From an uncultured Nitrososphaerales archaeon (GTDB taxonomy: Archaea > Thermoproteota > Nitrososphaeria > Nitrososphaerales > Nitrososphaeraceae): 64,000 nt of DNA. The stretch covers positions 288,001 through 352,000 of the forward strand of contig CAWJCY010000006.1 of the NCBI GenBank assembly GCA_963841565.1, read 5' to 3'. Below are positions 1 through 64,000 of this stretch, piece after piece. Positions within the stretch are counted from its first letter, which is position 1, and the number at the start of each line of letters is the position of its first letter. Made by a program: the position numbers and the translations under genes. Under the pieces are notes generated by a model. That model was not told where the DNA came from, ran no database searches, and saw only the letters and a list, made by a program, of their open reading frames with translations.

Positions 1-551
1 GATATATCCTCTATTGTGGGATGCCTATTGGTAGGGATATTTACGCCGTTCATTTAGAATATGTTTATTGTTGCCCCCTCCCCCTTACTTATAATTTTGT
101 GTTCGCAAGTTAATGTGAAGCCAATAAATACTCAATGTTACTAATTTTCAGGAAGGCTGAATTCTTGTTCTAGATTTACCCTACTCAACTACCAAAAAGT
201 TACTGCGCCATATTGCTCCTTTTTATGTTTGCGAAAATTGTATGAATATTGTTGGCAGCATGTACACAGGGCATAGGCATGGGAATGTTGATTGTTCCAA
301 TAATAAGGTGCGCTGTCTGGCGACATTTGGGAAATCTTTGGTTGTGAAGAATCGCGAGTAATTCTCAAGGGAACATTGTTTAATGTAATTTCATCAATAA
401 CGTCCCAAATCAGTATTAACGTGGCATGGACATATATTAGCAATTACCCGATTTCTCTCTACAGAACACACACTTAGTATCTATGGAATGTTAGGTGCTT
501 AGGACAAAGGAACGTTTAATAGACCTCCAGCAAAATTTTCTGACTGAATAG

Positions 552-2753
552 ATGCCTAAATTTAAGTCCACCCAGGATATCCTTAGAATCATAGGAAATA
601 AAGAGCAGATCCGCAATTTTGGGGTCATTGCTCATGTTGATCATGGCAAAACAACCATGAGTGATAGCCTCTTGGCGGCATCAGGAATTATTTCACCTTC
701 GATTGCAGGACAGGCCCTTGCTCTAGATTCGATGAAACTTGAACAGAATAGGCAGATGACAATTAGAGGAGCTAATGTTACTCTGTACTACGAGAAGGAA
801 GGGAAGGAGTACGTGGTTAACATGATTGATACACCCGGACACATAGATTTTACTGGAAGGGTTACTCGAGCGCTGCGGGCGATTGACGGGGCGGTAGTGG
901 TGTCAGACTCCGTTGAAGGGATAATGACGCAGACTGAGACAGTGACGAGGCAGGCTTTAGAAGAAAGAGTAAGACCTGTTCTGTATATAAACAAGATTGA
1001 CAGACTGGTAAAGGAATTGAGATTGGATGCCGGAGCTATGCAAAAGTGGCTGTCTAATATCATCGCCGACTTTAATCATTTGATAGATATTTACGCAGAG
1101 CCAGAGCTCAAAGAAAAATGGAAGGTCAGTATCCAAGGAAACAGCGTTGCTTTTGGCTCAGCCAAGGATAGATGGGGATTTAATTTCAAAGTTGCACAGA
1201 AAAAAGGAGTTAGTTTTAAGGATGTTTATGATGCCTATACATCTGATGATCCTGGGGCAATCAAGAACCTAGCAGAGAGGGCACCGCTGCATGAAGCTGT
1301 TCTCGGGATGGTAGTTGAACATCATCCACCCCCTCATGTTGCTCAACGGTATCGAATTCCCAAAATTTGGCCTGGCGACTTGAATTCCGAACTCGGTAAA
1401 TCTCTCATTTCCTGTGATGACAAAGGTCCAGTAGTAATGATGGTGACGACGATAAATGTTGATCCGCAAGCAGGTAGAATAGCAACAGGACGACTTTTCT
1501 CAGGTACCGTGAAAGATGGAGATGAAGTATATCTGATTGATGCAAAGCGGCCAGGAAAAGTCCAATCCGTGAATATCTATATGGGAAATACCCGTGAACT
1601 GGTAAACATGTTGCCGGCAGGAAATATTCCAGCACTACTTGGATTGGATTATGCTGTCGCAGGTGAGACAATTTCCACAGTGAAGGCAATTCCGGCTTTT
1701 GAATCAATTAAATATGTATCGGAGCCAGTTGTAACGATAGCAGTCGAACCTAAACATCCAAGAGACTTGCCGAAATTAGTTGAAGCCCTAAGGAAGATCA
1801 CAGTGGAAGACCCTAATCTGATTATAAAAATCAATGAGGAGTCGGGTGAAACGCTTATGGCAGGTATGGGAGTTCTTCACCTAGAAATTGCTACGTCTCT
1901 TTTGCAGGAAGCAGGTTTGGAAATAACTACTACTCAGCCATTAATCAACTATCGTGAAACCAGCAGATATAAAACAAGCCCCATCATGAGCAAGTCACCG
2001 AATAAGCATAACAAGATCTTCATGCGAGTAGAGCCGCTAAATGAGGATATTATTGATATGATAAGGAATGGGCAAATTAAAGAAGATATGGATAAGAAGG
2101 AAATGGCCCGACTCCTGCGTGAAAAGGGGTGGAGTGCAGACGAGGCACGTAGCGTTGCTGCTCTAGATGTATCTGGGAATATGCTTATTGATGAGACAAA
2201 AGGTGTTCAATTTATTCAAGAATCCATGGATTCCATTAGGTCAGGGTTTGACGATGTGACACATTCTGGACCAATTGCTCATGAGACTGTCAGAGGAGTC
2301 AAATTTGTGTTGCATCATTTTGTTCCTCACGAGGACCCGGCACATAGAGGGTTAGCTCAGTTAATGCCGGCAACACGTAGGGCCATGCTTGGCTCGATGC
2401 TGATAGCGGATCCCACATTACTTGAACCGATTCTTGGAATTGAGGTAAAATGTCCTCAGGAGCAGATTGGTACCGTAGCAGGAATTCTCTCAAGTAAGAG
2501 AGGCAAATTGATTAACGTCGATCAGAAAGGACTTATCACTATTATCCAGGGCGAAGTTCCTGCATCTGAAACGTTCGATCTTTCTGAGGTTATGCGTGGT
2601 GGAACCGCCGGGAAAGCTTTGTGGAGTACCTATTTTAAAACCTGGCAGCCAGTGCCCCAATCCATCTTAAAGAGCCTAGTTGCAGACATACGAAAAAGAA
2701 AGGGTCTAAATCCAGAGCCACCAAATCCAGATGAATTCATAGATAAAGAATGA
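552..2753 (+). CDS. fusA: Archaeal translation elongation factor 2 (EF-2)
   Basis: 733 aa; G-domain motifs AHVDHGKTT, DTPGH, NKID; diphthamide loop HEDPAHRG. Confidence 0.98.
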   Translation: MPKFKSTQDILRIIGNKEQIRNFGVIAHVDHGKTTMSDSLLAASGIISPSIAGQALALDSMKLEQNRQMTIRGANVTLYYEKEGKEYVVNMIDTPGHIDFTGRVTRALRAIDGAVVVSDSVEGIMTQTETVTRQALEERVRPVLYINKIDRLVKELRLDAGAMQKWLSNIIADFNHLIDIYAEPELKEKWKVSIQGNSVAFGSAKDRWGFNFKVAQKKGVSFKDVYDAYTSDDPGAIKNLAERAPLHEAVLGMVVEHHPPPHVAQRYRIPKIWPGDLNSELGKSLISCDDKGPVVMMVTTINVDPQAGRIATGRLFSGTVKDGDEVYLIDAKRPGKVQSVNIYMGNTRELVNMLPAGNIPALLGLDYAVAGETISTVKAIPAFESIKYVSEPVVTIAVEPKHPRDLPKLVEALRKITVEDPNLIIKINEESGETLMAGMGVLHLEIATSLLQEAGLEITTTQPLINYRETSRYKTSPIMSKSPNKHNKIFMRVEPLNEDIIDMIRNGQIKEDMDKKEMARLLREKGWSADEARSVAALDVSGNMLIDETKGVQFIQESMDSIRSGFDDVTHSGPIAHETVRGVKFVLHHFVPHEDPAHRGLAQLMPATRRAMLGSMLIADPTLLEPILGIEVKCPQEQIGTVAGILSSKRGKLINVDQKGLITIIQGEVPASETFDLSEVMRGGTAGKALWSTYFKTWQPVPQSILKSLVADIRKRKGLNPEPPNPDEFIDKE

Positions 2754-3011
2754 CAAGTTTTAATCTTTTATGAATAATGCATATTTTTTTGCTAAGGCGT
2801 GCATCTCTATGATTTTCTCTGAAGGTTTTGTTCAAGAAAACAAATGACTCCCACGATTGGAAAAGGCAGTTTTTAGGTTAAGGCTAAAACATTAGGAATT
2901 TTATTACTGAAGAGTGTGTTATTTCGCCCATTCTTGTACGTCTGCTAGACGTTTTGAATGTTTACATAGCTCCCAATAGTTATAAGCGATAAAATCATTT
3001 CCTTTCTCAAA

Positions 3012-4196
3012 ATGAAACTTGATCATCCCAGGTATACCGAGAGATTTGGGGCAATTAGCTTACACGGTGTACAGCGTGTATATGAATTAGATTCTGGCTT
3101 TAGCAATGGGAGGCCCACTTCAGAGACGATTCGAAGTATTGGAAATGAAGAAATCTCTGAAATAGAGAAAAAAATGGCCATTGTAATCCCCATTAAAGGC
3201 GAACGTTTGAAACTGCTTGAGGGTGTGTTAAGTGGCATTCCACACGATTGCCTTACGATAATTGTCTCCAATAGTCCCAGGCAACCTGTCGATAGGTACA
3301 AATTGGAAAAAGAGGCGTTGGAACAGTTTAACCGTTTCGTTGGTAAGAACGCGTTGATTTTGCATCAGAAGGATCCTGGACTCTCAGATGCGCTTAAAGA
3401 GGTGGGATATAACAGCATCTTTGGACCAGATGACATAGTTAGAAACGGCAAAGCTGAAGGCATGATTACTGGGATGCTTCTTGCTAAGATGGCTGGAAAG
3501 GATTACGTTGGGTTTATCGATGCGGATAATTATGTTCCGGGAGCGGTTAATGAATATGTTAAGATCTTCGCATCAGGACTTGCCATGTCAAATAGTCCGT
3601 ACACGATGGTCAGGATTTCATGGATCTACAAACCTAAAGTTTCAGAGAGTGGTCTGTACTTTTCCAAGTGGGGGAGAGTCTCTGAAATAACTAATCAGTA
3701 TCTTAACTCTCTAGTTTCCTATTATACTGGCTTTGAGACCGAAGTTATGCGTACCGGAAATTCGGGTGAACATTGTATGTCGATGAAGCTTGCCGAATTG
3801 CTTACTTATTCATCTGGCTTTTCAGTAGAACCTTATGAAATAGTCAATGTCCTGGAAGAATTTGGCGGAATTCTACCCACAGAAAATCAAGAGGCAATGG
3901 ACAAGGGCATAGAAATCTCTCAGGTAGAAACACGAAATCCTCATTTTCATGAAGAGAAAGGAGATGACCACATTAAAGAAATGTTCTTCGGGTCTCTTGG
4001 TTGTATTTATCATAGCAAGATCTGTCCTCCGAGGTTAAGGGAAAAAATCGTAGAAGAATTGCGCAATCGAACAATGTTAGAGGAAGGACAGGAAATAGAC
4101 ACTCTAAGGAAGATCAGTCCATTTAACAAAATAGATATGCGACAATTTGCAAATATACTGCATGAAAGGGCTTCAAGCCTGATTCACTTTGTATAA
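3012..4196 (+). CDS. mpgS: Mannosyl-3-phosphoglycerate synthase
   Basis: 394 aa; characteristic segments VLSGIPHDC, RNGKAEGM, GFIDADNYVPGAVNEY, KWGRVS, ETRNPHFHEEKG. Confidence 0.92.
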   Translation: MKLDHPRYTERFGAISLHGVQRVYELDSGFSNGRPTSETIRSIGNEEISEIEKKMAIVIPIKGERLKLLEGVLSGIPHDCLTIIVSNSPRQPVDRYKLEKEALEQFNRFVGKNALILHQKDPGLSDALKEVGYNSIFGPDDIVRNGKAEGMITGMLLAKMAGKDYVGFIDADNYVPGAVNEYVKIFASGLAMSNSPYTMVRISWIYKPKVSESGLYFSKWGRVSEITNQYLNSLVSYYTGFETEVMRTGNSGEHCMSMKLAELLTYSSGFSVEPYEIVNVLEEFGGILPTENQEAMDKGIEISQVETRNPHFHEEKGDDHIKEMFFGSLGCIYHSKICPPRLREKIVEELRNRTMLEEGQEIDTLRKISPFNKIDMRQFANILHERASSLIHFV

Positions 4197-4537
4197 ACTT
4201 GTTATGGCCGATCACGATAAATTGAAATTCTTTTGTTAGCAATTGACCGCTAACCTTTAGCTAAGAATTAGATTTCTTTGCTCTATTGATCGAGTTAACG
4301 TATGGCTCTCAAGCACAGGTTGATGCGAGCCTTATACTCCTATCTCACAGTAACAGTAATAATTAGAACAGAGACAGTCGATAGATAAGATATATTTTTC
4401 AAATACTATTGATAATGCCGATCAGAGTTATGACTCCATGACTCCAAATGTTTTAGTATTGATAGAAGTTATGTAACATAGTTAAGTAGCCAATAGTTAC
4501 TATCGGCTTTAATATCAGCTACGATAATTATTCAGAT

Positions 4538-5812
4538 ATGCGTTATCATGATCTTTCGGAAATGAATTTCAATATTTCGAGTAGACAGAAAAAATTCTTA
4601 TCAAAAGTCGATAACGCATCCAAATTGTTGCGGGGATATGAAGAAGAGTGTTACCTTAGTGAAAGAATCAATAACAGGATTGTACCAGTTTTCAAAAATA
4701 TTGGAATGCTAGGCTGTCCAATTTCTACAAAATATGGGGGTCTGGGGTACGACTTTCTCACCTACTGTCTTGCACTAGAAAGGATTGGAGAAGAAGGAAG
4801 TTCTATTAGAACATTCTTATCAGCTCACACTTCAATTGGTCAGCTGGTCCTTCAAGGGTGGGCAAATGAGGAACAGAAAAGAGAATACCTTCCACATACC
4901 ACAAGAGGGAAAAGCATAATGGCATTCGCCCTTACTGAACCTAACGCTGGTAGCGATCCATCTTCTATAGAAATGGCATTTGAAGAGAAAAGCGACCACT
5001 ATGTCCTCAATGGAAGAAAACATTGGGTTGGTAATGGAACGTTTGCCGACCTGTTGACTACATATGCTAAGGAACGGAACAGTAAATATGGATATGAAAA
5101 CGGAAGAATTTCAGCATTTATAGTAGATAAGAATTGTCAGGGTATAAGGCGAAAAGAGATCAAGAACAAAATGGGTCTCCTCACAGTAAAGAATGCTGAA
5201 CTTCTTTTTAGAAATTGCATTATTCCCAAAAAAAACCTCTTAGGGCTGAAAGGACAGGGTCTAAGCATAGCATACAGCGCACTCATAGATGGCCGTCTGA
5301 GCGTCGCAGCAGGAGCTATAGGTGTCATTAAAGATTGCTTGGCAGAGTCAATCCGTTATTCCAAACACAGAACTCAGCACGGAGACCTTCTAGGTAAAAA
5401 GCAGCTAATTCAAGACCACCTTGCAAAGATGGTAGTTAGTCTGGAGAGCTCCAGATGGCTAGTTTATCGTGCGGCTATCACTAGACAGCAGTTGCAAGAT
5501 TATGTCGAGACGTTTAAGAAAGATAATACGGACTGGCAATTAAAATTAAATAAATCCAATGAGAAGTATATCCGATTAAGAAACGAGGCAGATAGAATTT
5601 CTGCTATATCAAAGTTCTATACTAGCAATTGTGCGTTCGATGCCGCTAATCGTTCAGTTCAAATATACGGTTCAGCTGGATACACCAAAAAATCTAGGGT
5701 TGCAAGACACTTTTTGGATTCCCGTGCAATTATGATTTACGAAGGCGCAAATGAGGTGCTGGCACTTAAAATTGGCTCACAAAGCTTGGGCAAGAATTTT
5801 AAAGCCTATTAG
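4538..5812 (+). CDS. Acyl-CoA dehydrogenase family protein
   Basis: AFALTEPNAGSD, LNGRKHWVGNG, QIYGSAGY and IYEGANEV motifs. Confidence 0.93.
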   Translation: MRYHDLSEMNFNISSRQKKFLSKVDNASKLLRGYEEECYLSERINNRIVPVFKNIGMLGCPISTKYGGLGYDFLTYCLALERIGEEGSSIRTFLSAHTSIGQLVLQGWANEEQKREYLPHTTRGKSIMAFALTEPNAGSDPSSIEMAFEEKSDHYVLNGRKHWVGNGTFADLLTTYAKERNSKYGYENGRISAFIVDKNCQGIRRKEIKNKMGLLTVKNAELLFRNCIIPKKNLLGLKGQGLSIAYSALIDGRLSVAAGAIGVIKDCLAESIRYSKHRTQHGDLLGKKQLIQDHLAKMVVSLESSRWLVYRAAITRQQLQDYVETFKKDNTDWQLKLNKSNEKYIRLRNEADRISAISKFYTSNCAFDAANRSVQIYGSAGYTKKSRVARHFLDSRAIMIYEGANEVLALKIGSQSLGKNFKAY

Positions 5813-6100
5813 CAGTCGTCGATTTCCGCTGATATACGCTCGAGCTGCCTAGAGTCATTATAGTAAACAGTCAGTACGGAGGATCCAATTTAAATATTTT
5901 CTTTCAATGCTTATGACACAGTCTTCCTCATCATACCTGTCCACCTTCTAGCTATTGTTTGTAATATATCATAAATCGGTACAAACTTATTTATTTCAGT
6001 TCTCGTCCCCGTTCTCCTCCAAATATCTATAAAAAAACCCCTGTTTTTAGGGAGATCTAGTCAATCTTTTTATTAGTCACTTGTGAATCAGGCTTTAAGA

Positions 6101-7123
6101 ATGAAAATTGCTGTAGTTGGGATTGGTGTCGCTGGTGCATACATCATGAACAAACTCAGCCAAGATGGGGATATCACGGTAAAGGGCTTTGAAAGGATGC
6201 CAGAGGAGAAGCATGATGCGGTGTGCGCTTGGGCAACATGCGAGAACGTAATGGATGGTTTAGTAATGGAATGCGGTTTGGATTTCAGCACGTACGTTCT
6301 CCACAAAGGTAAAAATATGAAGGTCGAGTTGATAGATGATAGTATTGATATCAAGTTAAGAGGCATGGTCGCTTATGATAAATTGCAGCTCATTAAAGAT
6401 ATGATACGTGGTACCGACATAGAGTTTGGAAAGGTGCCAAGGAAGGAGAACTTGGAATCTGATTTTGATCTTATTGTAGATGCAACAGGATTTCACAGGA
6501 ATTATTTGCCTAAAGTTAGCAACGAGACTTGGATTCCATGTGTACAATACAAAGTAAAATATGATCGGAATAGGAATCCATATGATGACTTTTATTTGAA
6601 GGCATTTTCTAGTATGTCAGGTTACTTTTGGTATTTTCCTCTCGATAATGGATATGCCCATATAGGAGCTGGTGATTTCGGACGAAAATATACGATTGGA
6701 TTCCTAGATGATTTTTTAAACAGGCATAAATGCGAAATCATTCACAAGGTAGGCAGACCAGTTAGAATAAGCCCCCCTTCTCTATGTGAACCGTTTTCGG
6801 ATGGGAGAAAAACGATTGGAGTAGGTGAATCGATTGGTACCGTCTATGCATTATTGGGTGAAGGTATCGTGCCGTCTACTTGGTGTGCACAGTTATTTGT
6901 AGAACATCTCCATAATTTGAAGCAATACAGAAGTGCAGTATTAAAGAAGTTTGACATCTACGCTTTAGTTCATAAATTCATCAAAATGAAAATCTCAGGC
7001 AGATTTAGCATGCTAAGGAATTCTCGCGACTTGTTGAGAATCTATACTCACATGAAGATGAATGAAAAGAGATACGGAATGAAGGTTGAAATGAAGAACA
7101 TGCTAAAGATCTCAAAAATATGA
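6101..7123 (+). CDS. FAD-dependent oxidoreductase, geranylgeranyl reductase-like
   Basis: N-terminal Rossmann motif VVGIGVAG; VDATG, GYFWYFP, GEGI. ATG at 6101 preferred over GTG at 6083. Confidence 0.8.
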   Translation: MKIAVVGIGVAGAYIMNKLSQDGDITVKGFERMPEEKHDAVCAWATCENVMDGLVMECGLDFSTYVLHKGKNMKVELIDDSIDIKLRGMVAYDKLQLIKDMIRGTDIEFGKVPRKENLESDFDLIVDATGFHRNYLPKVSNETWIPCVQYKVKYDRNRNPYDDFYLKAFSSMSGYFWYFPLDNGYAHIGAGDFGRKYTIGFLDDFLNRHKCEIIHKVGRPVRISPPSLCEPFSDGRKTIGVGESIGTVYALLGEGIVPSTWCAQLFVEHLHNLKQYRSAVLKKFDIYALVHKFIKMKISGRFSMLRNSRDLLRIYTHMKMNEKRYGMKVEMKNMLKISKI

Positions 7124-7696
7124 GGGAACTTCTTGGCTGTTCATATTAATTCGGCCCTGCTGTATTTGCTAAAGTACCGGATCAAGTCATACTGACACAT
7201 GAATTATTAGAATTGAACCCTGTCAAGGGCTTGATGGCTATATTCTGGAAAGGACCAACAGTCCGATAATTGGGGAGATAGATGACGAAATATTTTCTAG
7301 AACATGAGGTCGAGCGTATTTCATCTTGATTCCTTTTTTTCAATTAATTGCACTTTATGTAAAAACTTTCCTTTTTCCATTTTTTGTTTAGAAGACAAAA
7401 TGTATTTTAGTATCTTTTTTTGTGTTAAACATTGCCTTGGGTAAATTCGTGCATTGATATTTGCCAAATTTAATACTTGTTGTTTCAGCTGTGAAGATAC
7501 GACCACCGTGATGATTGCCGGAATTTACTTGACTTTTATGACAAAATCAGAACAGATAGAAACTCATCCTAGCAACATAATAATAGCAACGACCAAACGT
7601 CCGAAGAATCTGACATTTCGTCCTACTGAACACTGGGAGATATAATACACAAACTTCTAGTCACAAATATATGAAAGCCCGAGGATTAAAGGATGG

Positions 7697-8180
7697 ATGA
7701 GCAGCGGAGTTAGCGGCGAACAAGCAGCCCTCGAACAAAAGGTTAATGAAATGATGCAGCAAGCAAGGGTGCTTGAAGCTCATTTGAATGAGATTATTGC
7801 TCGGGAGGCGAGCTGTCAATAGACTGCTAGAAGAGGCCAAATTGGCATCTAGTGCGGTGCAAGAGGTTCAGTCTGAAACAGAAGTTGAATCATACGTTCC
7901 CGTCGGCGTTGGGGTTCATATGAAAGTATCAGTGCCCCCAGTAAAGAAATTGCTTATCAGTATAGGTGCAGGAGTAGCAGTGGAACGGAGTAGAGAGGAT
8001 ACAATCAACTACATAGAGTCTAGGTTGAAGGAGTTCGAAATTGCCTTGAAACAGCTAATGGGGCAAAAGCAACAGGTTTCCCTCCGGATGGAGCAAATCC
8101 AAGTTCAAGTCAACGAAATGGTGCAGAGAGCAACCTCTGGCAGGAGCAGCTTGGGTAATCCCAGTAGCAATAATAAGTAG
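7697..8180 (+). CDS. pfdA: Prefoldin alpha subunit, interrupted by one +1 insertion near 7810
   Basis: ATG 7697 reads MSSGVSGEQAALEQKVNEMMQQARVLEAHLNEIIAREA, then continues in the next frame AVNRLLEEAK...YVPVGVG...LISIGAGVAVE; span is 3n+1; lies directly upstream of ftsY. Confidence 0.88.
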
Positions 8181-8205
8181 TCGCGTTAAAGTTAAAAAGA
8201 CGCAA

Positions 8206-9846
8206 ATGTTTGAACAGCTCAAAAGAGCGTTTTCTGACGCAGCGAGAAACCTATCGTCTCATAAGGAAATTTCTGAAAGAGATTTAAATAATCAATTATC
8301 TGAACTTGAAATTTCTCTTCTTGAAAGTGATGTTGCCCCAGAGGTTGTGGATGATCTTGTTGTAAGCCTGAGGACCGAATTACTTGGTTTAGAACTTGAA
8401 AAAGGACAAAGTGCAGAAGATGTGATCAGGCTCAAGCTCAGAATGCGGATAGCTGACATGTTTAACAAATCTGGAACTATGAATATTATCCAACTAATCA
8501 GATCTAAGAAGGAAGCAGGAAAAGGACCATTTGTTATACTTCTACTTGGAATTAATGGCACTGGTAAAACAACTACTATTGCAAAAATTGCTCATCTGTT
8601 TAAGAAAAATGGAATTTCAACTGTACTTGCAGCTGCGGATACACATAGAGCGGGTGCAATTGAGCAGCTATCGCAACACGGAGAAAATTTGTCTATAAAA
8701 GTCATTTCGCAGCGATATGGAGCTGATCCATCAGCTGTTGGCCGTGACGCTGTGGATTATGCCACTAAACACCGCGTAGATACGGTACTAATTGATACTG
8801 CCGGCAGAATGCAGACAGCAAAGAATCTGATGGATGAAATTAACAAGATAGTTAGGGTTGTAAAGCCAGATATCAAATTATTTATTGGTGATTCATTGGC
8901 AGGAAATGATACCATTAACCAAGCACGCGAGTTTTATGAGTATACCAAATTTGACGGTGCGATACTAACCAAGACGGACGCAGATGCCAAAGGAGGTTCG
9001 GCCATATCAATTGTACATACCACATCAAAGCCAATTGTGCTCTTAGGAATGGGACAAAGTTACGACGACATTACACCATTTAGCTCTGAGAAATTTCTAG
9101 ATTCGGTCTTTGGTAATTCCCCCATGGTTAGTGAAACGGAGCTTCCTTTTAACAATATCATTCAACAGGATGTGACCAAACAAGATATGAACAGGAGTGA
9201 AAAAGTAGAAACGGATATAGAATTACCGTATGAGGAGGTAACTTTGAGAACTGTAAGTAATGAAGATACTTCTGAGAGACTGAGTCAAAAAATAGAGGGA
9301 ACTCCTCCTGAATTTCCTCCAGATTCAGATGATCCTAGTTCTAATAAATATGAATCACTAGACAAAGTCGCCTCTGAAAAGCTTACTATCCAGCAGCAAC
9401 AACAGACAGATCAGCAAGAAGGACATTTTGAGCAAACACCACACAATTCAGAACAGCAGCAAGATCAAGTGCAACTGCAACAACAAGAACAAACACAGCA
9501 GCAAAGTTATCAAGAACAGCAACCCCAGGTTATTAATGTCACAGCTAGTAAGAAACCTGAGTCAATATCGGAGAAAAAAGAATCTGGTGGCTTTTTTAAA
9601 GGTCTGTTCGGCAAGAAAAATAAAAACAAGACACAAGATCCAGAAAAGGATTCTGCAATTGATAATCATACTATCAACAGCTCTCATGAAAAAAATCTCG
9701 CCTCAGCCGTGGAATCTGAAGGGAAGTCCAATACTAAGGATTTAGTCGAAAACAACGAGAAAAAAACCAGTAGTCAGAAGAAAGACGAAGAAGAAGAAGA
9801 AATAGTATATCTAACGGATGAAGACATTGAAGACCTCCTTAAATAA
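8206..9846 (+). CDS. ftsY: Signal recognition particle receptor FtsY with long low-complexity C-terminal extension
   Basis: GINGTGKTTT, DTHRAGA, DTAGR, TKTDADAKGG in the first ~300 aa; Q/E/K-rich tail follows. Confidence 0.95.
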   Translation: MFEQLKRAFSDAARNLSSHKEISERDLNNQLSELEISLLESDVAPEVVDDLVVSLRTELLGLELEKGQSAEDVIRLKLRMRIADMFNKSGTMNIIQLIRSKKEAGKGPFVILLLGINGTGKTTTIAKIAHLFKKNGISTVLAAADTHRAGAIEQLSQHGENLSIKVISQRYGADPSAVGRDAVDYATKHRVDTVLIDTAGRMQTAKNLMDEINKIVRVVKPDIKLFIGDSLAGNDTINQAREFYEYTKFDGAILTKTDADAKGGSAISIVHTTSKPIVLLGMGQSYDDITPFSSEKFLDSVFGNSPMVSETELPFNNIIQQDVTKQDMNRSEKVETDIELPYEEVTLRTVSNEDTSERLSQKIEGTPPEFPPDSDDPSSNKYESLDKVASEKLTIQQQQQTDQQEGHFEQTPHNSEQQQDQVQLQQQEQTQQQSYQEQQPQVINVTASKKPESISEKKESGGFFKGLFGKKNKNKTQDPEKDSAIDNHTINSSHEKNLASAVESEGKSNTKDLVENNEKKTSSQKKDEEEEEIVYLTDEDIEDLLK

Positions 9847-10769
9847 GAAAAATTTTTTGAGTCTTAATGACCTAGGTAAAGAGGAAATCCTATCAATCTT
9901 AGAGTTATCAAAGGAACTCAAGAGGGACTTGAAAAATGGAAAATCGTCCCAATTATTGAAGGGAAGAACGCTTGCCATGATATTTCAGAAACCCTCTACT
10001 AGGACCAGATTAAGTTTTGAAACTGGAATCGTACAACTAGGTGGCACCGCTATCTATCTGAGTTCAAACGACCTTCAGCTAGCTAGAGGAGAATCAATCG
10101 AAGATACAGCTCGAACTCTTTCGCTCTACGTTGACTTGATTATGGCACGTGTATATGCGCATTCGGATATTGAGAAACTTGCTGCATACTCTTCTGTTCC
10201 CGTCATAAACGGGCTTTCAGATACTTTTCATCCTTGCCAAATTCTGGCCGATCTCCTCACGATTCAAGAGCAGAAAAATACATTCAATGGATTGAAAGTT
10301 GCATGGATAGGAGAGGGCAATAATGTTTGTAATGATCTCAGTACTTGGTTGTTCGAAGATAGGCATGAATCTTTCGATTGCTTGTCCTCCTGGTTTTGAA
10401 CCGAATGAATTTGTTCTAGATGTAGCAAGACAAGAGGCTTCCAAAAGTTCTACAGAAATATCGATCACAGATGATCCTTTAAAGGCCGTTCAAAACGCAG
10501 ATGTATTGGCAACAGACACATTCATATCCATTGGAAAGGATGAGGAAAGACAGCGAAGAGAAGAGATATTCTTACCTAAGTACCAAGTAAATTCTAATCT
10601 GTTGAGATCTGCGAAGCAAGATTGCATTTTTATGCACTGTCTTCCAGCCTCCAGAGGTCGGGAAGTCACTTCCGAAGTAATTGACGGTAAGGCATCTGTA
10701 GTGTGGGACCAAGCCGAAAATAGGCTACACGTACAGAAGGCTTTAATGTGTATGCTACCTTTGAGGTAA
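9818..10769 (+). CDS. argF: Ornithine carbamoyltransferase, interrupted by one +1 insertion near 10340
   Basis: PSTRTR and HPCQ in ORF 9818-10399; FMHCLP and DQAENRLH in ORF 10323-10769; span is 3n+1. Confidence 0.93.
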
Positions 10770-10966
10770 ACCCTTCTCGTTCATAATGATTTGACGTCGG
10801 TGAATGAACTTTCGATAGAGGAATTGATATTTTTGAACTTTGAAATCGCTATTCTAAATGATTATTGATTATCGCAAAGACAATTCCCAGTTTGTACTAA
10901 AGTCCGCATTTCCTACTCTAGGACTAGTACATTCATGGAGTTTGTATCGAAATTTACCTTTATATT

Positions 10967-11377
10967 ATGGCTACTATTAGGTGGATAATCATGCCCTCTG
11001 ACGAATTGCATGAAATAAGAAGGGTTTTCCAAGGCTTACAAACTCTGTATCAATTACATCTCCCAAAAATAAGTCCTGCGCTAATACACGATCTGCTCAT
11101 CCGCGAAGAAGAGGAAGTACAAAAGTCTAATAAGACATCGACTTCATCTCCCCCGTTTTATATGGTCGAAATATCTACCACAAAGAGTACAGACCCTGAA
11201 AAAATGAAAAACTTGATATTTAAAAAGACAGGGCTTCTGCCGTCAGTTTATGAAAATGGTACCCACTATGTAGCAAACATGAGACTGACTCTGGAATTAC
11301 TGAAGGTGATTAGTGAATCTGAGGAAGGTATTGTAAAAGTTTCAGGGGACTATACCGGAGGAATAAGCGGAAGATGA
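10967..11377 (+). CDS. Hypothetical protein
   Basis: 136 aa ORF with protein-like composition; no family recognised. Confidence 0.6.
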   Translation: MATIRWIIMPSDELHEIRRVFQGLQTLYQLHLPKISPALIHDLLIREEEEVQKSNKTSTSSPPFYMVEISTTKSTDPEKMKNLIFKKTGLLPSVYENGTHYVANMRLTLELLKVISESEEGIVKVSGDYTGGISGR

Positions 11378-11842
11378 ATTCAAGAAAATAGCTACTAGAA
11401 TAGCCCTTGTTGCCTCAGTTTGAGCGAGAGAGTCAATATTGTATGCAAGTTCTTACGGTGATTGGGCTTTTGGCCCAAAATCGTCATTTAGCGGGTAGAA
11501 TAAGTTGAATTGGGGGGTGGCAAATCTCATGTTTATTGGAATTTTATCCATAGTATTTCATTGTATCCGTACTAGAATCACTCTGGGAGATGGCTAATAT
11601 GGAAGGTCACTTTGAGGAGTTATTATGCGCAGTACTAATGGTGAAATCAACCTATGATAATGGGTTCAGAGCAATTTTAAGATTTATTATCATTTACATT
11701 TACAGGCTACCAGTTTATCTGGATCCTCTATTGTGGAATAAATTAATCGACTTGTTCCAAATACAAGATTAAATAGTTATATAATATCTATAATGAAAAA
11801 ATATATTGTTGAAGCTCTGAGTGGCTTGTTAGTAGTAATGTC

Positions 11843-12229
11843 TTAGGTAGCTGCATCTGCTTCTGCGATTACCACATGTTTGTCAACTTGATCAATACCA
11901 AGTGTCTCCAAAATAGTAAACGGCACTGACTCACCTGGTTGGAGTGTCTGAGACGGTTGAGTAATGAATCTACTGGTCTCAAGTAAAAGTTGTCCATTTG
12001 AATCGTAGAACTGCACGTTTACCCTTATATCATCTACACCCGCAGTCGAATTGTTTACAACTTGTCCTTCCAGTTCTACATTATTGGTAGGACCTGCTAT
12101 TAATTCGACTTGTGAGGTTTCTAGGTTAACAGTGTTCGGTTGTTTTTGTGCCAATACCTCAGCAGTTGTAAAGACAGTCATTGCAGTCAATATAGGAATT
12201 AACACCTTGATGATTGAGTTTGTCATCAA
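11843..12229 (-). CDS. Secreted FxLYD-domain protein
   Basis: Signal-peptide-like N-terminus; GQVVNN, VNVQFYDSNGQLL, LQPGESVPF pattern. Confidence 0.8.
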   Translation of the reverse strand: MMTNSIIKVLIPILTAMTVFTTAEVLAQKQPNTVNLETSQVELIAGPTNNVELEGQVVNNSTAGVDDIRVNVQFYDSNGQLLLETSRFITQPSQTLQPGESVPFTILETLGIDQVDKHVVIAEADAAT

Positions 12230-12414
12230 CTGAAATATCTTTTTACATCCTTAAAAACTGTTCACTTGCACATATGAATTTGTACAAAGCAACATGTTGT
12301 CTAAAAAATTTAATCACTTGCGACTTCCGCTAACATGTCAGGTGATTTAACCAATAATAACCACATATCTGAAAAAAGTGAGATTAAATGATCCGTCGCA
12401 ACGCATTTAGGTGT

Positions 12415-13596
12415 TTACTTTCTATGTTCGTGCTTTTGGTTTTGTTGTTGCTGCTGTAGCCGATGCTGATGCAATATATCAGGTACCGAAATCCATCTCC
12501 TGAATGAAGTAGATTGTGTCGTCATTGGCTTAGCGATCGATGAATGTGGAATTATTGAAATTCTTTCCAGATCTGGAAACTTGGAACGAATCTCCATTTC
12601 AACCTGAAGACATATCATCTCAACATCCTTGAGCGGCTTATCGCCATCTACTTCAATATGCACTTCTGCTTGGGAGACCATTCCTGCTGGTCTAAGCAAC
12701 ACTGAGCGAACCTTGACACTAGTTTGCAATTGCTCCGGTCCTTGGCCAAATCTAAACTGCTTTTGTTCGATGTATTGCTTAATAAGTTCAGTAAGTTTTG
12801 GGTTCTGCCACGAATCTACGAGTATCAAGGATGATTTCTTCAAGGAGATATAAGATACTGAGAAAATGTAGCCTGCAATTATCATCCCGCCTATTGCATC
12901 CATTTGCAAAAATCCAAATTGTGAAGCTATTAAGACACTTAAAAATCCAATTACTGATGCTGAACCATCTTTTATCGAATTCCTAGCATCGGTTCTTAAT
13001 GATAACAAATTGTACTTGTTTGCAATATTCCTCATCTGGAAAGCCCTATGTAATGAGACTGCACCAGCTGCAGCCAAAACAACCATCGTGAGAACTGGTT
13101 GTCTTATTTCATGGGGATGCAACAGTGCCTCGTATGAATTGTAGAATATTACAATCCCTATTGCTACCATTCCAATAGCAGCCATCAACGCAGCAAAGCT
13201 TTCTACCTTATGATATCCAAAATGAAATTTCTTGTCAGCTGGTCTGTGTGCAATACGAAGACCCAACAGAACGATAAATGATATAACTGCATCAGAAACA
13301 GAATCTAGCCCATCTGCTGTTGCTACGACACTACCGCTAAAGTAACCCGTAAGAATTTCTACAATTCCAATGCTGACGAGAGTAACAACGGATATTTTTG
13401 CGATTCTCTGCCCTGCTAGGATTCCTTCGCTTACAAGGCTGCTATGTTCGGAAGACTTTCGATTTCTATTTAATTCGCCAAGGTGGTCTGGTTTCTCACC
13501 TTCTAGGTTCAACCCTTTATCCCGACCTCGAGATGAACCCTTCATTGTACTATCGCTTAGATCGTCATCAGAAGCCCCGGTATTACTGTCGTCCAA
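12415..13596 (-). CDS. Cation diffusion facilitator (FieF-like) transporter
   Basis: ADGLDSVSD, PADKKFHFGYHKVE, about 6 TM helices and C-terminal dimerisation domain; start codon uncertain. Confidence 0.9.
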   Translation of the reverse strand: MDDSNTGASDDDLSDSTMKGSSRGRDKGLNLEGEKPDHLGELNRNRKSSEHSSLVSEGILAGQRIAKISVVTLVSIGIVEILTGYFSGSVVATADGLDSVSDAVISFIVLLGLRIAHRPADKKFHFGYHKVESFAALMAAIGMVAIGIVIFYNSYEALLHPHEIRQPVLTMVVLAAAGAVSLHRAFQMRNIANKYNLLSLRTDARNSIKDGSASVIGFLSVLIASQFGFLQMDAIGGMIIAGYIFSVSYISLKKSSLILVDSWQNPKLTELIKQYIEQKQFRFGQGPEQLQTSVKVRSVLLRPAGMVSQAEVHIEVDGDKPLKDVEMICLQVEMEIRSKFPDLERISIIPHSSIAKPMTTQSTSFRRWISVPDILHQHRLQQQQQNQKHEHRK

Positions 13597-14744
13597 TTTC
13601 TAAAATATGCAATCATTAGTACCCATTGGCATGATATAAACATCGCGTATTAGAGGATTTTCATGTTTATTTCCGTATATTTCATCATTTTTGCTGGTAA
13701 GGAAGTATATCATAGAGATATTAATAATAGAAATATAAGAATTAAAATGTAAAGGCTATCCTTGATTTGCCGGTTTAAAATCCCTTGATTCTTGGGAAAG
13801 ACACTAGTTCCGGGATTTATCAAATATGGTTTAGTTTTGAGGAAAGGAATGGACTCGGTAAGTGCTCACTCACCTGTGGCAAAATGGCTGATACATTCCT
13901 GCCTAAATAAGATTTGCGTATCAGAAGGGAGATGTATCCGAACTAATACCTAATCCAATAAATTTATACAAATACGACGTCACATTCCTAAGCAACTCAG
14001 AGCAAAACTGTAGGAAAATTTAGTTCAAAAAATTCCATATAAGGAGATGGAAGCGTTGAAGGATTCGAACGACAAAGGGAATATTGTCAGAGGCCAGACC
14101 GATAAAAATAAAGCAATTACATATTGACTAAATGTACGTTGGTATTTATCTGGTGATATTAGGTATGGTACCATCTCTGTACCTAAAATTACGATGTACT
14201 ATTTCTAACGCTACAATAGAATTCTAACGATATTCCTAGAATATTCTTTGAGTTGTTCTGATACTCAATGTCTACACCCATGATTGGTGGCACTATCCGT
14301 TACCTCGCGGATCGACTAGAGAAACCGACGGGATTTCTCGATGCAATGTATATTAGGTATCCACAGTAGCTTGTAATTATCCATCTGTAATGTATCTATT
14401 GGGCTGCAGTTTTCTAAGGACTAGTAACTGAAGGTTTTAATGCAAGAATGCTTAAAATAGAATAGGACTGATAGCCATATTTACATATAGGTTCCTAGAG
14501 GGACCCTAATTAGTTAGTGTTTGTATCGAAATCTGGGAAGTGAACTATCAGAGTTTATCTAAATTAGGAGATAAATAACTTTATGATTGCAATAGTCCAT
14601 CATGTAGTATCAACCGTATGTCGTATTAGGATGGAGTATAGGGTTTTATCTTAACGGATCACCAAATTTTGACATATAGATGTCACTATCTGAAGAAAAT
14701 AACTTTCAATCTATTTATATCAATGTATTTAATAAGAGTGAAAT

Positions 14745-16214
14745 ATGGCGCCGTCATCTAATTCAGGTGATACTTATTCTCTGATATTTCAATTAGGAAC
14801 AAGAATAGATTCCCTACAAAAAATACCTCTAAGTGCTGGCATTTTATTGGCGGTAAGTCTGGCTAGCTTTTTTACCTATTATGATTTTTCAAATTATGCA
14901 TACATATCACCAATGTTGAAGGAGAGCTGGAATGTTCAAGATTCAGAGATCGCCTTAGGCGCTTCTTTAACAGTTTTGGGATATGTAATAGGTGCAGTCC
15001 TCATTACGATCCATGCTGATCTCTATGGAAGAAAACCTGCTCTTATAATTTCAGTTCTAATCCTGGCAGCAGGCTCCATCCTGTCGGCGTCAGCACAAGA
15101 TATGACTCAGATGGTCATATTTAGATTGATCACTGGTATTGGAATTGGCTCAGAAATTGCAATTGTAACGACATATATCGGAGAAATGTCACCAAAGTCA
15201 AAGAGAGGGAGATACACTTCACTAGTAGTTTTTTTCGGGTGGATAGGTATTGCTTTATCGGGGCCCATCTCTTTTGCACTGTTCGAAAGCGAAATCAATA
15301 AGGTGGTCCAGATAGAGAGTTGGCGAATAATTCTAGCGATAGCAGTAGTACCAGCCCTGATCGCACTAATTCTAAGAATGGGTATGCCAGAGTCCCTTCG
15401 ATGGCTGATATCCAAGGGTAAAACTAAAGAAGCGAATCGACTACTCATCAAGCTTGGGTTAGATCCGGTTACACGTCATCGAGTTGAAAATCACTCTGAA
15501 ATGGAAAATGCATCAAAAAAGGTCCCAGATGTCACAGAGGAAGGAGGACTTGATGACAAAAAAGGGCCAATCAGCTCGAGCCGTGCGGTCAATAAGAATC
15601 TAAGTCTTCTATTCAAGAAGATCGTTACTAATAGGAGACTCGTTTTTGGTAGGATTTCCATACTTTCAGCTATTTGGTCTCTTGCCCTTATACCAATTTA
15701 CGCTTCGCTTCTATTGGTAGTTGAATATACTAACCAAGGATATGAAATTTTAGAATCTATATCTGTGAATATGATCGCAAGTTCGGGGTTTGTGGCGGGA
15801 GGAATATGTTCTCTTATTGTTGCAGACAGGATTGAAAGAAAGTATCAAATCGCATTTTCATGCGCGATTATTGGGTTGGCATTTATCCTCCGTGGTATAT
15901 TCATACATGACTACGTTGGATTAGTTATCTCCAGTTTTATAGCATTTGGGGCTAATGCATGGATGATCTCGAATCTCTTAACCTACACAGCGGAAAATTT
16001 TCCTACCGAGATTCGTTCCACATGCTCTGGGATTGTTGAAGGTGCAGGCAGGTTAATTGCCACAATTGGGCCTTTTGTCTTTATTATGTTTGTAACTTTC
16101 GGATTTCTCAATCTGATGATTGGGCTCTCATCATTTAGTTTTGTTGCGGCCATAGTAGTCTTATTGCTGGGAAGAAATACGTTGAATCTATCCTTGGAAA
16201 AGTTGAATGCATAA
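14745..16214 (+). CDS. MFS transporter (sugar/aromatic acid porter-like)
   Basis: DLYGRK, YIGEMSPKSKRG, WR, PESLRWL, ENFPTEIRS motifs. Confidence 0.92.
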   Translation: MAPSSNSGDTYSLIFQLGTRIDSLQKIPLSAGILLAVSLASFFTYYDFSNYAYISPMLKESWNVQDSEIALGASLTVLGYVIGAVLITIHADLYGRKPALIISVLILAAGSILSASAQDMTQMVIFRLITGIGIGSEIAIVTTYIGEMSPKSKRGRYTSLVVFFGWIGIALSGPISFALFESEINKVVQIESWRIILAIAVVPALIALILRMGMPESLRWLISKGKTKEANRLLIKLGLDPVTRHRVENHSEMENASKKVPDVTEEGGLDDKKGPISSSRAVNKNLSLLFKKIVTNRRLVFGRISILSAIWSLALIPIYASLLLVVEYTNQGYEILESISVNMIASSGFVAGGICSLIVADRIERKYQIAFSCAIIGLAFILRGIFIHDYVGLVISSFIAFGANAWMISNLLTYTAENFPTEIRSTCSGIVEGAGRLIATIGPFVFIMFVTFGFLNLMIGLSSFSFVAAIVVLLLGRNTLNLSLEKLNA

Positions 16215-16460
16215 GCCAGTCATAATGACAAGTTGGATTACGAGCTAGTTGCTGTTTGAAATGTGCTCATAGACTTGTTCGAGAATTAGAGATATAATCA
16301 TAAAAACTAATCAGTAATATCTGGGTCAGCGACAGTAAAAGTCAAGAATTACGGATGCAGATTTGAGATAATTATTGCGTAAGGTAGACTTAAAATGAAG
16401 GCATGGTCGCTTGAAATATGTTACCTTATAGATTTGCTCTGGACTTCATTGATTACTTGA

Positions 16461-17168
16461 TTAGTAATGCTGAGAATCTAGAATCATCCTAGCAGTTTGA
16501 AAGATTACTATCCACATTTTCCACGTTAATCTTCCTGTGTTAGTATTCTGCCTACTTGGATGATATGACGATAAAAGAACCTTATTACCTTTGATATTGA
16601 ACTTACCGCCGTGTTGAAACTCTATTGCAGTGATGCCGACAAGCTTGCAATATGTTTGAAATGCAATATGTCCAAGAGTGACGATAACCTTGACTGTTTT
16701 ATCAAGCAAATCTAATTCAGACCTTAGATATTGGGAACAGTTCGCTATTTCAAACGAAGTGGGCCGATTGTGAGGGGGTGCACAGCGTACGACTGCTGTA
16801 ATATATGCATCTTTTAATGCAAATCCGTCATTCATGCACCGACTAACAAAAGAGCTAGCAAACCCCGTTTGGAATAATGCTTTGGCAACCCAGTCTCCTG
16901 AGCTATCACCTGTAAACATACGTCCTGTTCTATTTCCACCATGAGCAGCCGGTGCTAGTCCGATAATTAGTAACCTTGCATTGGCATCTCCAAAGCTGGG
17001 AACTGGTCTTGCCCAGTAAAGTTCATTTCCGTACCGCTTTGGTCTGTTTGATGAAATTAATCTTATATGTTCCGATAACCTTGGACATATCTGACACACA
17101 GTTACTCTTCTATTAATTTCAAAAAGCTTCTCCTTTGAATCACAGTTTCCGACATTGGAGTTCATCAA
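16461..17168 (-). CDS. Uracil-DNA glycosylase, family 5 (UdgB-like)
   Basis: CxxCPRL Fe-S cysteines, GLAPAAHGGNRTGRMFTGD, YHPSRQNTNTG. Confidence 0.92.
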   Translation of the reverse strand: MMNSNVGNCDSKEKLFEINRRVTVCQICPRLSEHIRLISSNRPKRYGNELYWARPVPSFGDANARLLIIGLAPAAHGGNRTGRMFTGDSSGDWVAKALFQTGFASSFVSRCMNDGFALKDAYITAVVRCAPPHNRPTSFEIANCSQYLRSELDLLDKTVKVIVTLGHIAFQTYCKLVGITAIEFQHGGKFNIKGNKVLLSSYHPSRQNTNTGRLTWKMWIVIFQTARMILDSQHY

Positions 17169-17454
17169 TGTAGATACATACTCTTTTGGCCTTCAAGATA
17201 ACTTCCTCGGAGGTAAACCCTGTATATTAATATTTTATGCCTAGTTTCAAATTAACGTAATCGCTCGATGCATATTTACATTAAGAAGCCGGTATCAATT
17301 TACTGAATAGGGATCACAACTTGCGTGAGTGCATAGCTTTCTCATTATGATTCTGTTGATAGGTAGGAATTCTTACTAATTTTTGTTGATATACAATCAT
17401 GAAAATCAAAGGATTTGTTTTACTAAATAGTGTTTTTTAAATATCTGGTGATAT

Positions 17455-18885
17455 ATGTACGCATTTGTTAGAGATGCAGGAGGATGTCTGTGGTTGACTG
17501 AAGAATTTTGGCGACGGATAGAAGAATATCGACAATTGGGGTTCGACCCTTTGAGGTGGATTGCTACTGGTTCTAATGAAGTTGATTATTGGAAAATTGA
17601 ACAAATGGTAAATGAAATGAAACGTAGCTCTATAAAGTTGGATACAAATTGGTTCGATGCATTCCATTATGCCGACGGAAAAACGCCTGACCTTACAAGA
17701 AGGGTCTTTTCCCTACGTGATCCTGCAGTTGAAAACGAGGTTGACCTTAAACACGCCATTGCGATGTTCCGGGTACATAAGGAGATAGAGAATGATTCTC
17801 CGTTATTTACTGATATTCTAAATAATTTCTTCAGAAATTTCAGATGTAAAGTTTCCGTCAATAAGAGCACATTTGCAGTTACAGAACATAGAGATGCACA
17901 ATTTGCATTACTTGATTACATTGGTTTGCACAGAGGAGATAAGGTAGGTTTTACCGCCGCTGATAATGCCACTGCGCATGTGATTGATCCTACACTAGAA
18001 CCCGATTCCGAGCTCCATACAGACATTCCCATGACACGATGCATCGACCATTTGAATCTGCTTGGATGCACATCAGGATTTGACCTCTATCCCATATATG
18101 ATTCTCCTCAAGAATCTTCACTAGATATCATCGGAAAAAATCTTGACGCATTCACCTCCAGATATAATCTCAAGATGGATGATTACAGCTCACTTAAAAT
18201 AGGAAGGCTCTTCTTTGGAGCAACTGGGATTGCTAACACCTACAAAGAACTACCTACAAATTATGACCAGATCGAAGAGACCATGCAGATTATTATCACT
18301 AATCCGCTCGGTTCATTGATGGCATTAAGTCTTTACACGCTAGCACAAATTGATGAGAAGATTATGTTTACTTTAGAAAACAAGGGCATCAACAATCAAG
18401 ATCTTGTATCTGCAAAAGATGAATGCATGAAGAATCTCTGCGAACCACATTTTTCACTTGGAAAAATAGTCTCAAAGTATTGTCCCGGGTTTGGGACTCC
18501 GCTTCAGAAGAACGAGAATTTGATAGCCGTTCATCCTTTAGCTAGTGACGGTATACTTGGCTTATGGAAGCTTGCCCGAATTAGTAATTGTCATCTTGTA
18601 GTCAATGACCTTCCAATGATGTTTGAGGAAATTGCAAGACTAGCTTCAAGTGAGGCCCTTGTAATGAACCCAACTGCTGCACTAAATGGATGTCACACCA
18701 TAGTCGCAACCAATGATATTTCAAGTTTAATGCTAGATGAATTGCGAAAACATAACTTTAGAGCAACGGTGATAGGTTTTATTGCCAAAAAGGGAGAGAA
18801 GAATGTTACCTTTGGAGATAACATTAAGGATCACTTTGCTGCGAAAATTGGATTATCAATACTCAATAAAATAGCAGGTAAGTGA
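17455..18885 (+). CDS. SelD-like (PurM/AIR-synthase fold) protein, degenerate active site
   Basis: N-terminal YRQLGFDPLRWIATGSNEVD and HVIDPT/PIYDSP/LFFGAT segments resemble archaeal SelD-related proteins (from memory). Confidence 0.6.
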   Translation: MYAFVRDAGGCLWLTEEFWRRIEEYRQLGFDPLRWIATGSNEVDYWKIEQMVNEMKRSSIKLDTNWFDAFHYADGKTPDLTRRVFSLRDPAVENEVDLKHAIAMFRVHKEIENDSPLFTDILNNFFRNFRCKVSVNKSTFAVTEHRDAQFALLDYIGLHRGDKVGFTAADNATAHVIDPTLEPDSELHTDIPMTRCIDHLNLLGCTSGFDLYPIYDSPQESSLDIIGKNLDAFTSRYNLKMDDYSSLKIGRLFFGATGIANTYKELPTNYDQIEETMQIIITNPLGSLMALSLYTLAQIDEKIMFTLENKGINNQDLVSAKDECMKNLCEPHFSLGKIVSKYCPGFGTPLQKNENLIAVHPLASDGILGLWKLARISNCHLVVNDLPMMFEEIARLASSEALVMNPTAALNGCHTIVATNDISSLMLDELRKHNFRATVIGFIAKKGEKNVTFGDNIKDHFAAKIGLSILNKIAGK

Positions 18886-18965
18886 ACGATGATGGTGAAT
18901 ATATGACAAAGATTATTAATTACTCGAAGACTTGAAGTCTTATTCGAGTACTGATCGCCGTGTGA

Positions 18966-20072
18966 CTAATCTGAGAACTTGTTTGTCTGATTCTCATCAT
19001 TATCGTTCTTGTCGATTGAAACTTCTCCATCTGGCCTGCTTCTTCCTTCTTTTACCAGAACATATTTGATTCTAACAAATGAAAATAGTATTGCTAATCC
19101 GAGGATTCCAAAGATAACAGCTATGGAAGTAGGGATAGGTATTTCGTATAACTCGGATATTAACATCTTGATGCCTATGAAAAGCAGTATTGCAGCCAGT
19201 CCTGGTTTCAGATAGTAAAATTTGTCTATCATACCCGCGAGAAGAAAGTACAGGCTCCTCAAGCCCAGTATGGCAAATATATTAGAGGTTATCACTAGAA
19301 ATGAGTCAGTTGTAATTGCAAGAATTGCAGGAATAGAATCAAGTGCAAACACCAAATCTGTCATCTCTATGATTACTAGTGCAATTAGCATTGGGGTTGC
19401 ATACATTATACCATCTGAGGCCCGGTGTAGAAACTTGTCTGAGGTATTACCTTTTAATTCGATAGGAATGAACTTTTTCAAAATTCTTACTGCTATGTTC
19501 TTTTCGATTTCTATGTTCTTTTCCTTCTTTGCTACTAGCATTCGTATCGCGGTGAATACCAATAGACCACCAAAGAGGTATATCGTCCAATGAAATGACT
19601 CAAGCAGAGAAATCCCTGCGAGAATGAGGGCTATCCTCAGCCCAATTGCACTTAGTATTCCAAGCATCAATACCTTGTGCTGATAGATGTATGGGATACC
19701 AAGTGATGAAAATATTAGCACAAATACAAACATGTTATCTACGCTTAGTGATTTTTCAATAGCATATCCTGTCAGGAACAAAAGTGATTTGTCATACCCC
19801 ATACTTACAAAAATTAGGCCTGCAAATACGCCCGCAAGCGAAATCCAGATTATAGTCCAACGCAATGCATGTTCGAATGTTTTCTTGCTTCTTTCCTGGT
19901 TGCTTAGAACCTGTACAGTATTGTTGTCTGAAGAGTCCTTATTCTTAGATATCCTCCTCCTTATACTCTCAATCATCCCTAAGTCTATCGCTAAAGCTAT
20001 CCCTACGAATAACCCAAAAGCAATCCACATCAAAGATTGATAGCTACTATCAGCGAATACAAGAGGTTCCAT
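18966..20072 (-). CDS. TerC/Alx family membrane protein
   Basis: EKSLSVDNMFVF, DLVFALDSIPA, SNIFAILGLRSLYF motifs. Confidence 0.94.
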   Translation of the reverse strand: MEPLVFADSSYQSLMWIAFGLFVGIALAIDLGMIESIRRRISKNKDSSDNNTVQVLSNQERSKKTFEHALRWTIIWISLAGVFAGLIFVSMGYDKSLLFLTGYAIEKSLSVDNMFVFVLIFSSLGIPYIYQHKVLMLGILSAIGLRIALILAGISLLESFHWTIYLFGGLLVFTAIRMLVAKKEKNIEIEKNIAVRILKKFIPIELKGNTSDKFLHRASDGIMYATPMLIALVIIEMTDLVFALDSIPAILAITTDSFLVITSNIFAILGLRSLYFLLAGMIDKFYYLKPGLAAILLFIGIKMLISELYEIPIPTSIAVIFGILGLAILFSFVRIKYVLVKEGRSRPDGEVSIDKNDNDENQTNKFSD

Positions 20073-20377
20073 CGTTTAGACGATAAGAAATTTTTAGTCT
20101 AAGATATATTTGACTTGCAGGTATTCATTGTGTTACTTTGTATTGCCACATGTTCCTGACCTTCGATAATAATAGGATCAAGAAAGCATGACAGTTAAAT
20201 TAGGTAAATGGTTATTCGTAGGTAGCCTAAACTATTTCTATTCTTTTATCTTCTACAGGACGTTAGCTGTATAAGATGGACAAGTCTTGGTAAGTCTGCA
20301 GAGAAATTTCTAATCTCATTAAGAATTGGTTTTTCAACCGGTATTTCATGACATGTTGAGCTGTGTTTACAATTTGT

Positions 20378-20761
20378 TCAAGTCATCATGTAGTTGCTAA
20401 TCTTCATAGGTTCATTGAATTTTATTCGCTGTTTTGGAAAATCGTCAACAATTACGTCAAAGCTCATTTCTCTCAAAGTTTCTGGTACGCCGATCATCAC
20501 TTGGTCGCTTGTAAGAATACCTTGAGCAGCATTTTCGATTTGGTCTTGAGATTTGTACTCCCTCATCTGTTCAATCACATATGCACAAAAAATGGCAAGC
20601 GATTCATTGGCATTGATCCTTAAGTCCATTTCAATTTTCTTTTTGATCGATACTATGACATTGAAAAATATCGATTCCTCTTCCTTGTCAGGAAATTGAA
20701 ATACCCTTATGAATGGAGGAGTATCGATTTCCCCTCGAACCATGACTTTAATATCTATCAT
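20378..20761 (-). CDS. Stand-alone urease gamma-subunit-like protein with a non-UreA N-terminus
   Basis: LRINANESLAIFCAYVIEQMREYKS...ILTSDQVMIGVPETLREM...FNEPM parallels UreA LKLNYPEAVALI...EGARDGKS...VLTREQVMEGVPEM...VHNPI; start overlaps the upstream stop (ATGA). Confidence 0.75.
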   Translation of the reverse strand: MIDIKVMVRGEIDTPPFIRVFQFPDKEEESIFFNVIVSIKKKIEMDLRINANESLAIFCAYVIEQMREYKSQDQIENAAQGILTSDQVMIGVPETLREMSFDVIVDDFPKQRIKFNEPMKISNYMMT

Positions 20762-21882
20762 CGATTGTTTCTTTTTGGGGGCGCTGCTTTAGGACCGTTC
20801 CCAAAATCATATGTATGTCCCTTCCCACGATAGAATTTTGGCCTTACAGGATTTCCTTCCATTTCCCCTTTCTTTGTGAGTGAAAGCCCTGCCAAAAGTT
20901 CGACAATTAGTCGATTTGCCAAGCCTGAAGTGATTCCTCCGTTGTAAGAGTTGACGTCGCTTACATCATAATTGGGTGCTACTTCGACCAAATCGAATGC
21001 AAACTTGTCCGGATCAAAAGAGGTGGACAATAATCGCATCAATCTCATACCCTCTCTTGAAGTCAGCCCATTGGGCTCAGGCTCGCCAGTACCTGGCGCG
21101 TAGGCGGGGTCAAACGTATCGATATCCCAACTTATGTATACCGCATCAACATTATCATTTGCCCTATCGGCCGCTTCCTTAGCGATCGGGTCAATTCCCA
21201 TTTCTTCTACGTCCAGCATTGTAAACCACTGGAAATCCTGATCAGCCATCCATTTATAGAGATCAGGTCCAGGCCAATATCCTCTTGGGCCAATTAGGGT
21301 ATAATTTTTGCCCTTTAGACAACCTAACTCCATAATCCTTCTTATATGCGCCCCATGATCATATTTGAATCCGCAAAGTCCTTGAGGAGCGCAATCCGCG
21401 TGGGTGTCGATATGGATCATACCAATGTTTTTGTACTTCTTGGCAAACGCTCTCACGTTAGCGAATGTAATTGAGTGATCTCCACCTAACATTACAGGGA
21501 TCCCATCGATATCGAGAACCTCCTTGACCTTATCTGTCATTCTTCTGTGTGATTCAATGACGTCGCCAGGAGACACTACAACGTCACCATAGTCTACAGT
21601 TTTAAATACACCAAAAGGGTCCACTCCTGTTTCAATGTTGAAATGTTCATAAGGGGGAGATGGCACAGTTGAAGCTGCTCGGATTGCGCGTGGCCCATAT
21701 CTCGCACCAGGACGTATGGTTGTTCCAAAATCAAATGGTTCTCCTATTATAGCTACATCTGGTTTTATCTTTTCTAATTCCTGACGGGACCTGAGCCAAG
21801 GCAACTTCAGAAAAGTTGGTATACCAACAAAAATCGGCTCATCATTACCTTTGTACGAATCCCCATAGAATTCCATTCCCAT
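20758..21882 (-). CDS. Ureohydrolase (arginase/agmatinase family), substrate unknown
   Basis: RPGARYGP, GGDHS, DTHAD, SWDIDTFDPAYAPGTG, VEVAP motifs; binuclear metal ligands intact. Confidence 0.93.
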   Translation of the reverse strand: MGMEFYGDSYKGNDEPIFVGIPTFLKLPWLRSRQELEKIKPDVAIIGEPFDFGTTIRPGARYGPRAIRAASTVPSPPYEHFNIETGVDPFGVFKTVDYGDVVVSPGDVIESHRRMTDKVKEVLDIDGIPVMLGGDHSITFANVRAFAKKYKNIGMIHIDTHADCAPQGLCGFKYDHGAHIRRIMELGCLKGKNYTLIGPRGYWPGPDLYKWMADQDFQWFTMLDVEEMGIDPIAKEAADRANDNVDAVYISWDIDTFDPAYAPGTGEPEPNGLTSREGMRLMRLLSTSFDPDKFAFDLVEVAPNYDVSDVNSYNGGITSGLANRLIVELLAGLSLTKKGEMEGNPVRPKFYRGKGHTYDFGNGPKAAPPKRNNR

Positions 21883-22028
21883 CTTCTAATCGCTAAATAT
21901 TAGGACACGTACAATGTTTTTAAGCATTTCTAAGTAGTTTACGAATCTCTTTAACTCGCTGATCCGACTACATAAAGTCATATGTTACTGGCTTTGGGAT
22001 CAGATACTTACTGATAATGAGAATTAAT

Positions 22029-22061
22029 GGTATGGTTAGGGTATGGTCAGGGTATGGTCAG
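22029..22061. repeat. Three tandem copies of 11-bp GGTATGGT(T/C)AG
   Basis: Read directly: ggtatggttag ggtatggtcag ggtatggtcag. Confidence 0.85.
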
Positions 22062-22331
22062 TGTCAGTGTATACTAATGGTCTCGTTAAGTGATCTACAT
22101 TTTATACATTGAATTCATTGATATTAAGCTAAACCAACCATGTAGAATGTGATACAAAGACCACAATCCTCTAGTAGTTAGCTATCCATAAAATGAAGAT
22201 ATGAAGAGATTTGTCGAATGATATACTAACGTAATCTACGCATTGTATAATACTATACTGATGACCATGCATTTTAAAATGAATGATAGATCAATACTTT
22301 TTTATAGTTACTCCCCTTATAGGAAAATGCG

Positions 22332-22586
22332 ATGAATGCGGTTAGAAATGAAAGTGATGTTCAAGCTCGAGCAGTAGGAGCGATTGAGACACTGTATGGA
22401 AAAGGCATTTCGGATTTAAAGCTAAGATCACTATTCTCTCTTCCTAATGAGCAAAAAAGAGAGGAATGGGATGCACAGACAACTTTTATGTTAAATAACC
22501 TTCAATATGTGGTCGATCTTACGATTAGGGAACAAGATGGTATCATAACTAATGCTAGGCTGATAGACGTAATGAAACCTCTTTAA
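22332..22586 (+). CDS. Small hypothetical protein
   Basis: 84 aa ORF preceded by a TTTATA box about 25-30 bp upstream. Confidence 0.65.
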   Translation: MNAVRNESDVQARAVGAIETLYGKGISDLKLRSLFSLPNEQKREEWDAQTTFMLNNLQYVVDLTIREQDGIITNARLIDVMKPL

Positions 22587-22840
22587 CCTACTGGCATTTC
22601 GTTCTCAAGGATTCATTTTCGTAGGCTCCTAGCCAAGAAAGTCATCGCTGATGACTGATACGAATCCCATTTTAATGGCCAAAAATTTTTTTGGGTCGCC
22701 ACAAGTCTAGAAATGTTTGTTTTAAGAATGCATAAATTCGTAATATACATTATTCAATCGTACTTTATTATACCCTAATATTGGTAGTATACATATACTG
22801 AGGAAGTATTTTTATATATAATGTCTATAACCATAACACT

Positions 22841-23201
22841 ATGAAAGAATTGGATGTCTTTATCCGTTCAGAGCATCGTTCGAAAGTGACAGATATACTC
22901 CAAAAGAATAGAGCAGGCATCAGTTTTTTCGAGGTCCTTGGTACAGGGAGTACACCAAGTGCAGCTCCGGAAGTAGTACATTCATACAGAACTGGTAGAA
23001 CTACTGTCCCTGAATTCGTAACAAGGCTTTTGGTTATGACAGTCGTACCTGATTCTTCTGCAAAAAAAAATAGTCGACGAGCTCGTAAATAGTTTCGGTA
23101 AAACATCAGAGCCTTATAGAGTGCTCTTTGTGAAGGATGTCACTGAAGCTTATCAATTTGGTACGAAGGTAGTCGGGGAGGAAATCCTGACACCTAAATG
23201 A
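22841..23201 (+). CDS. P-II family nitrogen regulatory protein, +1 frameshift in A9 run (23062-23070)
   Basis: MKELDVFIR...GISFFEVLGTG; removing one A gives AKKIVDELVNSFGKTSEPYRVLFVKDVTEAYQFGTKVVGEEILTPK*, a P-II-like C-terminus. Confidence 0.8.
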
Positions 23202-23299
23202 CCCGAACCGTTGCAAAATCTAACCTCCTGTATAGGCGTTACTTTGTCGCTTCCACAACCTATGAACTATGAGCAGTTGTGTGGCTAATGGTTTAATGG

Positions 23300-23351
23300 G
23301 AATTCACTGATTCCACTACTCTAGACACTCAGAATTCACTGGTTCCACTAT
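23300..23351. repeat. Two-copy 20-bp direct repeat GAATTCACTG(A/G)TTCCACTA(C/T), 32-bp period
   Basis: Copies at 23300-23319 and 23332-23351. Confidence 0.75.
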
Positions 23352-23430
23352 TTGACAGGATTAATTGAAAAACCGGTCCGGTTCGCATAAATGTACGAGA
23401 TTAGAATGATGCAAACCGCCGAATCTCAAA

Positions 23431-25135
23431 TCAATAATAGTGATGCATAGGCCTTTGTTGTTTTCCTAGTCGATCGAAATAGTGATCATGCTTCTTGTCT
23501 CCTCCTGGATGTGAATGTTCTACACCATCAGCGTGAGTATGAGTCTGCATTTTTGGTTTAGCCATTAAAACATCATCTACGCGCAATAACATGCACGTTA
23601 CCTCCACAGCTGTTTTAAGGACTTGTTCTTTTACTATCGATGGTTCTATTACTGACGAAATGATATTCTCCACCTTTCTGCTTTTTGAATCAATTCCATA
23701 CCACCTAATCTTGCTGTTAGCAGGCAAGTGTTTAGATCTCAATTGTACTATCGTGTTGACGGTATCCATTCCGGCATTTCTAGCAAGCGTGGTTGGTATT
23801 TCCTCTAATGCTTCAGCAAATTTCTGAAGTACGAGCTGAACACGGCCTTTAATTAGTCTAGATCTATCTCTAATGATGGCTGCGACCTTCATTTCAGTAG
23901 CACCAGCTCCTCCAACAATTCGAGGTGATAGAATATAGTCTCTTAGAACAGCAAATCCGTCCAATGCTGAACGGTGGTACTCATCAAGTACTCTTTTTGA
24001 ATTTGCCCTCAACAAGAGAGTCACTGATTTAGGATTTTTACATTCATCGATAAAGACCATCTTGTCATCACCAACCAATTTTTCATACACTTTCCCTGCA
24101 TACCCCAAGTTATTAGATGGTATTGGGCCATTCAAATCTTTAACAACCTTTGCACCTGTTGATCTCTCCAACCACAACATATCATTTTCTTTAACTCTAT
24201 GAAGGGTGAGAATATCTGCTCTTGATAATCGCTGTTGAACTATTTTGTTTATTCCCTTCTGAGAAATCACGATATTCGCACCAGACTCTATAATATTCTG
24301 TACCTTTATTTCGAGTAGTTCGTATTCAGATTTGTAGTATTTCTCTAGCTGACCACATGATGATATATTCAATTCAGAATTAGTCCGAGTCCTGCTCCTA
24401 TCGAGTTCTTCGTTAGTTAAAAGTATCTTGGCGTTTTCAATCTGTTTGACCATGGTTGAAGCTGCAAAGGTCTTGTCAATCACCGTGCCTCTTATTAGGG
24501 TAGTATCAGAAGGGTTACCCAGTTTTTCTTCAATTTTGATATCGTCTATATCAATAGTCTTGTTTCTCAAATCTGAGATGCTCCAAACGGCCTCAACTAC
24601 TAGATCAGCGAGCACTATTATTTTCTCTAGCAACTATGCCTGAGATAGACCTAGTTTGAAGACAAGTCTCTGCCAACTTACTCATTACTTCTCTGTGTAA
24701 ACTGGCTGAGGATACTGAAATTTGACCGAGAGTTTGAAGTGAGATTTCTAAGCCTTTGAGATACCCATCAATTATAACTGATGGAGCGATTCCATAGAAC
24801 AACAGTTCTTGTGCCTTCGACAATAATTCTCCCGACAAGATGACAACAGATGTAGTACCGTCTCCTACCTCATTGTCTACTGCATTGGCCGCCTCTATCA
24901 GAATTTTTGCTGCAGGATGTTCAACATCAAGTTTTCGCAATATCGCTGAACCATCCTTTGTCACCGTGATCTCTCCCATAATATCGATATACACTTTTTC
25001 CAATCCACAAGGACCAAATGAATTTTTAATCAGGTTTGAGATCAATGTAGCTGCCAAGAGATTATACTGACGACTCTTGCCCTCTTGACTTCTGCCAAAA
25101 CCATCACCGAATAGCTGCTCCTTGCGTGGATCCAT
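23431..25135 (-). CDS. Divergent thermosome (group II chaperonin) subunit with His-rich C-terminus; one +1 insertion near 24615
   Basis: SFGPCG, TKDG, EHPAAK, VGDGTT, GGAGATE, VIEPSIVK; joined product about 567 aa; TATA-like box and GGAGG upstream of ATG 25135. Confidence 0.9.
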
Positions 25136-25496
25136 GTATCCTCCACGTGTCTGATTTGAACTATATAAGGCTTGTCTGATGAACGAATGAGAACGCCATC
25201 ACAGATAAATTGATTGGGATGCTCACTCAATAGATAATCGAAAATTTTGAATTTCAGTCACTTACTATTCAGATTATGATAAATTAAAACATAGAAATCC
25301 AATAATTGTTTTTTATTGACTGATTACATGTAGTATACGAATGTTCGTTCACTCTCATATCCGTAATTTACATTATTTGGCCTAAAATTTATATAATTTC
25401 ACGTTTAGAATTCAATGTGCAAATCGGTAGCATTGTTTCTACTAGTCTGACTAGTAGTAACGTACCTTTTGTAAAAATAGCTCTGGAGGTATCCTT

Positions 25497-27011
25497 TTGG
25501 TAGACGGATATGCGATTGGGGTCATCGCATTTTTAGCGCTTTCTGTTATTGTTGGGACTCTAACCTCGAAGCTTGTAAAGAAAAGCAGCAAAAGGTTTAT
25601 GATCGCTGGCAAAAGTCTGCCGCTCTTCTTCGTGGGGACTATGCTCGCTGCTCAATCTATCGATGGTAATTCTTCACTTGGAAACGTATCCCTTGTTTAT
25701 CAATTTGGATTCTGGTCAGGAGCCGCAATTCCAATTGGACTTGCTGCGTGCCTCATCTTAACGGCAATATTCTATGCAAAAAAACTTAATAAAATGTCAA
25801 TGCTTACTTTGCCCGATTTTTACTTTAGGAGGTTTGGAAATGCAAGTGAAGGCATTTCCGGAATCCTTATGATGATAAGCTTCGTAGTATTAGTAGCAGG
25901 CAATTTTGCGGCAACTGGATACATCTTGTCTGTCGTTTTACATATTGACTTCATATGGGCAATGCTGATTGGAGCGATAATCGTGTTGATTTATACCTAC
26001 GCAGGGGGTCTATTCTCCTCAGCTTATACAGACATTTTTCAAATATATTTAGCAATAGCTGCATTTTGGGCTGCATTTCTATTCTTCGCAGGAGGCTTTG
26101 CGGGCGTCAGCTTTGATACTATTCTTGGCAGCGCTCCACCTGGGTACTTGGATTTATCTGGACTAACAGATATGGGCAATGGTGCCCTTGTTAATTGGGC
26201 TGGAATCATGGCTTTGGCATTAGGAGACATTGTAGCATTGGATTTCATGGAAAGGGTGTTCGCAGCTAGAGACGGTAAAACCGCAAGAAGAGGAGCCTTC
26301 ATGGGAGCAGGACTAACAATATTAACTATCGTTCCCACAAGCATGATGGGAATTGTTGCATTATACTTTTTGCCAGATTTGACTGATCCCTATACTGCTT
26401 ATCCTGATCTAGCGATTAACCATGTTCCATTCGTTATTGGAGTAGCCCTACTCATGGGAGTCCTTGGTGCCTCGATGTCAACTGCAAATGGCGGTTTGCT
26501 CGCCATTTCCAGTGTCATGTCAAGAAACATTGTTCAAAGAACTATCTTGAAAAGGATACTGAAACGCCCAGGATTGGGAGATAAGAAACTACTGATGGTA
26601 ACACGTATTTTCACTATCCCAATGATGATAGCTGCGTTTGTACTTGCATACCTGATCCCGCAGCCCGGTGTTTATCTTATCCTAGCATTTGATATCGTAT
26701 TTGCAGGTGCTTGGGCTCCACTAACATTTGGTCTATTCTGGAAGAAGGCCAATACTCCTGCAACATTGGCTTCACTCATTATTGGATCATCCTTGAGGCT
26801 ATTGCTCTTCTTCGTCATTCCTGTCGAATTGGCTGGTCTTGATACATTAATACCTCCAGTAATATCTGTTATTATCTTTGTTGTAGTAGCTTTAGCGACC
26901 CAAAAGAAATATCCTGGCAGGTATGGAGTCGTTGACTATGTTCCACCAGAAGAAGATGTATTAAATGGAGAAGACTTGAAGGGATTCGTCGCACCAAATG
27001 CAGGGAAATGA
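25497..27011 (+). CDS. Sodium:solute symporter (SSS) family protein
   Basis: FMIAGKSLP, LTLPDFYFRRFG, YTYAGG...AYTDIFQ, ASMST, GLFWKKAN; about 13 TM helices. Confidence 0.93.
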   Translation: MVDGYAIGVIAFLALSVIVGTLTSKLVKKSSKRFMIAGKSLPLFFVGTMLAAQSIDGNSSLGNVSLVYQFGFWSGAAIPIGLAACLILTAIFYAKKLNKMSMLTLPDFYFRRFGNASEGISGILMMISFVVLVAGNFAATGYILSVVLHIDFIWAMLIGAIIVLIYTYAGGLFSSAYTDIFQIYLAIAAFWAAFLFFAGGFAGVSFDTILGSAPPGYLDLSGLTDMGNGALVNWAGIMALALGDIVALDFMERVFAARDGKTARRGAFMGAGLTILTIVPTSMMGIVALYFLPDLTDPYTAYPDLAINHVPFVIGVALLMGVLGASMSTANGGLLAISSVMSRNIVQRTILKRILKRPGLGDKKLLMVTRIFTIPMMIAAFVLAYLIPQPGVYLILAFDIVFAGAWAPLTFGLFWKKANTPATLASLIIGSSLRLLLFFVIPVELAGLDTLIPPVISVIIFVVVALATQKKYPGRYGVVDYVPPEEDVLNGEDLKGFVAPNAGK

Positions 27012-27204
27012 CTTTGTGAAGAAATGCCCTAATACAAAGGGAATGGTACCAGACACGATCATAATAGTGGATCTAAAATATGGGTTTATCTCGATAATCC
27101 AAACGAGATTCCTGTTCTATGTTGCCGGATTTAGCCTGAAGAATTGGTGAAGATATAAGACGTGCGATGACCCGGAAGAATGAACCCTATATACCATTTT
27201 CCTG

Positions 27205-27474
27205 TCAATGTGCATAGCGATCTAGATCTTCGTTCGCACTCCTTGGGTATTCAAATGTACCGTCTGGCAATATATCAAAATGCAATTCAATATGTTCATA
27301 ACAATAATTATTTTTACATTTTGAACACAGAGTAGTTGGTTTTTTAAAACAATTAACAATACCACATATCCCCTCCTTTTGAGACCTATGAGTCCATTCA
27401 TTTATCTCTGTTTGAGTTGGGTCGTCATTAAGGCGAATGAACAAATCTACCTCAACTTTAGGTGGTTCAGACAT
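27205..27474 (-). CDS. Small putative zinc-finger protein
   Basis: C-x4-C...C-x2-C-x4-C-x2-H pattern (CGIVNC...CSKCKNNYCYEH). Confidence 0.65.
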   Translation of the reverse strand: MSEPPKVEVDLFIRLNDDPTQTEINEWTHRSQKEGICGIVNCFKKPTTLCSKCKNNYCYEHIELHFDILPDGTFEYPRSANEDLDRYAH

Positions 27475-27530
27475 ACCTCATCTGAATTCGACTTGTCTGC
27501 GGTAGCAGTATTTTAATTTTGCATGCAAAC

Positions 27531-27578
27531 AAATGCAGACGACCAATAAGCAATGTGTCAGGCGTATTGGTCGCCTAC
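27531..27578 (-). repeat. Hairpin element, copy 1
   Basis: Minus strand GTAGGCGACCAATA...TATTGGTCGTCTGC forms 14 bp including two G-U pairs. Confidence 0.6.
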
Positions 27579-28086
27579 CCCCGTAACCCTTGATTGACAG
27601 TGGGTCTTTATGAGTGATTTAAACGTCCAAACTGCCAGTAGCGTATTGTACTACACATTATAAAACAATATTAGAAATAGGTAGGTGACAATTAATAGGA
27701 GCATGGTTTGAGGGTATCAACTACCAACTCTAGTAAAACCATTCAGTTTTTCGAAAAGCTGCATTATTGAGTCACGCGCTACACTCATTATTGATGTGTG
27801 TATGCTTGAGAAATCTGCTTTGAGTTGTCGGGGGTCCAAATTACAAAGAACATGTAAAGGACTTTGTTAAGAATTATCCTACAGCCAAGGGAAACGTACC
27901 AGACACAATCGTAATAGTAGACACCAAATATTGGTATATTTTAGATATTCCGAAAGATACCACTATTCCATGTTTCCAGATCTGTAGTACCACGGAAGAC
28001 ATAAACAGCAAATATCCACAAATATGAATCCCACAAACCATGCCCATGTCAACGCGACAAATACCAGGGTGTAAGATTATGATATG

Positions 28087-28133
28087 AAATGCAGACAACT
28101 ATAACATTTATGAAGCCAGTTTGGTCGCCTGCA
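28087..28133 (-). repeat. Hairpin element, copy 2 (degenerate)
   Basis: Shares AAATGCAGAC...TTGGTCGCCT ends with the copy at 27531. Confidence 0.55.
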
Positions 28134-28319
28134 CTGCCTTTTTGATATCAATTGGTAGAGTATACTCCAAACACAGTCGGATCTTAGATATCGGATAAGG
28201 GTTACTTCCACCGTTATTACTACCACCTTGTATTAACACAAATAGTTTCAAAGTCTCCAATTCTGATATTATCATAGTATTATCTCCAAACTATTGATAA
28301 GCGATAGCATCATTATAGT

Positions 28320-28514
28320 GTGTCAGAAAAAAATATGGGTAAATGGAAATGCCTGTGGTGTTCTAAAGTGTTGGAAGGAGAATCCCTTATGGATCTAATT
28401 GAGGTTTCTCGAAAGGAGGAAGGCGAACAGCATGTCCATGGCTGGGAAAATATTACTTTGGAAGGAGAAGTAATGGCAACTGCCATACTAAAGACTAAAC
28501 TATCTGCGGTTTAG
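28320..28514 (+). CDS. Small protein with CxxC...HxH putative zinc site
   Basis: WKCLWC and QHVHGW in 64 aa. Confidence 0.6.
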   Translation: MSEKNMGKWKCLWCSKVLEGESLMDLIEVSRKEEGEQHVHGWENITLEGEVMATAILKTKLSAV

Positions 28515-28561
28515 TTTTACTTTATTTTAGTATCCTGTTTACTAGTAAGTTCTCATAGAGT

Positions 28562-30175
28562 TTATTTCTTATTCGTATCTATTGGCAAACTAAATGTGAA
28601 TGTTGCTCCTACATCTCCGTCATAATTGTTATTCTCAGCCCATATACTGCCACCATGTTTTTCGATTATGCTCTTGGAAATAAATAGGCCCAATCCAGTA
28701 CCTCCTCCATCAGATTTTGTACCGAATTTTGTGAAAAGTTTTGGCAAAATGTCTGGATGTATGCCAGTCCCTGTATCTTTTATTTTGACAATAATCTTGT
28801 TGCTGCTCTCTTTTTGTTCAACAGTAACTTTGATGCGACCATCATTTGTGAACTTGAAAGCATTGCTTATCAAGTTATTAACAACTTGACAGAGCCTGCT
28901 TCTGTCTGCTACTATAATCGTAGCACCATCTCCTTGACATTCATAATGTATAGCTAGGTTGCTTCTATTGCCGTTCTTGATGCTTTGACGATACTCATTC
29001 AATATTTCTATGATCATCTTATCAAGGTCAAATTTTTCTTTCTTTAAAATAAGAGATCCGCTTTCAATTTTTGTAGCATCTAATATATCTTCTGTTAGTT
29101 GCATTAATCTTTTTGAGTTTCTAAGTATAATATCTAGCAACAAGTCCTCTTGCTGCACGGTTATTGGGATGCTTCTACTCTTTCCTTCTCTTACGGAGTG
29201 AAGATATTCAGTTAGTCCAAGTATTGGCTGTATAGGTGTTCGAAGCTCATGTGCTGCCACATTTATGAATTCATCTTTCAATCGATCTTTATGTTTTAAT
29301 TCTTCATTTGCATATTCTAATTCCTTTGTCAATTCATTTTGTTTTTTAATATAGCTCTTCAGAGATTCTACCATTGAATTAAATGAGCGACCTAAAACGG
29401 AGAGCTCATCACTTCCTGTGCCTTTAACTGAAACATCTAAATTACCTTTACCTATTTCAGACGTCGCGGCAGTTAGAGCAAATACAGGTTTTAGAATTCT
29501 CATAACAAGATATAGTACTACAGCAGCAACTGCAATGTTTAAAACTGCAAATATCCCTTGCAACATCATTGAATTCTGTGAACTGACTCTTGCGTACTCT
29601 CCTAATTCCGTAACTAACACATTAGACGAATTCAGTAATGATGATGCGCTAGTTTCAGTTGTTGCTTGTAGAGCTTCAACAGTTGGCGGTGTTATTTCAG
29701 CATTATTGATCCTTCCATTAGGTTGAATTATAGTATTTGTTAAGATCGTTTTTAGATAAACCCATTCTTGATAGATTTTATTCCAGTCTTCCAAAAATTT
29801 TGATGGCAGGGGTCTTAGATCTATATCTGATATCATTCCCCCTTGTTTTAATTTCAAGATGTTTGATTCTAGTTGGTTCATTGCGGAGCTAATTTTAGAC
29901 AGGTCAGTGCCATTTCCTACTTGGGAAAAATATTCTGAGAGCTCTAACATAAGGTTAGAAGTGAGAAATCGATTCTTACCTGCAATATTTATCGAGTTTC
30001 CTAGATGTGTATCTTGTGATTCGTAATAAGAAAGTATACTGAAGCTACTGATAACAAAACCAATTTGAATTACAACCAAAATCCCAATTTTTAAGCCTAT
30101 TTTAGAACGTATTGATCCTATTAGATTAGAACCGTTCTTCAATACTGATCGCCATTGCTGGTCAAGTGTTATCAT
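28562..30175 (-). CDS. Membrane sensor histidine kinase (NarX/PilJ-like sensor, HAMP, HisKA, HATPase)
   Basis: Two TM helices, INIAGKNRFL, DELSVLGRSFNSM, AAHELRTP, NLISNAFKF, DTGTGI, GTGLGL. Confidence 0.95.
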   Translation of the reverse strand: MITLDQQWRSVLKNGSNLIGSIRSKIGLKIGILVVIQIGFVISSFSILSYYESQDTHLGNSINIAGKNRFLTSNLMLELSEYFSQVGNGTDLSKISSAMNQLESNILKLKQGGMISDIDLRPLPSKFLEDWNKIYQEWVYLKTILTNTIIQPNGRINNAEITPPTVEALQATTETSASSLLNSSNVLVTELGEYARVSSQNSMMLQGIFAVLNIAVAAVVLYLVMRILKPVFALTAATSEIGKGNLDVSVKGTGSDELSVLGRSFNSMVESLKSYIKKQNELTKELEYANEELKHKDRLKDEFINVAAHELRTPIQPILGLTEYLHSVREGKSRSIPITVQQEDLLLDIILRNSKRLMQLTEDILDATKIESGSLILKKEKFDLDKMIIEILNEYRQSIKNGNRSNLAIHYECQGDGATIIVADRSRLCQVVNNLISNAFKFTNDGRIKVTVEQKESSNKIIVKIKDTGTGIHPDILPKLFTKFGTKSDGGGTGLGLFISKSIIEKHGGSIWAENNNYDGDVGATFTFSLPIDTNKK

Positions 30176-30654
30176 TATATCCGACTTTGAGGTATTTATC
30201 CTTTAATCTCCATATTAAGTGAAATTGGAATTACTTTCAGAATATTTATCATGATAGCAGGTTACTATTTGATGCAATAACTGACAGCTTTTTCAACCAA
30301 ACAGGACGTTAACTGGACCGCGTAGAACATCGAAGTGAGCAAGGCTTTGCAAATCAAGTCTTACTGGCTTATGTTGACGTGAAACCCTATACCAGTAGGT
30401 TTAAGAAATTAATCGCGAAAACGATTTCGCTGAAATTACTGACTCGTTCGTTGACTTTGAATATCTTCTAATTTCTCTTCCATTGCATTCACATATTGTA
30501 CTGAAGGACCATTTTCAAGTAAAACAAACTATGATCTTCTAGCTTCTTAGTATTATTTGCTATTTTGACTAGCCAAATATTAGACTGTTACAAGGTGAAT
30601 CAAACTTATCTTCTTGATACTGAGATTTAAATATGGATGGTGCCCATAGTAACT

Positions 30655-30727
30655 TGAGTAGAATTGGTATTGGGGTAAGGCCTCCAGATCTGTAATCCTC
30701 CTCAGTGTTCGATTCCTGACTACTCAC
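30655..30727 (+). ncRNA. tRNA-like element or pseudo-tRNA
   Basis: 73 nt; TGAGTAG/CTACTCA 7-bp acceptor stem, TCAG(T)G-TTCGATT-CCTGA T-arm, TTTAAATA box upstream; D and anticodon arms pair poorly. Confidence 0.45.
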
Positions 30728-31203
30728 TTCTTTTGCCAGTACACTTATTGCCTTGACCTAGTTTACTAATTTGAGTAATCTTTATTGTTTCAAGGAAAAT
30801 CTGTAATAGTAGGTTTCCCATGAGTCCCCATACAGCAGCTCAGTTGTAGTTATAGTTCACGGACTAAAGCTCATATACAAGATTTGACCTCGTCTGTTTG
30901 TTTAGCTATATGGGCAATAAAATTTGCCAATTTGGCCATAAATCACGCTCGTTTAGTCATACTCAGGACAAACTTATTATGGTATCAACTCTTTTATGGA
31001 ACCCTATTTGAGCAAGGTAAATCTATAGGTAGTAACTTACATTCATGCTTTCGATCAGATTTCATAATACCTAAGCTATTTTCATCTTATTTAATTAAAT
31101 CAAATTCCAAAATAGTAATGCTGCTTTCAAGCGTCCAATCCCTGACAAAGGCAGCAAATGGCAAAATGAAGCACAACTAGAAAATCCCTCAGCATTAGCA
31201 TCC

Positions 31204-31243
31204 GGGGCCACCTGGTCTTGCAGAATTTCTTCCAGGTGGCCCC
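31204..31243. repeat. Perfect 12-bp GC-rich inverted repeat GGGGCCACCTGG-N16-CCAGGTGGCCCC
   Basis: Read directly. Confidence 0.85.
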
Positions 31244-31379
31244 TTCATGATTGACCTTACCTAAAAATTAACTGGTTGACATATAAGAGGTAGAACAGTT
31301 AGGAAGAGATTAGGTTAACAATTCATAGCTATCTGTTGCGGTACCGCCGTAACTTAGATTGATTGTTCCAAAACCAAGA

Positions 31380-31960
31380 GAGAGAATAGTATCGAATCAA
31401 AAGTCAAATTCGCACCCATCATTTTTCTAAAATTTAGATATTAGTCTAAGGTTGTTTTAGCTTCCGGGGTACAGAAAGTCAGGTATTGCGGTCTTTCCTT
31501 CTTATATACTATAATCTGGTAAATACCTTATTTAGGTATCTCAAATGGGTGCTTGAACTCAAGATTTAGCAGACCCCTAATCCTTATACCCGAGCTTGCC
31601 AAAAGAAGGATAATAGCCCTATCTCTTTTTGAATGAGCAGAAGCAAATAGCTCGTCAATCTCCTCCCTTGTGTAAAGCCTATCCTCTACTACTGAGTAAA
31701 ATTCACCAATTCATTTCAAAGAAATGCTTTACTGCTACAAGGCGTACTCTAATAGTGACAGGAGCCATTTTTACTTCTCTGAAGTAAAATAAATTACATA
31801 ATCAGTGATCTTGTCCTACAATTTCTTTGCGGAATGTTCAATTAGAAGCTGCTCAAATTCAGTAAATGTCATGCATTTCATGAATTGATTTAGGTTTTGC
31901 AAACAGGCTTGTTGGTCTGTGGAGACTTTAAGGAATTATGAAATTGACCTAAAGCTACTT
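31380..31960 (-). pseudogene. Tyrosine recombinase/integrase remnant
   Basis: Manual translation: NSLKSPQT...VAVKHFFEMN...EDRLYTREEIDELF...RDRAIILLLASSGIRI...K*GIYQIIVY...YLTFCTPEAKTTLD*YLNFR; in-frame stops and no C-terminal catalytic half seen; boundaries approximate. Confidence 0.85.
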
Positions 31961-32064
31961 GTTATTGTTGCATTAACTATACAATAATAGGAACAGAGAT
32001 TAATTATTTATGTTAGGTATATTGCAGACCAAATATTAATTAGGTAAGCCAATACATTTAGTCT

Positions 32065-32595
32065 ATGCCTTCGAGAGGATACGAGACTATAGGATTGAAG
32101 CCTGCGATCCTTCAGAGACTGCAGGCAGCTACTGATGAGCACTACCCTGGAATGTTCCTTCCTAGCGCACTGATAATCATGATGAATGAAATAAAACGAG
32201 GCCACTATTCAGTCGAAATGCACAACCTGAAAATAGATTTCTCTGGCAGGTATTCCTCATTGACTCTCAGATCGGATGTGAAGGAATGGTTTGTTGAGAA
32301 TCACAAAAATCTGAAGGAAGAATATAGTCAGAGATATAGAGCGGATAGTTTCACAAAATTCGCTAGTGTGTTTATGATAAATGTCTTCGAATCCAAATCG
32401 ACCTCCAGGGACTACGTGATTAGACTAAAGGAAGCTGATTTCCGATGGTTAGAGGAGGAATATCAAAAAAGGAGGCAGGAATACAAAAGCCAGTTTGGTA
32501 TTTACAATTTTGAGCGATTTGCTGATCTTTTTCTCAAGGATCTTTTTAATAGAGTCAATGCGGCCAAAAGGATTTTGACATATGAGGAAATATAA
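32065..32595 (+). CDS. Hypothetical protein with internal repeats, possibly tandem ribbon-helix-helix
   Basis: 176 aa; two similar units (LTLR..VKEWF.E....KEEY..Y...F.KFA and IRLK..DFRWLEEEY...QEY...F....FERFA). Confidence 0.7.
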   Translation: MPSRGYETIGLKPAILQRLQAATDEHYPGMFLPSALIIMMNEIKRGHYSVEMHNLKIDFSGRYSSLTLRSDVKEWFVENHKNLKEEYSQRYRADSFTKFASVFMINVFESKSTSRDYVIRLKEADFRWLEEEYQKRRQEYKSQFGIYNFERFADLFLKDLFNRVNAAKRILTYEEI

Positions 32596-32958
32596 TTGTC
32601 TTAGATGGATATTTGTAGCACCTGACTGGTAATAATTCTTCAACTATTACAATTCTAGTTCCACTAAACTTAGGGGACAGTTTTGTTATCTTAAAAGCTG
32701 CCTTTCAGTGGGTTTACATACAATTATATAATGAGAATAGCTGCAATTTTTGTAATTAAGTCTTGAGTACTGGTAACTGACTCTGGCTAGGATAACTCCT
32801 ACGATCGAACACAAATGCATCACTATTGATTCAAATGAAAGAAATGTTAACCTCAATACTCCAATAGTTGAGAGCAGACCATAGTTACTCAATAATCATT
32901 TTCTGACCTCACGTTAGAAATGTTTAAGACTAATGAACATTGACAGATAATACAGTCT

Positions 32959-33459
32959 TTGATTCATTTGATCCGAAATAGACCTCAGAGTTCCATCGTT
33001 ATCAAGGAAGAGATTATAAGAATTGTTAACAAAAATAAAAAAGATATCCCTGCTGACTATACACATTTCGTAGCTAAAGTCGAAGAAATTCTTATTCACT
33101 TTCCAGAATATGATCCAGAATGGAGTAATAGAACCGTCTTCAGACTAGTTAAGGTACAAGCATTGAATCCGATATATGATGATGAAGTCTATTTAGAAAA
33201 TATTCCACTCCCAGATGTTAAACATGATTTAGAGCTCGTTTTGAAAATGCTAAATTATATGCGTGAACAGAAGGGTTTTGAGAAGGTAAAAATGCCTCTA
33301 TTCATCCAACCGGACGAATTATATCACGCATATGCACAAGGAAAATTCGGTTATGAGATTAAAAATATTGAGTCTCAGCTGGTAGTAGTTTTTCAGAAGG
33401 GCTTGGTAGATTACGTTGGGTTTGTATTTGACTTCAAATTTGCGATACTTGAAGCTTGA
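32959..33459 (+). CDS. Hypothetical protein
   Basis: 166 aa ORF, TTG start; no family recognised. Confidence 0.65.
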   Translation: MIHLIRNRPQSSIVIKEEIIRIVNKNKKDIPADYTHFVAKVEEILIHFPEYDPEWSNRTVFRLVKVQALNPIYDDEVYLENIPLPDVKHDLELVLKMLNYMREQKGFEKVKMPLFIQPDELYHAYAQGKFGYEIKNIESQLVVVFQKGLVDYVGFVFDFKFAILEA

Positions 33460-33472
33460 TAGATTACCTCAC

Positions 33473-33955
33473 TCATTTCACTAACAGTACAGGGCAGGGA
33501 GAATGACTAGTTATTGCAGAAGTTACGCTTCCGACTAGGAGGCGTTTAAACTTCGATAACCCCCTACTCCCAACAGTTATGAGGTCTACCTGGTTCTTTT
33601 GTGCATACTTTGTTATTATACCTACTATCGACGATCCGTCATTTTCTAATATCTCAGTCTTACTGCTAACTCCGTTCTTCTTTGCATTTTTTAGAATTGG
33701 TTCTATCCATTTGTTGGCTTCCCGAGACTTAGCCTGCAAGAATGCAGATACCATTTTCAGATCACCATATTTTGCACGTAAACCAATGACACCTCCTTGT
33801 TTAATATCCGGCAGCACATGCAAAATTACCAATTCTGCCTTTTCCAGCTTGCAAAGATGTATTGCAAAATTAGCAGCTCGAATTGAAGAGGCTGATCCGT
33901 CAGTTGCTACGAGAATGCGATTAACAGATATGGTATTTGAGTTATTCTCGTCCAT
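33473..33955 (-). CDS. Universal stress protein (UspA family)
   Basis: ILVATDGS, DLITVGSRG, LVGSVT...PCPVLLVK. Confidence 0.95.
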   Translation of the reverse strand: MDENNSNTISVNRILVATDGSASSIRAANFAIHLCKLEKAELVILHVLPDIKQGGVIGLRAKYGDLKMVSAFLQAKSREANKWIEPILKNAKKNGVSSKTEILENDGSSIVGIITKYAQKNQVDLITVGSRGLSKFKRLLVGSVTSAITSHSPCPVLLVK

Positions 33956-34248
33956 TAAGCAACTATTCTCTACCTGAAGTTCTATAAAAATATCATTCTT
34001 GAAAGTGTAGATTACGTATTACTTACGATGATAACACCTATTCCAATTTAACCGTTTATAAAACACTTTCATGCATTTTACTCTGGATTATTGAACAAGA
34101 TCAAAACTTTCGTTTTAGGATATTGATAACTGGACATGAAATAACGATTTGGATTGGAAAATAATGTTGTTTGTTAAAAAATTCGATTATCTGCAAATGA
34201 TGATTAAGGTCATTGACCGTAGTATTAAAACAGGCTACCAGATATGTT

Positions 34249-35685
34249 TCAAATTCTGATCACAGTGTCGATAAGTAACACTACAGTACCAGCTAACACG
34301 GTAAGAACCATAAATGGAAATCCAACCTTGATGAACCGGTTAAAGGTGATTCCATAATGCAGCTTTTCAGCTAGCCCTACCGCTATGATTGCCGCGCTAG
34401 AACCAATTAATGTCCCGTTACCACCAAAGTTTGCACCCAAGGATAATGCCCACCACAATGGACTTATATGAAATGAGTCGAATGTAGAAGCGATAACAGG
34501 ATTATCGTTAAGTGAATCAATTACTGGTATCATTGTAGCAGTAAATGGAATATTATCTATAAACGCGCTTGAGAATGCTGACAACCATACAACTATCAGA
34601 AAAGTAAACCAGGGATCTCCATTTGTTATATTAATTGCGAAATTTGAAAGTAAAGTTATCAAACCAGATTGTTGGGCGAATCCTACAATAATAAATAGAC
34701 CTGTAAAAAATAATAATGTCGTCCAATCAACTTCATGTAGTACTTGTTCTGGAGGAAGTCTAGTTATTATAAGAAGAAACGCTGCTCCACCCAAGGCAAT
34801 AATCGAAGGTTCAAGGTTAAGGATCCCGTGAAAAGCGAAAAGTACAATGACACCTATAAGAACTCCAAGTGATTTCTTTAAAGTCTTGATATCCTTTAGA
34901 TAAGCATACTCATTTTCTTTCATAATTCCATCGCGATCATTTATCCTATATTTTAATTCATTTCTAAACAAATATCTTAGCAAAAGCAGAGATACGCAAA
35001 ATGAAATGGCTACTGTTGGACCCATGTGTATGATAAACGCGTTAAAATCAATATCAGCAGCAGATCCAATCATGATATTAGGAGGGTCGCCTATTAGAGT
35101 AGCAGCCCCCCCTACATTAGATGCGAGTACCATTGCTATTATGAAGGGAATAGGAGATAACTTAATCGATCTAAATACTGAGATAGTTACCGGTACCATC
35201 AAGAGAACAGTGGTTACATTGTCGATGAACATCGATATTGTAGCAGTAATAACACAGAGCAAAATCATTAATTTCCAGAGGTTTCCTTTCGAGGCCTTTA
35301 TTGCTTTAATGCCTACGAATTGGAAAATACCAGTATTTGACATGATAGCTACAATCACCATCATTCCCAATAGAAGTCCGATAGTGTTAAAATCGATATA
35401 ACCCAAGATTTGATCAAAGCCATCGATCGTTTGGAAATTCCCGGCAGTGATCGCAATTGCAATAGTGACCACTGCCCCAAAAAGAGCAATAGTAGTTCTG
35501 TGAACCATTTCAAATGAGAGAACTACATATACACACAGCAATACCAGAGCAATCAGTCTTAATTGTAAAGATATTTGAAGTCCTATAAGATCAGGTACAA
35601 GCAATAATAGAAAGGAAAATAGAAGTATGACACAAATTCCAACTTCGTATTTAGTGTTTTTGTTGGTCAAGTATTTGATACACAC
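34249..35685 (-). CDS. ArsB/NhaD (ion transporter superfamily) permease
   Basis: DNVTT, SNVGGAATLIGDPPN, DNIP, GGNGTLIGSSA motifs. Confidence 0.92.
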   Translation of the reverse strand: MCIKYLTNKNTKYEVGICVILLFSFLLLLVPDLIGLQISLQLRLIALVLLCVYVVLSFEMVHRTTIALFGAVVTIAIAITAGNFQTIDGFDQILGYIDFNTIGLLLGMMVIVAIMSNTGIFQFVGIKAIKASKGNLWKLMILLCVITATISMFIDNVTTVLLMVPVTISVFRSIKLSPIPFIIAMVLASNVGGAATLIGDPPNIMIGSAADIDFNAFIIHMGPTVAISFCVSLLLLRYLFRNELKYRINDRDGIMKENEYAYLKDIKTLKKSLGVLIGVIVLFAFHGILNLEPSIIALGGAAFLLIITRLPPEQVLHEVDWTTLLFFTGLFIIVGFAQQSGLITLLSNFAINITNGDPWFTFLIVVWLSAFSSAFIDNIPFTATMIPVIDSLNDNPVIASTFDSFHISPLWWALSLGANFGGNGTLIGSSAAIIAVGLAEKLHYGITFNRFIKVGFPFMVLTVLAGTVVLLIDTVIRI

Positions 35686-36192
35686 AAGAGGACACTAAGA
35701 TATATTTGCAAAGCGTATATCCAATACACGATACGTTTTGAAAGGACGGATTCACAGAGCATAATCATTAATCCAATGAGTTCATCTCTCGTAGTATAAA
35801 TATGCTACGTTGTAATTTGTATAATGCATATTTGGCTGAATACCGCCGACTATATTTAGTCGTAGATTACTAATGTATGTACTTCCTTAATTGGCGGTAA
35901 TAGACCTATATCATAGTTTTTTATTTGGGTCGATTCTAATAATATTCAAGGTTTTTGGATCTCACATTATACTCTGTTTTTCAGATAAGTAGTAATAAAC
36001 TGTGATTAATAGTGTCTTAAACAGCTGATCTTTTAAAATTAATGTTTAACTAGAATATTTAAGGTTCTATTGCCAATGTGACTGCTGCGCTTAGGATTAG
36101 AATAGTTTATGCATGAGAAATAGCCAGCTGTGTCATTCTATGCGTAAATGGAGTTTTCGAGTATAACTTATTCATATAAACCCTAATATCAT

Positions 36193-37104
36193 TTGGATCC
36201 CAAATGCCTATGGAAATTGGATATTGAAATTAAGATACTCAGCCTCCTGCAATCTGTCCCTTTGGATAAATATTCAATCTATAAAATGATACCTACTGAA
36301 TCTAAATTTACGATCTCTAAGGCGATCAATAACCTTCAACAACGAGGACAAATTCATGTTGTGAAGTACAGAAAGGATAATAGAATAGGAATTTCTATCC
36401 CTTTGTACTCAGTATACACTCGTTCTGAAAAGAACAGTGAGTTACATCCTAGAGACGTGCTTGCAGGTATGACCCCTGATAGATACGCAGAGTACGAATT
36501 TGTGTTAAGAAATCTGATTTCCCTAGACATCAAGGCGAAAATATTAGATGTAGGTTCCTCAACCTCAGCATTCTCTAGTAAGATCTCAAATTTCAGTCGA
36601 AATGGATGTGAAATCATTGGTATTGACATAATCAATGAAGTATGTAGCCTTGGTTTCCCGTTAATGTTGATGGACGCAATGAATATCGGTTTTAAGGATA
36701 AGACATTTGATCAGGTGATATGTCTCAGCGCTATGGAACATATCGGGTTTGATCATCATGATAGAGTAGACGCCAAACTCAAAGGCCTTAATTGTAGAAT
36801 AAATGGCGATGCACTTGCAATGAAAGAAATTTGGCGAGTACTAAAAGATAAAGGGACTTTAATCCTTACAGTTCCCTACGGTAGATTAATTATCAAACAG
36901 CAAGATTATAGAGTCTATCATCAAGAATCACTTTCAATTTTGACCAATATGTTCTTCGTTGTAAAGAGAGAGTTTTTTGGCTTGAAAAAAGGTAAATGGA
37001 CTACGTGTAATGAACTAGAAGCAAACAATTCAACATTGTTAGAGTATTCAAGTCAGAAGTTTCACAGCGACATAATTGCATGTTTGCTTTTGAAGAAAAC
37101 GTAA
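36193..37104 (+). CDS. Class I SAM-dependent methyltransferase with N-terminal winged-helix-like region
   Basis: ILDVGS, FDQVICLSAMEHIG, RVLKDKGTLILTVPYG. Confidence 0.85.
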   Translation: MDPKCLWKLDIEIKILSLLQSVPLDKYSIYKMIPTESKFTISKAINNLQQRGQIHVVKYRKDNRIGISIPLYSVYTRSEKNSELHPRDVLAGMTPDRYAEYEFVLRNLISLDIKAKILDVGSSTSAFSSKISNFSRNGCEIIGIDIINEVCSLGFPLMLMDAMNIGFKDKTFDQVICLSAMEHIGFDHHDRVDAKLKGLNCRINGDALAMKEIWRVLKDKGTLILTVPYGRLIIKQQDYRVYHQESLSILTNMFFVVKREFFGLKKGKWTTCNELEANNSTLLEYSSQKFHSDIIACLLLKKT

Positions 37105-37321
37105 GAGGAGGTTGGCTTACTATTTAACTGAGGATACTGCTTAAATCGCGTAATATTGAAAGAAGCGAAAGGGAGTATACTTGGGATCTTAAATTTGCTC
37201 ATTGTAGAGTTTTGTCAAGTACTATTCACCGTGCTATATAGCATTAAAAATATCCCTTGGCAATCATAAAGATGAATATGTCAAATCTAATAATACACAA
37301 ATATTCACAATTTACTTCGTC

Positions 37322-38641
37322 ATGTTCGACAATATGGAATCTATAGGATTCTTAACTCATCGACGACGTTCAATACTAACAGTAATTGGGGTATTTGGAA
37401 TCCTTGCACAATTGGCACTATTTGGTGCATACGAGAATGTAGTAGCGACTTCTAACAATGATGATGATCGAAAATTAGATATCCAATGCGAGACCGGTAA
37501 CGAAGATGTATGTCTAATAGCTGCATGCATGGGCCATCCTTGTGTCTGGTATCAAAATAGTAGCGGTGGCGTAGAAAGAAACTTTGATGTCGCTATTACT
37601 GAATATACTCCACCCAGTCGGGATACTTTGGATGAAGACGTTACATCGAATGTAATGCAGGTAGATGATGGGTGTGTGGAATCAACTTCTAATATCCAGT
37701 TGTTTAGCACTAGCAGAATGGACGATGCTAGGAGTGTTAGCAATGACGATGATGATGATGATGATGATGATGACGGTAATAATGATGACAATAGCAATGA
37801 CAGCGTCTTTGCGAAATTATTGGATAACGACTATGATACAAAATGGGAGGAAGAAGGATTCGGATCTTTCATACAAGCTGATTTAGGTTCAGTAGAACCA
37901 GTCTGCAATGTAGGGATCGCTTGGGACAAAGGGGATGACAGATCATACAACTTTGTAATATCTACTTCTGATGACGGAACCACCTTTACTGATGCTCTAA
38001 GAGGGACGAGCAGCGGATCTACCGAAGCATTAGAGACATACGAACTGACCGATGTAGATAGCAGATTTATCAGAGTTACAGTTTTTGGTAATAACGATGG
38101 CAACAATGATGAACACGATACAGCTGCAATAAATGAAATTAGAGTAGGAACTTCCATCTCGGCTGGTTCTCAATCTAATAACAACTCATCGAATGGACAA
38201 TCAGAGCTGTCAGATGAGTCACCGAATGCCAACAATACTGCTTCCTCGTCGACTAACTCAACTGAGATTACACCTGACGATTACATTTCTGAAGTAACTG
38301 ATTTGATGGTTACCGATGGATATAAAGATCGGGTACAAAAGCAATTTGCGGACACCAATCTTCCACCATCAGTCGATGACTTGAACATTAGAGCAGCCTC
38401 TGTGTCTTCTTTAGAGATTGAGCTGAAAGGTTCAGACCTCAGCAGTCCTGACAAATTGGATTACTCGGTCATAGACCTTCCAACGCATGGTATCCTAAAA
38501 GCCGGGACTGATCAAGGTCGTGTTCTATACTATCCAAATCCCGGCTATGTAGGTTCAGATAGTTTCACATACAGAGCAATCGACGACCAGGGCCTAGAAA
38601 GCGTTCTAGGAACAGTAGATATTGCTATCGAAGATCCCTAA
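37322..38641 (+). CDS. Secreted or surface protein with discoidin (F5/8 type C) and C-terminal Ig/cadherin-like domains
   Basis: N-terminal TM/signal; LDNDYDTKW, IQADLG, SRFIRVT; PTHG...YYPNPGYVGSDSFTYRA. Confidence 0.85.
   Translation: MFDNMESIGFLTHRRRSILTVIGVFGILAQLALFGAYENVVATSNNDDDRKLDIQCETGNEDVCLIAACMGHPCVWYQNSSGGVERNFDVAITEYTPPSRDTLDEDVTSNVMQVDDGCVESTSNIQLFSTSRMDDARSVSNDDDDDDDDDDGNNDDNSNDSVFAKLLDNDYDTKWEEEGFGSFIQADLGSVEPVCNVGIAWDKGDDRSYNFVISTSDDGTTFTDALRGTSSGSTEALETYELTDVDSRFIRVTVFGNNDGNNDEHDTAAINEIRVGTSISAGSQSNNNSSNGQSELSDESPNANNTASSSTNSTEITPDDYISEVTDLMVTDGYKDRVQKQFADTNLPPSVDDLNIRAASVSSLEIELKGSDLSSPDKLDYSVIDLPTHGILKAGTDQGRVLYYPNPGYVGSDSFTYRAIDDQGLESVLGTVDIAIEDP
37745..37774 (+). repeat. 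(GAT)8 microsatellite within a poly-Asp(10) tract
   Basis: gac (gat)8 gac read directly. Confidence 0.9.
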
Positions 38642-38972
38642 ACAGACAGAGGAATTGTGATAGCGCCGCCTATTTGTTTTTGAAAAGCAGTTCTCAAAGG
38701 ATACCTGTATACCTGATGTGGGGACGTCCTATTTTTTATCAATTACATGTTCGATTTCCATAGAATGTTCAATATTTACACAGCAGAAAATATGCAGGCG
38801 AATTGGCTAAAACACAATATCATTGGTGACTTTTAAGAATGCCTAATACGTCCTCAATTCGTGATACTATTTTTTTCTAGGTTCTCTGGAGAAGGGTGTT
38901 ATCTTTTTTATTAATATATCTAGAGTAGTAGGTCGCACGCTGACAAGTAAATCATCGTTCTTCTAGTATTGC

Positions 38973-39380
38973 TTAATCTTTAGGGTTACCTATAATTAAT
39001 TTATTATCTCTCAATGTTATAACCAAAACTTTATTCTTAATTAATTTGCTTTTAAGTTCCCTATCAATTGTTGCTACAGCGCAATTATGACTACATGAAT
39101 ATTTTACGATAGCCTCGTCGGCGTATTTTGATGGGGGAAGACTAATCAAATTGAATTTAGACCCTATCAAAGATAGAGCCGCCGTAGCCATCCTTGATCG
39201 CTTTGGACCAGAATGACGTTCTAGCTGTCTTAGTTCGTCCGCTACTTTATTAGGAACAGTGAAATGTAGACTACCTAGAGATGATTCAATACTTTCAATA
39301 TTTCGCAACGGGTTCGAACCGAGAACCATCATAAAGCTGGTATCACATATTACCTCCATCATCCTGAGGAAGTCTATCAC
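38973..39380 (-). CDS. PIN-domain protein (Fcf1-like)
   Basis: VICDTSF, V..EL, ADEAI, VATIDREL. Confidence 0.88.
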   Translation of the reverse strand: MIDFLRMMEVICDTSFMMVLGSNPLRNIESIESSLGSLHFTVPNKVADELRQLERHSGPKRSRMATAALSLIGSKFNLISLPPSKYADEAIVKYSCSHNCAVATIDRELKSKLIKNKVLVITLRDNKLIIGNPKD

Positions 39381-39656
39381 TGAGTATTAAATCAACTGTC
39401 CATTAGTCAACTTAACCAATCTATCTTGCCTTAGCATGAAAGAACAGAACTGTGAAAACTAGACTAATCGATCAAGCAGTGTGTTACTCCGATAGAGAAT
39501 TATCACCTAGAATAGTATTTATTATGTCACGACGAGAGTTTTATTTCTCTTTTGATGCGAGGAAGGAATCAAAATATATCTCTGCATTGGAAAAAGGAGA
39601 TAAAATGAAGAGTTAATGCGACTCTTGTTAATCTACATTACATTCCAATTAATGGA

Positions 39657-40208
39657 CTACGTATATGAATTGGTTCCAATATTCCTTTTTTCGAATGTAG
39701 AGTTAAAAATCTGATCATGTTGTAGCACGGCTATTCCTGTTACGTTGCCTAAAATTTCAATTAGTACTATCCAGTTTGGGGCGTCTAGATCCACCGGATT
39801 GTCTATTTCCTTAGCAATAGTGCGTATGAGCTCTAAAGACCTTAGGAAAGAATTGTGCCTTTTTTCAACCGACAATTTAAAGGATTCAGAAGAGGATATT
39901 TTCCTTTTGGACAACTCAATGGCCGCCATTGCTATTTCAGAGGAATTAGAATTTGTAACGGATTCGATTGGAATAACCCTCAAAACATACCTAAATCGCC
40001 AGTCTTCGGAATGTACTATAACTTTGAATTTTTCGATTACATGAAAAGGATCCAAGTTAGTGTTACCCGTTATTAATCCTGAAATATTTGTAACCTCAAA
40101 AAAGGCATCAGAGTCTCCAATATCATCAAGGAGATCCAGCATCTCGTCTATAGCATCAAACTCTCTGTATCGATAGGTTGTCGCTATGAGATTGAATTTA
40201 TTTAACAT
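39657..40208 (-). CDS. THUMP-domain RNA-binding protein
   Basis: SFKLSVEKR and VDLDAPNWIVLIEILG. Confidence 0.88.
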   Translation of the reverse strand: MLNKFNLIATTYRYREFDAIDEMLDLLDDIGDSDAFFEVTNISGLITGNTNLDPFHVIEKFKVIVHSEDWRFRYVLRVIPIESVTNSNSSEIAMAAIELSKRKISSSESFKLSVEKRHNSFLRSLELIRTIAKEIDNPVDLDAPNWIVLIEILGNVTGIAVLQHDQIFNSTFEKRNIGTNSYT

Positions 40209-40299
40209 AGTTCATCATCAAAATTAAGTTTTCCGCAAGCCTATGCGTGAGCTCTATTATTGCTATTCATTCTCCTTATGCTTTCCACTCTTCATATTC

Positions 40300-41496
40300 T
40301 TAATGTAAGTCAAGTACCTCTAGTCCGGGCATCGAGTCACCTGCTAGAAATCGAAGAGTCGCACCGCCACCTGTGGATACATGACTCACTTCTCCTTCCG
40401 AAACACCCGATGTCTTCATGGCCTGAAGGGTATCTCCCCCACCAACTAATGTCTTTGAACCACGCCAATATGCAAGGGCAATGCTTTTTGCAATATTTAT
40501 TGTTCCGTTTGCGAACATGGGGATTTCAAAGGAACCCATAGGGCCATTCCAAAATATAGTACCAGATCTGCTTCCCCCTATCTCTGAAGAATATTTTTGA
40601 GCGGTTTGAATCCCGATATCAAACCCCGCTGAACCTTCCGGAATATCTCCTTCCACCACTACTGCGGAAGAACTTTCGTTCGCTGAAGAAGACACTATGT
40701 GATCAATAGGGAGCATTATTTTTTCGCGGTAGGAGGATAGAGCCTCAGTTGCCCATGCCAAATGATCATTATCTATAAGTGAATTTCCGGTTTTTGATCC
40801 ATTTGCAAGCAGAAACGTATAAGCAGTTGCTCCTCCGAGTAGCAGCTTATCAGCTTTTGGTAACAAGTTCTCCAGTGCGCCAATTTTGTCCTTTATCTTG
40901 ACTCCACCGACAACAAGGATCAGCGGTTTAATCGGATTATCTCTTATCATAGACAAATATTCAACCTCCCTCTTCAGATTCAATCCAGCTGCTCTCTTAT
41001 CAAAAAGCGAAGCGGCGCCGTAAGTCGAAGCATGCTTTCTATGAGAAGTACTGAACGCATCATTAACATAAAAATCCCCCAATGAAGCAAGATGATTAGA
41101 AAATTCCTGGTCATTGAGTTCCTCTGCTTGATGAAAGCGAAGATTCTCTAACAAGAGAACGTCTCCTTTATCCATAGCTTCAATTGCCTTCTCGACTGCA
41201 CTCCCAACACAGTCACTGGCGAATTTGACTCTATTAATTGGAAGTATTTCTGAAAGCCTTTGAGTAACAGGTCTCAGAGAGTATTTTTTCTCCGAACTCC
41301 TAGGGCGGCCCAGATGAGACATCAAAATCAATTTAGCTCCTCGCTTAGTTAGATATTCAATAGTTGGGATAGCCATTCTGATACGATAATCCTCACCAAC
41401 AACGCCGTCATCTATACTGACGTTGAAGTCGACTCTCATCAACACCTTTTTTCCATAGTAATTCGAGTCATCGAAATCTAAAATACTTCTCATCAT
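40300..41496 (-). CDS. pgk: Phosphoglycerate kinase
   Basis: RVDFNV, SHLGRP, LLENLRF, WNGPMG, GGGDT, HVSTGGGA. Confidence 0.97.
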   Translation of the reverse strand: MMRSILDFDDSNYYGKKVLMRVDFNVSIDDGVVGEDYRIRMAIPTIEYLTKRGAKLILMSHLGRPRSSEKKYSLRPVTQRLSEILPINRVKFASDCVGSAVEKAIEAMDKGDVLLLENLRFHQAEELNDQEFSNHLASLGDFYVNDAFSTSHRKHASTYGAASLFDKRAAGLNLKREVEYLSMIRDNPIKPLILVVGGVKIKDKIGALENLLPKADKLLLGGATAYTFLLANGSKTGNSLIDNDHLAWATEALSSYREKIMLPIDHIVSSSANESSSAVVVEGDIPEGSAGFDIGIQTAQKYSSEIGGSRSGTIFWNGPMGSFEIPMFANGTINIAKSIALAYWRGSKTLVGGGDTLQAMKTSGVSEGEVSHVSTGGGATLRFLAGDSMPGLEVLDLH

Positions 41497-41607
41497 TTTT
41501 GGTATGTAAATATGGAGTTCGGATTATAAGCCTTGTCACGAGTTTCGAACTGGTTGCTAATAGTTATACTACATGCATATTTCCCTAGAAAATTAGTTAC
41601 ATAGAAA

Positions 41608-42464
41608 TTAAATTGAACTTGGGGATGGATATTTCCTAATAACACTATTTGGTAGTGATTTATCGGAAGGGCATTTTCGATCCATTGATACAACACGTAT
41701 AGTCCTATCGCAAAGGAATTCGGCGGGAAATAGGGCAACTAGATAAACGTTGCCATAAACACGAGTATTTCCGTAGATTGGCCGCAATGATCGGAAGAAT
41801 CCGAAACTTCTCCACTTCGTCGCCTCAAGATAAGATTCCAGCTCAGCTTCTGTATCTAACACAAGCTCATGTTTATCAATCGTATTCGAGATTGTCTGAT
41901 TGACGTGACCACATGAAGGTGACGAAGCGTCATATTTGTCAAGTGTACAAGGTACATCTTCTACTAAGGTATCATCGTAGTTGATATGAATGATATTAGT
42001 CCTCGTGCATCCAGTATTGCCTGCCTCGCACATGCCTAATGTTAAACAATATTCATGATTGGCAATAACGTCACCTAACCCATTCAATATTCGAGGATCA
42101 GGTACTTCTAATTCTATAACCTTCAAATTCGGAACATGTGACCAAAATTTTGTATTCAGTCTTTCAGCGGTTCAATAAGACCCTTTTCCTGCAGATGTTT
42201 ATTGAAATTTGCTGTGTCGACAGGATCGTAACGATGAAGACATGGCACTTGTAAGAAATTAGATGTAGAGCCTTCGAGTTGCGATGAGAAGGTAAAGATT
42301 ATAGCGTTTATCGTAGTACAGTAACGACAAATATATCCACCAATTCCAAATATCATTTCTTTTGAAAAGGAAAAGCCCTGCACGGAGAAGGATTGTTGCT
42401 TGGAGCGCTGAACAGAAAGCTGAGTTCTATTAGGTCCAAACGCAATTTCGGCAATAAAAAACAA
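41608..42464 (-). pseudogene. Probable single disrupted hypothetical gene (ORFs 42156-42464 and 41608-42126)
   Basis: The 29-bp gap reads LKD*IQNF..SHVPNLKVIEL with a stop plus a shift; CxxC in the first part; family not recognised. Confidence 0.4.
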
Positions 42465-42603
42465 TAATTGTCAGAGTAAAATTTACTTTTTAAACTGCCA
42501 ATCTTTCTCGCGTATGTCTACCGCAATCAAAGATGATTTTTTTTCGAGTCATTTAGTTTATGAAAGATAATAGTGATATATTTGAACAACATTCTGAATC
42601 CTA

Positions 42604-42822
42604 TTGAGTAGGAGAAAGGGAAGACTACGAGAAATATTTAGTAAAGCGATATATGCAGATGATCCTCAACTATATATTGTTAGTTATCGGGACTTCGATT
42701 CAATCATGGATCTCCCTCTTTTAGAATTTGTCAGAGTATCCGAAAATTTTGACCTAATTCCCTTGAGCAGAATATCCAGCATAAGGCGAGAAAACAAAGT
42801 CTTATATCAAAAGAGTTGTTAG
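42604..42822 (+). CDS. DUF504/MJ1316-like small protein
   Basis: YIVSYRD...IPLSRISSIRRENKVLY pattern. Confidence 0.75.
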   Translation: MSRRKGRLREIFSKAIYADDPQLYIVSYRDFDSIMDLPLLEFVRVSENFDLIPLSRISSIRRENKVLYQKSC

Positions 42823-43208
42823 TTCTCTCTCACTACAATGTTTCCTCTCATAGTGGCGGGATGGAGAGAGCAGTAATATTCAAATTCACCCGCTTTTTCT
42901 GAAGCAATTGCCGTAACAAAATCCTGTTCGGGTGATAGAATGGCTGTGTTGATATTCAATTCATCTACAATAAAATCATGCCTTACCAAATCTTTGTTCA
43001 CGATAGTCAGCTTGTTTGGCTCGTCGATCTTGGCATATATAGTAGGGTTAGTTTCGTTGAACAGGTTATCCTTGGCTACAAGCAATATACCTTCTCTTCT
43101 GTCAAGAGATGAGGGTTGCGGTGAATTCACCAGATTTCCAATACCCCATAAACCTCCAACAGTAATGAATGAGATAGCAATAATAGCAATAATGTTATTG
43201 CGGATCAT
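42819..43208 (-). CDS. Membrane-anchored cupredoxin (blue copper protein)
   Basis: N-terminal TM helix; NKD...HD and YYCSLHPATMRG type-1 copper ligands. Confidence 0.92.
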   Translation of the reverse strand: MIRNNIIAIIAISFITVGGLWGIGNLVNSPQPSSLDRREGILLVAKDNLFNETNPTIYAKIDEPNKLTIVNKDLVRHDFIVDELNINTAILSPEQDFVTAIASEKAGEFEYYCSLHPATMRGNIVVREN

Positions 43209-43585
43209 TTTTTATTGATGACACCATATTTCAATTATATAGAGATCGACATACGTAGAGTGCTCTATTCTGCAAATAAGATTTGCATCCCTTTATGAAA
43301 GTAGGAGGAGTGACTCATCTTAGTTCGAAATATGAATATCTATTCTGTATTATATGTCTTCATTTCATGTTTAGCTTGTCCTATCCTTTGTCCAGGTAAG
43401 CTAAGTACACTTGAAATGGCTGAAGGTCTATCGTTTCAGCAAAAAAATAACACCTCTACTTGTTCTCAAACTAGTTCTCTGATATCTGTCATTAGAAATT
43501 CCTATACATTCCAATGAAGCGCGTCGTACTATGATTCTTGCAAACTAAGTCCATATGTCAACAATTGGTTAATTTTTTTGTGAGA

Positions 43586-43699
43586 TGCGGGAGGTGGGAT
43601 TTGAACCCACGGACCCCTTAGGGATGAGGTCTCCCGCCGCATGGATCTGAGCATCGTGCCAACGGTCTCACGCCTTTGGCCATGCTTGGCAACTCCCGC
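43586..43699 (-). tRNA. tRNA-Leu(CAG) with two introns (30/31: 43653-43666; 37/38: 43631-43645)
   Basis: GCGGGAG/CTCCCGC acceptor, A73, long variable arm, GTTCAAATC T-loop; first intron forms a clean bulge-helix-bulge; mature length 85 nt. Confidence 0.85.
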
Positions 43700-44270
43700 A
43701 TTTGCTTCTCAATTGAATAAACTGAGATTTATATCCTGGCAATCCGATTCCTGATTCCAGAGATTATTCGATTCCAATAGGATCGATGGTTAGGCACGCA
43801 GCTTTAGGTCTAGAATTGCTCAATTGGAGTAGAATTAAGTAAAGGATTTTCCTCTACTCTGCTGATGTTATTATGCTTAGGATAACGATCGAAAGTATGA
43901 GTCACTGTATCTGATTAGATCATAAGGAGGGAAACATCATATAGTATAATTAATCATGTCAGCATAAGGATTAAGCAATTAGTGTAAATATACCTCTTTC
44001 CAAGATCTAATTTTCCTCAAAGTTCATTGCGGAATCAGCGATTGGAGGGCAGCGATTATAACTTGACTCACCATTGTAGAAACTCGACAATTTTAGAGTT
44101 TTCTTTTGAAGTAATATCTACAAAAAAAATGTGAAAGGACAATTTGCATGTAACCTGGAATTTATATAATGCCAAAGCATTTCTTTGAACCCAGCATAGG
44201 AACATTCGCGCCTTTAGCCTCCAGAACGAATTCAGGAACAAACTTAAATTCAATTGCTGACATTATTCTC

Positions 44271-44946
44271 ATGTTGTACGAACATGAAGATATCCAGATT
44301 TCATGGACCGGCCATGATGGGTTTAAGATAAAAGGAACAAACAGCCAGAATAACCAATTGACGGTCTATGTCGATCCCTACCAACTACCCTCCAAGTATC
44401 AGAATCAGAATGACGCAGATGTAGTTTTACTGACCCATGATCATTTCGATCATTTAAGCATCGATGATCTGAAGCAAATTATTAACAACAACACAAGTAT
44501 AATATCAGCCACCGAGTGTGTTAATAAATTAGCTGGACTGAAATTGAAAGAGATTAGTGGAATTAAGCCAGGCGAAAAAACTACTGTTAAGGGTCTCGCA
44601 ATCGAAGCAGTTCCTGCATATAATACTAATAAAAAATTTCATCCCAAGTCTGATGGAAAGGTAGGATTCGTTTTAATAATGAACGAAAAGAGGATCTATC
44701 ATGCTGGTGACACAGATTTGATCCCAGAAATGGAATCTGTGGATCCAGATATTGCACTTGTTCCTGTCTCAGGTACTTATGTAATGAATGCGGAAGAAGT
44801 CTGCAAATGCTGTCAACAAACTAATTCGCCCCAAGAAAGTCGTAATTCCTATGCATTACAATGCTATTGTCGGCACTGAGGAAGACGCTAAGAAATTCAA
44901 AAATCTTGTTAATGTTTGCAAAGTGGAAATTCTTTCCAAAGATTGA
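44271..44946 (+). CDS. MBL-fold metallo-hydrolase, one +1 insertion near 44799
   Basis: THDHFDH, YHAGDT; the shifted frame restores VIPMHY. Confidence 0.88.
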
Positions 44947-45028
44947 AGAGGTTCAATCATAAATCTGGCACCCTAAGTAGACTGTTTTAAAAAACTTATA
45001 TATTATCAATTATTTCATATGAATGAAG

Positions 45029-45100
45029 ATGGCTGCTAAGAAAAAGGCAAAATCTGCAAAGAAAGGAGAGAAAAAATCAACCCGATCCTCAAAGAAGTGA
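45029..45100 (+). CDS. Lys-rich basic microprotein (MAAKKKAKSAKKGEKKSTRSSKK)
   Basis: Manual translation; AAAAAA-CTTATATA promoter-like box about 25-30 bp upstream; alternative ATG at 45023. Confidence 0.5.
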   Translation: MAAKKKAKSAKKGEKKSTRSSKK

Positions 45101-45732
45101 TCATTTTATAGTTATCTGATCACAGCGGTTCTATGAGGTCGCTAAAGAAACTCTCTTATTCTTTTTGTATGATTTCATTGCAATTGATCCCTTTATGTTG
45201 AGTTCTTGTCTCAGTGAGAGGGTCTTGACATATTTCATTAAATTTGATTATTCCAATTATTGTTTAGAAAATGAGTTTATCCGATGATATTCTGTGGCCA
45301 TTTTATTCTTCAAATAGATCTTTCCTATTTCGAGGTTGTTGGTTTTGAAAAAGAAGTGGAAAGAGTCTTCAGGAATTGATTGCAACATACTGGACCAGCC
45401 TAGCTGCTTTATCTTTGTCGCGAATTCGACATACTTGATTGTTATTCTGGAACTTCAAATATTTTTAAGCAGCATCCCAAATGAATATTGATGATTGCGA
45501 CCTTTACAAGCGTATGAAACCCAACAAGAACTTCACATTTGAAGTGAAATTCTGCGTCGTAGTCTGACTGCCATTTTAGTTTTCAGATAGCAACAGGATA
45601 AAAGGTCTAGAGAATTCCTAATTTAAACAGTGATAGCCGAATTCTGTGCCAATGAAGTAGATATTAATACTTCATAGATCTAAAAGGGGAAACAGTAAAT
45701 ATAAAAAGCTCGAATGTATCGTAAAGGAACGA

Positions 45733-45856
45733 GCAGATGTGGCAGAGTGGTCTTCTCTAAATGAGAACAAAATAATGCGTCGGCCTTGAGTGAATCAAGT
45801 TAGAAGATAGCCGATTCGCCTTCGGGCGATCAGGAGTTCGAATCTCCTCATCTGCG
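45733..45856 (+). tRNA. tRNA-Ser(TGA) with two introns (D-loop about 45753-45772; 37/38: 45791-45808)
   Basis: GCAGATG/CATCTGC acceptor, G73, TCGGC-CTTGAG..A-GCCGA anticodon arm, long variable arm, GTTCGAATC. Confidence 0.88.
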
Positions 45857-45864
45857 CCCTTTTC

Positions 45865-46968
45865 CTAAAATTCCTCCTTTCTAATGGTTCCTCGGCGGTG
45901 TTTCTTTGGCAGCTTTGAGCTGTGTGCTGATTTTATCCTTCTTTCCAACTTCGAGACTATTTCCTTCGATGCCGAAATTGGATCGTATGCCACTGCCTTC
46001 GCATCTACAATGCTGTTGTTTGTCATTATTCTTGCTCTAATGGAGTATTTCCTTGTCTTGTGCTTGTCTACGTAAATAGTGACCAATTGAATATTTTCTA
46101 ATCTTCCTTCAATCTTTTTCAGGAATTTTGTCATATTTCTTTCGATTTCATTTTTGTCATCCTCACTTTCAGGATCTGAAATGTGTATAAGGGTAGGACC
46201 TCCATACTTTGGAAGTAATAATTCGAGTGCATCTTTTGGTGTAACCACACCTATTGGACGTTTATTTCCTACTACAACAACTTCTTCATGATCCTTTAAG
46301 TCGCCAGTTAACTCATTTATTTTTGATCCTTGTTCCACAGAGTAAGCATTTCTCATCATATCCTTCACTTTTACGTCTCGTACTACAGCCATTGTACCTA
46401 CTCCAGGAGACTTACTCGCCCTCTCTCTGGGTTTGGATATGACGTGTGCAATATCCAAAACATTTACGATTCCTGTCAAAACACCATCCCTGTTGATAAC
46501 GGGTAAACGTGATATGTTGTACCTCCTCATTTTTGAAAGAGCGTTCCCAAGGGTATCGTCGCCCTCTTGTACTATAGCACCACTCATAATTGAATCCACT
46601 GTTGAATGACCAAACCTAGCGTTCACTACTATGTCCATCTCACTGACTATTCCTACAAGTTTGGAACTATCCTCAACGACTGGAAACGCGCGATTTCCTG
46701 TTCTTAGTATCATCTCAGTAGCTCGCTCTACCGTGACCTCACGACTTAGAGTCGGGGTTTTTGATATGAAACTCTTAAGCTTAGATCCAGGTAAGACATT
46801 AACTGAAAGAAATTCCTTTGCGAAAACCATTCCCAAATAGTCGCTGGTATCGTTCACAATAGGAATCTGGTTTAATCTGTGTGAATGCATTAGATTAAGT
46901 GCCTTTGAAACAGTATCTTCAAGGGTTAAGGAAATTACATCCTTTATCATAATGTCGCCTACTTTCAT
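45865..46968 (-). CDS. Four-CBS-domain protein fused to a C-terminal HPF/RaiA-like domain
   Basis: Repeated CBS units; C-terminal FLKKIEGRLENIQLVTIYVD...YSIRARI...AKAVAYDPISASKEIVSKLERRI. Confidence 0.8.
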   Translation of the reverse strand: MKVGDIMIKDVISLTLEDTVSKALNLMHSHRLNQIPIVNDTSDYLGMVFAKEFLSVNVLPGSKLKSFISKTPTLSREVTVERATEMILRTGNRAFPVVEDSSKLVGIVSEMDIVVNARFGHSTVDSIMSGAIVQEGDDTLGNALSKMRRYNISRLPVINRDGVLTGIVNVLDIAHVISKPRERASKSPGVGTMAVVRDVKVKDMMRNAYSVEQGSKINELTGDLKDHEEVVVVGNKRPIGVVTPKDALELLLPKYGGPTLIHISDPESEDDKNEIERNMTKFLKKIEGRLENIQLVTIYVDKHKTRKYSIRARIMTNNSIVDAKAVAYDPISASKEIVSKLERRIKSAHSSKLPKKHRRGTIRKEEF

Positions 46969-47032
46969 TGTGTTTTATGATGATCCTAATCATTACATTA
47001 AAAACCTTCCTCTACTTATAACAAACGATCAG

Positions 47033-47215
47033 ATGGATAATAGACGCCTTATCATAATTGCTGCCATAATAATAATACTTATTAGCGTAGTCACAATATA
47101 TCTGGCCCCTTCCGACACGATTATCCCTCTTCCCAATCCTAATGAAAATAGCACACGCAACGATAACAACATTAGCACACCTTCACAAGGCGGTCTCAGT
47201 CAACAGTCTCCATAA
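47033..47215 (+). CDS. Small single-pass membrane protein
   Basis: MDNRRLIIIAAIIIILISVVTIYL hydrophobic stretch followed by a polar tail. Confidence 0.5.
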   Translation: MDNRRLIIIAAIIIILISVVTIYLAPSDTIIPLPNPNENSTRNDNNISTPSQGGLSQQSP

Positions 47216-47345
47216 AACAGCACTATGATAAAAGATAAAGAAAGTATTAAATGAATTATTGATTTTATCGGTTGTAGCTTTTGAGATCGACAAAGTGATG
47301 ATTTTGATATTCAAAAAAATGATCGAATGTTGCATATTTTGTTTG

Positions 47346-48611
47346 TCACACCGCCATCCCTGATCCGATTAATCTCCACCTATCAGATATCCTTCTGCTG
47401 ATAGCTACTCGGCTATTTGGTAACAAGCAGACTGGCTTCTTCAGTTTAATCTCAATTTTTGTGGAGTCTTTAACATTTGTAACTGTCCCTAACGTAGCAG
47501 CCGTGCCTATGTTCAATCTGAGAGGTTCTTTGATTCGAATAGGATCTACTCTTACTAGTTCTTGAGTTCCAACTGCAGTATCAAAAAGATAAACTTCGAT
47601 ACCTATACTATCTACGTTATCAGGCAGAGTGGATGGCTTTCCCACTACGGAACCGATGAGTGAATCACTCTTTATGTAGGTAGGATCTAACTTTGTTCCA
47701 ATTGCAACCAGACCACCAGGTCTAACGGATTCAACTAAACCCGCACCTGTTCCCAATGTTGAGATGGCGGAAGTAATAGGCTCATATCTACTCTTCTTCT
47801 CGTCGAAGAAGCCGGGCCTAATCTCGATCTCATCTCCTATCAAAAATTCTCCTTGAACTAGAGCTCCTCCTATTACACCACCTTTGACCCTTTGGACTTG
47901 AATACCAGGCTTGTTCACGTCAAAAGATCGCAATACATGCATTATGGGTTTATCGGCTTTGTTTCGAACCGGATTCTTCAGCTTGCTTTCTATGGCTTCT
48001 ATGAGAGCGTCTACGTTTACCCTGTGTTGAGCCGATACAGGAACGATAGGAGCCTCCTCTGCAGTGCTACCACTGACGAATGATTTGATCTGATCATAAT
48101 TCTCCAGAGCGCTCTCATATTCAATCAAATCTACTTTGTTCTGAACAATTACTATTTCCTTTATCCCCAATACTTGCAATGCCAAGAGGTGTTCTCGAGT
48201 TTGTGGTTGGGGGACTTTTTCATTTGCGGCAATAACAAGTATTGCTCCGTCCATCAGAGCTGAGCCCGAGAGCATATTCGCCATCAAACTTTCATGACCA
48301 GGTGAATCTACAAAACTGACTACGCGTAAAAGCTCCCCTGGTTTACTACAATTCACGCACGTTGGATTAGAGGAATAGCATCCTGGTGCCGGACAATCGG
48401 GGCACTTGTAAAAGGCTGCATCTGCGTACCCAACTTTGATAGTGATACCTCGCCTTAATTCCTCACTGTGGGCACTAGTCCATACACCTGTAATCGCTTC
48501 AACTAGTGTAGTTTTACCGTGATCGACATGGCCTGACGTCCCTATATTGATATTGGGTTGGTAACCATATTCTTTGATATACCAGTCAGGCAAGCTCTCT
48601 TTCCAATGCAA
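47346..48611 (-). CDS. eif2g: Translation initiation factor 2 gamma subunit
   Basis: GHVDHGKTT, RGITIK, zinc knuckle, DSPGH, QNKVD, WRLIGSG; TTG start at 48611 inferred. Confidence 0.97.
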   Translation of the reverse strand: MHWKESLPDWYIKEYGYQPNINIGTSGHVDHGKTTLVEAITGVWTSAHSEELRRGITIKVGYADAAFYKCPDCPAPGCYSSNPTCVNCSKPGELLRVVSFVDSPGHESLMANMLSGSALMDGAILVIAANEKVPQPQTREHLLALQVLGIKEIVIVQNKVDLIEYESALENYDQIKSFVSGSTAEEAPIVPVSAQHRVNVDALIEAIESKLKNPVRNKADKPIMHVLRSFDVNKPGIQVQRVKGGVIGGALVQGEFLIGDEIEIRPGFFDEKKSRYEPITSAISTLGTGAGLVESVRPGGLVAIGTKLDPTYIKSDSLIGSVVGKPSTLPDNVDSIGIEVYLFDTAVGTQELVRVDPIRIKEPLRLNIGTAATLGTVTNVKDSTKIEIKLKKPVCLLPNSRVAISRRISDRWRLIGSGMAV

Positions 48612-48842
48612 TGATCTTCGTGAATTCACTGGGAATATTAAGGTAATCACAGGCTATTATGATTAAAAGAAGACGCCTTTGACTTAATTTCGAATCCGCT
48701 TAAAAGTTCTAATAAAAGACATCTTTTAATCCTATTGGCTTATCGGATTTCTAAGTAACGTAAGTCTGCGACCTGTCCATGATGATTTGATGCACGACTT
48801 GTATATTTACAAGATATAATTTGATGTGTAAACCCTAGGGTA

Positions 48843-49238
48843 TCAAGATTTGGATTCTTCTTCTCCAGACTGTTCAGTTGCCGATTTTTCTGGTAATTTT
48901 CCCTCAAGTAGTTTACAGTTCAGCTGATATATTTCCTCAGTAACCATATTGCCTCTAATTAGCTTTCTGATCCTAATGCCAGGATTACGGTTACGCATCC
49001 CTACACCTCGCGCAAGCAAGATATACTTTTTTACCCCTCCATGAAGATCTGGCCTCATTGGTGTACCTGATTTATCACTGCCGCCGGTTATTTGCATTTT
49101 ACCATTAATACCAACAACATTCGAGTCGATGACATCACCTATTTTTAACCCAAGTAGGGGATTTGCTACTTTGTCCTTTAACTCTTGACTAACACTTTTT
49201 CCAGTACTGTCTGAGATGACAACCTTGAATTGCGCCAA
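48843..49238 (-). CDS. rps6e: 30S ribosomal protein S6e
   Basis: ITGGSDKSGTPM and RKLIRGN. Confidence 0.96.
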   Translation of the reverse strand: MAQFKVVISDSTGKSVSQELKDKVANPLLGLKIGDVIDSNVVGINGKMQITGGSDKSGTPMRPDLHGGVKKYILLARGVGMRNRNPGIRIRKLIRGNMVTEEIYQLNCKLLEGKLPEKSATEQSGEEESKS

Positions 49239-49385
49239 TACACTACTACTTTGATCATGCAGCAGTTAGGGCTTTAATTAACTTTTGGATAATCTCCAAT
49301 CCTTTCTTGGTAATACGACCTTCGCTTATCAAAAACTTTTGGCTAGCCCAACCAAAACCAGGTTCAATAAGCAATTATTCGATGT

Positions 49386-49574
49386 CTAAAATCCACTCTT
49401 GTTCAAATTAGCCTGATAATCATCTGACATATTCTGGGCTATCCCCTTCATAGTCTCCAAGTACGAATCGTATGAAGAGCTAAACCCACAATGGCTACAG
49501 CCAACCTTTGTCATATCTTCATCGACTACTGCTTCACTTCTACACTTTGGACACTTTGCTTTCAACAAAGTCAC
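49386..49574 (-). CDS. Small zinc-ribbon protein
   Basis: CPKC...CSHCGF. Confidence 0.7.
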   Translation of the reverse strand: MTLLKAKCPKCRSEAVVDEDMTKVGCSHCGFSSSYDSYLETMKGIAQNMSDDYQANLNKSGF

Positions 49575-49833
49575 ACGTATAATTTGTATTTCAATCTGTA
49601 TTAACGTTTAGTTTCCAGCTCATGCATCAAACCATTGGCATATAATATTTTTTATTTTCTTAAATGAACAACTTAAAGGTTTAAAGAAGTAGTTCACCCA
49701 AATTTAGAATGAGCTCGGATGCCGATACTTTAACATGTTATTATTTTAAAGGCTTCATTTTAGCTGAAGTGTGTAAGAACGTCGGTGAATTTGATATCCT
49801 TAATTAGGTCTTCTCGCTGATCTAACTCTAAAA

Positions 49834-51039
49834 ATGATTCCCATAAACAGACCTTGGCTTAGTGATGAGGAGAAAAAGGAAATATTGATGGTACTAGACG
49901 AAGGTATTCTTACATCCCCTGCATTGGAAGGAGGGAAGAGAGTACAGGAATTTGAATCTCTTCTTAGGAGCTATTTAAGCATTAAACATGTGATTGCAGT
50001 GAACTCTGGAACTTCTGCGCTCTTAGCTGCGTTGTTAACATTAGGATTAAAGGAAGGCGACGAAGTACTTTTACCTTCGTTCACTTTCGTAGCATCAGCC
50101 AATTCTGTAGTCGCTGCTGGAGGTACACCAGTATTCGTCGACATAACCAAGGCTGACTATACTATCGACATTAAAGATCTTGCTACGAAGATCACGAAAA
50201 GAACTAGAGCTATTATGCCTGTTCACCTTTACGGTCATCCGGCGGATTTGGATGAAATACTTGAGTTAGCAAAGAGTAATTCTCTCGAAATAGTAGAAGA
50301 CGCGTGCCAATCGTTGGGTTCTGAGTACAGGAAGAGACAGACTGGAACTATTGGTTCGATGGGTTGTTTTAGCATGTACGCCAGCAAAGTACTCACATCA
50401 GGAGAAGGTGGTGCAATAGCAACAGATGACGATCAGTTGGCTGATCAATTAAGAATGATTCGCAATCATGGAATGGTAGAAGGTTATGACACTAGAGTAT
50501 TTGGTCTTAATTTACGACTTCCTGAAATAAGCGCTGCAATAGCAAAGGGCCAAATGAAAAAACTTAACGAAATGTTAGAAAAAAGAAGAAACAATGCAAA
50601 CTTGTTAACCGACTTGCTTTCACATTCTGATGTTGACGGATTCACAACACCGGCCGAACCAGAGGATGGTCACAAGAAATTCAATTGGTATCTTTATACG
50701 GTAGCACTGGACGGTCGACAGACTGAAAACAAGAATAACAAGTCTGATCTTCCAGACCATGCCTATAGCAGAGATCTAATAAAGGATGAGATGGCAAAAA
50801 CTGCAAAGATTGGGGTAGCCGTATATTACGATCCTCCAGTTCATTTGACTCCATACTACAGAGAACTTGTAGGATCTCGACTCCCAAACCAGGTCCGTGA
50901 AATGCCCAATAATCTGAAGACTACAGAATGGGCAAGTAAACACGTGCTTTCCCTACCTGTGCACCCGCTTCTTTCTAAACAAGATATTGAATACATTGCA
51001 AATAGCTTCAAATCAGCCAAAGAAAATATAACAAAATGA
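49834..51039 (+). CDS. DegT/DnrJ/EryC1/StrS PLP-dependent aminotransferase
   Basis: NSGTSAL, PVHLYG, EDACQS, SMYASKVLTSGEGG. Confidence 0.94.
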   Translation: MIPINRPWLSDEEKKEILMVLDEGILTSPALEGGKRVQEFESLLRSYLSIKHVIAVNSGTSALLAALLTLGLKEGDEVLLPSFTFVASANSVVAAGGTPVFVDITKADYTIDIKDLATKITKRTRAIMPVHLYGHPADLDEILELAKSNSLEIVEDACQSLGSEYRKRQTGTIGSMGCFSMYASKVLTSGEGGAIATDDDQLADQLRMIRNHGMVEGYDTRVFGLNLRLPEISAAIAKGQMKKLNEMLEKRRNNANLLTDLLSHSDVDGFTTPAEPEDGHKKFNWYLYTVALDGRQTENKNNKSDLPDHAYSRDLIKDEMAKTAKIGVAVYYDPPVHLTPYYRELVGSRLPNQVREMPNNLKTTEWASKHVLSLPVHPLLSKQDIEYIANSFKSAKENITK

Positions 51040-51092
51040 AATTGTCGACTATAGGCCATAAGTCTTAATATCGTTATTTTCTATGCGATGTA

Positions 51093-52272
51093 TTGCGACT
51101 TGTCATCTATACTGGTAAAGGCGGGACAGGAAAAACAGTAAGTGCATGTTCAACTGCGCTAAAGTTGTCTGGTCTGAAATCCAGAACACTTCTTGTTTCC
51201 GCCGACCCAGCCCATACATTAGGTGATGCATTGATGGAAGGTGAAATACGAGGTACACCTACAAGAATTTCCACTGACTTATACGCTGCTCAGGTGGATC
51301 CAGTTGTGGAGATGGATTCGAATTTCAAGACAATATTTTCTTACTTTGCATCGTATTTTCAGGCCAAAGGCATTGACGATACTATTTCATATGAGTTGGC
51401 CATGTTACCTGGGATGACGCAATTACTCTGTTTGCTGAAAATTGAAGAGGCAGTAAGAGCCGGAGATTATGATGTGATAATTCTTGACATGCCCGCATCA
51501 GGTGAGGCCTTGCGATTCTTATATTTTCCAAAACTTGTAGGAAGCTTAAGCATGAGGCTCTCAGGCCTTGCAGGCCTTGCCAGCGGCTTCGGTCGACTAC
51601 TTCAGCCGTACTTATCAGGCTCCGCTCTCTCAAGTGACTTGATGAAGGCTGAAGCAGATTTGCTTCATAAATTGGAGAAACTTTCAAGGTTAATTTTTGA
51701 CCCAAACGTAACTAGTCTCAGGTTAGTGGTTAACGCTGACAGCTTTAGCATGGAAAATGCAAAAAGGACATTAATGTCAGCTAATTTGTACGGAATTAAT
51801 GTAGACATGATTATTGTCAACAAGATCTTGTCTCAGATACGGAGTGAGGATAATTTCTTGGCCAATTGGGCGGATCTCCAACATGCTAAAGTGACAGAAG
51901 CTGAGATCTGACTTTTACCCATTGCCAGTTAAGGAGGTCCCTCTTTATAATGAAGAATTAAAAGGGATAGAGATGCTTAAACAAAACGCAGAAATCCTGT
52001 TTGGGAACCAGGATCCAAGTCAAATTTTTTATCATGAAAGGGTTTTTGAATTTAAAAGTGATAGTTCTGGCCTCACTTTGAAGGTGAAGGTTCCTTTTAC
52101 AAAGAACGCAGACTTTTTGGTTGAACGCATCTCAGACCGGATTACTATCAAAGTAGCTACGAACATAGGTTATATTGTGAATGTCGTTCCATTACCTGCT
52201 GTTACTTTAAAAATGAAACTCAAAGCCGCCCGATTGGGTGATAATGAATTAGTAATTTCGTTTGAGTATTAG
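51093..52272 (+). CDS. ArsA/GET3 family ATPase with C-terminal HSP20-like domain, one +1 insertion near 51904
   Basis: GKGGTGKT, SADPAH, IIVNK; removing one base joins TEA-RSDFYPLPVKEVP to ORF 51922-52272. Confidence 0.9.
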
Positions 52273-52396
52273 AAATTTAAAAAAATGAATCAAATTAGAA
52301 TACGTTTCAAAACTATGTATTCTTATGTCTAAATCTCCAATACGAATCCTTCATTACCTATAGATACTACATGCGCTAAGCTTTTTGTAATAGTCT

Positions 52397-52900
52397 ATGA
52401 ACAAGGTCTTATCAATTCTAATTGCAATAACTATATGCGCCATATATTTGGTCGGTACGGTCAGCCTTTTTGACCTTGTTCCTGCTAAGGCTCAAGATTC
52501 AAGTACTAGCCATTCAACTATAGAAAATCCACCCGTCATAAACCAAGACACATCACCACAACAAGCTAGCAACGACAAGGTTTCATTCAAGATTAAAGGA
52601 ATAGATTACTCTACCAAAATTGCACAGATATTAGTTACTATCGGTGGTAAAACTTATGCCAACACCTTTGATCCGATATCCTTGTTGGATCCTCATGATG
52701 ACGGTAATGGAGTTATACAGTTTAGTATGCTAATTCCTAAAGATGCTATAAAACCAGGAAGCTCATACACTGCATGCGTTAAGATCTTGGAGGACACCGA
52801 TAGCTTTGGCAATAATTTGGCGTGTCAGTCTGGCTCGACAGATGAAATACACTCCTTATCAGGAGAAAACCAAAACCAACTAGTGAATCTATATCTATAG
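52397..52900 (+). CDS. Secreted hypothetical protein
   Basis: Signal peptide ending AKA-Q; one Cys pair. Confidence 0.7.
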   Translation: MNKVLSILIAITICAIYLVGTVSLFDLVPAKAQDSSTSHSTIENPPVINQDTSPQQASNDKVSFKIKGIDYSTKIAQILVTIGGKTYANTFDPISLLDPHDDGNGVIQFSMLIPKDAIKPGSSYTACVKILEDTDSFGNNLACQSGSTDEIHSLSGENQNQLVNLYL

Positions 52901-53286
52901 TTATGGGTTACGCCTTTGATTCATGGAAATGAATCCTTTAATTCACAACACTGGTTTATTGGGTACGCGAGCACAACTGCGCCATGCGCTAGCGGTATGG
53001 GACAACGACGATTTCATAATATCACATATGTTTTTTTTTAGATCGTTCTGTCCCGCAATATCATTGCTAGATAGCGATCGAATTATCCTTGCAACACTAG
53101 CTCACAGGTCAGTCTGTAACTGGGCGATATCCGTTCAATAAAATATTCAAGAAAGCGTCAACACTAAGCTTCCTCTTTTTACATTTCTGATGATCTTATT
53201 GCGAATTTATCTATCCACATACTACTTTTTTATATATCACTTTTATCTTGACATTATTAAAGCAAATATATTTATTGATTAGAAAC

Positions 53287-53300
53287 TTAATAATTATTAA
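53287..53300. promoter_or_regulatory. Palindrome TTAATAATTATTAA, candidate operator
   Basis: Perfect 14-bp palindrome 6 bp before the regulator ATG; half-sites recur upstream of the ABC operon. Confidence 0.45.
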
Positions 53301-53306
53301 TACTGG

Positions 53307-53690
53307 ATGACAATTGTTAGTATATCCTTAAATGATGAAATTCTGAATGAAATGGACAAATTACAAAAGTCACTTGGATTTAGTGGACGATCTGAAATAG
53401 TTAGAGCAGGAATCAGAGGTATGATATCAGAAGAAAGATCGCGGCAGGATCTGGTGGGATACATCCATGCAATCCTTTTGGTTATTCATAACGAGGCTTC
53501 TGATGACGAAATAAGCAATCTAAGACACGCCTACGATGAATTGATAGCAACTCATCTGCATAGTAAAATTGACAGGGATAGGTGTCTGGAGATATTTTTG
53601 TTAAGAGGTGATGCGAAACCTATGAGAGATATGACAAAAAAATTTCAGGCTAATAAAAAGATGGATAATGTTCAACTGATAGCGATGTAG
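53307..53690 (+). CDS. NikR-like ribbon-helix-helix metal-responsive regulator
   Basis: IVSISL...GFSGRSEIVR N-terminus; THLHSK...CLEIF C-terminal domain. Confidence 0.9.
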   Translation: MTIVSISLNDEILNEMDKLQKSLGFSGRSEIVRAGIRGMISEERSRQDLVGYIHAILLVIHNEASDDEISNLRHAYDELIATHLHSKIDRDRCLEIFLLRGDAKPMRDMTKKFQANKKMDNVQLIAM

Positions 53691-54104
53691 ATAAAGGTGG
53701 TATCTTTTTCAGAGACCTCGGCCGCGTAATGAGTGATTAGATATCTTGGCCGGGAATTATTGCGTCTGGTGTATAATACCTCAAATTAATTTTGTCATCT
53801 GTTAGGTAAACGTATCTAGAAGGATAGGTAGGCGGATTTTGCAAGCATTTACTAGCCAACAAGAGAAGTTGATGATCTACTCCTAAGAGGAGAAGCTTGC
53901 GCCTTTAATCCGAAACCTCAGCCAGAGATAAATTTAGTGCCCTATTTACAACCAAAGATCTTCCATCCAATTATTTAACGTGACGAGAATAAATTGTAAT
54001 TGTCAGCGGCACACAGTTTTGGCAAACTTGTTAATAATAGTATTTATGCAAGAATGTTAAAATTATTAATAACACTTATATTATTATTAGCGACATTTTG
54101 ATCT

Positions 54105-55070
54105 GTGGCAATTTATTATTGTATTATCCTTCTAACCGTTTTCTTTATTATTGCACCGGGCTGTTTGGTAATACACGCCTCTGGGAGAGGCGTGGCCCCG
54201 GAACACAATATTTCTAAAACTCTGCCCATTTCCAGTTCCAATTTATCTGATCCGATAACCCAACAAGTACCAAAAATAACTGTGGTTGCCTCATTCTTCC
54301 CCATTTATGAATTTGCGAAGCAAGTAGGAGGGGATAGGATAAATATTATAGCTCTCATTCCAGCCGGTGTAGAGCCACACGACTATGAACCCACGATCCA
54401 GCAGCTACAACAGGCAGAAAATGCAGATGTAGTATTCTTTAATGGTCTGGGATTTGAGAATTCCTGGATAGACAGGGTCACCAATGATAATTTGGTTGAT
54501 ACAAGTGCTCTCTCTAATTTGTCTCAAGGCAGCCAAATAAGAAATCCACATATTTGGCTGGATCCCGTCTTTGCAAAGGCCCAAGTACAGCAAATCGAAA
54601 AGGCGTTAATAGAAATTGATCCTAATAACAAACTATATTACCAGAAGAATGCGTTGAATTTTACAGATAAGCTAGATTCATTGGATTCCGAAATAAGAAC
54701 TGCACTTCAGCCCTGTGATAAGAAGGATTTTATTGCATTTCATGACGCTTTTGGCTACTTTGCCAAAAGGTACGGTCTAAGTCAACATAGTGTCCAAGGA
54801 GTATCACCAGAAGGAGAAGTTCTACCTCAGCGAATTGAGGAAACTATAAGATTGGCCAATGATCTTGGGCTAAAAGTTATTTATGCTGAGGAATTGGTAG
54901 ACCCTAGATTTGCTGAAGTGATCGCACAGGAGATTCCTAATGGCAAGGTACTCGTATTGAGCCCTTTGGAAGGAATTGAGAAAGACGAAGAGGACTCAGG
55001 AATAGGGTATCTTGACAAGATGGAACAAAATATTTCTAATTTGAAAGTAGGATTGGAATGCTTGACATAA
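54105..55070 (+). CDS. Zn/Mn ABC transporter substrate-binding protein (ZnuA-like)
   Basis: EPHDYEP, NPHIWLDP, HDAFGY. Confidence 0.94.
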   Translation: MAIYYCIILLTVFFIIAPGCLVIHASGRGVAPEHNISKTLPISSSNLSDPITQQVPKITVVASFFPIYEFAKQVGGDRINIIALIPAGVEPHDYEPTIQQLQQAENADVVFFNGLGFENSWIDRVTNDNLVDTSALSNLSQGSQIRNPHIWLDPVFAKAQVQQIEKALIEIDPNNKLYYQKNALNFTDKLDSLDSEIRTALQPCDKKDFIAFHDAFGYFAKRYGLSQHSVQGVSPEGEVLPQRIEETIRLANDLGLKVIYAEELVDPRFAEVIAQEIPNGKVLVLSPLEGIEKDEEDSGIGYLDKMEQNISNLKVGLECLT

Positions 55071-55867
55071 CTTCAGCTAATCCAATAGTGGAAATAGACC
55101 ACTTATATTATTGGTACGATTCTTCATTTCTTACATTAGATGATATTTCCTTTAGAATGGAACAAGCAGACCTGCTGGGGATAATAGGTCCCAATGGTGC
55201 AGGAAAAACCACTCTTTTTAATTGCATTCTGGGAATTCTGACAGACTATAGGGGTACAGTTAAACTTTTTGGAAAGGAGGTTATGAGGAATAGAAAAGCA
55301 TTGTTAAGCAAAGTAGGGTACGTACCTCAACATGCATCAATTGAACAAAGCTTTCCTGCGACCATAGAGGAGATTATTTCATTCGGATTGCTAGGATCCA
55401 TCGAGAAGTACAGTCGAAGTTATGCAAAGGACCAAGTGCTTAAAGCAATGCAGATAGTTGGATTAACTGATAAGAAGAATAAAAGATTCAATGAGCTATC
55501 CGGCGGACAACAACAAAGAGTCCTAATCGCTAAGGCCATGGTACATAATCCTAAGTTACTAATATTAGATGAGCCCACGAGCGGTATAGACCAAGAAACA
55601 CAGGATCGATTTTATGAACTAATTCGGAAGCTTAATGCAGAAGAAAAAATATCCATCATATTGTCTTCACACGATCTAGATGCTGTAAGTAAGCTTGCCA
55701 ATAAGGTCGCGTGCATCAACAGAAAAATGCATTTTCATGGAGATGCGAAAGATTTCTTCGGTGATGAAAACATGCTTAAGACTTATTATGAATCTGCGAT
55801 GCAGACGCATTTAAGGCTCCATCAATTCAACGCCAAATCCAATCCTCAGCAGCTTCCATCCTCCTAA
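55058..55867 (+). CDS. Zn/Mn ABC transporter ATPase (ZnuC-like)
   Basis: GPNGAGKT, GYVPQ, LSGGQQQR, LDEPT. Confidence 0.95.
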   Translation: MLDITSANPIVEIDHLYYWYDSSFLTLDDISFRMEQADLLGIIGPNGAGKTTLFNCILGILTDYRGTVKLFGKEVMRNRKALLSKVGYVPQHASIEQSFPATIEEIISFGLLGSIEKYSRSYAKDQVLKAMQIVGLTDKKNKRFNELSGGQQQRVLIAKAMVHNPKLLILDEPTSGIDQETQDRFYELIRKLNAEEKISIILSSHDLDAVSKLANKVACINRKMHFHGDAKDFFGDENMLKTYYESAMQTHLRLHQFNAKSNPQQLPSS

Positions 55868-55886
55868 AAGAAGTGGGTTTAATGAC

Positions 55887-56748
55887 ATGACCATTTTGGA
55901 AATTTTAGAGTTCGGGTTTATGCGAGCGTGCGTTAATCTCTGGCATTGCAGTTGCTGCTATATGTTCCGCAATTGGCCTATTTCTAGTGCTTAGAAAGCA
56001 TTCACTATTTGGAGATGCGATGTCTCACGTTGCCTTTGGCGGGTTGTCCATAGGACTATTCCTTAATTTATACCCAATATGGACGGCGTACGCCTTTACT
56101 TTAATTGCCGCACTGGGAATTACAAAAATGACTAATTCTATAAAGATCCCGCCGGATTCGTCGGTTGCAATTTTGCTTTCATCTGGACTAGCTGTTGGAA
56201 TAGTTCTGATAAGTCTGTCTGGTGGATTTTCTCTAGACCTTTTCAGCTTCCTGTTTGGAAGCATCCTACTGATTAGTACTCAGGATACTATTATTATTGT
56301 ATTTCTAAGTATTGGGATTCTTGCAATTATAGCAATAATGTATAGGAGATTAATGTACATTACTTTTGATGAGGAACAAGCTCGAGTAAGCGGGATTAAT
56401 GTAAAATTAGCAAACTATGTCTTCATCGTGCTCGCTGCAATAACTGTAGTCACATCTATTAGACTAGTAGGAGTCCTCTTGATATCTGCACTGATTGTAC
56501 TACCAAATATAACTGCAATATTATTTGGAAGAGGTTTTAAGAAAACTGCAATGATTTCAATAGGTATCGCTATTGTGTCAGTTGTGTGGGGGATTGTCAT
56601 TTCCTATTTAGCTAATGTCGCTCCTGCAGGTGCCATAGTCCTTACCAGTGTGGCTATATTACTGTGCACCATCGTTACGCGCAAAATTAGGAAATCAATC
56701 CGACCAAGGAAGCTGCCAGAGCCAAACATACAAAAGAGATCTCAGTAA
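55887..56748 (+). CDS. Zn/Mn ABC transporter permease (ZnuB-like), one +1 insertion near 55923
   Basis: MTILEILEFGFM then RALISG...GLFLVLR, GDAMSH, FLFGSIL. Confidence 0.92.
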
Positions 56749-57038
56749 TGATAAACATATTGTCCAATCAATCGTAAACAGATAAGAATATTCATGTGTC
56801 TAATTTGAACTGCGTGGCAAGTCGGCTTATTACCCCTCGAATTTAATTGCTGAATGATTACGGATATGACAGCTCACGAGTAATAGTGTTGCTTTCAAAA
56901 AATGCAACAAAGTAGTTAACGAAAAAAGATAGACTCGGGTATACGAAATTCTCATCCGTTACCTCCATTGAGAAACTTATCATATTCAAACCTTATTAAT
57001 CCTTGAATTGTCTATATAGGTGAACCTACTTTGGGGGT

Positions 57039-57371
57039 TCAATCGGCAAGCATATGATGGAAACACGAGCGCTCCCCTGTATGACAGGCTGGACGGTCAG
57101 ACTCAACAATGTATAACACTGCATCCAGATCACAATCCATACGTATTTCTTTGACTGGTTGTATGTTACCAGATTCTTCGCCCTTCATCCAAAGCTTGCC
57201 CTTCGATGTGCTCCAAAACCATGCGTTTCCAGTCATATTCGTTTTTTTCAACGCTTCTTGATTGACGTAAGCCAACATGAGTACTTCCTTGGTCTTGAGA
57301 TCCTGTACTACGACAGGGATTATTCCGTTCCTTTTTTCGAAGTTGACAGACTTCAATGATTTGCTTTCCAT
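57039..57371 (-). CDS. hisI: Phosphoribosyl-AMP cyclohydrolase
   Basis: VLMLAY, LWMKGEESG, DCDLD, ACHTGERSCF; ATG at 57371 inferred. Confidence 0.95.
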   Translation of the reverse strand: MESKSLKSVNFEKRNGIIPVVVQDLKTKEVLMLAYVNQEALKKTNMTGNAWFWSTSKGKLWMKGEESGNIQPVKEIRMDCDLDAVLYIVESDRPACHTGERSCFHHMLAD

Positions 57372-57778
57372 GCTTTGATATATCCTAAAATCAATTTGAA
57401 TGACTGCCAATAAATAACTAACTTTACATATTTTTAAACAAGCTTTATGAAGTCTGATGTAAAATATCAATCGGATGTAATATTATCACTAAATGATGTG
57501 CAATTCGTCTTCAAAACATATGTAACAGTGGGATTGCAGACATTCCTAGAGTTGAGATCATGACACCTAAGCTAGATTCGTAACCGCTCAATGGATCCTC
57601 TTCAACTTAAAGGGTATTATTATCAAATGTGAAAAACGGTATAATATTTATTATATAATCAAAATTGTCTTATTAATTGTAATTTATGAATAGCTTTTAA
57701 CCCGGCAGAGTCTTGATGGATCGAACCAATCCGCATATAGTTTAAATAAGATGTATCTCGAATAATTGCAGACAAAGT

Positions 57779-58315
57779 ATGCCAATTGATCCAGACTTTC
57801 CAAAGAATTCAAAGGTGATAGGTAAACATATTCTCGGAGATGGCGAGCAATACCACTATGTATGGGGGCCAGGAAGGACTGCTGAAGCTGCAGAAAATGA
57901 AGAAGTAAAGTCAGCATATACAGCAAGAGGAGAAGAGATAGTGCCTATAGGTGTGCACGGGACTATGGTAGCAGTAGACTGGGATTCATGCGTGGCCGAT
58001 GGGGCATGCATAGAGGCTTGTCCGGTTCAGGTTTTCCAGTGGTACAGAACTGAAAATGATGTACCTCCTACTGAGGTGACCAATGCTACCAGCAACGGAA
58101 CCGGTAGCGGTGAAAAGGAAGAGCGAAAGGATTATACTGACAAAGCTGACCCGATTAGGGAACATGATTGCATTTGGTGCATGGCGTGTGTCTCTGTATG
58201 CCCTCCTCAAGCAGTAAAAGTAGATCAGTCCAACCTGGAATTCCATGAGAAGGCATCAGGAACGTTTAATGAATCCCTTTCCAAAGGTAGTGCACCGCCG
58301 CCTCATGCGCACTAA
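57779..58315 (+). CDS. Zinc-containing dicluster ferredoxin (Zfx-like)
   Basis: PIDPDF N-terminus, GVHGTMVAVDWDSCVADGACIEACP, CIWCMACVSVCP. Confidence 0.9.
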   Translation: MPIDPDFPKNSKVIGKHILGDGEQYHYVWGPGRTAEAAENEEVKSAYTARGEEIVPIGVHGTMVAVDWDSCVADGACIEACPVQVFQWYRTENDVPPTEVTNATSNGTGSGEKEERKDYTDKADPIREHDCIWCMACVSVCPPQAVKVDQSNLEFHEKASGTFNESLSKGSAPPPHAH

Positions 58316-58546
58316 ACCTTAAATTTTTTGTTAGGAATTTCTTTGTAAACTAACTAGCTAGATTGAGCTTTACCCAAAGAATCTTGTTCCGTGATTTCGG
58401 TACCGAACATGATTTGCTAGAGGTCGATGACTTGAATTTCGCAGCTAAATCGAAAGTGATGTAGCATTACGAAGCCCACGTATTTCTGAAGTGTTATCCT
58501 AAATCAAAGGAAAGTGGAATGTGGAAAAAATTTCCAGTGACTTATC

Positions 58547-59143
58547 ATGATTTTAGCGAATGATTCCTACATGGGTATCTTTATTCCCAGTGATATTCAA
58601 AATAGAATACTCCAATTTATGGATGGAAAATCGACATTCCCATTCATTCGTGGCGATGAAATAGTAGGAGTTTTTTTTCTCTTCGGCAAATACGGCAAGA
58701 TATCAAATGAGATCGACATTCTGAATGCCAAGGATCTAGCCCGCAATGGAATGAACCAGATAACAAAAGAGGTCAATTTATGCAATTCCATGTCAAATAG
58801 GACAACCTTTGATTTTGTTAGAGAAAACTATACTCGGAGGGCATTGCAGATTTCAACTGATTTGAGTAATTCATCAAAGAGGAATAGCATTAAGATACGA
58901 GACAGAATTTCTGGAGACCCGACTATATTGATAAACTGCTTTGCGCAACATATTGCTTACTATCGACAGGACTACTTTTTTGAACTGATAAACCCTCTAC
59001 GACCGGCCCAAATTCCAGAGCATCTCAGGGAAAAAATGGAATTAAGGATGTTGTTATTGGGTTTTAATTCGAAGAACTTGGAAAATCTACCATACGTTAG
59101 TGCTCTTGTGCCATTTTTTGACTGGTTGTCGACGATAGCTTGA
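58547..59143 (+). CDS. Hypothetical protein
   Basis: 198 aa ORF; no family recognised. Confidence 0.7.
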   Translation: MILANDSYMGIFIPSDIQNRILQFMDGKSTFPFIRGDEIVGVFFLFGKYGKISNEIDILNAKDLARNGMNQITKEVNLCNSMSNRTTFDFVRENYTRRALQISTDLSNSSKRNSIKIRDRISGDPTILINCFAQHIAYYRQDYFFELINPLRPAQIPEHLREKMELRMLLLGFNSKNLENLPYVSALVPFFDWLSTIA

Positions 59144-59883
59144 GTCGCAAGTTCAATCTAGCATATAAAGATAAAATATCTATAGAAGAAATCATTATTG
59201 ATCCCAACTCATTATTTTCTTTTCCGATGATATTTTGATCGAACATAAAAACATGGAGTTGAATAGCAAGATCTGCATACCGTAGCTAAACTTTCAAACT
59301 TCGGAAAAGTTCTGGTACTCTTGCAAATTTTATGCTACTACAGATAACGTATGATGCATTAGACGAACAAAAGCCAATCATGAATTAATCATAAGACAAG
59401 TAAATTTGAATTCCTGTTCAGTTCGCTATTCTCAGCCAAACTTGCAGGAGAAATTAGACAAATTGACTTCAGATAGGACAGAATGCTTGTGGCTTCTCCC
59501 CACGTAGGTCATCTACCCTCTTACGACAGTACCGCTAATTGCTTTCTACGACTTGCACGTAACAATCATAGACCATTTGCATTTCGTTCAAATCAAGTTG
59601 GTCTAAGATTTCTATATGCAATTATTTTTGCCGTAAGAATATCCAGGTCATGCTCGCTACCACCACCTACCTTCTTGGGACATAAGGATAGGCTTTCACA
59701 TTTATCTATAGGTATAGTTATTATTTTCTGAATCGTGGTGGCTATTTAAGAGGAATCACATAAGCTGCGGATGAACGACTGGTATTTCAATTGCATGGCA
59801 TTTTTGCGGGGTGGAAGTCATGAACCAGCCCGTTAATCTGATCACAAAGAACATTAAGTACGTTTGAGTAAGGATCTGAATCA

Positions 59884-60315
59884 ATGAGCGTTCAAACTAA
59901 GTCAGATTATGAGATTTTATTGTCCCGGCTGCGAGATAAACTAGGGAACACTACAAAAAAACAGGCATCGAGACTCGAACTCCCTACTCCCCAAATAATC
60001 TGGGTTGGCCAGCGTACAATTTTTAGGAATTTCATGGACTTTCCTAAGGCATTAAACAGGGATCCCGAAAAGTTATTGTTATATTTGAACAAAGAACTTG
60101 CTTCGGCAGGATATATTGCTGGGGAGAGAGTCATATTTTTAGGAAGAAAGGAACCTTCATCTTTTGGAGCATTAATTGATCGATACGTAAAGGATTACGT
60201 CATCTGTCCCGTCTGTGGAAGCCCAGATACTAGAACTGAAAAGAGTAAGAAATTGGGTTTTCTTTTGTGCGAAGCATGCGGTGCGAAATCGTCCATAAAA
60301 GGGAACTATGCTTGA
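59884..60315 (+). CDS. eif2b: Translation initiation factor 2 beta subunit
   Basis: TIFRNF, LNRDP, YVICPVCGSPDT, CEACGA. Confidence 0.95.
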   Translation: MSVQTKSDYEILLSRLRDKLGNTTKKQASRLELPTPQIIWVGQRTIFRNFMDFPKALNRDPEKLLLYLNKELASAGYIAGERVIFLGRKEPSSFGALIDRYVKDYVICPVCGSPDTRTEKSKKLGFLLCEACGAKSSIKGNYA

Positions 60316-60634
60316 ATCAATAATTGGATATTGCCCACTGGTGGGCAGTCAAACGCCCTTTTGAGTACGTGATATAATCATCGTTCTTGATCGATTATAT
60401 TTTGGTTTGACTCTTTTTCACCATAAACTATTATACACGTCTATCAGCGCATTGCTCTTCCGAATTGCACAATCAAAGTAGGCAGCTAAATATTCCCTTT
60501 CATGAAATATCAAAAGTTCCGATGCGTGTCAAATTATGCCATTCTTGCATAACTATTTTTTGCCTGGTGCTCGCAGAAATTTAACATTGGCCTCTAAGTA
60601 CCGTATCGCTCTGTATCTCGCGATGACAGCTATC

Positions 60635-60862
60635 ATGTCTCTCAACCCTGGTGCGACCTTAGGCACCGAAACACTAGAATCTACGAATGGATTCTCTACA
60701 GGACAGAGTTGGGGTGCCTTAAGAAAGGCTTGGAAGGGGTACAGAATTGCAAAGGTTCAGGCAGACAATGCTAGAATGACGGAATATGCCACCAAGATAC
60801 GAAAGATTCAAGGTGAGCTAGGGATAACCAGATCCACGTTTCCTAATCTAGGCATAGCCTAA
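60635..60862 (+). CDS. Small hypothetical protein
   Basis: MSLNPG...LRKAWKGYRIAK...YATKIRKIQGELG; ATG at 60635 inferred. Confidence 0.65.
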   Translation: MSLNPGATLGTETLESTNGFSTGQSWGALRKAWKGYRIAKVQADNARMTEYATKIRKIQGELGITRSTFPNLGIA

Positions 60863-61001
60863 TCTACTTTTTTAGAATCCGACTGCTGCAAATTAGGCCA
60901 CGCAATTAGCTAACTAGAATATACAGTCGAACAGCCATATTTTTTGTATTAATCGATATGTAATTATCTAGCTTTTTCTGTAGGTATTCTTCAAGGTAAA
61001 A

Positions 61002-61658
61002 TTGAGCGTAGAGAATTGCGAAAAGGATAATGCATCCAGCAATGAAGGCGAGGAAGAGGAGGAAATTATACGACAACAACAGCAACAACAGCAACAATCC
61101 CCCCAAGAAGATAAAGATCAAGAGTATATTATTCACTTAGAGAATGAACTTTCCCAGGCCGATGTAGAACTTCAGAAGGCCAAAGAAGAAGCCGACAGTA
61201 ACATGAATAAGCTGCGATATTTGATGGCAGATTTTGATAATTATAGAAAACGGACAGAAAGACAGATAGAATCGAAGATAAGCCAAGGAAAAGCAGAACT
61301 TATTTTAAAGTTTGTTTCTATTCATGACGATTTATCTAGGGCGATAGAGACTGCGAAACAATGCAAATCAGATCAGGTTGTAATAGAGGGTTTAGAAGGT
61401 ATTTTGAGGAACGTCGAGACTTTGTTTGACGCAGAAGGTGTTAAGGAAATTGAAACTACGGGTACTCCCTTTGATCCCAATATTCACGATGCTATTTCAT
61501 TCAAATACGATGACTCTGTTCCAGAAAATACTGTGATCGCGGAAATTAGAAAGGGGTACATGATAACTGACAAAGTATTAAGGCCTAGTTTGGTAGAAAT
61601 CTCTAAAAGGATAGTTAAAAATAGCGCTATTGACAGTAACAGAACAAAAGGAGACTAA
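61002..61658 (+). CDS. grpE: Nucleotide exchange factor GrpE
   Basis: ADFDNYRKR, FDPNIHDA, KGY...VLRPSLV; upstream of dnaK. Confidence 0.96.
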   Translation: MSVENCEKDNASSNEGEEEEEIIRQQQQQQQQSPQEDKDQEYIIHLENELSQADVELQKAKEEADSNMNKLRYLMADFDNYRKRTERQIESKISQGKAELILKFVSIHDDLSRAIETAKQCKSDQVVIEGLEGILRNVETLFDAEGVKEIETTGTPFDPNIHDAISFKYDDSVPENTVIAEIRKGYMITDKVLRPSLVEISKRIVKNSAIDSNRTKGD

Positions 61659-61664
61659 GAAGAA

Positions 61665-63586
61665 ATGGGAAAGATAATAGGAATTGATCTTGGAACTAGT
61701 AATTCTGCCGCATCGGCTATGATTGGGGGTAAACCATCTATAATACAAGCGGCTGAGGGAACCTCTATTGCAGGTAAGGCGTTTCCATCTGTTGTCGCCT
61801 TTACTAAGGATGGACAATTATTAGTGGGAGAACCTGCACGAAGACAAATGATATCCAATCCAGAAGGCACTGTACCTAGCAGCAAAAAGGAAAATGGGGA
61901 CTGACTTTCGCTTCAGCGTCTTTGGAAAGGAGTATTCCCCACAACAGATTTCCGCATTTATTTTGCAAAAAATAAAGAGGGATGCCGAGGCGTTTTTGGG
62001 TGAGAGTGTAGACAAAGCGGTGATCACTGTTCCAGCCTACTTTAACGACAACCAGAGGCAAGCGACCAAAGACGCAGGCGAGATTGCGGGACTTCAAGTA
62101 GTCAGGATAATAAATGAACCGACTGCAGCTTCTCTGGCATTTGGGCTAGATAAGATTCAAAAAGACCTAAAGATCGTTGTATTCGATTTAGGAGGTGGAA
62201 CTTTGGATGTTACTATAATGGAAATGGGAGGTGGAGTTTTCCAAGTGAAGAGGTACTGCAGGGGATACACAATTAGGCGGGACTGACATGGACAATAAAT
62301 TGGTAGATTACATTCTACAGGAATTTAAGAACCAGTCTGGTTTAGATGTACGTAATGATCGTGCAGCTATGATGCGAGTAAGAGAAGCAGCTGAAAAAGC
62401 GAAGATAGAACTATCAAACATGGTTAATACTGAAATTAACTTGCCATTTCTCGCATATGATTCTGCTACTGGTCCAAAAAATCTAATACTTCAAATTACT
62501 AGGGCAAAAATGGAAGAATTGCTAAGACCTATCATAGAAAGATGTAGGGGTCCAACTATGCAATCATTACAAGATGCAAAGTTGACTCCTAATGATATTG
62601 ACAAAGTAATACTGATAGGTGGTCCAACTAGAATGCCTATGGTTCGTCAATTTGTTGCAACTGTCATGGGAAAAGAACCTGAAAGAGGTGTGGACCCTAT
62701 GGAAGCAGTTGCACTGGGTGCTGCAATCCAGGGAGCAGTTATTTCAGGCGATGTGTCCACAGATATATTACTAGTAGATGTAACACCCTTGACGCTTGGG
62801 GTGGAAGTTTTGGGTGGCTTAAAGGAAGCCATAATAGAACGCAATACAACAATCCCTACCAAAAAGAGTAAAATATTTACTACTGCGGCAGACTATCAAA
62901 CTGCAGTAACAATACACGTAGTACAAGGAGAACGAGCGATGGCTGCAGACTGTGTTTCTCTTGGAATGTTCAATCTTTCTGGCATACCACCTGCCCCAAG
63001 GGGAGTACCTCAGATCGAAGTCACATTTGATATTGATGCGAATGGAATTCTGAATGTATCAGCCAAAGATCTAGCAACGTCCAAAGAAGCTAAGATAACT
63101 ATCACTGCAAATACTAAACTCGGTAAAGATGATATCGAAAGAATGAAAAAAGACGCAGAGCAGTTTGCTGAGGCCGACAAAAAGAAACGGGAAGAGGCTG
63201 AACTTAAGAACGAAGCAGACAATCTCGTCTATGCCGCGGAGAAACTGGTTAATCAGGATTTAAAAGACAAAATAAAGCCAGAACAGGTAGAAAGAGTTCA
63301 GAAAGCTTCGCAAGAATTGAAGGATGCCTTAGCATCAAATAACAGTGAAATCACTAAAGCAAAAATTCAGGAATTAAAGAACATATTAGGTGAAATAAGT
63401 ACTGAAGCCTATAAGGCTACCAGTGCAGCAGCAGCTGCGGCAGCGCCTGGTGCCGGAGGCCAGTCTGGTCAGACTGTAGACGAAGGAGCATCTAGTGCGA
63501 ATCAAACTTCGGAGACTTACACCGGCGGCGGAGGTAGTACGTCTACAGGTACTCAGCAGACACCACCACCACCACCCCCTCCATAA
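61665..63586 (+). CDS. dnaK: Chaperone DnaK (Hsp70), two +1 insertions (about 61875 and 62251)
   Basis: [38 protein letters not shown] across three frames; span is 3n+2. Confidence 0.96.
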
Positions 63587-63648
63587 TTATTGTTCATTGA
63601 ATGCTACTGATAGGGTTACTCATGCAGATATGAATGGGAGACAAACAA

Positions 63649-64000
63649 ATGGCTAACAAACGAGACTACTATGAAGTCCTTGGTGTACCTAAGAATGCAG
63701 GGAAAGGAGATATCAAGAACGCATATAGAAAACTAGCACTGCAATACCATCCGGATAGAAATAAATCTCAGGGAGCAGAGGAACGCTTTAAGGAAATTTC
63801 AGAAGCATACGCAGTCCTATCTGATGATGACAAACGGAAGCGATATGATACATATGGTCATGTAGGAACTGAAGAGGTATTCAGAGGCTCCGAGGCCAAC
63901 TTTGAAGAGATCTTTAAAGATATGGGCTTTGGAGGATTCAGAGACATTTTCGAGCAATTTTTTGGATCTAGAGGCGGCGTTGGAAGAGGTTCATCGGATC
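63649..64000 (+). CDS. dnaJ: Chaperone DnaJ, truncated by window end
   Basis: [13 protein letters not shown]...YHPDRN...[13 protein letters not shown] followed by a G/F-rich region. Confidence 0.95.

Follow-up and report, generated by a model that had tools for sequence, protein, structure and literature searches.

A soil ammonia-oxidising archaeon hosts a conserved set of five genes that encode a transporter, a hydrolase, a copy of a urease subunit, a His-tailed chaperonin, and a tiny protein. The set (SSS, UH, UreAL, THS, and orf84) forms an ancient module of the ammonia-oxidising archaea (AOA) and is found together in three of their families. Since these genes occur only in genomes that also carry urease, the set probably serves to turn a further nitrogen compound into urea and ammonia. 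The observations behind this reading are the gene identities, synteny, co-occurrence, nesting in urease-positive genomes, and purifying selection.

AOA drive nitrification in soils and oceans and, to our knowledge, have few known substrates: ammonia and urea, plus cyanate in one case. A urease-dependent UH module would, if true, add a substrate class to archaeal nitrification, as guanidine did for comammox Nitrospira. It would also present testable new biochemistry, namely a group II chaperonin whose conserved tail putatively binds metal, and a paralog of urease gamma that was co-opted beside a different hydrolase. The AOA genes now labelled “agmatinase/SpeB” and “urease subunit gamma” are probably mis-annotated. 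In the literature searched, the module is nowhere described as a whole. The claim of novelty made in the first-pass annotation is only partly right, since the pairing of SSS with an “agmatinase (SpeB)” (PMC11131427, in excerpt) and a different, urease-linked Hsp60 (PMC5797428, in excerpt) are already in print.

Genomic context and assembly

The window is the whole 64,000-nucleotide stretch of DNA that was analysed, and the features of the module within it are collected in Table 1. All five genes listed by the first-pass annotation (those for the ureohydrolase, the urease gamma-like protein, P-II, the thermosome, and the SSS importer) are in place, but THS is split, the P-II-like gene is frameshifted, and orf84 had been overlooked. 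In line with its observation that urease alpha/beta and accessory genes are missing from the window, urease alpha, a UreG/HypB-type GTPase, and HypA gave no match there. A reading in which the locus works without urease does not survive: ureC, canonical ureA, and ureG are found in the 2.05-Mb assembly (88% complete) on contig C12 only, and the genome therefore has a complete urease cluster elsewhere. The ureG gene on C12 encodes the sole CobW-family GTPase of this assembly, in which HypA was not found, and a DUR3-like remnant lies beside the C12 urease cluster. Both ureC on C12 and an aspartate/ornithine carbamoyltransferase gene (window 9818–10769) are split by frameshifts; because these affect essential genes as well, the split in THS is indistinguishable from an assembly error.

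Table 1. Features of the UH locus (window coordinates)
Feature	Coordinates	Strand	Description
UreAL	20378..20761	-	127 aa; PF00547 39.9 bits; urease gamma paralog, translationally coupled to UH
UH	20758..21882	-	374 aa; arginase-fold ureohydrolase; PF00491 266.1 bits
11-bp tandem repeat GGTATGGTCAG x3	22029..22061	.	intergenic, upstream of UH; possible regulatory site
orf84	22332..22586	+	84 aa, conserved small protein
P-II-like gene	22841..23198	+	frameshifted, probable pseudogene
THS	23431..25135	-	group II chaperonin paralog, His-rich C-terminal tail; two frames here
SSS-family transporter	25497..27011	+	504 aa; PF00474 98.2 bits

Synteny and co-occurrence

Among 60 loci of the family, fetched around UreAL, UH is present in 59, THS in 56, SSS in 51, and orf84 in 48, and nearly all of the missing cases are on short contigs. 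Twenty loci from two other families, fetched around UH, hold orf84 in every case, SSS in 19, UreAL in 16, and THS in 14. The expected co-location in related genomes is thus seen for UH, UreAL, THS, and SSS across three AOA families, and the same four genes co-occur at the genome level. SSS adjoins UH in 79 of 90 AOA loci and in 43 of 51 haloarchaeal and other loci; within ±10 kb, the haloarchaeal/Aquificaceae loci carry an SSS homolog in 43/51 and ureC in 8/51.

UH occurs in 86 of 151 family genomes and was not found in the other 65, the complete single-contig genomes G001 and G014 included. The 151 comprise two unpublished genomes (G035 and G077), of which the conclusions are independent. At the level of the class, UH is present in 61 of 251 genomes and was not found in 190. 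Roughly a quarter of the class genomes sampled carry the module, and so do about 40–55% of the AOA families sampled; because related genomes are not independent samples, the co-occurrence statistics make the case look stronger than it is.

Links to urease and metal

The class genomes include 100 with ureC, among them 60 of the 61 with UH; in the single exception, the contig ends inside ureB. Such confinement of the module to urease-positive genomes is as a urea-producing feeder pathway predicts. Conversely, UH is absent from 40 of the 100 urease-positive genomes. In 22 of the 60 family loci the module borders a full ureABC set, whose ureC is immediately followed by orf84, and in many genera THS is divergent to ureA2 while orf84 directly follows ureC2. 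Decayed ureC remnants persist at that same position in two loci (L022 and L026).

One family (f5) has the genes for UH, a UreA-like protein, a NicO-like nickel transporter, and ureABCEFGD in this order on one strand. Here the His-rich tail is fused to UH itself, and a His-tailed THS was not found in two genomes of the family, in which the positive control matched. A link of the module to metal is supported by the His-rich tail of THS together with the UH-fused tail next to the NicO-like transporter. There is precedent for nickel-dependent ureohydrolases that have nickel helpers of their own (PMC10927577, in excerpt).

The ureohydrolase UH

UH is a full-length member of the ureohydrolase superfamily, matching PF00491 (cut-off 22) over profile positions 2–279 of 280, and its stop codon overlaps the UreAL start (ATGA). 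The binuclear-metal motifs GGDHS, DxHxD, and SxDxD are readable in the sequence. In a 57-sequence alignment, the metal ligands H136, D159, D163, and D255 are invariant, while H161 and D253 are conserved in at least 90%. These ligands do not distinguish Ni from Mn. Identity ranges from 76 to 100% across the order, with a dN/dS of 0.007–0.010, and between genera the synonymous sites are saturated. Purifying selection on UH is extreme, and the high identity of the protein does not, therefore, stem from recent transfer.

The top NCBIfam matches of UH are agmatinase models, both below cut-off (156.6 vs 174.3 bits for TIGR01230 and 203.6 vs 302 for NF002564), which leaves UH outside SpeB as these models define it. 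As they nonetheless score highest, an ordinary Mn-agmatinase is a possible identity. The closest solved relatives are not SpeB proteins but guanidinobutyrase and guanidine hydrolases (167–182 bits). Key residues named for the guanidine hydrolase of N. inopinata are Thr105, His222, Trp313, and Glu344 (PMC11410670, in excerpt). Aligned to 9fek and 7esr, with a chain-to-native numbering offset of +2 deduced from the alignment, UH retains T55, H176, and the LVEV Glu. In place of Trp313, where guanidinases read GTGWPEP, it has a Glu (GTGEPEP), and guanidino-acid hydrolases have a Thr. The GTGEPEP motif is present in 55/55 and 20/20 AOA orthologs. Given Glu in place of both Trp and Thr, UH fits no characterised specificity.

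The genome holds two further agmatinase-like paralogs with scores similar to that of UH. Outside AOA, the nearest relatives are haloarchaeal proteins and one from Aquificaceae (53–56% identity). By sequence, UH is placed in a distinct AOA/haloarchaeal clade that is not SpeB.

The urease gamma paralog UreAL

UreAL scores 40.3 against the NCBIfam UreA model (cut-off 123) and so falls outside the UreA equivalog; its gene comes after UH and not before ureB. The AlphaFold model (pLDDT 93.5) predicts a urease gamma fold with an extra N-terminal β-hairpin. Each of its 17 best fold matches in the PDB is to urease gamma or fused gamma, with a target TM-score of about 0.8 against free gamma chains. Urease gamma has a structural role and does not handle metal. 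Of the 151 family genomes, 70 encode UreAL, all of them among the 86 with UH (0/70 without it), and its gene invariably comes immediately after that of UH in the same orientation. It is absent, with no open reading frame in its place, from at least 6 UH-positive genomes, and is therefore not an obligatory subunit.

The chaperonin THS

THS is read here as two overlapping open reading frames (24605–25135 and 23431–24633, both on the minus strand) that match Cpn60_TCP1 profile positions 1–134 and 141–490, respectively. This coverage, together with a GDGTT nucleotide-binding motif in the N-terminal fragment, identifies a group II chaperonin. Against the housekeeping thermosome equivalog cut-off of 450, the fragments, scored separately, reach 330.5 (C-terminal) and 153.8 bits (N-terminal). 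A divergent paralog, THS is 38–42% identical to the two housekeeping thermosomes and 24–28% identical to the urease-linked paralog on C12, which has no His tail. Of 52 orthologous loci, 50 conserve the His-rich tail of THS, for which the consensus is THTHxDGTxHSHxGGxKxHDHYFDxLGKQQRPxHHYY.

THS is also a single open frame in 50 of the 52 loci. Relative to four same-genus loci, the +1 frameshift arises from one inserted base near 24610–24630, outside any homopolymer. Among the 7 other loci of the genus with a THS gene, 6 have it intact. If the frameshift is real, the helper is broken in this genome.

The small protein, the transporter, and the P-II-like gene

No Pfam or NCBIfam family matches orf84. 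Its model (pLDDT 87.9) consists of one helix and a four-stranded sheet in a cystatin/PepSY-like arrangement and matches nothing in the PDB at E ≤ 0.001. Of the 151 family genomes, 83 match the orf84 profile, and 79 of these are UH-positive. The transporter matches PF00474 (cut-off 22.8) in full, over profile positions 1–406 of 406, and scores far under the PutP-like cut-off. At E ≤ 1e-5 it matches only itself in its own genome and has no similarity to the DUR3-like remnant.

The P-II-like open frame (22841–23092) spans only 83 aa and scores 18.5 bits against PF00543, under the cut-off of 25. An additional A in an A-run near 23062–23070 shifts the frame by +1, and the remainder continues in another frame to about 23198. 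An intact ortholog from the same genus (L015, 119 aa) reaches 38.9 bits. Of 9 same-genus loci, one has an intact P-II gene, and the other 8 carry lesions that are independent of one another. P-II is linked to the module in some genera only. In this genus it is probably a decaying pseudogene rather than a stable member of the module.

Proposed function and alternatives

We lean, guardedly, towards the view that the locus represents, in this genome, an ancient side branch of the AOA urease system, in which UH cleaves an imported guanidino compound, urease uses the urea, and THS helps UH; the substrate, the metal, and the protein–protein contacts are what we infer. SSS would most likely take up the guanidino compound. 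UH, a putative binuclear-metal ureohydrolase, would cleave it to urea and an amine, as suggested by the chemistry of its family and the dependence on urease. Urea would then be turned into ammonia, for energy and nitrogen, by the urease that the genome encodes at another site. THS may serve as a dedicated folding and metal-loading helper of UH and, where present, of the second urease; the metal is probably nickel. UreAL and orf84 would be auxiliary partners, UreAL being dispensable in some lineages, and P-II is probably a decaying bystander in this genus. Two published statements count against the guanidino reading: a screen that, in the excerpt available, reports no guanidine-degradation genes in AOA (PMC11410670) and the assumption that SSS transports urea (PMC11131427, in excerpt).

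The first-pass annotation had likewise proposed import of a guanidino compound and its conversion to urea and ammonia, which agrees with the restriction of the module to urease genomes. The His-rich thermosome tail that it noted is real. P-II drops out of the module, however, and a UreA-like protein standing in for HypA/B helpers has no basis, as UreAL is predicted to have the urease gamma fold and has been lost from at least 6 UH-positive genomes; the likeness to guanidine hydrolase fails for want of the marker Trp. A far-reaching version of the scheme, which we regard as unlikely, has the 8–16 His-rich tails of THS line the folding chamber and load Ni into a Ni-dependent UH in place of HypA/HypB-type helpers such as those of GdmH and metformin hydrolase. 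Urease-positive soil and marine AOA would thereby gain energy and nitrogen from a guanidino compound that would be a new substrate for nitrification (guanidine, methylguanidine, agmatine, and creatine or guanidinoacetate being the candidates), with UreAL, a borrowed urease subunit, docking UH to urease so that urea is handed on directly.

A doubtful but serious contender is that UH is a SpeB-type agmatinase that turns endogenous agmatine into putrescine, SSS imports urea, and THS is a urease chaperone, the genes clustering through urea because the by-product is recycled by urease. The best NCBIfam matches agree with this, as does the pocket Glu, which would fit a cationic tail like the one on agmatine; the gene is also named agmatinase (SpeB), clustered with the SSS gene, and expressed according to PMC11131427 (in excerpt), and a different Hsp60 homolog of AOA urease loci has been proposed as a urease stabiliser (PMC5797428, in excerpt). 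Yet UH scores under both cut-offs, two other genes of the genome score similarly, and its patchiness across the family and class is not that of a polyamine enzyme, which is expected to be near-universal. The haloarchaeal UH–SSS pair persists where ureC is seldom within ±10 kb, and SSS has no similarity at E ≤ 1e-5 to the DUR3-like remnant beside the urease cluster.

It is distinctly improbable that THS, UreAL, and orf84 are assembly, stabilisation, or regulation factors of urease, especially of the second UreABC, with UH a mere neighbour. Their positions around ureA2 and ureC2, the gamma fold of UreAL, and the restriction of the whole module to urease-positive genomes would all fit, but the three stay beside UH after loss of the adjacent ureABC, including in this genus. 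UreAL never occurs without UH, 40 of the 100 urease-positive genomes lack UH, nearly all UH-negative genomes of the family lack orf84 and UreAL, and the His-rich element of f5 is fused to UH and not to a urease subunit. We consider it highly improbable that the module is decaying and non-functional in this genome, with the THS and P-II frameshifts as real lesions. In a 25-kb comparison with another locus of the genus, covering roughly 16 genes, only THS and P-II change frame, the THS insertion is not in a homopolymer, and P-II is repeatedly broken in the genus; UH, UreAL, orf84, and SSS are nevertheless intact and strongly constrained, THS is intact in most other same-genus loci, and the splits in ureC and the carbamoyltransferase gene point to assembly indel errors.

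Comparison with known systems

The guanidine hydrolase GdmH (Synechocystis Sll1077) and the comammox Nitrospira guanidinase share the arginase fold with UH (167–168 bits) and the same proposed logic, in which a guanidino compound is converted to urea and, via urease, to ammonia in a nitrifier. Both have Ni helpers, the HypA/HypB-like GhaA/GhaB, and the UH locus likewise has a candidate dedicated metal helper. Unlike the guanidinase systems, the UH locus lacks HypA/HypB-like genes (88% complete assembly), its candidate helper is a His-tailed group II chaperonin, Glu replaces Trp313, and the neighbouring transporter is of the SSS and not the APC type.

GbuA of Pseudomonas aeruginosa is the best-scoring solved relative of UH (181.7 bits). 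GbuA and the guanidinopropionase GpuA are urea-releasing hydrolases of guanidino compounds with metal ligands in common with UH, but they are only about 35–40% identical to it and have Thr where UH has Glu. They lack the basic C-terminal extension of UH (roughly 45 aa) as well as UreA-like, chaperonin, or orf84 partners. SpeB, the present database and literature label of the UH gene, belongs to the same superfamily; unlike SpeB, UH is below both NCBIfam cut-offs, patchy, and nested in urease-positive genomes.

HspA, the GroES of Helicobacter pylori, belongs to the chaperonin system and binds nickel through a His-rich tail; it is a group I co-chaperonin, whereas THS is a group II chaperonin. 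The Hsp60 homolog that Abby et al. (2018) describe in Nitrososphaerales and Nitrosocaldus is, like THS, a chaperonin paralog tied to a urease locus. It corresponds to the tailless paralog on C12 and is reported as absent from Nitrosopumilales (PMC5797428, in excerpt), whereas THS occurs in the second AOA family sampled. The metformin hydrolase MfmAB/MetCaCb is a Ni-dependent ureohydrolase that needs a second, non-catalytic partner subunit and is encoded with nickel-delivery and transporter genes (PMC10927577, in excerpt). Its partner has a ureohydrolase fold, whereas the small protein beside UH is predicted to have that of urease gamma, and its similarity to UH amounts to only 116–122 bits.

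Gene Content and Reading Frames

The locus at 20378-27011 is a conserved, urease-dependent module built on an unusual ureohydrolase (UH) and equipped with a probable dedicated metal helper. The first-pass annotation, which had proposed a nitrogen-scavenging module, is partly borne out; P-II is dropped as a member and UreAL, a urease gamma paralog, as a nickel helper. The module is of interest as it is widespread in ammonia-oxidising archaea (AOA), strongly constrained, and directly testable.

Gene order was established from a six-frame list of open reading frames (ORFs) and profile searches (see table). The stop of UH overlaps the start of UreAL, and the further components are an 84-residue protein (orf84), a His-tailed thermosome (THS), and an SSS transporter. 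The five genes that had been picked out from the sequence are real, although two of them (THS and P-II) are frameshifted and orf84 had been overlooked.

Features of the module, its flanks, and related loci
Feature	Location	Strand	Basis or remark
Aspartate/ornithine carbamoyltransferase	window 9818-10769	+	overlapping ORFs: N domain 9818-10399, C domain 10323-10769
SelD-related "HyperS" putative sulfur-metabolism protein	window 17455-18885	+	246.9 bits, just below cut-off 250
TerC/Alx-family metal-homeostasis membrane protein	window 18966-20072	-	
UreAL, urease-gamma-like, 127 aa	window 20378-20761	-	PF00547, 39.9 bits
UH, arginase-fold ureohydrolase, 374 aa	window 20758-21882	-	PF00491, 266 bits
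Basic C-terminal extension of UH, ~45 aa	window 21760-21882 region		…PVRPKFYRGKGHTYDFGNGPKA..PKR
11-bp tandem repeat, 3 copies	window 22029-22061		GGTATGGTCAG
orf84, 84 aa	window 22332-22586	+	ORF without any family
P-II-like ORF, 83 aa	window 22841-23092	+	18.5 bits, below cut-off 25
~19-bp direct repeat, two copies	window ~23300-23355		GAATTCACTGRTTCCACTA, by eye
THS, two overlapping frames	window 24605-25135 and 23431-24633	-	ORF list, profile searches
SSS transporter, 504 aa	window 25497-27011	+	ORF list, profile searches
DUR3-like SSS gene fragments	source genome (G000), contig C12, ~54876-55678		apparently several frames
ORF similar to the f5 ParB-like gene	source genome, contig C12, 56446-57375	-	by eye
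ParB-like gene, family f5	locus L158, 4563-5540	+	ParB_N and HTH_ParB domains
AbrB/MazE-type plus PhoU-domain protein	haloarchaeal locus L077, 8715-9764	+	also in similar haloarchaeal loci

THS carries one extra base relative to four same-genus loci, at a site outside any homopolymer. Indel errors in the source assembly (13 contigs, 88% complete) are likely, because ureC on contig C12 and the carbamoyltransferase gene are also split. The P-II frame is interrupted at a run of nine A, with the remainder continuing in another frame to ~23198. Judged against an intact 119-residue ortholog (PF00543, 38.9 bits), P-II is intact in 1/9 same-genus loci and broken in differing ways in the others, and the copy in the window is therefore read as a decaying pseudogene. 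P-II adjoins UH in one other genus (loci L123-L125) and lies 2-3 kb off in a few more; eight other P-II genes are encoded in the source genome.

The 11-bp tandem repeat, which may be a regulator binding site, lies in the 450 bp of intergenic DNA that separate UH from orf84. The ~19-bp direct repeat occurs in the gap that separates the 3′ end of the P-II pseudogene from that of the thermosome. On the outer flank, the TerC and SelD-related genes adjoin the module in the source genus only.

Synteny and Association with Urease

The loci compared comprise 60 surrounding UreAL homologs in same-family genomes, a further 10 centered on UH, and 20 UH-centered loci of two other families of the order. 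The co-location first noticed in a single genome holds across these relatives. Within the 60 same-family loci, UreAL (60) is accompanied by UH in 59, THS in 56, SSS in 51, orf84 in 48, and ureC in 22, with nearly all absences falling on contigs of a few kb; the corresponding numbers for the 20 loci from other families are UH 20, UreAL 16, THS 14, SSS 19, orf84 20, and ureC 9.

The first-pass annotation had noted no urease alpha/beta genes in the window; contig C12 of the same genome holds a complete urease cluster consisting of ureA, ureB, ureC (split), a thermosome paralog devoid of a His tail, ureE, ureF, ureG, ureD, and a UT-type transporter. DUR3-like fragments lie next to this transporter, and an ORF resembling the ParB-like gene found near the urease/UH locus of family f5 lies near the cluster. 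Nitrososphaerales and Nitrosocaldus are known to carry an Hsp60 homolog in their urease loci (PMC5797428); it corresponds to the C12 paralog, and its identification with THS is rejected. THS is 24-28% identical to the C12 paralog and 38-42% identical to two housekeeping thermosomes.

Several relatives carry a second urease beside the module. In same-family loci with ureABC, orf84 directly follows ureC and THS is divergent from ureA. Since ureC remnants stand alone at the same position in two loci (L022 and L026), this second ureABC was probably part of an older arrangement that has since been lost in the source genus. In loci L041, L043, L047, L048, and L053, the second ureABC is flanked by its own ureEFGD. 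These accessory proteins are only 32-37% (E, F, and D) and ~70% (G) identical to those of the source genome, and some relatives thus have two complete urease systems. Of the two ureC genes in the complete genome G107, one is accompanied by the C12-type paralog and the other adjoins the UH cluster; ureABC in two copies has been documented in published genomes (PMC5797428, PMC10753782).

UH occurs in 86 of 151 family genomes, always with at least 90% identity. Full-length UreAL is present in 70/151, all of them UH-positive (70/70), while the orf84 profile matches 83/151, 79 of which are shared with UH; in each of the 11 orf84/UH-discordant cases, either the genome is fragmentary or the gene sits at the edge of a contig. 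UreAL can be lost, because six UH-positive family genomes have no UreAL ORF between UH and THS. The 151 genomes include the unpublished G035 and G077, on neither of which any conclusion rests.

At the class level (251 genomes), UH is found in 61 (family f1, 16/30; f2, 42/145; f5, 2/3) and in 0/72 genomes of eleven other families. ureC is present in 100/251 genomes, including 60 of the 61 UH-positive ones, and the contig of the lone exception ends inside ureB. A further 40 urease-positive genomes are without UH. The module is nested inside urease-positive genomes; the Fisher value for the co-occurrence of UH and ureC is only descriptive, because related genomes are not independent.

The Ureohydrolase UH

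UH retains the ligands of the binuclear metal site and scores under both agmatinase cut-offs. Its best solved relative is guanidinobutyrase (181.7 bits), and proclavaminate amidinohydrolase and guanidinopropionase are also among the best; two nickel-dependent guanidine hydrolases score 168.2 and 166.7 bits. Four residues have been singled out for the comammox guanidinase (PMC11410670), of which UH matches Thr, His, and Glu but not Trp. The motif at the Trp position is GTGEPEP in UH versus GTGWPEP in guanidinases, with Thr at this position in guanidino-acid enzymes, and the Glu is found in 55/55 and 20/20 AOA orthologs. With this Glu, UH belongs neither to the canonical guanidinases nor to the known guanidino-acid hydrolases. 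This placement is in line with a published screen that detected no guanidine genes among AOA (PMC11410670). A ureohydrolase likewise feeds urease when comammox bacteria use guanidine. Two further agmatinase-like genes are encoded in the source genome.

Identity between genera is 90-99% for UH, 32-85% for UreAL, and 47-90% for THS. Recent horizontal transfer, which would account for UH identities of at least 90%, is rejected on the grounds that synonymous sites have reached saturation and that identity is only 30-60% in the flanking genes. With a dN/dS of 0.007-0.010, purifying selection on UH is, by sequence comparison, unusually strong for an accessory enzyme. The AOA UH proteins have in common a conserved basic C-terminal extension, present in all orthologs.

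A soil AOA clade has been reported to carry an SSS gene clustered with an "agmatinase (SpeB)", an enzyme both conserved and expressed there (PMC11131427), and AOA agmatinase is otherwise handled generically (PMC6790972, PMC8573960). Literature searches returned nothing on the UreA-like partner, the His-tailed thermosome, or the whole module, although gene-level tables of PMC11131427, PMC5797428, and PMC11410670 may mention the genes; searches for urease gamma with agmatinase in archaea and for a ureohydrolase in Nitrososphaera viennensis were likewise empty.

UreAL and orf84

The UreAL model (pLDDT 93.5) places an additional beta-hairpin ahead of a urease gamma domain, and urease gamma accounts for every one of its 17 best PDB matches. 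Urease gamma has a structural role at the trimer interface and is not known to handle nickel; UreAL is for this reason not taken as a maturase, and no evidence was found for the nickel-helper role first assigned to it. UreAL could possibly act as a scaffold or adaptor. A predicted complex of UH and UreAL (score 0.00, mark 0.32) is weighed neither way.

The orf84 model (pLDDT 87.9) has one helix packed on a four-stranded sheet. At E<=0.001 a fold search matched no PDB entry, returning just weak cystatin/monellin/NTF2-like rows, and Pfam gave only scattered weak matches on 27 orthologs. The Atlas name "PepSY" scores 0.88-0.89, under the 0.9 lead threshold.

His-Rich Tails and the Metal Link

The His-rich tail of THS, with 8-10 His within the last 40 residues, is kept in 50/52 loci, and a variant is present in a second family. 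His-tailed THS was not found in two f5 genomes (97-99% complete) by a search that matched the positive control and not two UH-negative genomes. The f5 UH has ~60 additional residues, with a His-rich stretch at its end. Whether as a tail on THS or fused to UH in f5, a His-rich element therefore travels with UH. Downstream of the f5 UH, on the same strand, are a 114-residue UreA-like gene (PF00547, 72 bits), a gene whose NicO-like membrane product (27.9 bits versus a cut-off of 27.7) contains a His-rich loop, and ureABCEFGD.

Precedent exists in nickel-dependent ureohydrolases with dedicated nickel-delivery genes (PMC10927577). In the proposed scheme, the metal of UH would be nickel and THS would deliver it. 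HypA was not found in the source genome and ureG is the sole CobW-type GTPase found there, in an assembly 88% complete. A titles-level survey of the literature on histidine-rich thermosomes and nickel returned nothing on point.

Relatives Outside the AOA

Among 1.84 billion cluster representatives, no full-length UH relative exceeds 54% identity, and the relative at 54% is a haloarchaeal "agmatinase family protein". The sister-clade set of 51 loci comprises haloarchaea, one Aquificaceae, and one distant hit; a titles-level survey on haloarchaeal agmatinase, urease, or guanidine found nothing on this clade. An SSS homolog 35-46% identical to that of the window lies within the fetched stretch in 43/51 loci and ureC in 8/51, while UreAL, orf84, and a His-tailed thermosome occur in 0/51. 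The haloarchaeal UH relatives differ further in having acidic tails without the basic C-terminal extension. In the Aquificaceae locus, UH has ureA on one side and an ABC transporter on the other, with ureG and ureD coming next. As these features recur in the sister-clade loci, the pairing of hydrolase with transporter and its connection to urease are, on present gene neighborhoods, older and wider than the AOA. The AbrB/MazE-type plus PhoU-domain protein, encoded between SSS and the UH homolog in haloarchaea, is likely a regulator of the pair.
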